Positions 1 through 32,000 of a DNA stretch of 32,000 bases are shown here, one piece after another. The stretch's first letter is position 1, and every line of letters begins with the position of its first letter. Below the pieces are notes generated by a model. It made no database searches. It was not told where the DNA came from and saw only the letters and a list, made by a program, of their open reading frames with translations. This DNA comes from Gemmata obscuriglobus (GTDB lineage Bacteria; Planctomycetota; Planctomycetia; Gemmatales; Gemmataceae): NCBI RefSeq assembly GCF_008065095.1, contig NZ_CP042911.1, positions 4,980,001 through 5,012,000 of the forward strand. The letters are read 5' to 3'. Made by a program: the position numbers and the translations under genes.

Positions 1-351
1 GGGGTATTCGCCTACAACCGCGTCACCGGGCGAGCCCTTTGGCAGTCCGGCACAGTCGAGGGCGAAAGCCAGTCGAAAGACCTTTGGGTGTTCGGCGCGG
101 GTCCCTTCAGCAAAGGCACTATTCGCGACCGCACCGAACTGGCCGGCGAGCCGCTCCCCTCCATCCCGACCCCAGCCGAGTTGCTGGGAACCAAAAGCGA
201 CAAAGATAAGCACGTGATTCCGGCAGCGGGCACCGCTCGAGAGCAGTTTTTCCCCAACAACACAGCGCCTGCGCCGCCACTACCCGTTCCCGCGGCAGCG
301 GAAGCCGTGACTGGTAGCGCGATTCTCGCGAACACGCCGCTCGTGCGCTAG
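1..351 (+). CDS. 3' end of a gene entering from upstream; PQQ-like/BamB-like beta-propeller repeat protein C-terminus (partial)
   Basis: Frame 1 is open from base 1 to TAG at 349-351. It begins GVFAYNRVTGRALWQSG, resembling the YAxxxxTGxxxW repeat of PQQ-like propellers. Third codon positions are G/C-rich. The tracked 88..351 ORF is only its internal-Met tail. Confidence 0.4.
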   Translation, partial: GVFAYNRVTGRALWQSGTVEGESQSKDLWVFGAGPFSKGTIRDRTELAGEPLPSIPTPAELLGTKSDKDKHVIPAAGTAREQFFPNNTAPAPPLPVPAAAEAVTGSAILANTPLVR

Positions 352-553
352 CATCCGCATGCGCTGCTCATGAATACGCCTTTAACTCGACATCCACTCC
401 GAACGGCTCACCCCGCTCGGCACGCACTCCGATAACGGAACTCACTGAGGAGAGGTTCGTAACGATACGAGCGCCCGGTGGACGTAGTCGTTCCGTACTA
501 ACGTTGAACCGTGGCGCCCATTTACGGCGTGCCACGATCCAGAGGCCGCACAG

Positions 554-751
554 ATGCAACCGCTCTCACCACTTGCCCGTCATGAGCCCTCGCACCCGAA
601 CTGGGAACTCCTCCGGCGGCTCGGTTGGTCGGTTGCCAACATTTCCGGAGCGTACTGTGTCGCGTGGCGCGGGCGTGACGAGGTCGTGTTCGAGTGGCGC
701 GAGGACGGGTGGCACCGTATCGGCGGGAGCGGCCCTGTTGAGCAGGTGTAA
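554..751 (+). CDS. hypothetical small protein (65 aa)
   Basis: ATG-initiated ORF with a plausible globular sequence (WELLRRLGWSVANISGAYCVAWRGRDEVVFEWREDGWHRIG). No recognisable family. Overlapping alternative ORFs look like low-complexity shadows. Confidence 0.3.
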   Translation: MQPLSPLARHEPSHPNWELLRRLGWSVANISGAYCVAWRGRDEVVFEWREDGWHRIGGSGPVEQV

Positions 752-1009
752 AACCAAGCAGCCCGGTTTAGTGTGAGCGTTACCGAATGGCGTGAGCAAG
801 AGCTATTCGGATAAGCCACTGCGGCGTGGCGGCCCCAAAAACACGGATGGGTGCGCTCGCGATTCCTACTTGACCTACCCCGGTGCGTGCGGGTACCAAT
901 GAGGTGCCCGTCGCGCCCGTTCGTCTCTCTTGGGCCGGATCGTGATGTGATTCAGAACGACACGCGAATTCCGATCGTAGCCCGAGCCACTCCTTGAGGG
1001 GACAGCCGA

Positions 1010-1195
1010 ATGAACTCCGCCACCCGCGACGTTCCCGCCCCGGAATCCTACGCGACCTTTTGGGAGCCGATCCCGGTGGACACCCCTCCGGTCGTTCACA
1101 CACCGGCCAGGGAGCCGAAAGACGCGTACCAAGATTTCGTTAACATCACCGAAGACGCGCCGGTGTCGCTCCAAGTCTCGCAAATCGACATCTAA
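1010..1195 (+). CDS. hypothetical small protein (61 aa)
   Basis: ATG is preceded by GAGGGGA about 8 nt upstream. Third positions are G/C-rich. It ends 6 nt before the rsmE start. No family recognised. Confidence 0.35.
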   Translation: MNSATRDVPAPESYATFWEPIPVDTPPVVHTPAREPKDAYQDFVNITEDAPVSLQVSQIDI

Positions 1196-1201
1196 TCAGA
1201 C

Positions 1202-1915
1202 GTGTCCGATCGCTTTTACATTCCCGATCTGCTCGGTGCCGGCGAGTTTGTACTTACCGGTCCGGAGGCACACCACCTCGTCGCCGTGCGCCGGTTCGGT
1301 GACGGCGACGAGGTGGTGGTTTTCAACGGAGACGGCAACGACTACCCGGCGCAAATTCTTAGCGCCGGGAAAAAGAGCGTTGTGCTTCTGGTGCGGGAGC
1401 CGGTCTTTGTCAATCGCGAACTCCCCTTCCCGGTCGTGGTCGCGTCAGCCCTTCCGAAAGGAGACCGCGCCGATTTTCTCGTCGAAAAATTGACCGAACT
1501 CGGGGTCAACCGATTCATCCCGCTCATCACGACACGAGCAGTGGTCTTACCCAAAGTGTCGGTGGTGGAAAAGTTCGGGCGTGCGGTGATCGAGGCGAGT
1601 AAGCAATGCGGTCGAAACTGTTTGATGCAAGTGGACGCCCCACAGAAATGGGACTCGTTCGTCGCGCGTGCCGACCTACCGCAGCCGCTAACAATTCTGC
1701 ACACCGGCCCGGGGTTGGTGGGCGCGAGTGGCGCCGGCGGAACCTTGGCCGTCGGCCCCGAGGGCGGGTTCACGACGGAAGAGGTTGAGCGCGCCCTCAC
1801 ACACGGATTTGTAGCCCGGAGCCTGGGTTCTCGTGTGTTGCGGACCGAAACGGCAGCGATTGCCGCTGCCGCGAGATTGGGAGAAGGCACGAAAATCAAT
1901 GCAACGAACGGCTGA
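1202..1915 (+). CDS. rsmE: 16S rRNA (uracil1498-N3)-methyltransferase RsmE
   Basis: GTG start. N-terminal PUA-like region (RFYIPDL..GEFVLTGPEAHHLVAVRR) and a C-terminal SPOUT-type region (VGPEGGFTTEEV..LGSRVLRTETAAIAA), as in the RsmE family. Confidence 0.88.
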   Translation: MSDRFYIPDLLGAGEFVLTGPEAHHLVAVRRFGDGDEVVVFNGDGNDYPAQILSAGKKSVVLLVREPVFVNRELPFPVVVASALPKGDRADFLVEKLTELGVNRFIPLITTRAVVLPKVSVVEKFGRAVIEASKQCGRNCLMQVDAPQKWDSFVARADLPQPLTILHTGPGLVGASGAGGTLAVGPEGGFTTEEVERALTHGFVARSLGSRVLRTETAAIAAAARLGEGTKINATNG

Positions 1916-2038
1916 TCAAAACGGGTTTGCGGCTCGCAACCGCACACGACGATCAAGCCGCAGCGATCCCGGCCATATGAACCATAAGGGGACACAACAG
2001 GTAAGTAACGTTATCGTGTTGCACGTCGTCCCACCATC

Positions 2039-2932
2039 TCAGTAATCTTGCTTTTCAAGCTTCAAGAGCGTGTCTTTAAACGCCTTGGCACTCGGGTAGC
2101 GATCGGCGGGCTCACGTGAAATGGACTTCAGTAGGATGTCCGAGAGCCGGTCATCGAGCTTCGGGTTCAGGTCCTTTGCAACGCGCGGCGGTTGGTTGAG
2201 ACGCCGACGGAAGGTCTCCTCACTCGAAGGCGACCGTTCCCACGGCAACTGGCTCGTGAACACCTCATAGGCCGTGACCCCGAGGGCGAACAGGTCAACG
2301 CGGTGATCGGTGTCTTTCCGCTTCAGGATCTCGGGCGCGAGGATGTCCGGGGTACCGGTTCGGTTCCCCCCCCGACAAAACTCGGGGGTGTAGGGAATGG
2401 TCAGACCGAAGTCGATCAGCTTGAGCACCCCGTCTTTGTCGACCATCACGTTGCGTGGGCACAGGTCGCGGTGCAGCCACTTGTTGTCGTGCATGTACTG
2501 CAACGCGTCGCAGAGCTGGCCGAGGTAGTAGATCCGGTTCCCGTTCAGCTGCGGGGATCGCGTTTCAATCAGGTAGTTCAGTCCGAGGCCGTCGACCCAC
2601 TCCATCACCAGACACGGTGAACCGTCCTCGGTGACCCCCGCCTCGAACGTGCGCACCACGTTCTCGTGCTTCAGCGCCGCACAGATCTCGCCTTCGTGCG
2701 GCTTCTTCAGACCGACGAACCGCTCCTCGAACTTCTTGGTCTTCAGTTTGTCGAGGATCTTGAGACAGACGGTGCGGCCGAGCTCCCGGTCGTAGGCCCG
2801 GTACACCTTCGACATGCTCCCTTGACCGGTGCGTCCGCTCAGCTCGAACCGCCGAGCGACGTTAATCCGCTTCAGCCCCTTGGTGGAGCCGCCGCCCTTC
2901 GATTTACCGAACAGGAAGTCGAACAGGCCCAC
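2039..2932 (-). CDS. Ser/Thr protein kinase, kinase domain only (~297 aa)
   Basis: Hanks-type motifs: GQGSMSKVYRA (G-loop), VCLKIL (VAIK-like), HRDLCPRNVMV (catalytic loop), IDFG, ILAPEIL (APE). The tracked ORF starts at a TTG at 3004. The GTG at 2932 has a GAGG 6 nt upstream and removes a Cys/Arg-rich leader, so it is preferred. Confidence 0.85.
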   Translation of the reverse strand: MGLFDFLFGKSKGGGSTKGLKRINVARRFELSGRTGQGSMSKVYRAYDRELGRTVCLKILDKLKTKKFEERFVGLKKPHEGEICAALKHENVVRTFEAGVTEDGSPCLVMEWVDGLGLNYLIETRSPQLNGNRIYYLGQLCDALQYMHDNKWLHRDLCPRNVMVDKDGVLKLIDFGLTIPYTPEFCRGGNRTGTPDILAPEILKRKDTDHRVDLFALGVTAYEVFTSQLPWERSPSSEETFRRRLNQPPRVAKDLNPKLDDRLSDILLKSISREPADRYPSAKAFKDTLLKLEKQDY

Positions 2933-3034
2933 GACACACCTCAGAAGCGCGGAGCACGGAACACAGCGTGCGGAACGAAGACGCTTGCACGGGCAACCAG
3001 ACAAGCTCCGCGTTTCGGACTCCGCACCCCGCCG

Positions 3035-3907
3035 CTAACGAATTTGACAATAGTCAACGATCCGAGCCACCTCGGTTCGCAGGTCTTTTCGGTGAACGAT
3101 CCGGTCCACGAACCCGTGCTTGAGCAGGAACTCGCTGGTCTGAAAGTTCTCCGGCAGTTCCACTCGCACCGTGTTCGAGATCACCCGGCGGCCGGCAAAG
3201 CCGATCATCGCCTTGGGCTCGGCCAAAGTGATATCGCCCTGCAGCGCCCAGCTCGCCGCCACGCCACCCATTGTGGGGTTTGTCAGGATGCAGATGTACA
3301 AACCGCCCGCCTGGTCGTATCGACCCAGAGCGGCCGAAATCTTCGCCATCTGCATCAGCGACAGGATGCCCTCTTGCATCCGCGCGCCGCCGCCCGACCC
3401 GCTCACAAAAATAAGCGGCAGTTTCAGCTCGGTTGCGCGTTCGGCGGCGCGGGTGAGTTTTTCGCCCACCACGCTACCCATGCTCCCCGCCATGAACGCG
3501 AAGTCGGTGATGCCCAGAACGACGCCGCGACCGCGGATGAACCCCTTACCGGTCACCGCGCCGTCGAGCATCCCGGTCTTTTTCTGCTCTTCCGCGAGCC
3601 GCTGTGCGTACGGGATGCGGTCAACGAAGTTGAGGGGGTCACAGGGCTTGATGTCCGCGTCCCACTCCTCGAAGGTGCCCTCGTCGAGCAACTGCGCGAT
3701 GCGGTCGCGGGCGGGCATGGTGAAGTGGTGGTCGCAGTCCGGGCACACGTGGTGCCGGGCGACCACCTCCTTCTTGTAGACCGTGGTCTTGCAGTTCGTG
3801 CACTTGATCCAGAGGCCTTCCGGCACGCCCCGCTTCGCCCGCTCGGTCGACATGCTCTCCCCCGAATTCGGAACGCGGAGTTCGGGATGCGGAACAGAAG
3901 ACATCAT
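3035..3907 (-). CDS. accD: acetyl-CoA carboxylase carboxyltransferase beta subunit
   Basis: N-terminal Zn ribbon [26 protein letters not shown], then a carboxyltransferase fold ([31 protein letters not shown]). An alternative start at 3853 (MSTERAKRG) is preceded by GGGGGAGAG. Confidence 0.92.
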
Positions 3908-3960
3908 TGCTCCCCGCGAGCCGTTTTGACAATCCGAATTCCGAGCCCCCGCACGCCACC

Positions 3961-5169
3961 TTACGCGCGGTCGTCGATTTGGGCCAGGCTCTGGAACTTC
4001 TTCCCCTCGACGTAAGCGAGGAACGCGCCGCCGCCGGTCGAGACGTGGGTCATCTTGTCCGCGTAGCCGAACTGCTCTGCGGCCTCGGCCGTCTCGCCCC
4101 CGCCCACAACCGTGACACCGGACGAGGCCGACATCGCTTCGGCGATGTACTGCGTGCCCCGCGCGAACGCCGCCTGCTCGAACCAGCCGAGCGGCCCGTT
4201 CCAGATCACGGTCGCGGCGTCTTTGACGGCAGCCTTGTACGCCTCGATCGTCTTCGGGCCGATGTCCACGCCCTCGAAGCCCGCCGGAATCGGCCCCTCG
4301 CAGACCTGCGTCTGGAGCAGGTCGTCGCTCTTGGCCACGACGTAATCGACCGGGAGCACGATCTTCGTCCCGACGTGCTTCAGCAGCGGACCGGCCGCCG
4401 CCACTTCCTCGTCTCCGACGCGGGTGGCGCCCACGTCCACGCCCCGCGCTTTGAGGAAGGTGTACGTCATCTTCCCGCCGATCAGGAGCTGATCGACCTT
4501 CGTGAGCAGCACGTTGATGAACGCGATCTTGTCCGACACCTTCGCGCCGCCCATGATCCCCAGGACCGGCGCCTTGGGCGCGCTCATCAGGCCCTCAATG
4601 ATCTCCAGCTCCTTCGCGACCAGGAGGCCGACCGCGCGGGGCTTACCGGCGGCCTTGAGGGCGGCCGGAACCGCGACCATGCTGGCGTCTTTGTCGTTGT
4701 GGCAGGTGCCGAAGGCGTCGTTGACGTAAGCGTCCGCGAGCGAAGCGATCGCCGCCGCGAACTCCGCGTCGTTCTTCTGCTCGCGCGGGTCGAACCGCAG
4801 GTTTTCGAGCAGGACCACGTCGCCCGGCTTCATTGCGGCAACGGCAGCGGTCACGCCGGCCCCGACCACCTCGCTGGCAGCCTTCTTGACCGGCGTACCG
4901 AGCAGTTCGGAGAACTTGGCGGCCACCTTGTCCATCGTGAGGTTGGCGCGCTCCTCCGGGGTGGCCTTCTCCGGCCGCCCGAGGTGGCTCATGGCGATCA
5001 CGCTCGCGCCCGCGTCGAGCAGGTGCTTGATCGTGGGCAGCGCGGCGCGGATGCGGCGGTCGTTCTTCACGGCGCCGGTCTTCTTGTCGAGCGGGACGTT
5101 GAAGTCCACGCGGACGAGCACCTTCTTACCCTTCAGGTCGCCGAGGTCGTCGAGGGTCTTCTTGGCCAC
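3961..5169 (-). CDS. pgk: phosphoglycerate kinase
   Basis: [27 protein letters not shown] and [10 protein letters not shown] motifs over a full-length 402 aa. GTG start with GAGG 9 nt upstream. Confidence 0.95.
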
Positions 5170-5301
5170 GGATCAGAACCTCAGAAAAAGAAGAGGGCCG
5201 CGGACGACCACAGAAAACACAGATCAAAACAGGCTGACGCAGCTTCCGTCCGAATCCGTGTCTTCTGCGGCGACCCGTGGCCGGTTGCCGACACCTTGGG
5301 C

Positions 5302-6486
<1,185 letters not shown>

Positions 6487-6634
6487 CTAACCTGAACTCA
6501 GGAGTTTCAAGTCCGAACGCCCGCACCGGAAGCGACACGGCGGGCCGCCCGTGCCCGGGCCGTTGCGGCTCTGGCCCCACGACTTGAGACGGCTGGAACT
6601 GCATCGAGCCCCTTCCTTTTTAGGCGGAAAAGCA

Positions 6635-7639
6635 ATGTCCAAGGTGGTTCGCGTGGCCGTGACCGGCGCGGCCGGGCGCGTTTCGAGCAGCCTCATCGTG
6701 CGCCTCGCGTCGGGCGAAGTGTTCGGCCCAGAAACGAAGGTGGTCCTCCAGTTGCTCGAGGTGCCGGCGTCGGTGAACCCGGCGGCGCTGAAGAACCTCG
6801 AAGGCGCGATGTACGAGCTCCAGGACTGCGGGTTCTCCACCCTCAAAGACGTCGTCATCACCGACGACCCGAACGTCGCGTTCAACGGGTGCAACTACGC
6901 CCTGCTCGTGGGCGCCGCCCCGCGCGGCCCCGGCGAGCAGCGCAGCGACCTGATCCGCAAGAACGGCGCGATCTTCGTGGGCCAGGGGCAGGCGATCGCG
7001 AAGAACGCGGCGTCCGACGTGCGGATCCTGGTCGTCGGCAACCCGTGCAACACGAACTGCCTCATCGCCTACAGCAACGGCCGGGACGTGCCCGCCGACC
7101 GCTGGCACGCGATGACCCGGCTCGACCACAACCGCGCGGTCTCGGCGCTCGCGATCAAGGCGGGCGTGACCAACGACGCCGTCACCTGCGTCACCATCTG
7201 GGGCAACCACTCGAACACGCAGTACCCGGACTTCACGAACGCCAAGATCGGCGGCCGGCCCGCGACCGAGGTCATCACCGACCGCGCGTGGCTCGAAAAC
7301 ACGTTCGTCCCGAACACCCAGGAGCGCGGGAAGTTCATCATCGACACCACGAAAGTGTCGTCGTCGTTCTCGGCCGCGAACGGGGCCATCGACCACGTCA
7401 AGAGCCTCGTGACCGGCACCCCGGCCGGCGACTGGACCAGCGCCGCCATCGTCTCGAAGGGCGAGTACGGCGTTCCGGCGGGCCTGGTGTTCGGATACCC
7501 CTGCACCACGAGCGGCGACGGTAACTGGAACGTGGTCGAGGGTTTGAAGCTCGACGCGTTCGGCGAAGCGAAGTTCAAGAAGACGCTCGACGAACTGCTG
7601 AAGGAGCAAGAGGTCGTGAAGGACCTGCTCCCGAGCTAA
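6635..7639 (+). CDS. mdh: malate dehydrogenase (NAD-dependent, ~334 aa type)
   Basis: VAVTGAAGRV, GAAPRGPG, VVGNPCNTN, TRLDHNRA and IWGNHS motifs of the LDH/MDH superfamily. The internal ATG at 6635 is chosen over the tracked 6551 start because the upstream 28 aa are not MDH-like. Confidence 0.92.
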   Translation: MSKVVRVAVTGAAGRVSSSLIVRLASGEVFGPETKVVLQLLEVPASVNPAALKNLEGAMYELQDCGFSTLKDVVITDDPNVAFNGCNYALLVGAAPRGPGEQRSDLIRKNGAIFVGQGQAIAKNAASDVRILVVGNPCNTNCLIAYSNGRDVPADRWHAMTRLDHNRAVSALAIKAGVTNDAVTCVTIWGNHSNTQYPDFTNAKIGGRPATEVITDRAWLENTFVPNTQERGKFIIDTTKVSSSFSAANGAIDHVKSLVTGTPAGDWTSAAIVSKGEYGVPAGLVFGYPCTTSGDGNWNVVEGLKLDAFGEAKFKKTLDELLKEQEVVKDLLPS

Positions 7640-7650
7640 TGCGACCAGCC

Positions 7651-7677
7651 GGCCCCTTCGATAAGGCCGAAGGGGCC
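7651..7677 (+). terminator. hairpin downstream of mdh (possible intrinsic terminator)
   Basis: Perfect 10-bp stem ggccccttcg / cgaaggggcc with a 7-nt loop, 12 nt after the mdh stop. The trailing T-tract is weak (gtt). Confidence 0.4.
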
Positions 7678-8147
7678 GTTCATCCATCGGCGCGAATCGG
7701 AACGAGGGAACGCTCTCCTCTTCGCCGTTGTGCCGACGTGCCGAACGGTTGTCGGTCCGAGATGGTTCCACTGCACTTCCCCTCCGCAGCACTTCCGGAA
7801 GTCCTTGGCCCCACAACTCCCATTCATTTACCGCCCAGAACCCGGAACCACGCCCCGATCAAATTCGTCGCAAACGATTACCCAGCGAGCTGTTACTGCG
7901 ACATACACGATACCGACGTGGGCTAATGTCTCTTGACCGACCCCTCGTTTTAAAGGCTTTTGTTGGGTGATTCAGTGGTAGCGATCACCCAGCGATTCGG
8001 TAGCGAATTACCAGTCCGGCGGCGGCGAATGTCCAGTCCGTGCCCCGTCGAATGTAACCCTCGCCCCCCTGCCCTGCCCTCTCGACATTCCGGTCCGAAC
8101 GGGAAAGCAACTGATACATGAACCCACCCGCGATGTCACTTTTGTTG

Positions 8148-8208
8148 ACGAGCCGCGACCGCGAGGGAGCGGGGCCACGTATCCCGCTCCCTCGCGGTCG
8201 CGGCTCGT
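8148..8208. repeat. perfect 26-bp inverted repeat (hairpin, 9-nt loop)
   Basis: acgagccgcgaccgcgagggagcggg (8148-8173) and cccgctccctcgcggtcgcggctcgt (8183-8208) are exact reverse complements. On the plus-strand RNA the stem extends to 8141-8215 through A-U and two G-U pairs. Confidence 0.7.
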
Positions 8209-8659
8209 TAATAAAGCGTTCGTATTACCAAATACACACACAAATTTCACCGGTTTATTAGGAGCGACCTACAAGCGACGGCTACGACACGCACAACTCG
8301 TTCGTAGTCCGGATTCGCGCGGGTCGTCCGAACGTCACGGACCGCCCCCCTATCAAACTGATGGCACCGAAGGGAAAGCCATCGTGCGCACCAACCACGC
8401 CTCACGACGCAGGTGATTAGATGGGGCATTCGGCGTGCTGGCTGAACCCCACCATCCGCTCCAGTCGGCAGCGTCGGCACGGAAGCTACGCTGTGAAACA
8501 CGGAGCAACACCATGTTCCTGCGATATCTCCTCACACACGTTTAAGGTCACTCCGACGCCCCGGTATCCACGATTGAAGCACGCATTAGGTCAGTTATCC
8601 ACGCGGGACGACTTTAATCAGCCTCTCATAAATGTGGGGCATGCTGCTTGAAAACAAAA

Positions 8660-8669
8660 CGACCGGTCG
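8660..8669. promoter_or_regulatory. 10-bp perfect palindrome, candidate TetR operator half-region
   Basis: cgaccggtcg lies 14 nt upstream of the tetR-family ATG. The 8-mer ggtcggta (8665-8672) recurs at 9268-9275 upstream of the MFP gene. This is statistically weak. Confidence 0.2.
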
Positions 8670-8682
8670 GTATCTTTCAGCC

Positions 8683-9234
8683 ATGTCTGAAGCTCACCGG
8701 CGCAAGAAGGAGCCCGAGCACGTCCGCCGGGCCATCATCGAAAGTGCCGCCCGTTTGGCGGTCAACGATGGGTTTGCGTCCTTGAGTATGCAGGCGGTGG
8801 CATCGGCGGCCGGGGTAACCAAGGGAGGACTGCTCCACCACTTCCCGTGCAAGCAGGCCATGGTCGAGGCGGTATTCAAAGAAATGATGGCCGCCCTGGA
8901 TCGGACGATCGATGAGGAGATGGCCCGCGACACTAACCCACGCGGGTCCTTCACACGCGCCTACGTGAGCGCGTTGAGGAAGATCGAAGTCGGCCTCCTC
9001 GACGAGCGGGGAATCCCGATCTCGCTCTCCATGTTGATCGACCCGGCGCTGACCCGGCGCTGGTGCGACTGGATCGGAGACCGGCTCAACAGGCACGCCG
9101 AGACGGACGGCGGTGTGGATCTTGAGATCGTTCGTTTGGCCGCCGACGGGCTCTGGCTGGCCACGATGTGCAAGTCGCCCACGAGTAACAACGCCGAGGC
9201 CGTCATTAATCGTCTGATCGCATGCACCCGATGA
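8683..9234 (+). CDS. TetR/AcrR family transcriptional regulator
   Basis: N-terminal HTH RRAIIESAARLAVNDGFASLSMQAVASAAGVTKGGLLHHF, and a position directly upstream of an efflux pair. The ATG at 8683 is preferred over the tracked 8632 start. Confidence 0.85.
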   Translation: MSEAHRRKKEPEHVRRAIIESAARLAVNDGFASLSMQAVASAAGVTKGGLLHHFPCKQAMVEAVFKEMMAALDRTIDEEMARDTNPRGSFTRAYVSALRKIEVGLLDERGIPISLSMLIDPALTRRWCDWIGDRLNRHAETDGGVDLEIVRLAADGLWLATMCKSPTSNNAEAVINRLIACTR

Positions 9235-9357
9235 CCGGCACGTTTGACCCGGTGCGATCAACAATCAGGTCGGTACACGCGCAACCCATTTAGTCCTCTC
9301 GAAGGACCCGGGTCGGCGCGCCCGCTCCCGAACAGAACCACCCACGACACGAACAGT

Positions 9358-10737
9358 ATGGTTAACGCGTTGCGACTTTACCTCGGCTCGAACGGGTTCA
9401 TCGTTCTGGCGGCGTGTCTCGCGGCCCTGGGGTGCCGGGGCGCCCCGCCGGCCCCGCCCGAGCCCCCGCCGCCGGTCGCGTCGGTCACCCAGCCGATCGA
9501 CTTCCCGGTCCAATCGTACTACGAGTACAACGGCTATCTGGACTCGGTCGAGTCGGTCCAGGTCCGCGCGCGGGTGAAGGGGGTGCTGGAAGAGTTCCGG
9601 TTCACCGAAGGGGACGAGGTGAAGAAGGGGGACCTGCTGTACCGCATCGACCCCCGCGAGTACGAGGCCGCGGAGCTGAAGGCGAAGTCCGATATCAGCA
9701 AGGCGGAGGCCGACGCAGCCAACGCCAAAGCCCAGATCCGGCTCACCAAGGCCGAAGTGGACCGGCAGCAGAAGACCTACAACTCGGGCGCCGGCGCGGT
9801 GTTCGACCTGGACAAGGCCCAGGCGAACCTCGCCGCCGCGCAGGCCCAGTTGGACGTTGCGGCGGCCAACCGCGAGGCGGGCGAGTCGGCGCTCCGGACG
9901 GCCCGGCTGGACCTCGAGTACACGCAGATCAAGGCCCCGATCGACGGCCGCATCAGCCGCACGCTGGTGACCCCCGGCAACCTCGTCGGTCAGAACGAAA
10001 CGACCCTGCTCACGACGATCGTCCGCATGGACGAGTTGTACGTCTACTACGACGCCGCCGAGCGCGACCTGATCGAGTACCAGCGCACCCCGTCCGGGGC
10101 CGCACCGGGCGCGAAGGGGCCGGCGACGCTCCCGGTCGAGTTCGGGGTCGCGACCGAAAAGGGGTTCCCGCACCGGGGCGTCATCGACTTCCGGGAGAAC
10201 CGGGTCGAAACGTCCACGGGCACCGTGCGCATCCGCGGGCGCGTGGCCAACCCGATCGTGGAACCGGGCCGCCACCGGTTGCTCTACCCGGGTCTGTTCG
10301 CCCGAATCCGCGTCCCGTCGGGTCCGCTCCGCACGCTCCCTGTGATTCCCGAAGACGCCCTGATGACCGGCCAGGAGGGCCAGTTCGTTTACGTCCTGGG
10401 TGAGGGCAATGTCGTTCAGAAGCGATCAGTGACGGTCGTCCCGCAACACGTCTGGAAGGCCGAGTCGCAGCAAGGGCCGACGTGGACGCTGGCGGCCCCC
10501 GTACCGCCACCCGGCGGCGCTCCGAGCGCGGGCGCGGCTCCGGGCGCAGGTGGACCGCCGCCGGGTGCGGGCGGCCCGCCGCCGGGACCGGTGCCCGTGC
10601 GGTCCGTTGTCGCGGTGGCGAAGGGACTCACCCGGGCCGATCGGGTGCTCGTGACCGGGCTGACCAAGTCGCGGCCGGGCGCCCCCGTCACGCCCGAGCA
10701 CCGCGAACTCCAGCAGCCGGCGCCCGAGGCCAAGTAA
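9358..10737 (+). CDS. RND efflux periplasmic adaptor (membrane fusion protein, HlyD/MexA-like), probable lipoprotein
   Basis: Signal sequence with a lipobox-like LAALGC, a lipoyl/hairpin region (VQVRARVKGVL..GDEVKKGDLLYRIDPREYE, coiled-coil AELKAKSDISKAEADAANAKAQ) and a beta-barrel region. The tracked ORF begins at a TTG at 9244; the ATG at 9358 gives the signal peptide. Confidence 0.88.
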   Translation: MVNALRLYLGSNGFIVLAACLAALGCRGAPPAPPEPPPPVASVTQPIDFPVQSYYEYNGYLDSVESVQVRARVKGVLEEFRFTEGDEVKKGDLLYRIDPREYEAAELKAKSDISKAEADAANAKAQIRLTKAEVDRQQKTYNSGAGAVFDLDKAQANLAAAQAQLDVAAANREAGESALRTARLDLEYTQIKAPIDGRISRTLVTPGNLVGQNETTLLTTIVRMDELYVYYDAAERDLIEYQRTPSGAAPGAKGPATLPVEFGVATEKGFPHRGVIDFRENRVETSTGTVRIRGRVANPIVEPGRHRLLYPGLFARIRVPSGPLRTLPVIPEDALMTGQEGQFVYVLGEGNVVQKRSVTVVPQHVWKAESQQGPTWTLAAPVPPPGGAPSAGAAPGAGGPPPGAGGPPPGPVPVRSVVAVAKGLTRADRVLVTGLTKSRPGAPVTPEHRELQQPAPEAK

Positions 10738-10746
10738 CAGTTGGTG

Positions 10747-10910
10747 GCACAGGGCTCCCGCCCTGTGCTACGGCCGCCGGCCCCTCCGGGGCGGGAAGCA
10801 AGTTAATGGGCAAAAGGTTGCGTCTCTTTTACCTTTTGACTTTTCTCTTTTGCATTGGTTTGGCACCCCGGAGGGGTCGCCGGACGTAGCACAGGGCGGA
10901 AGCCCTGTGC
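10747..10910. repeat. MITE-like nested palindromic element (164 bp, 45-bp terminal inverted repeats)
   Basis: 10747-10791 and the reverse complement of 10866-10910 match at 41 of 45 positions. Each arm also contains its own 9-bp hairpin, gcacagggc/gccctgtgc. The 74-bp core is visibly AT-rich. Confidence 0.5.
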
Positions 10911-10970
10911 GGGAGTTCGGTACAGGACCGCCGAAGATCGATCGGACCGCCCCGCCCTTCAGAGAACGAC

Positions 10971-13900
10971 ATGATTTCGCAGTTTTTCGTCGATCGGCCG
11001 ATCTTCGCGAACGTGATCGCCGTCATCACCGTACTGTTCGGGGTGGTGGCCCTTTCCCGGCTGCCGGTGGAAGAGTACCCGTCGATCACCCCGCCCACGG
11101 TGCAGGTGACAGCCGCGTACCCCGGGGCCAACGCACGGGTGGTAGCCGACACGGTCGCCGCGCCGATCGAGCAGCAGGTGAACGGCGTGGAGAACATGCT
11201 CTACATGTCCTCCACGTCGTCCTCGGACGGGGCCTACGCGCTCACCATCACGTTCAAAATCGGGACCAACCTGGACGACGCCCAGGTGCAGGTCCAGAAC
11301 CGCCTCGCCGCCGCCGAACCGGTGCTCCCGGAGGACGTGCGGCGGCAGGGGGTCAAGGCCGAGAAGCAGTCGTCGAGCATCATCCTCGTCGTCTCGCTGA
11401 CCGACCCCACCGGGGCGCACGACAGCCTCTTCCTGTCGAACTACGCGACCCTCCGGCTGCGGGACGAGTTGAGCCGGGTCGAAGGGGTCGGGACGGTGAC
11501 GGTGGTCGGGGCCGGCTCGTACTCGATGCGGGTGTGGCTCGACCCGGACAAGCTCGCCGCCCGGCAGCTCACCACCCAGGACGTGTCCGCGGCCCTCGCC
11601 CGGCAGAACGTGCAGGTGGCCGCCGGGCAGATCGGGCAGTCGCCCGCCGAACCCGGGCAGCGGTTCCAGATGACCGTCACCACCCTGGGCCGGCTGTCGG
11701 ACCCGCGGCAGTTCGAGGAGATCATCCTCAAGAGCGGCGAGGCCGGTCAGCTCGTGTACCTGCGGGACGTGGCCCGGGTCGAGCTGGGCGCCCAGAACTA
11801 CGACATGTTCGCCGTGCAGGCCGGGCGCGAGTCGGCGTTCCTGATCGTGTACCAGCTCCCCGGCTCCAACGCGATCGAGGTGGCCAAAGGCGTGCGGGCG
11901 GCGATGGAGAAGGTGAAGCCGAGCCTGCCCGAGGGCGTCGAGTACGCGATCCCGTTCGACACCACCAAGTTCGTCGACGCGGCCATCTCGTCGGTGTACC
12001 ACACGCTCATCGAGGCCGGCGTGCTGGTGCTGATCGTCATCATGGTGTTCCTCCAGAACTGGCGCGCCCTGCTGGTGCCGGCGACGACGGTGCCAGTCAC
12101 CATCATCGGCGCGTTCGCGTTCATGGCGCTGCTCGGGTTCTCGATCAACCTGCTCACGCTGTTCGGGCTGGTGCTGGCGATCGGGATCGTGGTGGACGAC
12201 GCCATCGTGATCGTGGAGAACGCCAGCCACCACATCGAGAAGGGGCTCGCGCCGCGCGAGGCGACGATCCGCGCCATGAGCGAGGTGACCGGCCCCATCA
12301 TCTCGATCACGCTGGTGCTGATGGCGGTGTTCGTCCCGACCGCGTTCCTGGGCGGCATCTCGGGCCAGATGTACCGGCAGTTCGCGCTGACCATTGCGGC
12401 CACGGCCCTCATCAGCGCGTTGAACGCCCTCACGCTGAAGCCCGCCCAGTGCGCCGCGTGGCTGCGGCCGCACACCGGGCGGAACCTGTTCACCCGGGCG
12501 TTCGACTTCTTCTACCGGCCGCTCGAAGCGGCGTACTCGTGGTCCGTCCGTCAGCTCCTCAAGGTCTGGTGGGCGGTGCTGATCGTGTTCCTGGGACTGA
12601 CGGCCGGGACCGGGTGGTGGTACTCCAAGACCCCGACCGGGTTCCTGCCGCAAGAGGACCAGGGGTGGGTGATCGTGGCCGTGCAGCTCCCGGATTCCGC
12701 CTCGCTGAGCCGCACGAAAGATGTCACGGACAAGATGAACCAGATCCTGGCCGCGACCCCGGGGCTGGACTCCTGGGTGGTGCTGGGCGGCATGTCGCTG
12801 CTAGAGGGGACCAACGCGCCGAACGCGGCCACGGCGTTCATTTCGTTCAAGGACTGGTCTGAGAGAAAGTCGCCCGAGCTGATGCAACAGGCGCTCGTGG
12901 GGCGGCTCATGGGTTCGCTGAACTCCATCCAGGAGCCGTTCGTGCTAGTGCTCGTGCCGCCGCCGATCATGGGCCTGGGCGTGGCGGGCGGGTTCCAAAT
13001 GCAGATCGAGGACCGCGAGGGCGTGGGGCCGGACGTGCTCCAAGAGCGCACCCAGGCGATCGTTGCGGCCGCGCAACGCCGCCCCGAGATCGGGATGGCC
13101 GCGAGCCAGTTCCGGGCCGGCGTGCCGCAAATCTACCTGAACATCGACCGGGCCAAGGCCGAGAAGATGGGGGTGATGGTCAGCGACATCTTCGCTACGC
13201 TCCAGGCGAACCTCGGGTCGGTGTACGTCAACGACTTCAACAAGTTCGACCGGACGTACCAGGTGCGCATCCAGGCCGACGCGCGGTTCCGCGGCGACCC
13301 CGGGTTGATCCGCAAGCTAGAAGTCCGGAACCGCCAGAACGGCAAGGTCCCGCTGTCCACGCTGCTGACCCCGGAGACCCGGACCGGGCCGCAGTCGATC
13401 ACCCGGTACAACCTGTACCAGACGGCCACGATCAACGGTGCCGCGGGACCGGGGGTGAGTTCCGGCGACGCGCTCAAGGCGATGGAAGAGGTGGCCGGCC
13501 AGGAACTGCCCCGGTCGATGGGGTTCGACTGGACGGCGGTGTCGTTCCAGGAGCGCCGGACGGGCGGTGCGATGTTCACCCTGTTGGGCCTGCCGATCAC
13601 CGAGGCGATGCTCGTGTTCGGGTTGGCCGTGTTCCTCGTGTACCTGGTGCTGGCGGCTCAGTACGAGAGTTGGCTGCTGCCGTTCGCGGTCATCCTGGTG
13701 GTCCCGCTCGGGATTCTGGGGGTGGTCGCGGGGATCAACGCGCGCGGGATGGACAACAACGTGTACACCCAGATCGGGGTGGTGCTCATCATTGCGCTTG
13801 CGAGCAAGAACGCGATCCTGATCGTCGAGTTCGCGCGGGAACTGCGGCTCGCGGGCCGCTCGGTGCGAGAGGCGGCCGTGGAGGCCAGCCGGCTGCGGTT

Positions 13901-14237
13901 CCGGCCGATCCTGATGACCTCCATCGCGTTCATCCTCGGCGTGGTGCCGCTGGTGATCGCGGAAGGGGCCGGGGCGGCGGGTCGGCAATCGCTCGGGACC
14001 GCCGTCTTCGGCGGGATGGTCACGTCAACGGTCCTCGCGGTGTTCTTCGTCCCGGCGTTCTATGTTGCCATCCAGTCGCTGATCGAACTGATCAGCGGCC
14101 CGCCGAAGTCGCACGGCGAACACCTCGCCGTTGCGGCGGCCGAGCTGCCGATCGCCGAACCGGTGCCGGAGACGCCGGCCGAAGGAACCAGCGATCCCGC
14201 TACGGCAACGAATCCGGATGCTGCGAAGCACCCGTGA
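10971..14237 (+). CDS. RND multidrug efflux transporter, AcrB/MexB (HAE1) family
   Basis: 1088 aa beginning MISQFFVDRPIFANVIAVI, with typical periplasmic loops and twelve hydrophobic segments (e.g. VVDDAIVIVEN, ILMTSIAFILGVVPL). Confidence 0.95.
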   Translation: MISQFFVDRPIFANVIAVITVLFGVVALSRLPVEEYPSITPPTVQVTAAYPGANARVVADTVAAPIEQQVNGVENMLYMSSTSSSDGAYALTITFKIGTNLDDAQVQVQNRLAAAEPVLPEDVRRQGVKAEKQSSSIILVVSLTDPTGAHDSLFLSNYATLRLRDELSRVEGVGTVTVVGAGSYSMRVWLDPDKLAARQLTTQDVSAALARQNVQVAAGQIGQSPAEPGQRFQMTVTTLGRLSDPRQFEEIILKSGEAGQLVYLRDVARVELGAQNYDMFAVQAGRESAFLIVYQLPGSNAIEVAKGVRAAMEKVKPSLPEGVEYAIPFDTTKFVDAAISSVYHTLIEAGVLVLIVIMVFLQNWRALLVPATTVPVTIIGAFAFMALLGFSINLLTLFGLVLAIGIVVDDAIVIVENASHHIEKGLAPREATIRAMSEVTGPIISITLVLMAVFVPTAFLGGISGQMYRQFALTIAATALISALNALTLKPAQCAAWLRPHTGRNLFTRAFDFFYRPLEAAYSWSVRQLLKVWWAVLIVFLGLTAGTGWWYSKTPTGFLPQEDQGWVIVAVQLPDSASLSRTKDVTDKMNQILAATPGLDSWVVLGGMSLLEGTNAPNAATAFISFKDWSERKSPELMQQALVGRLMGSLNSIQEPFVLVLVPPPIMGLGVAGGFQMQIEDREGVGPDVLQERTQAIVAAAQRRPEIGMAASQFRAGVPQIYLNIDRAKAEKMGVMVSDIFATLQANLGSVYVNDFNKFDRTYQVRIQADARFRGDPGLIRKLEVRNRQNGKVPLSTLLTPETRTGPQSITRYNLYQTATINGAAGPGVSSGDALKAMEEVAGQELPRSMGFDWTAVSFQERRTGGAMFTLLGLPITEAMLVFGLAVFLVYLVLAAQYESWLLPFAVILVVPLGILGVVAGINARGMDNNVYTQIGVVLIIALASKNAILIVEFARELRLAGRSVREAAVEASRLRFRPILMTSIAFILGVVPLVIAEGAGAAGRQSLGTAVFGGMVTSTVLAVFFVPAFYVAIQSLIELISGPPKSHGEHLAVAAAELPIAEPVPETPAEGTSDPATATNPDAAKHP

Positions 14238-14262
14238 GCCGATATCAGTAACCTCCAGAAGT

Positions 14263-14292
14263 CCCGTCGGCGGTCGCTGTACCGCCGACGGG
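14263..14292 (+). terminator. hairpin after the RND gene (possible terminator)
   Basis: Perfect 12-bp stem cccgtcggcggt / accgccgacggg with a 6-nt loop, 25 nt after the stop. It is followed by ttccg, a weak U-tract. Confidence 0.5.
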
Positions 14293-14485
14293 TTCCGAAA
14301 ACTGGAGTGGCTTCGTCCCTATGCAACTCCTCCTCGTCCACGGATTGGGCCGCACGCCGCTCTCGCTTTTCGGTCTCGGTGTGGCGCTCCGGAACGCCGG
14401 GCATCACGTCCGCTACTTCGGCTATTCCCCCACGCTTGAGCCGCTCGCGCGAATCCTCGGCCGCCTTCGCTCGCGTCTGAGCAAG

Positions 14486-15444
14486 TTAGTCTCTTTTTAA
14501 GTTCATTGTAGCGGTATTGATTCCGTATCCGCAGTGCCGGATGTACCGTCGGCACTCGTCGGGTGTGAACGCATCCACCGCTTTTCCCAAGAAGTCCCAT
14601 AGGCCGTCGATGGTTCGCTTCCCGGCGGCTCGGAGCAACCCCTTGAGTTTGGAGAACGCCAACTCGATGGGGTTCAGGTCGGGGCTGTACGGCGGTAGGA
14701 GCAGCACCTGGCCGCCCGCGGCCTCGATCGCCTGCTTGGCCGCGACCCGCTTGTGGCAGATCAGGTTGTCCATCACCACCACATCACCGGGCCGGAGCGT
14801 GGGCACCAAGATCGGCTTCACGTAGGCCACGAACAGGTCCCCGGTCATGGCCCCATCGATCACCATCGGGGCCGTCAGCCCATCGGCCCGTAGGGCCGCC
14901 ACAAACGTCGTCGTTTTCCAGTGCCCGTGCGGAACCGGGCACACCAGCCGCTCCCCTCTGGGGCTCCGGCCATAACGCCGGGTCATGTTCGTGCGGGCCC
15001 ACGTCTCGTCGATGAACACCACCTTGTCCGGGTCCAATGCCGGTTGGGTCGCCTTCCAATCGGCCCGCTTCTGCTTCACGTCCGGGCGCTCCTGCTCGGA
15101 CGCCCGCTGGACTTTTTTTTCACCGTCAGGCCGAGCTTGGCGACGGCTCGCCACAGGGTCCCGAGGGCGACCGCAACGCCCAACTTCACCTTGAGCTCTT
15201 CGAGGGTCATGTCGGGCGTTGCAGCGATGACCTCGCGGATCCGCTCGGCCTGGGTGTCGAGTTGGGGCACCCGGTTGTTGCGGCACGACCCGGGCTCGAT
15301 GCGCCCGTCCTCCCGACGCCGCTGCTTGAGACGGCGTACCCACGACGCGCTCACCTTGTACCTCTCCGCGACGGCCGTGGTTCCCATCCCCGCATCACAG
15401 TCCTCAAGCACCCGCTTCCGCAAGTCCATCGACAGCGCGTTCAT
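14486..15444 (-). CDS. IS630-family DDE transposase (two frames joined by a putative -1 frameshift at an A8 run)
   Basis: The upstream frame is an HTH region (MNALSMDLRKRVLEDCDAGMGTTAVAERYKVSASWVRRL...LTVKKK). The downstream frame reads VQRASEQERPDVKQKRADW...VVFIDETW...VVVMDNLICHK...YSPDLNPIELAFSKLK, a DD(35)E-type triad. The slippery run is at 15113-15120. Confidence 0.85.
14489..14505. repeat. IS630-family terminal inverted repeat (left in window coordinates)
   Basis: gtctctttttaagttca is the exact reverse complement of 15501-15517. Confidence 0.85.
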
Positions 15445-15500
15445 GGCATCCCCCGGTCGGATACACCCCCTATAATCGATTCCAAACTTCAGCGCTACGC

Positions 15501-15517
15501 TGAACTTAAAAAGAGAC
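15501..15517. repeat. IS630-family terminal inverted repeat (right in window coordinates)
   Basis: tgaacttaaaaagagac is the exact reverse complement of 14489-14505. Confidence 0.85.
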
Positions 15518-15993
15518 TAGCCGTGCGCGGGCACCCGGTCGGCCTCGTGGGGCACTCGCTCGGAGGGATATTACTCCGCACAGCGATTCCTGCCGTGCCG
15601 GGGCTCCGGGTCCACCACTTCGCGACGCTCGGAACCCCAACCAGCGTTCCGCGAATGGCCGTCCTCGCCTGGAATTGGGTGCCGCCGTTCCGTCTCTGGA
15701 CGCGGGATTGTGGGAGGTTCCTCACATCCCATCAGGCGTTCGCCGACCTGCCACCGATTACCGTGCCGTTCACGCCGATCGCGGGCACGGCCGGGCCATG
15801 TGGCCGCTACAGCCCGTTTCAGAACGACCCGAACGACGGCGTGGTTTCGGTTTCGGAAGCCGAACTGCCCGACCACACCCTGACGCTGTTTCCGGCTGTT
15901 CACACCTGGATCATGGACCATCGACCCTTACAAACCTATCTGACCGAATTATTTACGTCTTGACGGTTCGCGCGTCGGCGCGGCTCGGCCCGG

Positions 15994-16398
15994 TCAGCGC
16001 CGACCGACCTCGGCGAGCCACACGTACTCGCGTTCGATCAGATCGCGAAAGATCTCGTACTGGGAGCCGAGCTTGGCCTCGGCCCGCGCCGCCGGCTTCC
16101 ACTCCAGGTTCCACGTCTTGATGACGGGTTTGGCCTTCCCGATCGCGCGGTTCAGTTTGAGTTGAAACCCCGGGGCCTTCCCTTTTGCATCGAGCGGGAG
16201 AGAAAACGTCATGGCTCTCCCCGGGGGCAGCGCCTTGACCGTTTCCCATTTGCCCTCGCCCCAACGGTAGTCAAAGGTGAGCGTGAGGTCCGGCGTCGGA
16301 TTGTTGACGGTGACCACCGCGAACTTGTTGTCCGCCGCGGTCGCGGTCGTGGTGGTCAAAGCGGCGCAGAGCGCGACAGCCGACAGGGCGCGGAGCAT
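15994..16398 (-). CDS. hypothetical secreted protein
   Basis: Signal-peptide-like N-terminus MLRALSAVALCAALTTTTATAADN, then a beta-rich-looking sequence. An alternative GTG start lies at 16428. No family recognised. Confidence 0.55.
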   Translation of the reverse strand: MLRALSAVALCAALTTTTATAADNKFAVVTVNNPTPDLTLTFDYRWGEGKWETVKALPPGRAMTFSLPLDAKGKAPGFQLKLNRAIGKAKPVIKTWNLEWKPAARAEAKLGSQYEIFRDLIEREYVWLAEVGRR

Positions 16399-16650
16399 GA
16401 GGCATCTCGTGTGGCAACGGTCTGACACCCGACCCTAGCTCACAACACGCTCCGTGCAACGGTGGCGTGACGATGCCGCCCGGTCGCTTCGCCCACAGGT
16501 CCGTCTTTGCTCGCGGCCGAGCAGCAACAATCATACGTTCGCAATAAATGCGACCACGCTCCAGAGCCGGACCGCCGCTATCATGAGGTGATCGGAAAGC
16601 CATCGTTGCGGCGGGGGAGCCACTGGCCCCTTACCCTGAGGACCTTCCAT

Positions 16651-17082
16651 ATGATCGACCGAAATCTCGCAGCCAGCCTCTTCGTCCTCGGTGTGTGCTG
16701 CTGTTCGCCGATCGTCGGCCGATCCGCCAATCAGGCCGAGCCCGGTGGCGTGACGATCGAGTTCCAGGACACCGCCGCTCTGCCGAACGTCAAGTACTCA
16801 CTGAAAGTGGCAATCGAATTTGCTGACGGAAGAAAGCTGGTAGCCGTCAAACTCGAATTACCCGCAGGCTCGACCGGCACGCACCTGAGTGCCAGCCTCG
16901 CCGGATCGTTGAAGGCTCAAGGCGGGTGGGAATGCACGCTCAAAGACAACAAGGTGGTGCTGACCACCTGGAAGGATCAAAAGACCGGGATCGTGCACAC
17001 TGTCAAGAACATCATCTTCACATCGGACGACCTTCCAAAGACTAGTATGCCCAAGGTAACACGTCCGGGTCTCAAGGGCTGA
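16651..17082 (+). CDS. hypothetical secreted protein
   Basis: The ATG at 16651 is preceded by GAGGA. The hydrophobic N-terminus is MIDRNLAASLFVLGVCCCSPIVG. The tracked 16507 start adds a non-signal leader. No family recognised. Confidence 0.55.
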   Translation: MIDRNLAASLFVLGVCCCSPIVGRSANQAEPGGVTIEFQDTAALPNVKYSLKVAIEFADGRKLVAVKLELPAGSTGTHLSASLAGSLKAQGGWECTLKDNKVVLTTWKDQKTGIVHTVKNIIFTSDDLPKTSMPKVTRPGLKG

Positions 17083-17279
17083 TGCCTTCAAGCCCGCTCG
17101 ACACCCCTACTGCTCCGGGCGGCCTTGATTCGGCACCGCATCTCCCTCGGCTTTGGAAGTGCAACTCCCCGACCGCGCTCGGCCACACGTTTCTGATGGG
17201 CGCAGTCACTGTTCGGTCCCGGATAACGGCTATCATGAGGAGTGAGCCCTCCTCTGCACCCGCGATCCGGTGAACCGTC

Positions 17280-17663
17280 ATGCCATCCAACGCGAAGAAC
17301 GTCCTCGGCGGCCCGCTCCAGACTTGCTCCACGAACCCGCTCACCGGGTTCTACCGCGACGGCTGCTGCAACACCGGCCCCGACGACGAAGGGCTCCACA
17401 CCATCTGCTGTCAAGTCACCGCCGAGTTCCTGGCCCACCAGCGGTCGATCGGTAATGACCTGAGCACCCCGTTCCCGATGTACGGGTTCCCCGGCCTGCG
17501 CCCGGGCGACCGGTGGTGCGTGTGCATCACCCGCTGGAAGCAGTCCCTCGACGCCGGCGTCGCCTGCCCGGTCGTTCTGGAGGCGACCCACATGCACGCC
17601 TTGGAGTTCGTGGACCTCGAAGACCTCCAACGGCACGCGGTTAGCATTGAGCCGAAAGCGTAA
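17280..17663 (+). CDS. DUF2237 family protein
   Basis: NVLGGPLQTCSTNPLTGFYRDGCCNTGPDDEGLHTICCQVTAEFL matches the conserved Cys-rich N-terminal pattern of DUF2237 proteins, recalled from memory. Confidence 0.8.
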   Translation: MPSNAKNVLGGPLQTCSTNPLTGFYRDGCCNTGPDDEGLHTICCQVTAEFLAHQRSIGNDLSTPFPMYGFPGLRPGDRWCVCITRWKQSLDAGVACPVVLEATHMHALEFVDLEDLQRHAVSIEPKA

Positions 17664-17689
17664 GATAAAACCATTTACGAGAGCTTACG

Positions 17690-18586
17690 ATGCGACTCGA
17701 TGACGCACCGGAAAGTGAGAATGTTGACGACCGCCGCGGCATGGGCGGGAAGTTGGCCGTCGGCGGCGGACTCGGCGGGTTGGTGATCGTTGTCCTGGGG
17801 TTGCTGTTCGGCGTCGACTTGCGCGGGAAACTGCCCGTCGCCCCGCCGAATAACGACGGGGGCGAAAGTCGCGGCGCGGCGCCGAATGACGGGTACAAAC
17901 AGTTCGCCGGCAAGATTCTGGGGATGACCGAAGAGGTTTGGGCGGAGCAGTTCAAGACGAACGGGTACAAGTCTTACAAGAAGCCCAAAATGGTGCTGTT
18001 CTCCCGGGGAGTTCGCACGGGTTGCGGCGACGCACCCTCTTCGGTCGGCCCGTTTTACTGCCCGGCTGACGAAACGGTCTACCTCGACCCTACCTTCTTT
18101 GACGAACTGGAGCAAAAGCTCAAAGGTTCAAAGGCCGAATTCTCGCAGGCATACGTGGTCGGGCACGAGGTCGGGCACCACGTCCAACACCTTCTGGGGT
18201 ACTCCCGCCGGACGGACGAGATGCGGAAGACGAAGCGCGAGAACGAATACTCCATCCGCCTCGAACTCCAGGCCGACTACCTGGCAGGGGTGTGGTCCAA
18301 TCACGCGGACAAGAAGTACAAGATTCTGCAACGGGGCGACGTGGAAGAGGCGCTAAAAACCGCGCGATCAATCGGCGACAACCGAATCCAGGAGAAGATG
18401 CGAGGGCGCGTCCACCCCGAGAGCTTCAACCACGGCACCGACCGCCAGCGGTACGCCGCGTTCTCCGACGGCCTCAAGACGGGCGACGCGAGCAAGAAGA
18501 AGCTCGACCTGTACTTCGACGACGAACAAACGCCGTTCGACGCCAGGGCGGGCGAATTGCGAAACCCGACACTGTTCGGAAGGTGA
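17690..18586 (+). CDS. ypfJ: YpfJ-family neutral zinc metallopeptidase
   Basis: N-terminal ESENVDDRRG, a single TM segment, GPFYCPADETVYLD, the HExxH site GHEVGHHVQ, LELQADYLAGVW and SFNHGTDRQR. It is colinear with E. coli YpfJ as recalled. Confidence 0.85.
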   Translation: MRLDDAPESENVDDRRGMGGKLAVGGGLGGLVIVVLGLLFGVDLRGKLPVAPPNNDGGESRGAAPNDGYKQFAGKILGMTEEVWAEQFKTNGYKSYKKPKMVLFSRGVRTGCGDAPSSVGPFYCPADETVYLDPTFFDELEQKLKGSKAEFSQAYVVGHEVGHHVQHLLGYSRRTDEMRKTKRENEYSIRLELQADYLAGVWSNHADKKYKILQRGDVEEALKTARSIGDNRIQEKMRGRVHPESFNHGTDRQRYAAFSDGLKTGDASKKKLDLYFDDEQTPFDARAGELRNPTLFGR

Positions 18587-18646
18587 CCGAATCGGACAAC
18601 CGATCCGCAACCCCGTCAAGTCCCGACAGCTTCCCGTGGCGGTATT

Positions 18647-18674
18647 GGCCCTTCCGATCTACATCGGCAGGGCC
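18647..18674. terminator. hairpin between convergent genes (possible bidirectional terminator)
   Basis: ggccct-t-ccgat-ctac-atcgg-c-agggcc gives 11 bp in two stacked stems, between the peptidase stop (18586) and the flavin reductase stop (18688). There is no clear U-tract. Confidence 0.3.
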
Positions 18675-18687
18675 ACTACAGCTTTGG

Positions 18688-19188
18688 TCAAAACGCATCC
18701 GGAAAAAGCGTCGTGCTGCCGTCAAGGGTGTCCGTCTCGGCGTAGATGAGGGGCCGAGACTCGGGCGCGAGAACGGCACCGCCGACCACGCGCCCGATGA
18801 CGAGTCGGTGGTCGCCGGCTTCGGTATCTCCGACCACCTGACAATCGAAGTAAGCGACGGCGGCGGTGAGTATTGGAGCGCCTGTCGCGCCGGCCCGCCA
18901 CGTCACCCCAGCCAATTTGTCGATGTCACGTCCCGATTGGGTGCCGAAGTGTCGGGCGAGATCCAACTGATCGCTTGGTAACACGCTCACCGCAAACGCT
19001 CGGCCGGTCCGGAGTAGCGGGTACGAGTGATGTCCGGGATTGACGGAAAGCGCCAGGAGCGGTGGCTGAAACGAGACCTGCATGACCCATGCGGCGGTGA
19101 AAACGTTGCAGCGCTCGCCGTCAGCGACCCCGATCGCATACACCCCGTTGGTGAGGTGACGGAACAGCCGACTCATTTCGGCGCTCAT
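18688..19188 (-). CDS. flavin reductase-like FMN-binding domain protein
   Basis: FRHLTNGVYAIGV..NVFTAAWVMQVSFQPPLLALSV...DHRLVIGRVV is the pattern of the split-barrel flavin reductase (HpaC-like) family. The ATG at 19188 with GGAAGG upstream is preferred, because the longer tracked start overlaps a terminator hairpin. Confidence 0.8.
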   Translation of the reverse strand: MSAEMSRLFRHLTNGVYAIGVADGERCNVFTAAWVMQVSFQPPLLALSVNPGHHSYPLLRTGRAFAVSVLPSDQLDLARHFGTQSGRDIDKLAGVTWRAGATGAPILTAAVAYFDCQVVGDTEAGDHRLVIGRVVGGAVLAPESRPLIYAETDTLDGSTTLFPDAF

Positions 19189-19233
19189 GAACCCTTCCGG
19201 AGTGCTTAATCGAATCGAAGTGCAGAAACGCAA

Positions 19234-19259
19234 GCGGCCGGAGCAAGCGCTCCGGCCGC
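19234..19259 (-). terminator. hairpin downstream of the DUF1501 gene
   Basis: Perfect 10-bp stem gcggccggag / ctccggccgc with a 6-nt loop. On the minus strand it is followed by ttgcgtttctgc. Confidence 0.45.
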
Positions 19260-19283
19260 TTCGCGTTGTGTCAACTCACCAAC

Positions 19284-20633
19284 TTAGCTGACGAGTTCCT
19301 TGATCCAGTACGAGTTGGTCTTCTCGTTCGGCTTCTCGCCGGCGACGTAGTACGGACGCCCCAGGTTGTCGCGAACGCTCGCGTTCTGCTCCGGGGTCGG
19401 GTCGATGCCGAGGGCGCGGTAGATCGTGCCGTACATGTCGTTGACGCTGGCGGGGTTGTCCACGGCCGCGGTGCCGTCCTTGTCGGTCGCACCGTACACC
19501 ACGCCGCCCTTGATGTTACCGCCGCCGAGCACCACGCTCCAGGCCCGCGGGTAGTGGTCGCGGCCGCCGTTCTGGTTGATGCGCGGGGTGCGCCCGAAGT
19601 CGCCCATCCACACCACCACGGTGTCCTTCAGCCGGCCGCGGTCGGCCAGGTCCCGCATCAGGGCGCCCATCCCCTTGTCCAGGGTCGGCAGGGCGCGGGT
19701 GGCGAGGGCGTTGAAGATGCCGTTGTGCATGTCCCAGCCGCCGAGGCTTACTTCCACGCACGACACGCCCGCCTCGACCAGCTTGCGGGCCAGGAGGCAC
19801 CCGCGTCCGAAGTTGTTGGCGCCGGCCCCCGCCGCCCCGTACTCTTCCTTCAGCGACGCGGAGATCGGCTTGCCGTCGATCTCCTTCTCGAGGTTGAACA
19901 CTTCCTTCCGGGAGCTGACCACGAGGCTGAGGGCCTTTTCGTACACTTCTTTGTGCGCCTGCGCGGCGTCCATCACCGGCTTCTTGCCCTCGTGCTGGAC
20001 CAAACCGCCTTCGAGGCGGTCGAACAGCGCGGCGCGGCGGACGGTGCGGTCGTCGGCGACGGCCGAGGAGACGTTTTCCGGCGGGCTGCCGGGGTTCTGG
20101 ACGGTGAACGGGGCGTACTTCATGCCGAGGAAGCCCGACCCGACCTGACCGCCGCCGACCGAGATGAACGACGGGATGTCGGCGTTCTTGGCCGCTTCCG
20201 GGTCCATGCCGGTGTAGTAGCTGAGCACGGAACCGATCGACGGGTAGTCGATGACCGGGCTGCGCTGCTTGCCGGTGTTCATGATGAACGTGCCGCGGGC
20301 GTGGTCGCCCTCGAGCGAGTTCAGCGAGCGGATGATCGACAGGTTCTTGAACTGGGCCGCGACCTTCGGCAGGTGCTCGGTGATCTCGATGCCGCTGGCC
20401 GCGGTCGGCTTCGGCCGGTGCTCGCCGCCGTTGGGGCTGCCCGGCTTCATGTCCCACAGGTCGATCGTCGTCGGGCCGCCGCCCATCCACAGGACGATGA
20501 GGCTCTTCTGCTTCTTCTTGAGTTCCGCGGCGCGGGCCTTGAGGCCGGCGAGGAAGTTCAGCCCGGGCACCGTGACGGCGGCACCGGCCGCCGCGTGCTT
20601 CATGAAGTGCCGACGATCGGTGATTCCGAACAT
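19284..20633 (-). CDS. DUF1501 domain protein (sulfatase-like fold) with twin-arginine signal
   Basis: MFGITDRRHFMKHAAAGAAVTVPG TAT motif, then LIVLWMGGGPTTIDLWDMKP, SLGGWDMH, WMGDFGRTP and GGRDHYP, typical of planctomycete DUF1501 proteins. Only the last 449 codons of the tracked 1087-aa ORF are coding. Confidence 0.88.
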   Translation of the reverse strand: MFGITDRRHFMKHAAAGAAVTVPGLNFLAGLKARAAELKKKQKSLIVLWMGGGPTTIDLWDMKPGSPNGGEHRPKPTAASGIEITEHLPKVAAQFKNLSIIRSLNSLEGDHARGTFIMNTGKQRSPVIDYPSIGSVLSYYTGMDPEAAKNADIPSFISVGGGQVGSGFLGMKYAPFTVQNPGSPPENVSSAVADDRTVRRAALFDRLEGGLVQHEGKKPVMDAAQAHKEVYEKALSLVVSSRKEVFNLEKEIDGKPISASLKEEYGAAGAGANNFGRGCLLARKLVEAGVSCVEVSLGGWDMHNGIFNALATRALPTLDKGMGALMRDLADRGRLKDTVVVWMGDFGRTPRINQNGGRDHYPRAWSVVLGGGNIKGGVVYGATDKDGTAAVDNPASVNDMYGTIYRALGIDPTPEQNASVRDNLGRPYYVAGEKPNEKTNSYWIKELVS

Positions 20634-21014
20634 TCCGCAGGCTCCCAAAAGTGACCGGGCAGGCCGGCCGGGTGGCGAAACCGAGTGTATCTCAGAAGTC
20701 CGGTCCGAGCAACTGCTTGCGGCGGGTCGCGGAACGCGTCGCGGGCCGGTTCTGTTTTTCTGACGCGAACGGTATTCGGAAGTTCCCGAAGCGGCCGAAA
20801 AAGTCCCGGTTCCGAACGCCGCCCGACACGATTCGTGCGCCGGCCGATTGCGGCCCCTCACCTTTGCCCTCACGACAGAAAGGCGGGACGCTCGGCCGTG
20901 TCCGGATTCGGCCCGCCCCCTCACAGAACCTTCGTGGTGCGAACCGCGAACCCGTTGTAACCTATCGACTCTTTTGCGGTATCCGTACTGCCGCCGTGCT
21001 TCCGGAGGAACTTG

Positions 21015-22382
21015 ATGACCGCACCCGCCGAACCGTCCCAGCCCCCCGGGGCGCACATTTCGCGCGGCGAATGGGGGCTGATCCTGCTGCTGATGGCGAT
21101 CCAGTTCACGCACATGGTGGACTTCGTCATCATCATGCCGCTCGGCGGCCGGCTCATCGACGAGTTGTCGCTCAAGGAGGCGCAGTTTGCCCACATCGTC
21201 TCCGCGTACGCGTGGGCGGCCGGGGTCGCGAGCCTCGCCGCGAGCTTCGTGATGGACCGGTTCGACCGCAAGACCGTGCTGCTCACGATGTACGCCGGGT
21301 TCACGCTCAGCACGCTGTTCTGCGGGCTCGCGGGCGGGTATGAGTTGCTGCTCCTGTCGCGCACGCTGGCCGGGGCGTTCGGCGGCACCGCAGCGGTGGC
21401 GCTGATGTCCGTTATCGGCGACGTGTTCCCGCCCGAGAAGCGCGGGCGGGCGAGCGGCGCGGTGATGTCGTCGTTCGCGGTCGCGTCCATCGCGGGATTG
21501 CCGGCGGGGCTGATGCTCGCGGAGTGGTTCGGACGCGGGGCACCGTTCCTGGTGCTCGCGGCGCTGAGCGCGCTCGTTTGGGCGCTCGTCTGGTCCAAAC
21601 TGCCGCCGGTGCGCGGCCACCTCACCGACAACCGCCCGAACCGCTGGGCCGAGTTCGGCGAGGTGGTGAGCAACCGCACCTACCTGGGAGCGTTCGCGTT
21701 CTCCTTCTTCCTGGTGCTCGGCACGTTCACGGTCGCGTCGTTCATCGGCCCGTACTTGAAAGCCCTCAACGGGTGGACGGAGCGGCAGCTCGCACAACTG
21801 TATTTCGTCGCGGGCGCCTGCACCCTCGTCGGCATGACCGTCGTGGGCCGGCTCTCGGACAAGCTCCCGCGGCTCACGCTGTTCCGGGTGATCGGATCGG
21901 CGGCGATCGTCATGGCGCTGGTGGTGACCCACCTCCCGGCGGGGCCGCTGTGGGTGGCCGCGATCGCGATGAGCGCGTTCATGGTCGTCGCGGCGGGGCG
22001 GATGGTGCCGGTTCAAGCGCTGCTGCTGGGCGTTGCGAGCCCGAAGAACCGCGGCGCGTTCATGAGCGTGAACACCGCGGTGCAGCACGCCGCCACGGGC
22101 CTCGCCCCGCTGATCGCCGGCGCGCTGGTGACCCTCAACCCGCTCCCCCCGGTCGGGTTCGAGAACGTCGGCTGGGTCGCGGCGGTCACGGCTGCGATTT
22201 CGCTCGTGCTGGCGGGTGTGCTGAAACCGGCCCCGGCCGACAAGTCGCCGCTCGATGCGATCGACGCCCCGGTGTCGGACGCCCTCGGACTCCCGGAGGC
22301 ACACGACAACCGCGGCCCGGTCGTGGCGAAACCGATCTCGCCCGAGGAGCCGACGCCGGAAATCGCGAAGGTGGTGTCGTAA
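21015..22382 (+). CDS. MFS transporter
   Basis: GGAGG lies 6 nt upstream of the ATG. There are about 12 hydrophobic segments, an MDRFDRKTVL loop 2-3 motif and a GRLSDKLPR second-half motif. Confidence 0.85.
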   Translation: MTAPAEPSQPPGAHISRGEWGLILLLMAIQFTHMVDFVIIMPLGGRLIDELSLKEAQFAHIVSAYAWAAGVASLAASFVMDRFDRKTVLLTMYAGFTLSTLFCGLAGGYELLLLSRTLAGAFGGTAAVALMSVIGDVFPPEKRGRASGAVMSSFAVASIAGLPAGLMLAEWFGRGAPFLVLAALSALVWALVWSKLPPVRGHLTDNRPNRWAEFGEVVSNRTYLGAFAFSFFLVLGTFTVASFIGPYLKALNGWTERQLAQLYFVAGACTLVGMTVVGRLSDKLPRLTLFRVIGSAAIVMALVVTHLPAGPLWVAAIAMSAFMVVAAGRMVPVQALLLGVASPKNRGAFMSVNTAVQHAATGLAPLIAGALVTLNPLPPVGFENVGWVAAVTAAISLVLAGVLKPAPADKSPLDAIDAPVSDALGLPEAHDNRGPVVAKPISPEEPTPEIAKVVS

Positions 22383-22438
22383 ATTGCGATCTGGAGTACC
22401 CGGCGGCGGGCGTGGAAGCCGCCGCCACCGAGCCACAG

Positions 22439-22780
22439 TCAGAGGTTGGCACAGACGACTTGGTACTCGATCCGCATCCGGTGAACGCCGTCCGGTTGTG
22501 GCGCCCACTCGCGGGCACCAGGAACCTCCGCCACCTGATGCCCCCAACCGGCGACCAACTCATCCAGGAACCGCCGGGCGGTGCTCAACACACTCTCCCG
22601 CTCTGTTTCGGCCAGAACCGCACGGCAGTCCACCGTCAGCACCACCGAATCGCCGTCGGGCACGTCACCGCCGATTTCGAGCCGGCCGACAGTAACGTCC
22701 TCTTCTCCGCGCACGATCCGGTAGCGGCGCGTCGGGTCGTTGGCCCGCATCGGGATCTTCGCGAACCGGAACACGTCCAT
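22439..22780 (-). CDS. hypothetical protein (113 aa)
   Basis: The ATG at 22780 (MDVFRFAKIPMRANDPTRRYRIV...) is followed by strongly G/C-biased third positions. The upstream part of the tracked 180-aa ORF looks non-coding. No family recognised. Confidence 0.5.
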   Translation of the reverse strand: MDVFRFAKIPMRANDPTRRYRIVRGEEDVTVGRLEIGGDVPDGDSVVLTVDCRAVLAETERESVLSTARRFLDELVAGWGHQVAEVPGAREWAPQPDGVHRMRIEYQVVCANL

Positions 22781-22996
22781 CGTTCTCACCTGCTGCACCT
22801 GGGAACTCGTTGGGCTGATTTTATCGCGCGGACAGGTGCATTGTTTTGGAAGGAGCCGTGGCCGCGGGGAGCGGGCGAAGTCTCCCGCACAACCCCTGTC
22901 GGTCACAGCGCATCGAATGTGCACCGCAACCACGCCCGCCTGCTCGGATAGTAAAGCGTGGGCGACGCGGCGCGGACGCAATCCGCCGCACCGGTA

Positions 22997-24262
22997 TCAG
23001 GATGCGGTAACGCCGCCCGAGCTTTTGGAGTCGCCGGGGCGGGCGGCGCCTTTGTTCCCGTCCTCTACCGAAATGACGGTTGTGAGCTCCGGGTCGCCGG
23101 CCGCGGCCCGCTCGATGGCTTCGAGCCGCGCCCGCTCGGTGGCCGGGTCGTCGATCTTCAGTTCCACCGCCGGCCCCGAGCTCATCAGGTGGCCCCACCC
23201 CTGCCACCCGATCACCTGCGTGCAGACCGCCTTCAGCGCGGCCATCAGCGGCATCGCCAGGAACAGCCCCGCGATCCCCCACACCTGATGCCAGTAAAGG
23301 CAGGCGAGCAGCACCGTCGTCGCGTTGAGGTCCATGCTCCGGCCCATCACCCACGGGACGATGATGTACCCCTCGAACGTCACCACGCAGGTGTAGAAGA
23401 TGGCGATCCCGAACGCGGCCAGCGGGTCCACGAACAGCAGCGCGTCCAGGAACGGCGGGATGCCGGCCGCGATGGTGCCGATGTACGGCACGTAGCTGAG
23501 GACCGCCACCAGCAGCGCCCACAGGTACCAGTGCTGCAACCCCACCTGCTGGTACACCGTGCCGAGCACAAGGGCGAGGCCCAGGTTCACGACCGTGCGC
23601 CACACCAGGTACGTCCGGATCGCCTCCCCCATCTCCGCGAACGCCAGCGTGACCCGCCCGCGGGTCTCCATCGACGTGCCGAAGATCGCCTTCACTTTGT
23701 CCGCCAGCATCTGCCCCTCGAAGATCAGGAACAGCGTGATGAACAGCACCAGAATGGCCTGCCAGAGGTGGTCCAGGCCCGCCAGCGAGAGCCGCGCGAG
23801 TACCGAGGACATGGAGTCCTCGCTCAACTGCTTCCGGAGCAGCGCCACCGCCTTCGGGTGCCGCTCGGGGTGCTGCTGGTCGGCCCGTCCGAACACCTCG
23901 TCGTCGTCGTGGATGGGGAACAGGGTGCCGAGGTTCGACTGGACCTTGTTGTACTGGCCGATCCACTGCTCCTCGCTCTGTGGGAGGCCTTTGAGGGTTT
24001 GTGGGATGGCCCAGGCGAACGCCCCGATCACGACCAAGTGCAGCGCGACCAGCGCGAAGATCGACAGGAGGCAGGCGAAGAACCACGGCACGAGCAGCCG
24101 CTCGTGCGTGAACTGCGCGAACGGGTACAGGATCGAGGCCAGCAGGATCGAGAACACGACCGGGATGAAGATGCTGCTGCCGAGGTACAGGGCGACCGAG
24201 ATGCCGAACACGGCACACAGGTTCAGCCCGACGCGGGTGGCGAGTGTGAGGCTCAGGTTCAT
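22997..24262 (-). CDS. AI-2E family transporter (PerM/YhhT-like, UPF0118)
   Basis: Multi-pass membrane protein with the family-typical C-terminal half (SYVPYIGTIAAGIPPFLDALL...FEGYIIVPWVMGRSMDLN...LFLAMPLMAALK). Confidence 0.85.
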   Translation of the reverse strand: MNLSLTLATRVGLNLCAVFGISVALYLGSSIFIPVVFSILLASILYPFAQFTHERLLVPWFFACLLSIFALVALHLVVIGAFAWAIPQTLKGLPQSEEQWIGQYNKVQSNLGTLFPIHDDDEVFGRADQQHPERHPKAVALLRKQLSEDSMSSVLARLSLAGLDHLWQAILVLFITLFLIFEGQMLADKVKAIFGTSMETRGRVTLAFAEMGEAIRTYLVWRTVVNLGLALVLGTVYQQVGLQHWYLWALLVAVLSYVPYIGTIAAGIPPFLDALLFVDPLAAFGIAIFYTCVVTFEGYIIVPWVMGRSMDLNATTVLLACLYWHQVWGIAGLFLAMPLMAALKAVCTQVIGWQGWGHLMSSGPAVELKIDDPATERARLEAIERAAAGDPELTTVISVEDGNKGAARPGDSKSSGGVTAS

Positions 24263-24316
24263 CTTGCGTTCGTACCCGTAAGGAACCCGGCGCGCCGCGA
24301 CGGAGCCGCGGGCACG

Positions 24317-25192
24317 TTAACCGTCGATCTGTTGTGCCGCGGCGAGCGTGTTGTGGAGCAGCATGGTGATCGTCATCGGCCCGACCCCGCCGGGCACCGG
24401 CGACACCCACCCGGCCACGTCCCACACGCCCGGGTGAACGTCGCCGCACCAGCGCCCGTTCACGTTATTCGTTCCGACATCGATCACGACCGCACCGGGG
24501 CGCACCATATCGGCAGTAAGAAACTCCGGAACGCCCGCCGCCGCGACGAGCACGTCGGCCCCGCGGCACACGGCGGCGAGGTCGGAGGTGCGGGTGTGGG
24601 CGACGGTCACCGTCGCGTCCGCGGCGGCGGGGTTCGCGGCCGTCGGCTTCTGCATGAGCATCAGCGCGAGCGGCTTGCCGACGATGTTACTGCGGCCGAC
24701 GACGACGACCGATTTTCCCGCGAGGGAAACGCCGTTGCGGGTCAGCAACTGGATCACGCCGTGCGGCGTGCAGGGGTAGAACCGCGGGTGCCCGGCGGCC
24801 AACAGCCCGACGTTTTCCGGGTGGAAGCAATCGACATCCTTGGCGGGCGCAACTGCCCGGATGACCGCCTCGCCGTCGATCTGTTTGGGCAGCGGGAGTT
24901 GGACCAGAATGCCGTGAACGGCGGGGTCGGCGTTGAGCTGCGCGACCAGAGCGAGTAGCTCGGCCTGCGAGGTGGTCGCGGGCAGTCGGTGGGCCGCCGT
25001 GGCGAACCCCACATCCTGGCAGGCCTTGTGCTTGTTCTTGACGTACTGCTGGCTGGCCGGGTCTTCGCCGACCAGCACGGCCGCGAGCCCGGGGGCTCGC
25101 TTCCCGGCCGCGGCACGCGCCTGGACCTGGGTCGCGATCTCGCCCCGCATCGTTGCGGCAAGAGCCTTTCCGTCGAGCTTTTGAGCCGGCAT
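24317..25192 (-). CDS. folD: bifunctional methylenetetrahydrofolate dehydrogenase/methenyltetrahydrofolate cyclohydrolase
   Basis: LVGEDPASQQYVKNKHKAC, GILVQLPLP, CTPHGV, VVVVGRSNIVGKP and PVPGGVGPMTITMLL. Confidence 0.93.
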   Translation of the reverse strand: MPAQKLDGKALAATMRGEIATQVQARAAAGKRAPGLAAVLVGEDPASQQYVKNKHKACQDVGFATAAHRLPATTSQAELLALVAQLNADPAVHGILVQLPLPKQIDGEAVIRAVAPAKDVDCFHPENVGLLAAGHPRFYPCTPHGVIQLLTRNGVSLAGKSVVVVGRSNIVGKPLALMLMQKPTAANPAAADATVTVAHTRTSDLAAVCRGADVLVAAAGVPEFLTADMVRPGAVVIDVGTNNVNGRWCGDVHPGVWDVAGWVSPVPGGVGPMTITMLLHNTLAAAQQIDG

Positions 25193-25261
25193 TGCGCTGT
25201 CTGTGTTCGTGGGTGTGGTTTCAGGATGTCGTTGTAGGCGGGACGGGGCCGCTCGTTTTCT

Positions 25262-25298
25262 GAAAACAACGAGTGCGGGAGGCCGAGCGGCCTCCCGC
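25262..25298 (-). terminator. intrinsic terminator-like hairpin after the sirtuin gene
   Basis: Perfect 10-bp stem gcgggaggcc / ggcctcccgc with a 4-nt loop. On the minus strand it is followed by actcgttgttttc, which is T-rich. Confidence 0.5.
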
Positions 25299-25314
25299 GC
25301 CTTTGAAGTGCCCT

Positions 25315-26064
25315 CTACCCGAGTCGCTGAAGCAGCTTCGGGAGCACCTCACCTGACGGTCCGTAAAGCCCAATGTCGGCGTACGCGCTGGCCTCGGTGC
25401 GGGTGATGTTCACTTCGATCACCGTTGCACCTTTGCGCCGCGCGATCGGAACGAGCGACGCGGCCGGGTGAACCACCGCCGATGTGCCGACCACCAGCAG
25501 CGTGTCGCACTCGCTCGCGCTCACCATCGCTTCCATCCAGATGTCGTCGGGCAGCCCCTCACCGAACCAGACGATATGCGGACGCAGCCGGCCGTGGCAC
25601 TGCGGGCACTCCGGCGCGTCTCCGAGCGGTTCCAACCCGCGGTTCGTGACAGCCTCACAAACGGTGCAACGCGTTTGGCGCAAGCTGCCGTGAATCTCAA
25701 GAACCCGACGGCTGCCGGCTTGGAGGTGAAGGCCGTCGACGTTCTGTGTCACCAGCTTGAAGTTGTCGCCGAAGCGGTCTTCGAGCGCAACAAGAGCGAA
25801 GTGCCCCGGGTTGGGTTTCACGGTCGCGACGTTCGCGCGGCGGGCGTTGTAGAACTGCCACACGAGCGCCGGGTTGCGGTCCCAGCCGTCGGGGCTGGCC
25901 ACGTCCTCAATGCGGTGCCCTTCCCAGAGCCCGTCCGAGGCGCGGAACGTGGGCACCCCGCTCTCGGCCGAAATGCCCGCTCCTGTGAGCACACAGACGC
26001 TCTTGGCGGCCCGCAACCAGCGGGCGGCTCGATCGAGGGCGTCGTTGAGTTCGTCGTCGGTCAT
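25315..26064 (-). CDS. cobB: NAD-dependent protein deacylase, CobB/Sir2 family (249 aa)
   Basis: GAGISAESGVPTFR, QNVDGLH, Zn-ribbon cysteines CTVCEAV...CPQCHG and VVGTSAVVHPAA. The ATG at 26064 is chosen; the tracked 427-aa ORF has an Arg/Gly-rich non-coding-looking leader. Confidence 0.88.
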   Translation of the reverse strand: MTDDELNDALDRAARWLRAAKSVCVLTGAGISAESGVPTFRASDGLWEGHRIEDVASPDGWDRNPALVWQFYNARRANVATVKPNPGHFALVALEDRFGDNFKLVTQNVDGLHLQAGSRRVLEIHGSLRQTRCTVCEAVTNRGLEPLGDAPECPQCHGRLRPHIVWFGEGLPDDIWMEAMVSASECDTLLVVGTSAVVHPAASLVPIARRKGATVIEVNITRTEASAYADIGLYGPSGEVLPKLLQRLG

Positions 26065-26138
26065 TCGCGATTCCCAGTTGGCCGACCGGGGGACCGTTTG
26101 AGAATAACCGCTGCGCCCGCCGCTGGCAACGCGGTGGT

Positions 26139-27488
26139 TCACCCGGTGACGACCGAGCCGGCTTCCCGGCACAGTTGCGCGGTCCGCTCCGGATCGGGCG
26201 TTTCGGCGATCACCCGCACCACCGGCTCGGTGTTGCTGCCGCGCACGTGCAGCCACCAGTCGGGGCCGTCGAGCCGCAGCCCGTCGTCGCGGTTGATCGT
26301 CGCCTCCGGCCACCGCGCTTCGAGAGCCGCGATCGCGTCCGGGAGCCGCTCGCGCGAGATGGTAAACTTGGTTTTGAGCATCGCGTACCGGGGCAGTTCG
26401 GCGACGAGCTGCGAGAACGGCTTGCGCTCCTCGGCCATCAGCGACAGGATGAACGCCATCCCCACGAACGGGTCGCGCACCCACCCGATGCGCGGGTCGA
26501 TGACGCCGCCGTTGCCTTCGCCCCCGAGTACCGCGCCGGTCTCGCGCATGAGGGCGACCACGTTCGCCTCGCCGACCGCCGAGCGGACGCACGGGCACCC
26601 CGCGGCCGCCGCCACGTCCTGGTTCATCCGCGACGTGGACATGTTGATGGCGACCGTGCCGGGCTGCTGCCGGAGCCGGTACTTCACGGCGAGCGCGAGC
26701 GTGGCCTCCTCGCTCACGCAGTCCCCGTTCTCATCGATCAGCGCCAGGCGATCGGAGTCGGGGTCGAGCACGAACCCGATCGCGCACTCGTGCTGCTTCA
26801 CCCAGGGGGCCACGTCAACAAGGTGAGCCGGGATCGGTTCGGGCTCGTGCGCGAACACGCCGGTCGCCTCGCACCCGTGCGCGATCACCTCGCAACCGAA
26901 GTCGGTGAGCATCTTCACCCCGAGCGGGCCGCCGGCGCCGCCGTTGGCGTCGAGGAACACCCGGAAGCGCTGCCCCGCGACCGCCGCGACGCTGACCGTG
27001 TCGAGTACGGCCTGCACGTGATCCGCGCCGACGTCCGGGGGGACGCCGACGGTGCCGATTCCGTTCCACGCCGCGCGGGCGAAGTCGCCGGATTCGTACA
27101 GCCCGCGGATGACGGCACCGGCGGCGGCCGGTAGCACCGCGCCGTCGGAGCCGAACATCTTCAGCCCGTTCCACGGTGCCGGGTTGTGGCTCGCGGTGAT
27201 CTGGATCGCGCCCGCGGCGTTCAACTGCCGCACCGCGAACCCGCACGTGGGCGTCGAGGCGATCCCGAGGTCTTCGACCTTGCAACCGGCGCTGAGCAGC
27301 CCCGCCGTAACCGCGTGGCGGAGCATTTCGCCGCTGGGGCGCCCGTCGTTGGAGACGATGACCCGTTTGCCGGCCACGGTCGAACCGTAGGCGGCCGCGA
27401 ACCGGGTGGCGGCTTCGGCGGTGAGGCCCGCGCCGACGATTCCGCGAATGCCCGAGACGGACACGATGAGATCGGACGGAACCGCCAT
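26139..27488 (-). CDS. alpha-D-phosphohexomutase family enzyme (phosphoglucosamine mutase / phosphomannomutase-like)
   Basis: SVSGIRG, the catalytic TASHNPAPWNGLK, the metal loop DPDSDR and GGEGNGG. The tracked start at 27494 is TTG; the ATG is at 27488. Confidence 0.88.
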   Translation of the reverse strand: MAVPSDLIVSVSGIRGIVGAGLTAEAATRFAAAYGSTVAGKRVIVSNDGRPSGEMLRHAVTAGLLSAGCKVEDLGIASTPTCGFAVRQLNAAGAIQITASHNPAPWNGLKMFGSDGAVLPAAAGAVIRGLYESGDFARAAWNGIGTVGVPPDVGADHVQAVLDTVSVAAVAGQRFRVFLDANGGAGGPLGVKMLTDFGCEVIAHGCEATGVFAHEPEPIPAHLVDVAPWVKQHECAIGFVLDPDSDRLALIDENGDCVSEEATLALAVKYRLRQQPGTVAINMSTSRMNQDVAAAAGCPCVRSAVGEANVVALMRETGAVLGGEGNGGVIDPRIGWVRDPFVGMAFILSLMAEERKPFSQLVAELPRYAMLKTKFTISRERLPDAIAALEARWPEATINRDDGLRLDGPDWWLHVRGSNTEPVVRVIAETPDPERTAQLCREAGSVVTG

Positions 27489-27548
27489 CGGCAAACCCTT
27501 GGTGCGAAACGGGCGACGAAGGGTGTTGTACGGACGGCTCTCGCACCC

Positions 27549-28910
27549 TCAACTCGCCGGGTACGTGTGTGCTCCGGGCCATGTGATGCGATCAAAGAGC
27601 GCCCACAACTTCCGCCCGCGCACCGGGTTCACCCCCGCAACGTATGCCACCCGGCCGGCGAGGTGCGAGCGAAAGTCCGGGTGTCCGCTTCGGTTCTGAT
27701 CGGCGGGGCCGTGCCGCACGCAGTTGGTCAGAATTGCTTTCAGCCGGTCGAACTCGGCGCGCGGCACGTTGGGCCGCTGGTTCACCACAACCCCCGTCAC
27801 GGTCTGCCGCCCGCCGCCCCCCATCACCCGGGTTTTCCCGCGGTTAAGAGCAAAGCCCTCTTCTGCGGCGATGAGCGTGACCCGTCGAACGAACCGTGCG
27901 GCGTTCCGGCGCAAGAGTTCACCGCCGGAGAACGTGAGATCATCGGCGTAGCGTGTGTACGTCGCCCCGCACGCGGCGGCGAGCCCGGCCAGTCGCCGAT
28001 CCAGCCGCAACGCGACCAAGTTTGCCAGTGCCGGAGAGGTGGGCGCGCCTTGGGGGAGGTGTCGCGATGTGAGCCGGGCACGGGTGGCGTGCTCGGAACC
28101 GTCGTTCAGCGGGTTCGGGCGTTCGTTCCAGTCGTTGGAAGCCAGGCGCGTCGTGCAGAGGCCGGACAACAGCCGCGCGACCGACTCGCGGTAGCCGAGT
28201 GCGAGGAACAGCGCGAGAACGCGCCCGACGGGCACTGACGCGAAGAAGTCGGTGAGGTCGAAGCGGATCACGATCGCGTGGCCGCAGTGCGGGGTCGCGT
28301 TGGTAACGATCGAGCGCCCCGGTCGGAACCCGTGAACGGCCGGGTGCGGTGGAACGTGGTTCAAAAGGTCCGCCAGCAGCTTTCGCTGAACCCGTTTGAG
28401 CGGCGGAACGGGGATTTCGAGCAGTCGGGCGCGCCCCTTGGGTTTCGGCACCCAGCGCACGCGATACGACCGCACGCCCTTGCTGATGGCGTTCCGCCCA
28501 GCCGGGTCCGCGAGCCAGAGCAGATGGCCGACCGGAACGCCGAGCCATTCGGCGAGCGCCGGCTCGTTGGGTAACACGGGGAGACCGCTGGCCCAGTCGG
28601 GGCGCGGGCGGGGCGGCGGTTCCGGCGGCGCAAAGATGTGCCACACGGGGAACCGATCCGCCGGATACCGTGCGGTCGCCAGCGCGGCCAGCGCACGCAC
28701 GAACCCCGGATCACGGCCAAGAAACGCGAGCAGTTCGTTGAACGTTGGCGGGGTGGCGTGTGCGGTGTGGACCCGCTTTGCGAACCGCGGCGTCCAGCCG
28801 AACCGCTTTCCCGTTGCCCGGTAGACGGAGGTGCGGAGCCCCGCGACGCTCCATTCGCCAGCCAGCAGCGCCGCCGCGAGGTTGCTCACGAATCGGTTCG
28901 CGGTCATCAC
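27549..28910 (-). CDS. retron-type reverse transcriptase with ~100-aa N-terminal extension
   Basis: RT motifs in order: KPKGRARLLEIP, HGFRPGRSIVTNATPH (NAxxH), IRFDLTDFF, LPQGAPTSPALANL, YTRYADDLTFS, LNRGKTRV and TVTGVVVN (VTG), followed by a ~85-aa C-terminal tail. There is a GTG at 28910 and an ATG at 28907. Confidence 0.9.
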   Translation of the reverse strand: MMTANRFVSNLAAALLAGEWSVAGLRTSVYRATGKRFGWTPRFAKRVHTAHATPPTFNELLAFLGRDPGFVRALAALATARYPADRFPVWHIFAPPEPPPRPRPDWASGLPVLPNEPALAEWLGVPVGHLLWLADPAGRNAISKGVRSYRVRWVPKPKGRARLLEIPVPPLKRVQRKLLADLLNHVPPHPAVHGFRPGRSIVTNATPHCGHAIVIRFDLTDFFASVPVGRVLALFLALGYRESVARLLSGLCTTRLASNDWNERPNPLNDGSEHATRARLTSRHLPQGAPTSPALANLVALRLDRRLAGLAAACGATYTRYADDLTFSGGELLRRNAARFVRRVTLIAAEEGFALNRGKTRVMGGGGRQTVTGVVVNQRPNVPRAEFDRLKAILTNCVRHGPADQNRSGHPDFRSHLAGRVAYVAGVNPVRGRKLWALFDRITWPGAHTYPAS

Positions 28911-28926
28911 GTTCGTGGTCAGAGGG

Positions 28927-29091
28927 CCGCGAGCGGGCCGACGAATCCCGTCCTGCGCGACAAGACGGGCGTGGAAGCGCCCCTACTGTCGCGCGCTCAA
29001 TCCTCAGGCATCGAACGACCCCGGGGTAGCCCCGGAGCAACAGCTCGCGCTCGTTGAGAGCGTTTCACCGTTGTGCTCGGCCCGCTCGCGG
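28927..29091 (-). ncRNA. candidate retron msr-msd non-coding RNA
   Basis: A perfect 15-bp inverted repeat (29091-29077 ccgcgagcgggccga; 28941-28927 tcggcccgctcgcgg, minus-strand reading) brackets 135 nt. An unpaired G at 29076 in an AGC context follows the 5' arm directly. There are two stem-loops in the 5' half and a hairpin in the 3' half. The 3' arm ends 16 nt before the RT start. Confidence 0.45.
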
Positions 29092-29134
29092 TGTTTGGGA
29101 TGTTGCCGTCCGGGCGGGGCGGCGGCAATCTCGG

Positions 29135-29311
29135 TTACTCCTTGTTCTCTTTTTCCGCTTCCTTCTTCACGTACTCCTTAAACGCCGCCATGTTGTAGCT
29201 GATGAACAAGAACGTGTGGTGCAGCGCCTGGTACGTCTCGTCTTCGGGATCGTCGGCGTAATCCTTCCGCAGCGCATAAAGCTTCGCGAGCAACTGGTCG
29301 GCGTTCATCAT
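29135..29311 (-). CDS. hypothetical small acidic protein (58 aa), absent from the ORF track
   Basis: ATG ATG ... TAA encodes MMNADQLLAKLYALRKDYADDPEDETYQALHHTFLFISYNMAAFKEYVKKEAEKENKE. By my count 49 of 58 codons end in G/C while overall GC is only ~52 percent, a strong coding signature for this genome. Confidence 0.55.
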   Translation of the reverse strand: MMNADQLLAKLYALRKDYADDPEDETYQALHHTFLFISYNMAAFKEYVKKEAEKENKE

Positions 29312-29460
29312 CGCACCGGTTCCGGTCGGGTTGGTTCAACTCAGGGGGCGTCACAGCCGATGGGGATTCTACCCATCTTGACGCGCCCCGGCGCCGGTGT
29401 TACCGTTCCACGCCGCACGCCCAGGGACGGGCGCGCAGACCGAACGGCGAAGGCGCATTG

Positions 29461-30861
29461 ATGGTTCGTCGAGTCAGTCAGTCGCTGGTCGCGTGGTTCC
29501 TGCTCTGGGACCTCACCCTCACCGCCGCCGGGTGGCTGGCCGCGTACTACGTGCGGTTCCACACCGGTCTCTTCTCCGTTCATCGCGGCGTACCCGATTT
29601 TGCCCTGTACCTGCGCGCGCTCCCGTTGATCCTGCTCGCCGGGGCGATCACCTACCGGTTCGCCGGGATGTACGAGATTCATCGGTTGCGCCGGTTCCGC
29701 GAAGAACTCGCCGCGGTCGGAAAGGGCGTCGGGCTGATGGCGCTGGTGGTGATGGCGATCAGCTTCGCCCGGCACGCGCAGCACGAGTCGCGCGGCGCCA
29801 TGGTGATGTTTACCGTCGTCACCTTGCTCACGCTCCTGGTAGTGCGGCGGATCAGTTGGCTCGGGATCAGGCAGCTCCGCGCCCGGGGCGTGAACCAGAG
29901 TCACGCGCTGGTCGTCGGCACCGGGCGGCTCGCCCGGCGCACCGTGCGCACCCTGCACTCCGTGTCGTGGTCGGGCATCCAGCCCGTCGGCTACGTCGAG
30001 GACGACGCGCACCGCGGGGCGGGCGCCGACCTGCCGGTGCTCGGGGGCCTCGCGGAACTGCCGGAATTGGTCGAGCGGCACCACATTGAGCACGTCTTCG
30101 TCGCGCTGCCGTTGAACCGCTACGCGGACGCCCGGCGGGTGTTCGCCGCGCTCTCACAGACCGTTGTGGACGTGCAACTCATCGCCGACCTGCCCGCGAT
30201 GGCCGGGATGACGTTCACCACCACGCAGATCCACGGGATGACGGTGATCGGGCTGCGCGAGAACCCGCACCACGGGCTCAACATGGTCGTGAAGCGCGTC
30301 ATGGACGTGATCCTGGCGTGCGTGGCGATCGTGCTGCTGGCCCCGCTGATGGGGTTCATCGCGCTGCTCGTCAAGCTGACCAGCCCGGGGCCTCTGCTGT
30401 ACCGGCAGGAGCGGTGCGGGCTGAACGGCCGCTCGTTCATGATGCTCAAGTTCCGCAGCATGCGGGTCGACGCCGAGGCGGCCGGCCCGCAGATGACGGG
30501 CGCCAACGACCCGCGGCGCACCCGGCTCGGAACGGTCATGCGGGCCACCAACCTCGACGAGCTGCCGCAGTTCTTTAACGTGCTGTGGGGCGACATGAGC
30601 ATCGTCGGGCCGCGGCCCGAGCGGCCGGTGTTCGTGAGCAAGTTCGCCAAGACCATTCCGAACTACAACGCCCGCCACGCGGTGAAGGCCGGCATCACCG
30701 GCTGGGCGCAGGTGAACGGCTGGCGCGGCAACTCGTCGCTCCGCAAGCGCGTGCAGTTCGACCTGTACTACATCAGCCACTGGAACCCGCTGTTCGACCT
30801 CCGCATCATTTTCCTGACCGTGTGGCGAATGCTGTTCTCGAAGCAGAAACACGCCTACTGA
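29461..30861 (+). CDS. polyprenyl-phosphate hexose-1-phosphate transferase (WcaJ/EpsB-like bacterial sugar transferase)
   Basis: N-terminal TM segments, then PGPLLYRQERCGLNGRSFMMLKFRSM, DELPQFFNVLWGDMSIVGPRPERP and GITGWAQVNG. The tracked start at 29458 is TTG; the ATG is at 29461. Confidence 0.9.
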   Translation: MVRRVSQSLVAWFLLWDLTLTAAGWLAAYYVRFHTGLFSVHRGVPDFALYLRALPLILLAGAITYRFAGMYEIHRLRRFREELAAVGKGVGLMALVVMAISFARHAQHESRGAMVMFTVVTLLTLLVVRRISWLGIRQLRARGVNQSHALVVGTGRLARRTVRTLHSVSWSGIQPVGYVEDDAHRGAGADLPVLGGLAELPELVERHHIEHVFVALPLNRYADARRVFAALSQTVVDVQLIADLPAMAGMTFTTTQIHGMTVIGLRENPHHGLNMVVKRVMDVILACVAIVLLAPLMGFIALLVKLTSPGPLLYRQERCGLNGRSFMMLKFRSMRVDAEAAGPQMTGANDPRRTRLGTVMRATNLDELPQFFNVLWGDMSIVGPRPERPVFVSKFAKTIPNYNARHAVKAGITGWAQVNGWRGNSSLRKRVQFDLYYISHWNPLFDLRIIFLTVWRMLFSKQKHAY

Positions 30862-30982
30862 GTGAAACGTCCGTTCCGGAGTGGCGTCGTAATCGCGCCG
30901 CACGGGTGTTAGTACCGGCGTTCGGTTCGCGGTATCATCTCCGTGTGGAAGTGGTCACGTCTTACCTCCGGAGCGATCCGAA

Positions 30983-32000
30983 ATGCGCACACCTCTGCCC
31001 CTGGTCGCGCCGTTAATCTTCCTGCTCGCCAGTCCTGCGGTGAGTCGCGCGCAACCGGCACCGACGCTCGGCACGGTCCCGACGGATTCGTTCGGGTTCC
31101 TGACGGTCAACGTCGGCAAGTTGTGGGAAAACCCCGGTTTCAAGCCACTCCGCGCGTGGTTCGAGGCGCAGAAATCCGGCCCCACCGACGAACTCTTCGG
31201 CCTGCCTGTCGGGGACATCGAGCGCATCACACTGTTCCTGCCGACGGCCGATCGGCGCCCGCTTGCGGGGGCACTGATCACCACCAAGCAGCCGCTCAAC
31301 GAGGCCAAAGTCATCAAGTCCCTTGGATCGGACGGCGGCCCCCCGCGCCGGTCCGGGAACGCGGTGCGGTTCCAGTCCGGCCGGTTCGACACGCTCATTT
31401 TCGGCGACGAGCGCACGCTCCTGTTCCTGAAAACGGACGGCGAATTGGGGGTGGCGGGTCTGCTCGGGCAGGTGCTGGCGAAGCGGACCGACGGGCCGCT
31501 CGCGGACGCGCTGGCCGGCGCCGCGAAGCACGACTTCGCGTTCGCCCTCGACGGACGCCCGCTCGCCACGTTGCTGCAGGCCGATCGCGAACCGGAACTG
31601 GCCCCGTACCTGGCACTCTTCAGCGCCAGGACGATCACCTTCGCGGCCGACTTCGACAAGACCGCCCGCGGCACGTTCAAGATGACCTTCGCGGACGAGG
31701 CGGGCGCGAAGCGGGCGGCGCCGGTTCTGAAGGAAGGCATCGCGGACATCATCGGCGTGTTCGAGAAAGGGATTCTGGGTAAGGGCCAGTTGGAACCCGC
31801 CGAGCGCGCCTACTTCGAGAACGTGGTTGCCGTACTCAAGGCCGCGAAGGTGGAATCATCAGGTTCAAGTGTTGTTGCCACTGCCGATTTGCCGCATCTG
31901 GACGCGGTCGCGAAACTGGCGGCCGTGCTACCGAAATCGTACGCGGGGGCGGTTGACAGCCGCCGCGGGCAGAACAACCTCAAGCAACTCGCGCTGGCGT
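30983..32000 (+). CDS. secreted hypothetical protein with DUF1559-like motif near the window edge (partial, continues downstream)
   Basis: Frame 2 is open from the ATG at 30983 to the window end, checked codon by codon. GGAG lies 9 nt upstream. The signal peptide is MRTPLPLVAPLIFLLASPAVSRA. It ends ...DSRRGQNNLKQLALA. It is not in the ORF track because no stop lies in the window. Confidence 0.7.
   Translation, partial: MRTPLPLVAPLIFLLASPAVSRAQPAPTLGTVPTDSFGFLTVNVGKLWENPGFKPLRAWFEAQKSGPTDELFGLPVGDIERITLFLPTADRRPLAGALITTKQPLNEAKVIKSLGSDGGPPRRSGNAVRFQSGRFDTLIFGDERTLLFLKTDGELGVAGLLGQVLAKRTDGPLADALAGAAKHDFAFALDGRPLATLLQADREPELAPYLALFSARTITFAADFDKTARGTFKMTFADEAGAKRAAPVLKEGIADIIGVFEKGILGKGQLEPAERAYFENVVAVLKAAKVESSGSSVVATADLPHLDAVAKLAAVLPKSYAGAVDSRRGQNNLKQLALA

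What the first reader, a model, noticed from the sequence alone, without database searches (positions are those of the whole stretch)
27549..29311. Retron-like module (small ORF - structured RNA - RT) with no recognisable effector gene, embedded among housekeeping sugar-metabolism genes
The minus-strand RT has retron-diagnostic signatures: NAxxH in SIVTNATPH, VTG in TVTGVVVN, QGAPTSP and YADD. Directly upstream on the same strand lie a 165-nt inverted-repeat-bounded structured region and then a 58-aa ORF. Characterised retrons are tripartite, with the ncRNA and RT joined by an effector such as an ATPase/TOPRIM, nucleoside deoxyribosyltransferase-like, 2TM, protease or TIR protein. None of those domains is adjacent here. 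The downstream neighbour, 54 bp away with no clear terminator, is a phosphohexomutase, followed by a canonical sirtuin and folD. The upstream neighbour is a divergent sugar-phosphate transferase. There are four options. The effector could be the RT's own N-terminal extension, the 58-aa acidic protein, or a gene encoded elsewhere. Alternatively, this is an effector-less retron-like element with a different role. Any of these would be an unusual architecture.
Basis: partly seen in the sequence, partly recalled or inferred. Interest (0 to 1): 0.85.

Follow-up and report, generated by a model that had tools for sequence, protein, structure and literature searches.

The report
Stand-alone retron in Gemmata obscuriglobus
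This is a genuine retron (a structured RNA gene plus its reverse transcriptase) from an already catalogued lineage that has no neighbouring effector gene in any of 84 copies examined; the small ORF beside it is an unrelated conserved gene, and what such retrons do is still unknown.

Summary
A 453-aa retron-type RT lies at 27549-28910 (-) and carries the NAxxH, VTG and YADD motifs. A 165-nt element bounded by a perfect 15-nt inverted repeat lies at 28927-29091 (-), and a 58-aa ORF at 29135-29311 (-). The genome is Gemmata obscuriglobus.

The RNA has canonical retron msr-msd anatomy: an a1/a2 stem with two opposing Gs, a conserved CUCCGGGG-YUA-CCCCGGGG hairpin and a long msd stem. A covariance model finds it just upstream of the RT in all 83 homologous loci that have upstream sequence, across Planctomycetota, Burkholderiaceae, Acidobacteriota and Actinomycetota.

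No neighbouring protein family is conserved across those loci, and no defence effector recurs. The absence of an effector is therefore real and holds for the whole family.

The 58-aa ORF is not part of the element. It is a highly conserved Gemmataceae gene that pairs with the divergent sugar transferase even where no RT is present.

The RT has a family-specific N-terminal five-helix domain with no recognisable fold relative.

The architecture is not new. Mestre et al. 2020 described stand-alone (msr-msd)-RT cassettes ("orphan retrons", clade 11 and the Ec107 branch), and PADLOC's untyped retron RT model matches this protein full-length. Verdict: a new member of a known but functionally unsolved kind.

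The parts
27549..28910 (-). Retron-type reverse transcriptase, 453 aa. GTG start at 28910, with an ATG at 28907.
   Evidence: ORF. PADLOC RT_other 4.6e-153 and RT_outgroup 2.1e-144. Pfam RVT_1 covers residues 154-363. The best PDB sequence and fold matches are all retron RTs. dN/dS is about 0.16 against Gemmata orthologues.
28677..28910 (-). Family-specific N-terminal five-helix domain of the RT (residues 1-78). A Pro-rich linker follows (residues 79-104, 28599-28676).
   Evidence: AF2 models have pLDDT about 90, with helices at 2-17, 22-33, 40-50, 57-66 and 68-78. There is no Pfam, PDB-sequence or PDB-fold match. A profile of the domain gives 255 hits; in the listed hits it sits at or near the N-terminus, and all eight sequences inspected were RTs or truncated RT fragments. 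dN/dS is 0.22-0.24.
28927..29091 (-). Retron msr-msd ncRNA gene, 165 nt, bounded by the a2/a1 inverted repeat.
   Evidence: Covariance model R1 scores 97 bits, E = 5e-22, and this is the only hit in the window.
29077..29091 (-). 5' arm of the terminal stem (CCGCGAGCGGGCCGA).
   Evidence: Perfect 15-nt inverted repeat. Arm pairs covary across loci: 9 of 10 pairs show changes on both sides.
29076..29076 (-). Predicted priming (branching) G, directly 3' of the 5' arm. The 'A|G' context is invariant.
   Evidence: A10 and G11 are invariant in 35 aligned ncRNAs. Position. The role as 2'-OH primer is inferred from canonical retrons.
29039..29072 (-). Variable msr hairpin P1.
   Evidence: Present in the MFE fold. 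A hairpin occupies this position in relatives, but its sequence is not conserved.
29019..29037 (-). Conserved msr hairpin CUCCGGGG-CUA-CCCCGGGG.
   Evidence: Nearly invariant across phyla. 99.3% of cells are paired and two pairs show compensatory changes.
28955..28996 (-). Long msd stem-loop, the predicted template for msDNA.
   Evidence: MFE fold. Five of the seven modelled pairs show compensatory changes.
28942..28942 (-). Opposing G, directly 5' of the 3' arm.
   Evidence: The 'G|T' context recurs in nearly all loci.
28927..28941 (-). 3' arm of the terminal stem (TCGGCCCGCTCGCGG). It ends 16 nt before the RT start codon.

Best explanation
The locus is a two-component retron: an msr-msd ncRNA gene (28927-29091, minus strand) followed directly by its RT (27549-28910). 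It belongs to a widespread lineage of stand-alone ncRNA-RT cassettes that has no linked effector gene.

Shown:
- The RT is retron-class by motifs, profiles and fold.
- The ncRNA has retron anatomy and accompanies the RT in every homologous locus that has upstream sequence.
- No protein-coding neighbour is conserved across the family.
- The 58-aa ORF belongs with the divergent sugar-transferase gene, not with the retron.
- The RT carries a conserved, family-exclusive N-terminal five-helix domain.

Inferred:
- One transcript carries the ncRNA and the RT ORF.
- The 15-bp terminal stem forms, and the RT docks on the conserved CUCCGGGG/CCCCGGGG msr hairpin.
- The RT primes from the 2'-OH of G29076 and copies the msd from about 28942 through the 28955-28996 stem. 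This would give a hairpin msDNA of roughly 60-80 nt that stays bound to the RT.
- The 1.6-kb cassette has moved between phyla without any companion gene and still stays under purifying selection. It is therefore most likely self-sufficient. The RT-msDNA particle would act either through its own N-terminal domain (an effector or adaptor fused in cis) or through a universally present host or phage factor, rather than through a dedicated unlinked effector.
- Whether the output is anti-phage or something else is not established.
For: RT class:
- PADLOC RT_other 4.6e-153, aligned full-length (residues 3-447 to model 67-473/481). RT_outgroup, labelled 'retron', 2.1e-144. The next best is RT_XIII at 6e-100.
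- PDB sequence hits are led by retron Ec86, Ec67, Kva2 and Ec78.
- The top 18 Foldseek hits are all retron RTs.
- The motif residues are invariant or at least 90% conserved.

ncRNA:
- Fold z-score -4.69 and a perfect 15-nt inverted repeat.
- Arm stems exceed the shuffled 95th percentile in 42 of 66 loci.
- Covariation: 97.4% of cells paired and 176 double-change cells, against 49 when shuffled.
- Model R1 finds the element in 83 of 83 RT loci with upstream sequence, 48 of them outside the training set. It finds none in four loci that lack the RT.

No cis effector:
- All-vs-all clustering of flanking ORFs gives only within-genus synteny.
- The 96 nearest neighbours fall into 135 Pfam families. 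The most recurrent is PGM, with 5 members; tblastn places PGM next to the RT only in Planctomycete loci.
- PADLOC hits among those neighbours are singletons.
- The window itself is housekeeping: PGK, GAPDH, MDH, folD and AcrB.

Small ORF excluded.

N-terminal domain.

Purifying selection: dN/dS 0.16.

Long residence:
- GC content equals that of the flanks.
- The same locus holds the retron in Gemmata relatives and in one Fimbriiglobus genome, and RT identity falls in step with PGM identity.

Literature:
- Stand-alone cassettes are recognised in clade 11 and the Ec107 branch (PMC7736814).
- Retrons from every RT clade were tested for RT-DNA production. Clades other than 2, 9, 10, 3 and 4 gave intermediate production (PMC10849725).
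Against: - No msDNA has been observed for this locus or organism; the priming site and msDNA length are inferred by analogy.
- No promoter was identified.
- The N-terminal domain has no catalytic-looking motif and no fold relative. Its role as effector or adaptor is conjecture; it could simply help bind the ncRNA.
- An unlinked effector cannot be excluded from a 32-kb window.
- Assignment to Mestre's clade 11 rests on PADLOC model names, the stand-alone architecture and a matching taxonomic spread. It does not rest on a phylogeny with the reference sequences.
- One relative (L002) carries an inserted ORF related to a candidate defence protein between the ncRNA and the RT. Accessory genes can therefore join this cassette.
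Confidence: 0.75

Rival explanations
1. It is a conventional tripartite retron whose effector is encoded elsewhere in the genome and acts in trans. The RT-msDNA complex would hold an unlinked toxin in check until phage infection.
For: Characterised retrons use an effector. Mestre et al. raise this possibility explicitly for orphan retrons (PMC7736814). Only 32 kb of a roughly 9-Mb genome is visible.
Against: The cassette occurs in at least four phyla, in unrelated housekeeping contexts. That distribution requires transfer of the cassette alone; a dedicated unlinked partner would not travel with it. Mestre et al. report that most genomes with orphan retrons lack homologues of known retron-associated proteins. 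No type XIII effector or any other effector model recurs near the relatives.
Confidence: 0.2
2. It is a domesticated, vertically inherited retron with a cellular, non-defence role, for example regulation or DNA/RNA metabolism through the msDNA. In Planctomycetes this role might be coupled to the downstream PGM-sirtuin-folD genes.
For: - The retron sits at the same chromosomal locus across Gemmata. One Fimbriiglobus genome has the same RT-PGM-SIR2-folD order.
- In a Planctomycetaceae genome (L036) PGM is also adjacent, but divergent.
- RT divergence tracks PGM divergence (dN/dS).
- There is no defence island around it.
- There is no terminator between the RT and PGM.
- Mestre et al. suggest domestication for vertically inherited clades.
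Against: PGM adjacency is limited to Planctomycetes (5 of 96 neighbours) and is interrupted by LRR genes in L081 and L082. Between phyla the RT tree is patchy: Paraburkholderia RTs are as close to this RT as other Planctomycete RTs are, which is typical of mobile defence genes. RT GC3 (0.81) is lower than that of PGM and Bac_transf (0.92-0.93).
Confidence: 0.2
3. The 58-aa acidic protein (29135-29311) is the retron's third component, acting as a small toxin or effector.
For: - It lies on the same strand, 43 nt upstream of the ncRNA.
- It is conserved at 90-91% identity in two Gemmata relatives that also carry the retron at this locus.
- Contig lengths in the homologue tables suggest that several short metagenomic contigs carry both genes.
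- Small-protein toxins are known in type VI retrons (preprint 10.64898/2026.04.27.721009, abstract).
Against: - It is absent within 6 kb of the RT in the 80 genome-collection loci, L001-L080.
- In L082 (Gemmata sp. G18) no homologue was found next to the retron.
- In four genomes it sits beside the divergent Bac_transf gene with no RT following.
- In Fimbriiglobus L022 the retron stays with PGM instead.
- It is far more conserved than the RT: 80-94% identity among the 120 listed of 605 clusters, against 52-80% for the listed RT homologues. That is the pattern of a core gene, not of a co-evolving partner.
Confidence: 0.03
4. The element works like DRT2. The RT would copy the ncRNA repeatedly to build a de novo coding DNA, so the 'effector gene' is made by reverse transcription rather than encoded.
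For: It is a two-component RT plus ncRNA system with no effector gene, like DRT2 (PMC12483538 abstract). One frame of the cDNA strand of the 165-nt element has no stop codon.
Against: - The RT matches Drt2 at only 32 bits, against a cut-off of 390.
- DRT2 ranks 21st in the fold search, behind 18 retron RTs.
- The msd evolves by compensatory base-pair changes, which indicates structural rather than coding constraint.
- Stop-free frames are expected by chance in 68% GC sequence.
Confidence: 0.02

Closest known systems
Stand-alone (msr-msd)-RT cassettes of retron RT clade 11, called 'orphan retrons' (Mestre et al. 2020, PMC7736814; sub-families clade11-A and clade11-B in preprint 10.64898/2026.05.14.725207)
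   Same: The architecture is ncRNA plus RT with no associated protein. The retron RT motifs are present. The ncRNA has a1/a2 arms and opposing Gs. The taxonomic spread of relatives (Burkholderiaceae, Actinomycetota, Acidobacteriota) matches that reported for clade11-A. PADLOC's untyped model RT_other fits full-length, including the N-terminal domain.
   Different: Membership could not be tested against the reference sequences or the clade11-A/B covariance models, because neither is held here. Mestre et al. described clade 11 as essentially restricted to Actinobacteria. This copy is from Planctomycetota, where the element is widespread and appears vertically inherited at a fixed locus.
Type XIII retrons (Mx162, Mx65, Sa163, Ne144; RT clade 10)
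   Same: RT_XIII is the closest typed PADLOC RT model (6.4e-100, residues 108-442). The RT_XIII model has about 107 positions ahead of the aligned region, so those RTs appear to carry their own N-terminal extension. Moderate vertical inheritance was reported for type XIII.
   Different: RT_XIII scores 175 bits below RT_other and does not align to the N-terminal domain here. The defining WH-SWIM and HEAT/ARM-repeat proteins are absent from this locus and from 96 neighbours of relatives.
Retron-Eco5 (Ec107)-like branch of clade 2
   Same: It is the other known lineage of retrons that mostly lack an associated protein.
   Different: It is a distant RT: PADLOC RT_Ec107-like scores 188 bits against 509 for RT_other. 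That model is only 307 positions long and aligns to the RT core alone, so it does not cover the N-terminal domain. It has a different taxonomic range, mostly Bacillota according to the SPIRE preprint.
Retrons with RT-fused effectors (types I-C Toprim, VII-A1 DUF3800, XI protease, XII TIR)
   Same: An extra domain is fused to the RT in a single-gene system with an ncRNA.
   Different: In those types the fusion is C-terminal and is a recognisable enzyme. Here the extra domain is N-terminal, about 80 aa, all-helical, and has no fold or family match.

Membership tests
Retron (ncRNA + retron-type RT) | RT with region X (NAxxH), region Y (VTG in RT7) and a YxDD active site | tested here: met
   TNATPH, TVTG and YADD are read. 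N204, H208, V371, G373, Y321, A322 and D324 are invariant in 51 family members, and D323 is at least 90% conserved.
Retron (ncRNA + retron-type RT) | RT closer to retron RTs than to group II intron, DGR, DRT/UG or Abi RTs | tested here: met
   - The top 25 PADLOC hits are all retron RT models.
- NCBIfam: retron models score 171-178 bits, against group II 55, Drt2 32 and Drt3a 19. All are below their family-specific cut-offs.
- PDB sequence search: retron RTs at 1e-33 to 1e-9, against group II RTs at 1e-6.
- Foldseek ranks 1-18 are all retron RTs.
Retron (ncRNA + retron-type RT) | Contiguous upstream ncRNA with terminal inverted repeats (a1/a2), msr hairpins and a long msd stem-loop | tested here: met
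   It is conserved with covariation in 83 of 83 loci that have upstream sequence.
Retron (ncRNA + retron-type RT) | Two opposing G residues at the inner end of the a1/a2 stem, one of them the priming G | tested here: met
   The 'A|G' at the 5' arm is invariant (A10, G11). 'G|T' at the 3' arm is nearly invariant.
Retron (ncRNA + retron-type RT) | Production of 2'-5' branched msDNA | not testable with these tools
   This needs nucleic-acid extraction and sequencing. The only indirect support is that retrons of every RT clade were sampled in the census of RT-DNA production (PMC10849725).
Tripartite retron systems, types I-XIII | A specific associated effector gene or RT-fused effector domain | tested here: not met
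   No neighbour is conserved. No retron effector model recurs among 96 neighbours. Nothing relevant is present in the window. The RT has no C-terminal extra domain.
Mestre clade 11 stand-alone retrons | Stand-alone ncRNA-RT cassette | tested here: met
Mestre clade 11 stand-alone retrons | RT falls within clade 11 in a phylogeny with the 1,928 reference RTs, or passes the clade 11 HMM threshold | not testable with these tools
   The reference sequences and supplements are not held. The only proxy is the best hit to PADLOC's untyped retron models, RT_other and RT_outgroup. My recollection that these models derive from Mestre's untyped groups is from memory, not a test.
Mestre clade 11 stand-alone retrons | ncRNA matches the clade11-A or clade11-B covariance model | not testable with these tools
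   Those models are not available. Rfam 15 gives no hit.
Type XIII retron | Adjacent WH-SWIM (cluster 114) and HEAT/ARM (cluster 216) proteins, and a clade 10 RT | tested here: not met
   RT_XIII scores 333 bits against 509 for RT_other. No such neighbours were found.
VMAP-M5 (PF19967), for the 58-aa ORF | Significant match to the Pfam model | tested here: inconclusive
   The collection's precomputed annotation lists PF19967.5 for this protein and most homologues. hmmscan against the current Pfam copy returns nothing, even at E <= 10.

The most novel reading that the evidence does not exclude
The lineage may be a self-contained retron in which the family-exclusive N-terminal five-helix domain of the RT is a new, non-enzymatic fused 'third component', acting as sensor, adaptor or effector. 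Alternatively, the cassette has been domesticated in Gemmataceae for a non-defence role, with the RT-msDNA particle itself as the functional output. It has been kept at a fixed locus next to PGM since before Gemmata and Fimbriiglobus diverged.
Probability: 0.2. Interest if true: 0.75.

Novelty: new member of a known kind. Interest (0 to 1): 0.4.

Why it matters
The function of retrons that lack any effector has been an acknowledged open question since the 2020 classification.

This locus adds a well-defined example:
- exact ncRNA boundaries and a predicted priming G;
- a covariance model that recovers the RNA in every relative with upstream sequence;
- family-wide evidence that no cis partner exists;
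- a delimited N-terminal domain that can be deleted or swapped.

It also shows the element held at one chromosomal site across a bacterial family, which is unusual for defence genes. Those points make the 'self-sufficient or trans-acting' question directly testable. They do not reveal a new kind of system.

Tried and rejected
- Rfam scan of 27000-30000 at E <= 1: no hit.
- Sigma-70 promoter and intrinsic-terminator scans: none found. They are uninformative for a Planctomycete.
- The small ORF as a retron component: rejected.
- The sirtuin as a SIR2-type defence effector: rejected. It is a 249-aa Sir2-family protein (PF02146, 1.2e-51) with no PADLOC match at E <= 0.01, and it is not retained next to the RT in L081 or L082.
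- PGM as effector: adjacency is seen only in Planctomycetes.
- LRR proteins downstream of the RT in L081 and L082: absent from this window, no PADLOC match.
- N-terminal domain identity: no Pfam match, no significant PDB sequence match (best E = 0.008, a Glu-tRNA ligase helical region), no fold match (best E = 4).
- The VMAP-M5 annotation of the small ORF could not be reproduced.
- The supplementary tables of Mestre et al. are not held, so no direct clade look-up was possible.
- Literature searches for Gemmata retrons and for effector-less retrons found nothing beyond Mestre et al. and the SPIRE preprint.
- DRT2-like coding by the ncRNA: rejected on covariation and RT class.
- Serine/threonine kinase at 2042-3004 hitting PADLOC PD-T4-6: this is generic kinase similarity, and the gene is 25 kb away.
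Full report
**What is at the coordinates.** The window comes from Gemmata obscuriglobus: the RT is 100% identical to a protein annotated from that species. On the minus strand lie three features:
- a 453-aa ORF at 27549-28910;
- a 165-nt element at 28927-29091, bounded by a perfect 15-nt inverted repeat;
- a 58-aa ORF at 29135-29311.

The RNA between the small ORF and the RT folds at -120.7 kcal/mol, with z = -4.69 against 200 dinucleotide shuffles. The neighbours are as described: a four-domain phosphohexomutase 54 nt downstream, then a sirtuin, folD and an AI-2E transporter, with a divergent CoA_binding_3 + Bac_transf sugar transferase upstream.

**The RT is a retron RT.**
- The best PADLOC models are RT_other (4.6e-153, covering residues 3-447) and RT_outgroup (2.1e-144, labelled 'retron'). 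RT_XIII follows at 6.4e-100, aligning only from residue 108, and then other typed retron RTs.
- NCBIfam gives retron models 171-178 bits, all below their family-specific cut-offs. Group II intron RT scores 55 bits, Drt2 32 and Drt3a 19.
- Every strong PDB sequence hit is a retron RT: Ec86 at 7e-33, then Ec67, Kva2, Ec78, Ec83 and Eco8.
- An AlphaFold model (pLDDT 89.5) returns retron RTs as Foldseek ranks 1-18. G2L4, DRT2, group II, DGR and Abi RTs come after them.

**The RNA is a retron msr-msd.** I collected 80 loci encoding relatives at 37-62% identity. They come from Planctomycetota, Burkholderia and Paraburkholderia, Acidobacteriota, Actinomycetota and others. I added three close Gemmata loci.

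In 28 of the 80 genome-collection loci plus the window, a perfect inverted repeat of at least 10 nt spans 146-183 nt and ends a few to about 50 nt before the RT start. The arm sequences are unrelated between loci. All share one architecture:
- a 5' arm ending in ...(C/G)A, then an unpaired G;
- a variable hairpin;
- a nearly invariant hairpin, CUCCGGGG-YUA-CCCCGGGG;
- a short hairpin;
- a long stem-loop;
- a G followed by the 3' arm, beginning with U.

These are the 'two opposing G residues' and the a1/a2 stem that define canonical retron ncRNAs (PMC7736814).

Three tests support the structure.
- With the opposing Gs required, the best arm stem exceeds the 95th percentile of shuffled flanks in 42 of 66 loci, and exceeds all 330 shuffles in 32.
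- On a 35-sequence alignment trimmed to 10-nt arms, 97.4% of cells are paired, against 76% after shuffling and 35-48% when partners are slid. There are 176 double-change cells, against 49. The arms were chosen for complementarity, so helix 1 is biased. Helices 2 and 3 were not chosen that way, and they still show compensatory changes, as in the earlier unbiased alignment.
- A covariance model built from this alignment finds the element on the RT strand, just upstream of the RT, in all 83 RT loci that have upstream sequence. L041 starts inside the RT. Forty-eight of those loci were not in the training set. The model gives one hit in the window (97 bits, 5e-22). It gives none in four loci that carry the small ORF but no RT.

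In window coordinates the 5' arm is 29077-29091 and the predicted priming G is 29076. The conserved hairpin is 29019-29037, the msd stem-loop 28955-28996, the opposing G 28942 and the 3' arm 28927-28941.

**There is no effector, here or in relatives.**
- All-vs-all BLASTP of every ORF of at least 50 aa within 4.5 kb of the RT gave only within-genus synteny groups, such as Burkholderia and Paraburkholderia.
- I scanned the 96 nearest credible neighbour genes from about 60 non-redundant loci. They matched 135 different Pfam families. The most recurrent was phosphoglucomutase, with five members; tblastn places PGM next to the RT only in Planctomycete loci. The rest were housekeeping singletons such as a DNA gyrase/topoisomerase IV subunit A homologue, CTP synthase, S1, Dus and sigma factors.
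- Against PADLOC the same neighbours gave only singleton hits and no retron effector model.
- The 32-kb window is central metabolism and transport: PGK, GAPDH, MDH, folD and an AcrB efflux pump. Its only PADLOC match is a generic Ser/Thr kinase 25 kb away.
- The sirtuin is an ordinary Sir2-family protein with no PADLOC match.

**The 58-aa ORF is not part of the retron.** It is a real gene. It is 90-91% identical in two Gemmata relatives, with dN/dS about 0.09-0.10. It has 605 homologous clusters, and the 120 listed are 78-94% identical. The sources that name an organism are Gemmataceae or other Planctomycetes.

Several facts separate it from the retron.
- It is absent within 6 kb of the RT in the 80 genome-collection loci, and no homologue sits beside the retron in Gemmata sp. 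G18 (L082).
- In Fimbriiglobus ruber and three other genomes it sits divergently next to the Bac_transf gene, with no RT after it and no ncRNA.
- A Fimbriiglobus MAG (L022) has ncRNA-RT-PGM-SIR2-folD in the same order as here. The retron therefore travels with the PGM side of the locus, not with the small ORF.

The collection's precomputed label for the small protein, Pfam PF19967.5 (VMAP-M5), could not be reproduced with the current Pfam.

**The N-terminal extension.** Residues 1-78 form five helices, followed by a proline-rich linker to about residue 104. The canonical retron RT0 region (LAEWLGV...LLWLAD...YRVRWVPKPKG) then begins.
- The domain is conserved across the family, with W20 and D67 invariant and R6, F7, R46 and P55 nearly so.
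- It is under purifying selection, with dN/dS 0.22-0.24.
- It has no Pfam, PDB-sequence or PDB-fold relative.
- A profile search of 1.84 billion representatives found 255 matches. In the listed hits the domain lies at or near the N-terminus, and all eight sequences I read were full-length RTs or truncated RT fragments.

It is thus a lineage-specific module of this RT. Nothing indicates an enzymatic activity.

**Evolutionary behaviour.**
- The retron's GC content is indistinguishable from that of its flanks. Its GC3 is 0.81, against 0.92-0.93 for PGM and Bac_transf.
- RT dN/dS against Gemmata orthologues is 0.16.
- Identity to the window falls in step for the RT and PGM: 80% and 91% for L083, 69% and 84% for L081 and L082, and 57% (best segment) and 67% for L022. 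This fits long vertical inheritance at one locus in Gemmataceae.
- Between phyla the distribution is patchy. Paraburkholderia RTs are as close to this RT as those of other Planctomycetes. The 1.6-kb cassette has therefore also moved horizontally, and with no companion gene.

**Most likely mechanism.** The shown facts are listed above. By inference from canonical retrons:
- One transcript carries the ncRNA and the RT ORF. The 3' arm ends 16 nt before the start codon.
- The terminal stem forms and the RT recognises the conserved msr hairpin.
- The RT primes on the 2'-OH of G29076 and copies the msd inward from about 28942. This gives a hairpin msDNA of roughly 60-80 nt (candidate) that remains bound to the RT.

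The cassette alone is what is conserved, transferred and selected. I therefore favour a self-sufficient particle acting through the N-terminal domain or through a universal host or phage factor. A dedicated unlinked effector (about 0.2) or a domesticated non-defence role (about 0.2) remain possible. None of these downstream steps is demonstrated.

**Comparison with what is known.** Mestre et al. 2020 classified retrons into 13 effector-defined types. They also noted stand-alone (msr-msd)-RT cassettes in a branch of clade 2 (Ec107-like) and in clade 11. They called them orphan retrons, noted that host genomes mostly lack known retron partners, and raised both trans effectors and 'a different mechanistic function'.

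A 2026 preprint separates clade 11 into two ncRNA families. It finds clade11-A mainly in Pseudomonadota, Actinomycetota and Acidobacteriota, and gives it low novelty priority. That taxonomic spread matches my loci.

PADLOC's RT_other model covers this protein end to end, so the family is already represented in a defence database. I could not test clade 11 membership directly, because the reference sequences, supplements and covariance models are not available. That assignment is therefore an inference.

Type XIII is the nearest typed group, but its defining proteins are absent and its RT model scores 175 bits lower.

A retron census reports sampling every RT clade, with intermediate RT-DNA production outside clades 2, 9, 10, 3 and 4.

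**Verdict.** This is a real, intact retron of the already described stand-alone kind. The 'small ORF' part of the proposed module is wrong, and the 'no effector' part is right but not new. It is a new member of a known kind, in a phylum where the element had not been discussed: no paper in the library mentions both retrons and Gemmata. The remaining interest lies in the unsolved function of orphan retrons, in the family-specific N-terminal domain, and in the element's unusual positional stability in Gemmataceae.

Noticed in passing
L002:5265-5828 (Fimbriiglobus sp. MAG JAYUFU010000191.1): In this one relative a 187-aa ORF lies between the ncRNA (5169-5313) and the RT (start about 5980); elsewhere the gap is usually a few tens of nt. 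Its residues 51-167 match the C-terminal third of the PADLOC candidate defence protein PDC-M32A at 9e-39. It has no Pfam match, and no homologue exists in the other 87 loci or in the window.
   Followed up: partly
L022:7523-10542, L036:4243-5571, L081-L083; window 24317-27494: Phosphoglucomutase is adjacent to the retron in six Planctomycete loci, counting the window. L022 has the same RT-PGM-SIR2-folD order as the window. In L036 (Planctomycetaceae) PGM is divergent and upstream of the ncRNA. No such link exists outside Planctomycetes, so this may be ancestral synteny or something more.
   Followed up: partly
L081:7714-8268 and L082:7571-9310: Leucine-rich-repeat protein genes (184 and 579 aa) are inserted on the RT strand between the RT and PGM in two Gemmata genomes. 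They are absent from G. obscuriglobus and have no PADLOC match.
   Followed up: partly
window 29135-29311 (-): The 58-aa protein is among the most conserved genes at this locus: 78-94% identity among the 120 listed of 605 clusters. It always pairs divergently with the Bac_transf gene. The collection labels it Pfam PF19967.5 (VMAP-M5, a domain of vWA-MoxR conflict systems), but the current Pfam gives no hit even at E <= 10. Its function is unknown.
   Followed up: partly
L082:6001-7530 (Gemmata sp. G18, JAGKQQ010000001.1): The deposited RT gene call (509 aa) overlaps the ncRNA found by the covariance model (5978-6137). The true start is probably near 6163, where homology begins.
   Followed up: no
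window 2042-3004 (-): A 321-aa Ser/Thr protein kinase matches many PADLOC PD-T4-6 models (best 1.2e-56), as well as mad6 and MkoA. This is probably generic kinase similarity. It is the only PADLOC-positive gene in the window besides the RT.
   Followed up: no
L035:7291-7438: There is a weak second covariance-model hit (23 bits, E = 0.006) just downstream of the RT in a Pirellulales MAG. It could be chance or a degenerate second ncRNA copy.
   Followed up: no
window 27549-28910 versus neighbours: The RT's third-position GC is 0.81, against 0.92-0.95 for PGM, Bac_transf and the AI-2E transporter, although overall GC is the same. This suggests weaker codon adaptation or lower expression despite long residence.
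   Followed up: no

What the first reader, a model, noticed from the sequence alone, without database searches (positions are those of the whole stretch)
28927..29091. Candidate msr-msd: perfect 15-bp a1/a2-type inverted repeat with an AGC branching-G context
Read on the minus strand, 29091-29077 (CCGCGAGCGGGCCGA) and 28941-28927 (TCGGCCCGCUCGCGG) are exact complements 135 nt apart. The second arm ends 16 nt before the RT start. That is the geometry of the retron a1/a2 stem. The first unpaired base after the 5' arm is G at 29076, in the context A-G-C, where retrons place the 2'-OH priming guanosine. The 5' half folds into a compound stem-loop: CAACGG 29073-29068 pairs with CUGUUG 29043-29038, enclosing CGCUC 29062-29058 paired with GAGCG 29052-29048. 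An 8-bp GC hairpin follows at 29037-29019 (CUCCGGGG-CUA-CCCCGGGG). The 3' half contains a hairpin that would also form in the cDNA: gcgcgac 28955-28961 pairs with gtcgcgc 28988-28994, with an inner gggcg/cgccc stem at 28967-28971 and 28978-28982. If this is a retron, cDNA synthesis would start opposite 28942 and yield a short msDNA of several tens of nt. A 15-bp perfect inverted repeat within ~225 nt is unlikely by chance even at this GC content.
Basis: seen in the sequence. Interest (0 to 1): 0.8.

Follow-up and report, generated by a model that had tools for sequence, protein, structure and literature searches.

The report
Retron non-coding RNA upstream of RT
The inverted repeat is real and closes a conserved structured RNA that always sits just upstream of a retron-type reverse transcriptase, so it is very probably the template/primer RNA of an effector-less, chromosomally inherited retron in Gemmata obscuriglobus whose cellular role is unknown.

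Summary
This includes the perfect 15-bp inverted repeat (29091-29077 / 28941-28927, minus strand), G29076 in an A-G-C context, and all the internal hairpins. The ORF 16 nt downstream (27549-28910, minus) is a retron-type reverse transcriptase (RT). It carries NAxxH, VTG and YADD motifs, and its closest solved relative is the retron Ec86 RT.

A covariance model built from this RNA finds one copy in every RT-homologous locus that has upstream sequence: all 80 genome loci and 77 of 80 metagenome loci. The copy is always on the RT strand, upstream of the RT. Two syntenic genomes without the RT also lack the RNA.

In 63 loci not used for training, 95% of pair cells are canonical, against 39-50% when the partners are slid, and 34 of 38 pairs show double changes. 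The proposed priming G is 97% conserved and the opposing G 99%. G-U pairs are common in a1/a2 and the msr hairpin (9-16%) but nearly absent from the msd stems (0.3-0.5%), as expected if those stems also fold as cDNA.

No neighbouring gene is conserved, so this is a stand-alone cassette, probably the effector-less "clade 11" lineage of Mestre et al. No msDNA has been shown.

The parts
29123..29128 (-). candidate -35 element (TTGCCG) of the ncRNA promoter (inferred)
   Evidence: The TTG is invariant in 5 syntenic Gemmataceae loci, 17 nt upstream of the -10 candidate. The strict sigma-70 scan found nothing here.
29100..29105 (-). candidate -10 element (CAACAT); the predicted transcription start is about 29094-29092, right at the 5' end of a1 (inferred)
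   Evidence: Conserved as CAnCAT in Gemmataceae. In 33 of 78 other loci an extended -10 (TGnTAnnnT) ends within -6..+4 of the model start, where 0.15 loci are expected.
29077..29091 (-). a1, the 5' arm of the closing stem
   Evidence: All 16 consensus pairs of this stem show compensatory changes. 9.3% of pairs are G-U, so it pairs as RNA on this strand.
29076..29076 (-). candidate priming (branching) guanosine, context GAGC
   Evidence: G in 97% and the preceding A in 96% of 80 aligned loci. A priming G within AGC is the retron rule, and Mx65 also has GAGC (Simon 2019).
29038..29073 (-). msr stem-loop 1 (compound hairpin, variable in sequence)
   Evidence: Present in the MFE fold. The equivalent ~35-nt segment folds better than shuffles in 78% of loci, median z -2.5.
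29019..29037 (-). msr stem-loop 2: nearly invariant hairpin CUCYGGGG-NUA-CCCCRGGG, the likely RT recognition element (inferred)
   Evidence: G and C columns are invariant and the loop U and A are 97-99% conserved. Five of 9 pairs covary. 15.8% G-U pairs.
28995..29018 (-). about 24-nt unstructured linker; the cDNA 3' end (msr/msd overlap) is expected somewhere in it (inferred)
   Evidence: No structure signal: median z +0.4. Low sequence conservation.
28955..28994 (-). msd two-tier hairpin (outer 28994-28987 / 28962-28955; inner 28982-28978 / 28971-28967)
   Evidence: 12 of 13 pairs covary. G-U pairs are only 0.3-0.5%, while 3.8% of outer-stem cells are A.C, which is G.T in the cDNA. The predicted cDNA folds into the same hairpin, -16.4 kcal/mol, z -2.5.
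28942..28954 (-). conserved single-stranded tail (AGGACGGGAUUCG); G28942 opposes the priming G and is the expected first template position (inferred)
   Evidence: G28942 is 99% and G28947 100% conserved. Mestre 2020 describes 'two opposing G residues' in retron ncRNAs.
28927..28941 (-). a2, the 3' arm of the closing stem
27549..28910 (-). retron-type reverse transcriptase, 453 aa from the GTG (452 aa from ATG 28907); RT domain residues 154-363; NATPH 204-208, YADD 321-324, VTG 371-373
   Evidence: Pfam RVT_1 1e-21. PADLOC RT_other 4.6e-153, RT_outgroup 2e-144, RT_XIII 6e-100. The motif residues are invariant in 24 homologues. Closest solved structure is retron Ec86 RT: phmmer 7e-33, Foldseek 5.8e-19 with TM 0.72.
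28671..28910 (-). family-specific N-terminal five-helix domain of the RT (residues 1 to about 80), function unknown
   Evidence: pLDDT above 90. No significant fold match in PDB or BFVD. The profile finds about 305 clusters, nearly all with the domain at the N-terminus: either ~430-490-aa proteins of RT length or short proteins, probably fragments.

Best explanation
Window 28927-29091 (minus strand) is the msr-msd non-coding RNA gene of a stand-alone retron, and the RT is the ORF immediately downstream.

Proposed mechanism:
1. A dedicated promoter (-10 at 29105-29100) starts transcription at about 29094-29092 and produces an ncRNA-RT transcript.
2. The 15-nt ends a1 and a2 pair.
3. The RT binds the nearly invariant msr hairpin (29037-29019).
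4. The RT uses the 2'-OH of G29076 to prime cDNA synthesis at or next to G28942.
5. It copies the tail and the two-tier hairpin 28955-28994 and stops in the unstructured linker (28995-29018).
6. The product is a branched RNA-linked msDNA of roughly 55-75 nt that folds into a DNA hairpin.

Shown here: the conserved, covarying RNA architecture; its strict linkage to a retron-type RT; the strand of the transcript; and a signature that the 3' hairpin is also selected as DNA.

Inferred only: the promoter and transcription start, the branch point, the cDNA start and stop, and RT recognition of the hairpin.

The cellular role is unknown. There is no conserved effector gene. The locus lies among core metabolic genes and is syntenic across Gemmataceae. 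A trans-acting partner, or a role for the RT's own N-terminal domain, is therefore more likely than the usual adjacent-toxin arrangement.
For: - **Sequence and fold.**
- **RT identity.** Retron profiles are the best PADLOC matches. NAxxH, VTG and YADD residues are invariant in 24 homologues. Ec86 RT is the closest solved structure by sequence and by fold.
- **Linkage of RNA and RT.** Covariance model R1 hits the window once (28920-29098, minus strand, 110.5 bits, E 9e-18). It also hits all 80 genome loci and 77 of 80 metagenome loci, always on the RT strand upstream of the RT. The three misses (L113, L139, L154) have little or no sequence upstream of the RT. Two syntenic loci without an RT (L168, L169) have no hit.
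- **Covariation, training alignment.** 94.4% of cells paired against 40-52% when slid; 33 of 38 pairs with double changes; 0 of 500 shuffles reach the observed score.
- **Covariation, 63 loci not used for training.** 95.2% paired against 39-50% when slid; 34 of 38 pairs with double changes.
- **Conserved key bases.** Priming G 97%, opposing G 99%.
- **G-U pairs.** 9.3% in a1/a2 and 15.8% in the msr hairpin, against 0.3% and 0.5% in the msd stems. The outer msd stem instead has 3.8% A.C, which is G.T in the cDNA.
- **cDNA hairpin.**
- **Promoter.** An extended -10 is positioned at the a1 5' end in 33 of 78 loci, where 0.15 are expected.
Against: - No experimental evidence for msDNA, for the branch, or for any member of this RT lineage was found in the searched literature.
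- Rfam has no matching family.
- No effector gene is present. This departs from the tripartite retron model and leaves the function open.
- The msd hairpin (13 bp in two tiers) is short compared with the 'long stem-loop' typical of retrons.
- The promoter assignment in the window rests on weak hexamers that a strict scan does not report.
Confidence: 0.85

Rival explanations
1. It is a genuine ncRNA partner of the RT but does not behave as a classical retron. Either cDNA is made only on induction, as reported for type VI retrons, or the product is not a 2'-5' branched msDNA, as in other RT-ncRNA defence systems such as DRT2.
For: No effector gene and a non-defence genomic context. A 2025 preprint abstract states that type VI retrons are non-canonical in not producing high levels of msDNA. 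The DRT2 RT does appear among the structural matches, but far below the retron RTs.
Against: The closing stem with a 97%-conserved G after a1 and a 99%-conserved opposing G is the retron priming geometry. The RT has the retron-specific NAxxH and VTG motifs and is closest to retron RTs. NCBIfam Drt2 and Drt3a matches are far below their cut-offs.
Confidence: 0.1
2. It is a cis-regulatory 5' leader (a translational or transcriptional control structure) of the RT mRNA and is never reverse transcribed.
For: It lies in the 5' untranslated region, and a2 ends 16-19 nt before the start codon.
Against: A leader RNA would tolerate G-U pairs in all its stems. Here they are depleted about 20-50-fold in the two 3' stems, which instead show A.C cells that form wobble pairs only in the complementary DNA. 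The architecture matches retron ncRNAs element by element, and the partner protein is a retron RT.
Confidence: 0.04
3. It is a chance inverted repeat or a dispersed repetitive/palindromic element unrelated to the RT.
For: The window is 66% G+C and contains other inverted repeats.
Against: Expected 0.043 times per window. There is a single model hit in the window and none elsewhere in about 1 Mb of flanking sequence, apart from weak reverse-strand echoes of the near-palindromic msd hairpin. Covariation is extensive across phyla. The element is absent where the RT is absent.
Confidence: 0.01

Closest known systems
Stand-alone (msr-msd)-RT retrons of RT clade 11, with ncRNA families clade11-A and clade11-B (Mestre et al. 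2020, PMC7736814; surveyed in the SPIRE preprint 10.64898/2026.05.14.725207)
   Same: A retron-type RT with an adjacent msr-msd and no recurrent accessory gene. The best PADLOC matches are the two un-typed retron RT profiles. The host range of my loci (Burkholderia and other Pseudomonadota, Acidobacteriota, some Actinomycetota) overlaps that reported for clade11-A. Mestre et al. suggest vertical inheritance and possible domestication for such clades.
   Different: Membership could not be tested. Neither the clade 11 reference RTs nor the A/B covariance models are available here, and the paper's supplements are not held. Mestre et al. called clade 11 'essentially restricted to Actinobacteria', whereas this locus is planctomycetal. 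The SPIRE survey lists its planctomycetal RTs under type XIII.
Type XIII retrons (RT clade 10): Retron-Mxa1 (Mx162), Retron-Mxa2 (Mx65), Sa163, Ne144
   Same: The RT domain matches the PADLOC RT_XIII profile at 6e-100. The RT has an N-terminal extension, as the myxococcal RTs do, and the priming context GAGC is the same as in Mx65. A myxobacterial genome (Pyxidicoccus, L009) carries a member of the present family.
   Different: There is no SWIM zinc-finger or HEAT/ARM accessory gene next to the RT, here or in 160 relatives. The RT_XIII alignment starts only at residue 108, so the N-terminal domain is not matched by that profile. The asparagine of NAxxH is present here but substituted in Mx65. 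From my own recollection of the original papers, not checked here, the ~135-nt interior fits neither Mx65 (~105 nt) nor Mx162 (~210 nt).
Retron-Eco1 (Ec86), the structurally best-known retron
   Same: Closest solved RT by sequence and by fold. Same overall ncRNA logic: a1/a2 stem, priming G, msr hairpins, msd hairpin.
   Different: Ec86 is a type II-A3 system with a nucleoside deoxyribosyltransferase-like effector, and its RT is about 320 aa with no N-terminal domain. The Gemmata RT shares only about 28% identity with it.

Membership tests
Retron (msr-msd ncRNA + retron RT) | RT of the retron lineage with region X (NAxxH), region Y (VTG) and a YADD catalytic core | tested here: met
   NATPH 204-208, VTG 371-373 and YADD 321-324; the motif residues are invariant in 24 homologues. 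Retron profiles and retron structures are the best matches.
Retron (msr-msd ncRNA + retron RT) | A contiguous ncRNA on the RT strand whose ends form the a1/a2 stem | tested here: met
   15-bp perfect stem. Conserved and covarying in all loci that have upstream sequence. G-U pairs fix the strand.
Retron (msr-msd ncRNA + retron RT) | A conserved priming guanosine at the inner end of a1, usually within AGC, opposed by a conserved G | tested here: met
   G29076 97%, A29077 96%, G28942 99% conserved. The rule is taken from Simon 2019 and Mestre 2020.
Retron (msr-msd ncRNA + retron RT) | One to three msr hairpins followed by a stable msd stem-loop | tested here: met
   Two msr hairpins and a two-tier msd hairpin. 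The msd stems show a DNA-pairing signature. The msd hairpin is shorter than in most retrons.
Retron (msr-msd ncRNA + retron RT) | Production of multicopy ssDNA joined to the RNA by a 2'-5' bond | not testable with these tools
   Needs nucleic-acid extraction, debranching and sequencing.
Retron (msr-msd ncRNA + retron RT) | A third component: an adjacent effector gene or an RT-fused effector domain (tripartite model) | tested here: not met
   No conserved neighbour within +-2.5-3 kb in 161 loci, small ORFs included. There is no C-terminal fusion. The N-terminal domain has no recognisable fold. This feature defines the 13 types, not the retron as such.
Type XIII retron (Mx162/Mx65 group) | A linked gene for a DEDE/winged-helix/SWIM zinc-finger protein, usually with a HEAT/ARM-repeat protein | tested here: not met
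   The neighbours are phosphoglucomutase, a 58-aa protein and a sugar transferase. The wider window holds only housekeeping genes. No such cluster appears in the relatives.
Type XIII retron (Mx162/Mx65 group) | RT belongs to clade 10 | tested here: inconclusive
   RT_XIII scores 333 bits, against 509 and 480 bits for the two un-typed retron profiles, and aligns only from residue 108. No tree was built against reference sequences.
Clade 11 stand-alone retrons (Mestre 2020) | [quoted passage not shown] | tested here: met
.
Clade 11 stand-alone retrons (Mestre 2020) | RT places within clade 11, and the ncRNA matches the clade11-A or clade11-B covariance model | not testable with these tools
   The reference RT set, tree and models are in supplements that are not held. 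Rfam has no such family.

The most novel reading that the evidence does not exclude
This is a domesticated retron lineage that works without any dedicated toxin. The msDNA hairpin is nearly invariant in sequence from Planctomycetota to Acidobacteriota and Burkholderia. That hairpin and the RT's family-specific N-terminal five-helix domain together perform a sequence-specific cellular function, or act through an unlinked conserved partner. This would explain why the cassette has been kept at one housekeeping locus throughout Gemmataceae, while RT identity fell to about 59%.
Probability: 0.3. Interest if true: 0.75.

Novelty: new member of a known kind. Interest (0 to 1): 0.5.

Why it matters
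Retrons are now understood as tripartite toxin-antitoxin-like phage defence systems. What effector-less retrons do is an open question raised by Mestre et al.. This locus gives that question a well-defined, testable case:
- a precisely delimited ncRNA with a predicted promoter, branch point and cDNA;
- a culturable host;
- evidence of long vertical inheritance among core metabolic genes;
- unusually strong sequence conservation of the reverse-transcribed hairpin.

It also provides a compact RT/ncRNA pair, with an interior of about 135 nt, from a high-G+C lineage not yet sampled for retron-based DNA production. It does not reveal a new kind of system.

Tried and rejected
- **Rfam.** Neither gathering nor permissive thresholds gave a credible match.
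- **The 58-aa ORF directly upstream (29135-29311, minus strand) as a possible small effector.** Rejected. It is a very conserved Gemmatales protein (605 relatives). It sits beside the sugar-transferase gene also in genomes that have neither the RT nor the ncRNA, and it is absent from the wider RT family. Pfam gave no hit on direct scanning.
- **Search for any conserved neighbouring gene.** ORFs of at least 70 aa within +-2.5-3 kb and ORFs of at least 30 aa within 1.2 kb gave none. The two large 'clusters' are translations of the ncRNA itself.
- **Sir2 gene downstream as an effector.** Not pursued. It is separated from the RT by the phosphoglucomutase gene and is not linked to the RT outside the close Gemmata relatives.
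- **Fold of the N-terminal domain.** No significant match in PDB or BFVD. A profile search found it essentially only at the N-terminus, in proteins of RT length or in short proteins that are probably fragments.
- **Literature.** No paper links retrons with Gemmata. Mestre 2020 supplements and the 1990 Mx65 paper are not held, so clade 11 membership and a direct comparison with Mx65 could not be done.
- **Strict sigma-70 and terminator scan.** Found nothing around the locus.

Full report
**1. Observation**

On the minus strand, 29091-29077 (CCGCGAGCGGGCCGA) and 28941-28927 (TCGGCCCGCTCGCGG) are perfect complements 135 nt apart (repeat I7). G29076 follows a1 in the context A-G-C. The arm a2 ends 16 nt before the GTG at 28910 of a 453-aa ORF. 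The database protein is 452 aa, which implies the ATG at 28907.

The only correction is that the outer msd stem has 8 pairs (28994-28987 / 28962-28955), not 7. The MFE fold of 28911-29134 contains all of them. Its energy is -118.9 kcal/mol, z = -5.35 against dinucleotide shuffles.

A perfect 15-mer inverted repeat within 300 nt is expected 0.043 times per shuffled 32-kb window.

**2. The neighbouring protein**

ORF 27549-28910 (minus strand) is a reverse transcriptase (Pfam RVT_1). Its best PADLOC profiles are two un-typed retron RT models: RT_other at 4.6e-153 and RT_outgroup at 2e-144. RT_XIII comes next at 6e-100.

No NCBIfam retron model reaches its cut-off.

The retron hallmarks NAxxH (NATPH 204-208), VTG (371-373) and YADD (321-324) are present, and their motif residues are invariant in 24 homologues.

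The closest solved protein is retron Ec86 RT, both by sequence (7e-33) and by fold (Foldseek 5.8e-19, TM 0.72, model pLDDT 85).

Residues 1 to about 80 form a confident five-helix domain. It has no significant structural match. A profile of it finds about 305 clusters. In nearly all of them it sits at the N-terminus, either of ~430-490-aa proteins of RT length or of short proteins that are probably fragments.

The host is Gemmata obscuriglobus (100% match).

**3. Comparative evidence for the RNA**

RT relatives at 41-58% identity were fetched from 80 genomes and 80 metagenome contigs. They come from Planctomycetota, Acidobacteriota, Burkholderia and Paraburkholderia, a myxobacterium, a few Actinomycetota and others.

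A naive search for the longest helix upstream of each RT already showed a pattern:
- stems of 10-20 bp;
- arms about 130-137 nt apart;
- the 3' arm ending a few nt before the RT start;
- the 5' arm ending ...CCAA and followed by GC.

An alignment of 32 such regions gave an RNAalifold consensus with four helices: a1/a2, a nearly invariant hairpin CUCYGGGG-NUA-CCCCRGGG, and a two-tier 3' hairpin.

| Measure | Observed | Control |
|---|---|---|
| Cells forming a standard pair | 94.4% | 40-52% with partners slid |
| Pairs with changes on both sides | 33 of 38 | 17-22 with partners slid; 19.9 mean in shuffles |
| Shuffles reaching the observed values | 0 of 500 | - |

Because those 32 regions were chosen for having a terminal stem, I built a covariance model and searched everything.
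- It hits the window once (28920-29098, minus strand, 110.5 bits).
- It hits all 80 genome loci and 77 of 80 metagenome loci. The three misses have little or no sequence upstream of the RT.
- Every hit is on the RT strand, upstream of the RT.

In the 63 genome loci not used for training, 95.2% of cells pair, against 39-50% when slid, and 34 of 38 pairs have double changes. That alignment was fitted to the model, which favours pairing, but the slid controls share the same alignment.

Closer Gemmataceae relatives also carry the RNA, with compensatory changes in a1/a2. Two syntenic genomes that lack the RT also lack the RNA.

**4. Anatomy and direction**

Across 80 aligned loci:

| Position | Conservation |
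|---|---|
| G29076 (after a1) | 97% |
| A29077 (preceding it) | 96% |
| G28942 (opposing G, just 5' of a2) | 99% |
| G28947 | 100% |
| Loop U29028 and A29027 | 97-99% |

This matches the published retron rules: a priming G within AGC (Simon 2019) and 'two opposing G residues' (Mestre 2020).

The segment between the G and the conserved hairpin varies in sequence but folds in 78% of loci (median z -2.5). The 24-nt linker after the conserved hairpin does not fold.

The frequency of G-U pairs differs sharply between helices:

| Helix | G-U pairs |
|---|---|
| a1/a2 | 9.3% |
| msr hairpin | 15.8% |
| msd outer stem | 0.3% |
| msd inner stem | 0.5% |

The outer msd stem instead has 3.8% A.C cells, which would be G.T wobbles in the complementary DNA.

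I read this in two ways. First, the transcript comes from the RT strand. Second, the 3' hairpin is selected to pair as cDNA as well, which marks it as msd. This is inference, but it does not depend on the retron hypothesis.

The predicted cDNA folds into that hairpin (-16.4 kcal/mol, z -2.5).

**5. Promoter**

In five syntenic Gemmataceae loci a TTGnCn-17 nt-CAnCAT element is conserved just upstream of a1. In the window the -35 is at 29128-29123 and the -10 at 29105-29100.

In 33 of 78 other loci an extended -10 (TGnTAnnnT) ends within -6..+4 of the model start, where 0.15 loci are expected. This places the transcription start at the 5' end of a1.

The strict consensus scan reports nothing in the window, so for the window itself this remains an inference.

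**6. Context and the missing effector**

All-against-all clustering of ORFs around 161 loci finds no conserved neighbour, large or small.

In the window the cassette lies among housekeeping genes. These include phosphoglycerate kinase, GAPDH, malate dehydrogenase, an AcrB-type efflux pump, FolD, a Sir2-type protein, phosphoglucomutase and a sugar transferase.

The order sugar transferase <- | 58-aa ORF -> ncRNA -> RT -> phosphoglucomutase is kept in relatives whose RT is only 59-80% identical. In the same loci the phosphoglucomutase is 76-91% identical. This indicates long vertical inheritance in Gemmataceae.

The 58-aa ORF belongs with the sugar transferase, not with the retron.

**7. Comparison with known systems**

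This is a retron by every sequence-level criterion I could test. It is not a type XIII system, because the SWIM and HEAT/ARM genes are absent and the N-terminal domain is not matched by the RT_XIII profile.

The best fit in the literature is the stand-alone lineage that Mestre et al. call clade 11. They reported two or three consensus msr-msd structures for it, and a 2026 survey uses two covariance models derived from them, A and B. That survey found clade 11 in Pseudomonadota, Actinomycetota and Acidobacteriota, without accessory modules.

I could not test this assignment because the reference data are not available here.

I found no experimental work on any member of this lineage, and no paper that connects retrons with Gemmata.

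**8. Verdict**

This is a new member of a known kind, very probably of a lineage already catalogued computationally.

Its interest lies in the absence of an effector, the housekeeping and vertically inherited context, the uncharacterised N-terminal domain, and the near-invariant reverse-transcribed hairpin.

Noticed in passing
window 29135-29311 (minus strand): A 58-aa ORF directly upstream of the ncRNA. It is extremely conserved in Gemmatales (605 relatives; the 120 listed are 78-100% identical) and carries a precomputed weak VMAP-M5 (PF19967) tag, but a direct Pfam scan gives no hit. It is paired divergently with the sugar-transferase gene, also in genomes that lack the retron. Its function is unknown.
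   Followed up: yes
window 10747-10910: A large inverted repeat (45-nt arms, 91% complementary, 74-nt A+T-rich spacer). Each arm contains its own GCACAGGGC...GCCCTGTGC hairpin. It lies between the HlyD-like and AcrB-like efflux genes and could be a mobile miniature element or a regulatory structure.
   Followed up: no
window 8141-8215: A 33-nt-arm hairpin (94% complementary, 9-nt loop) flanked by TTTGTT and AATAAA, downstream of the malate dehydrogenase gene. It looks like a bidirectional terminator.
   Followed up: no
L143:1584-3775: In this metagenome relative the RT ORF is 671 aa. It starts right after the ncRNA and carries about 240 extra, partly acidic, N-terminal residues ahead of the family's usual N-terminal domain.
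   Followed up: partly
L002:2155-2983: In a Fimbriiglobus MAG the ncRNA lies about 650 nt upstream of the RT. The gap holds an ORF (2265-2828, 187 aa) that looks protein-coding. It may be an inserted gene or a lineage-specific accessory gene.
   Followed up: partly
L162:4966-5169; also L164 (ncRNA 6869-7054, called gene from 7001): The annotated RT genes of Gemmata sp. G18 (509 aa) and of the L164 relative (476 aa) start inside the ncRNA. Their start codons are probably called too far upstream.
   Followed up: partly
L161:6714-7268 and L162:6571-8310: In two Gemmata genomes a leucine-rich-repeat protein gene is inserted between the RT and the phosphoglucomutase gene. It is absent from the window and from other relatives.
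   Followed up: no
window 29103-29128 (minus strand): A G+C-rich hairpin (UUGCCGCC...GGACGGCAA) lies between the stop codon of the 58-aa ORF and a1, overlapping the candidate promoter. It is not clearly conserved as a hairpin in relatives.
   Followed up: partly
reverse strand of the msd hairpin in several loci (for example L004:2896-2935, L050:2860-2899): The covariance model gives weak reverse-strand hits to model positions 106-144. This reflects the near-palindromic, Watson-Crick-only nature of the msd hairpin.
   Followed up: partly
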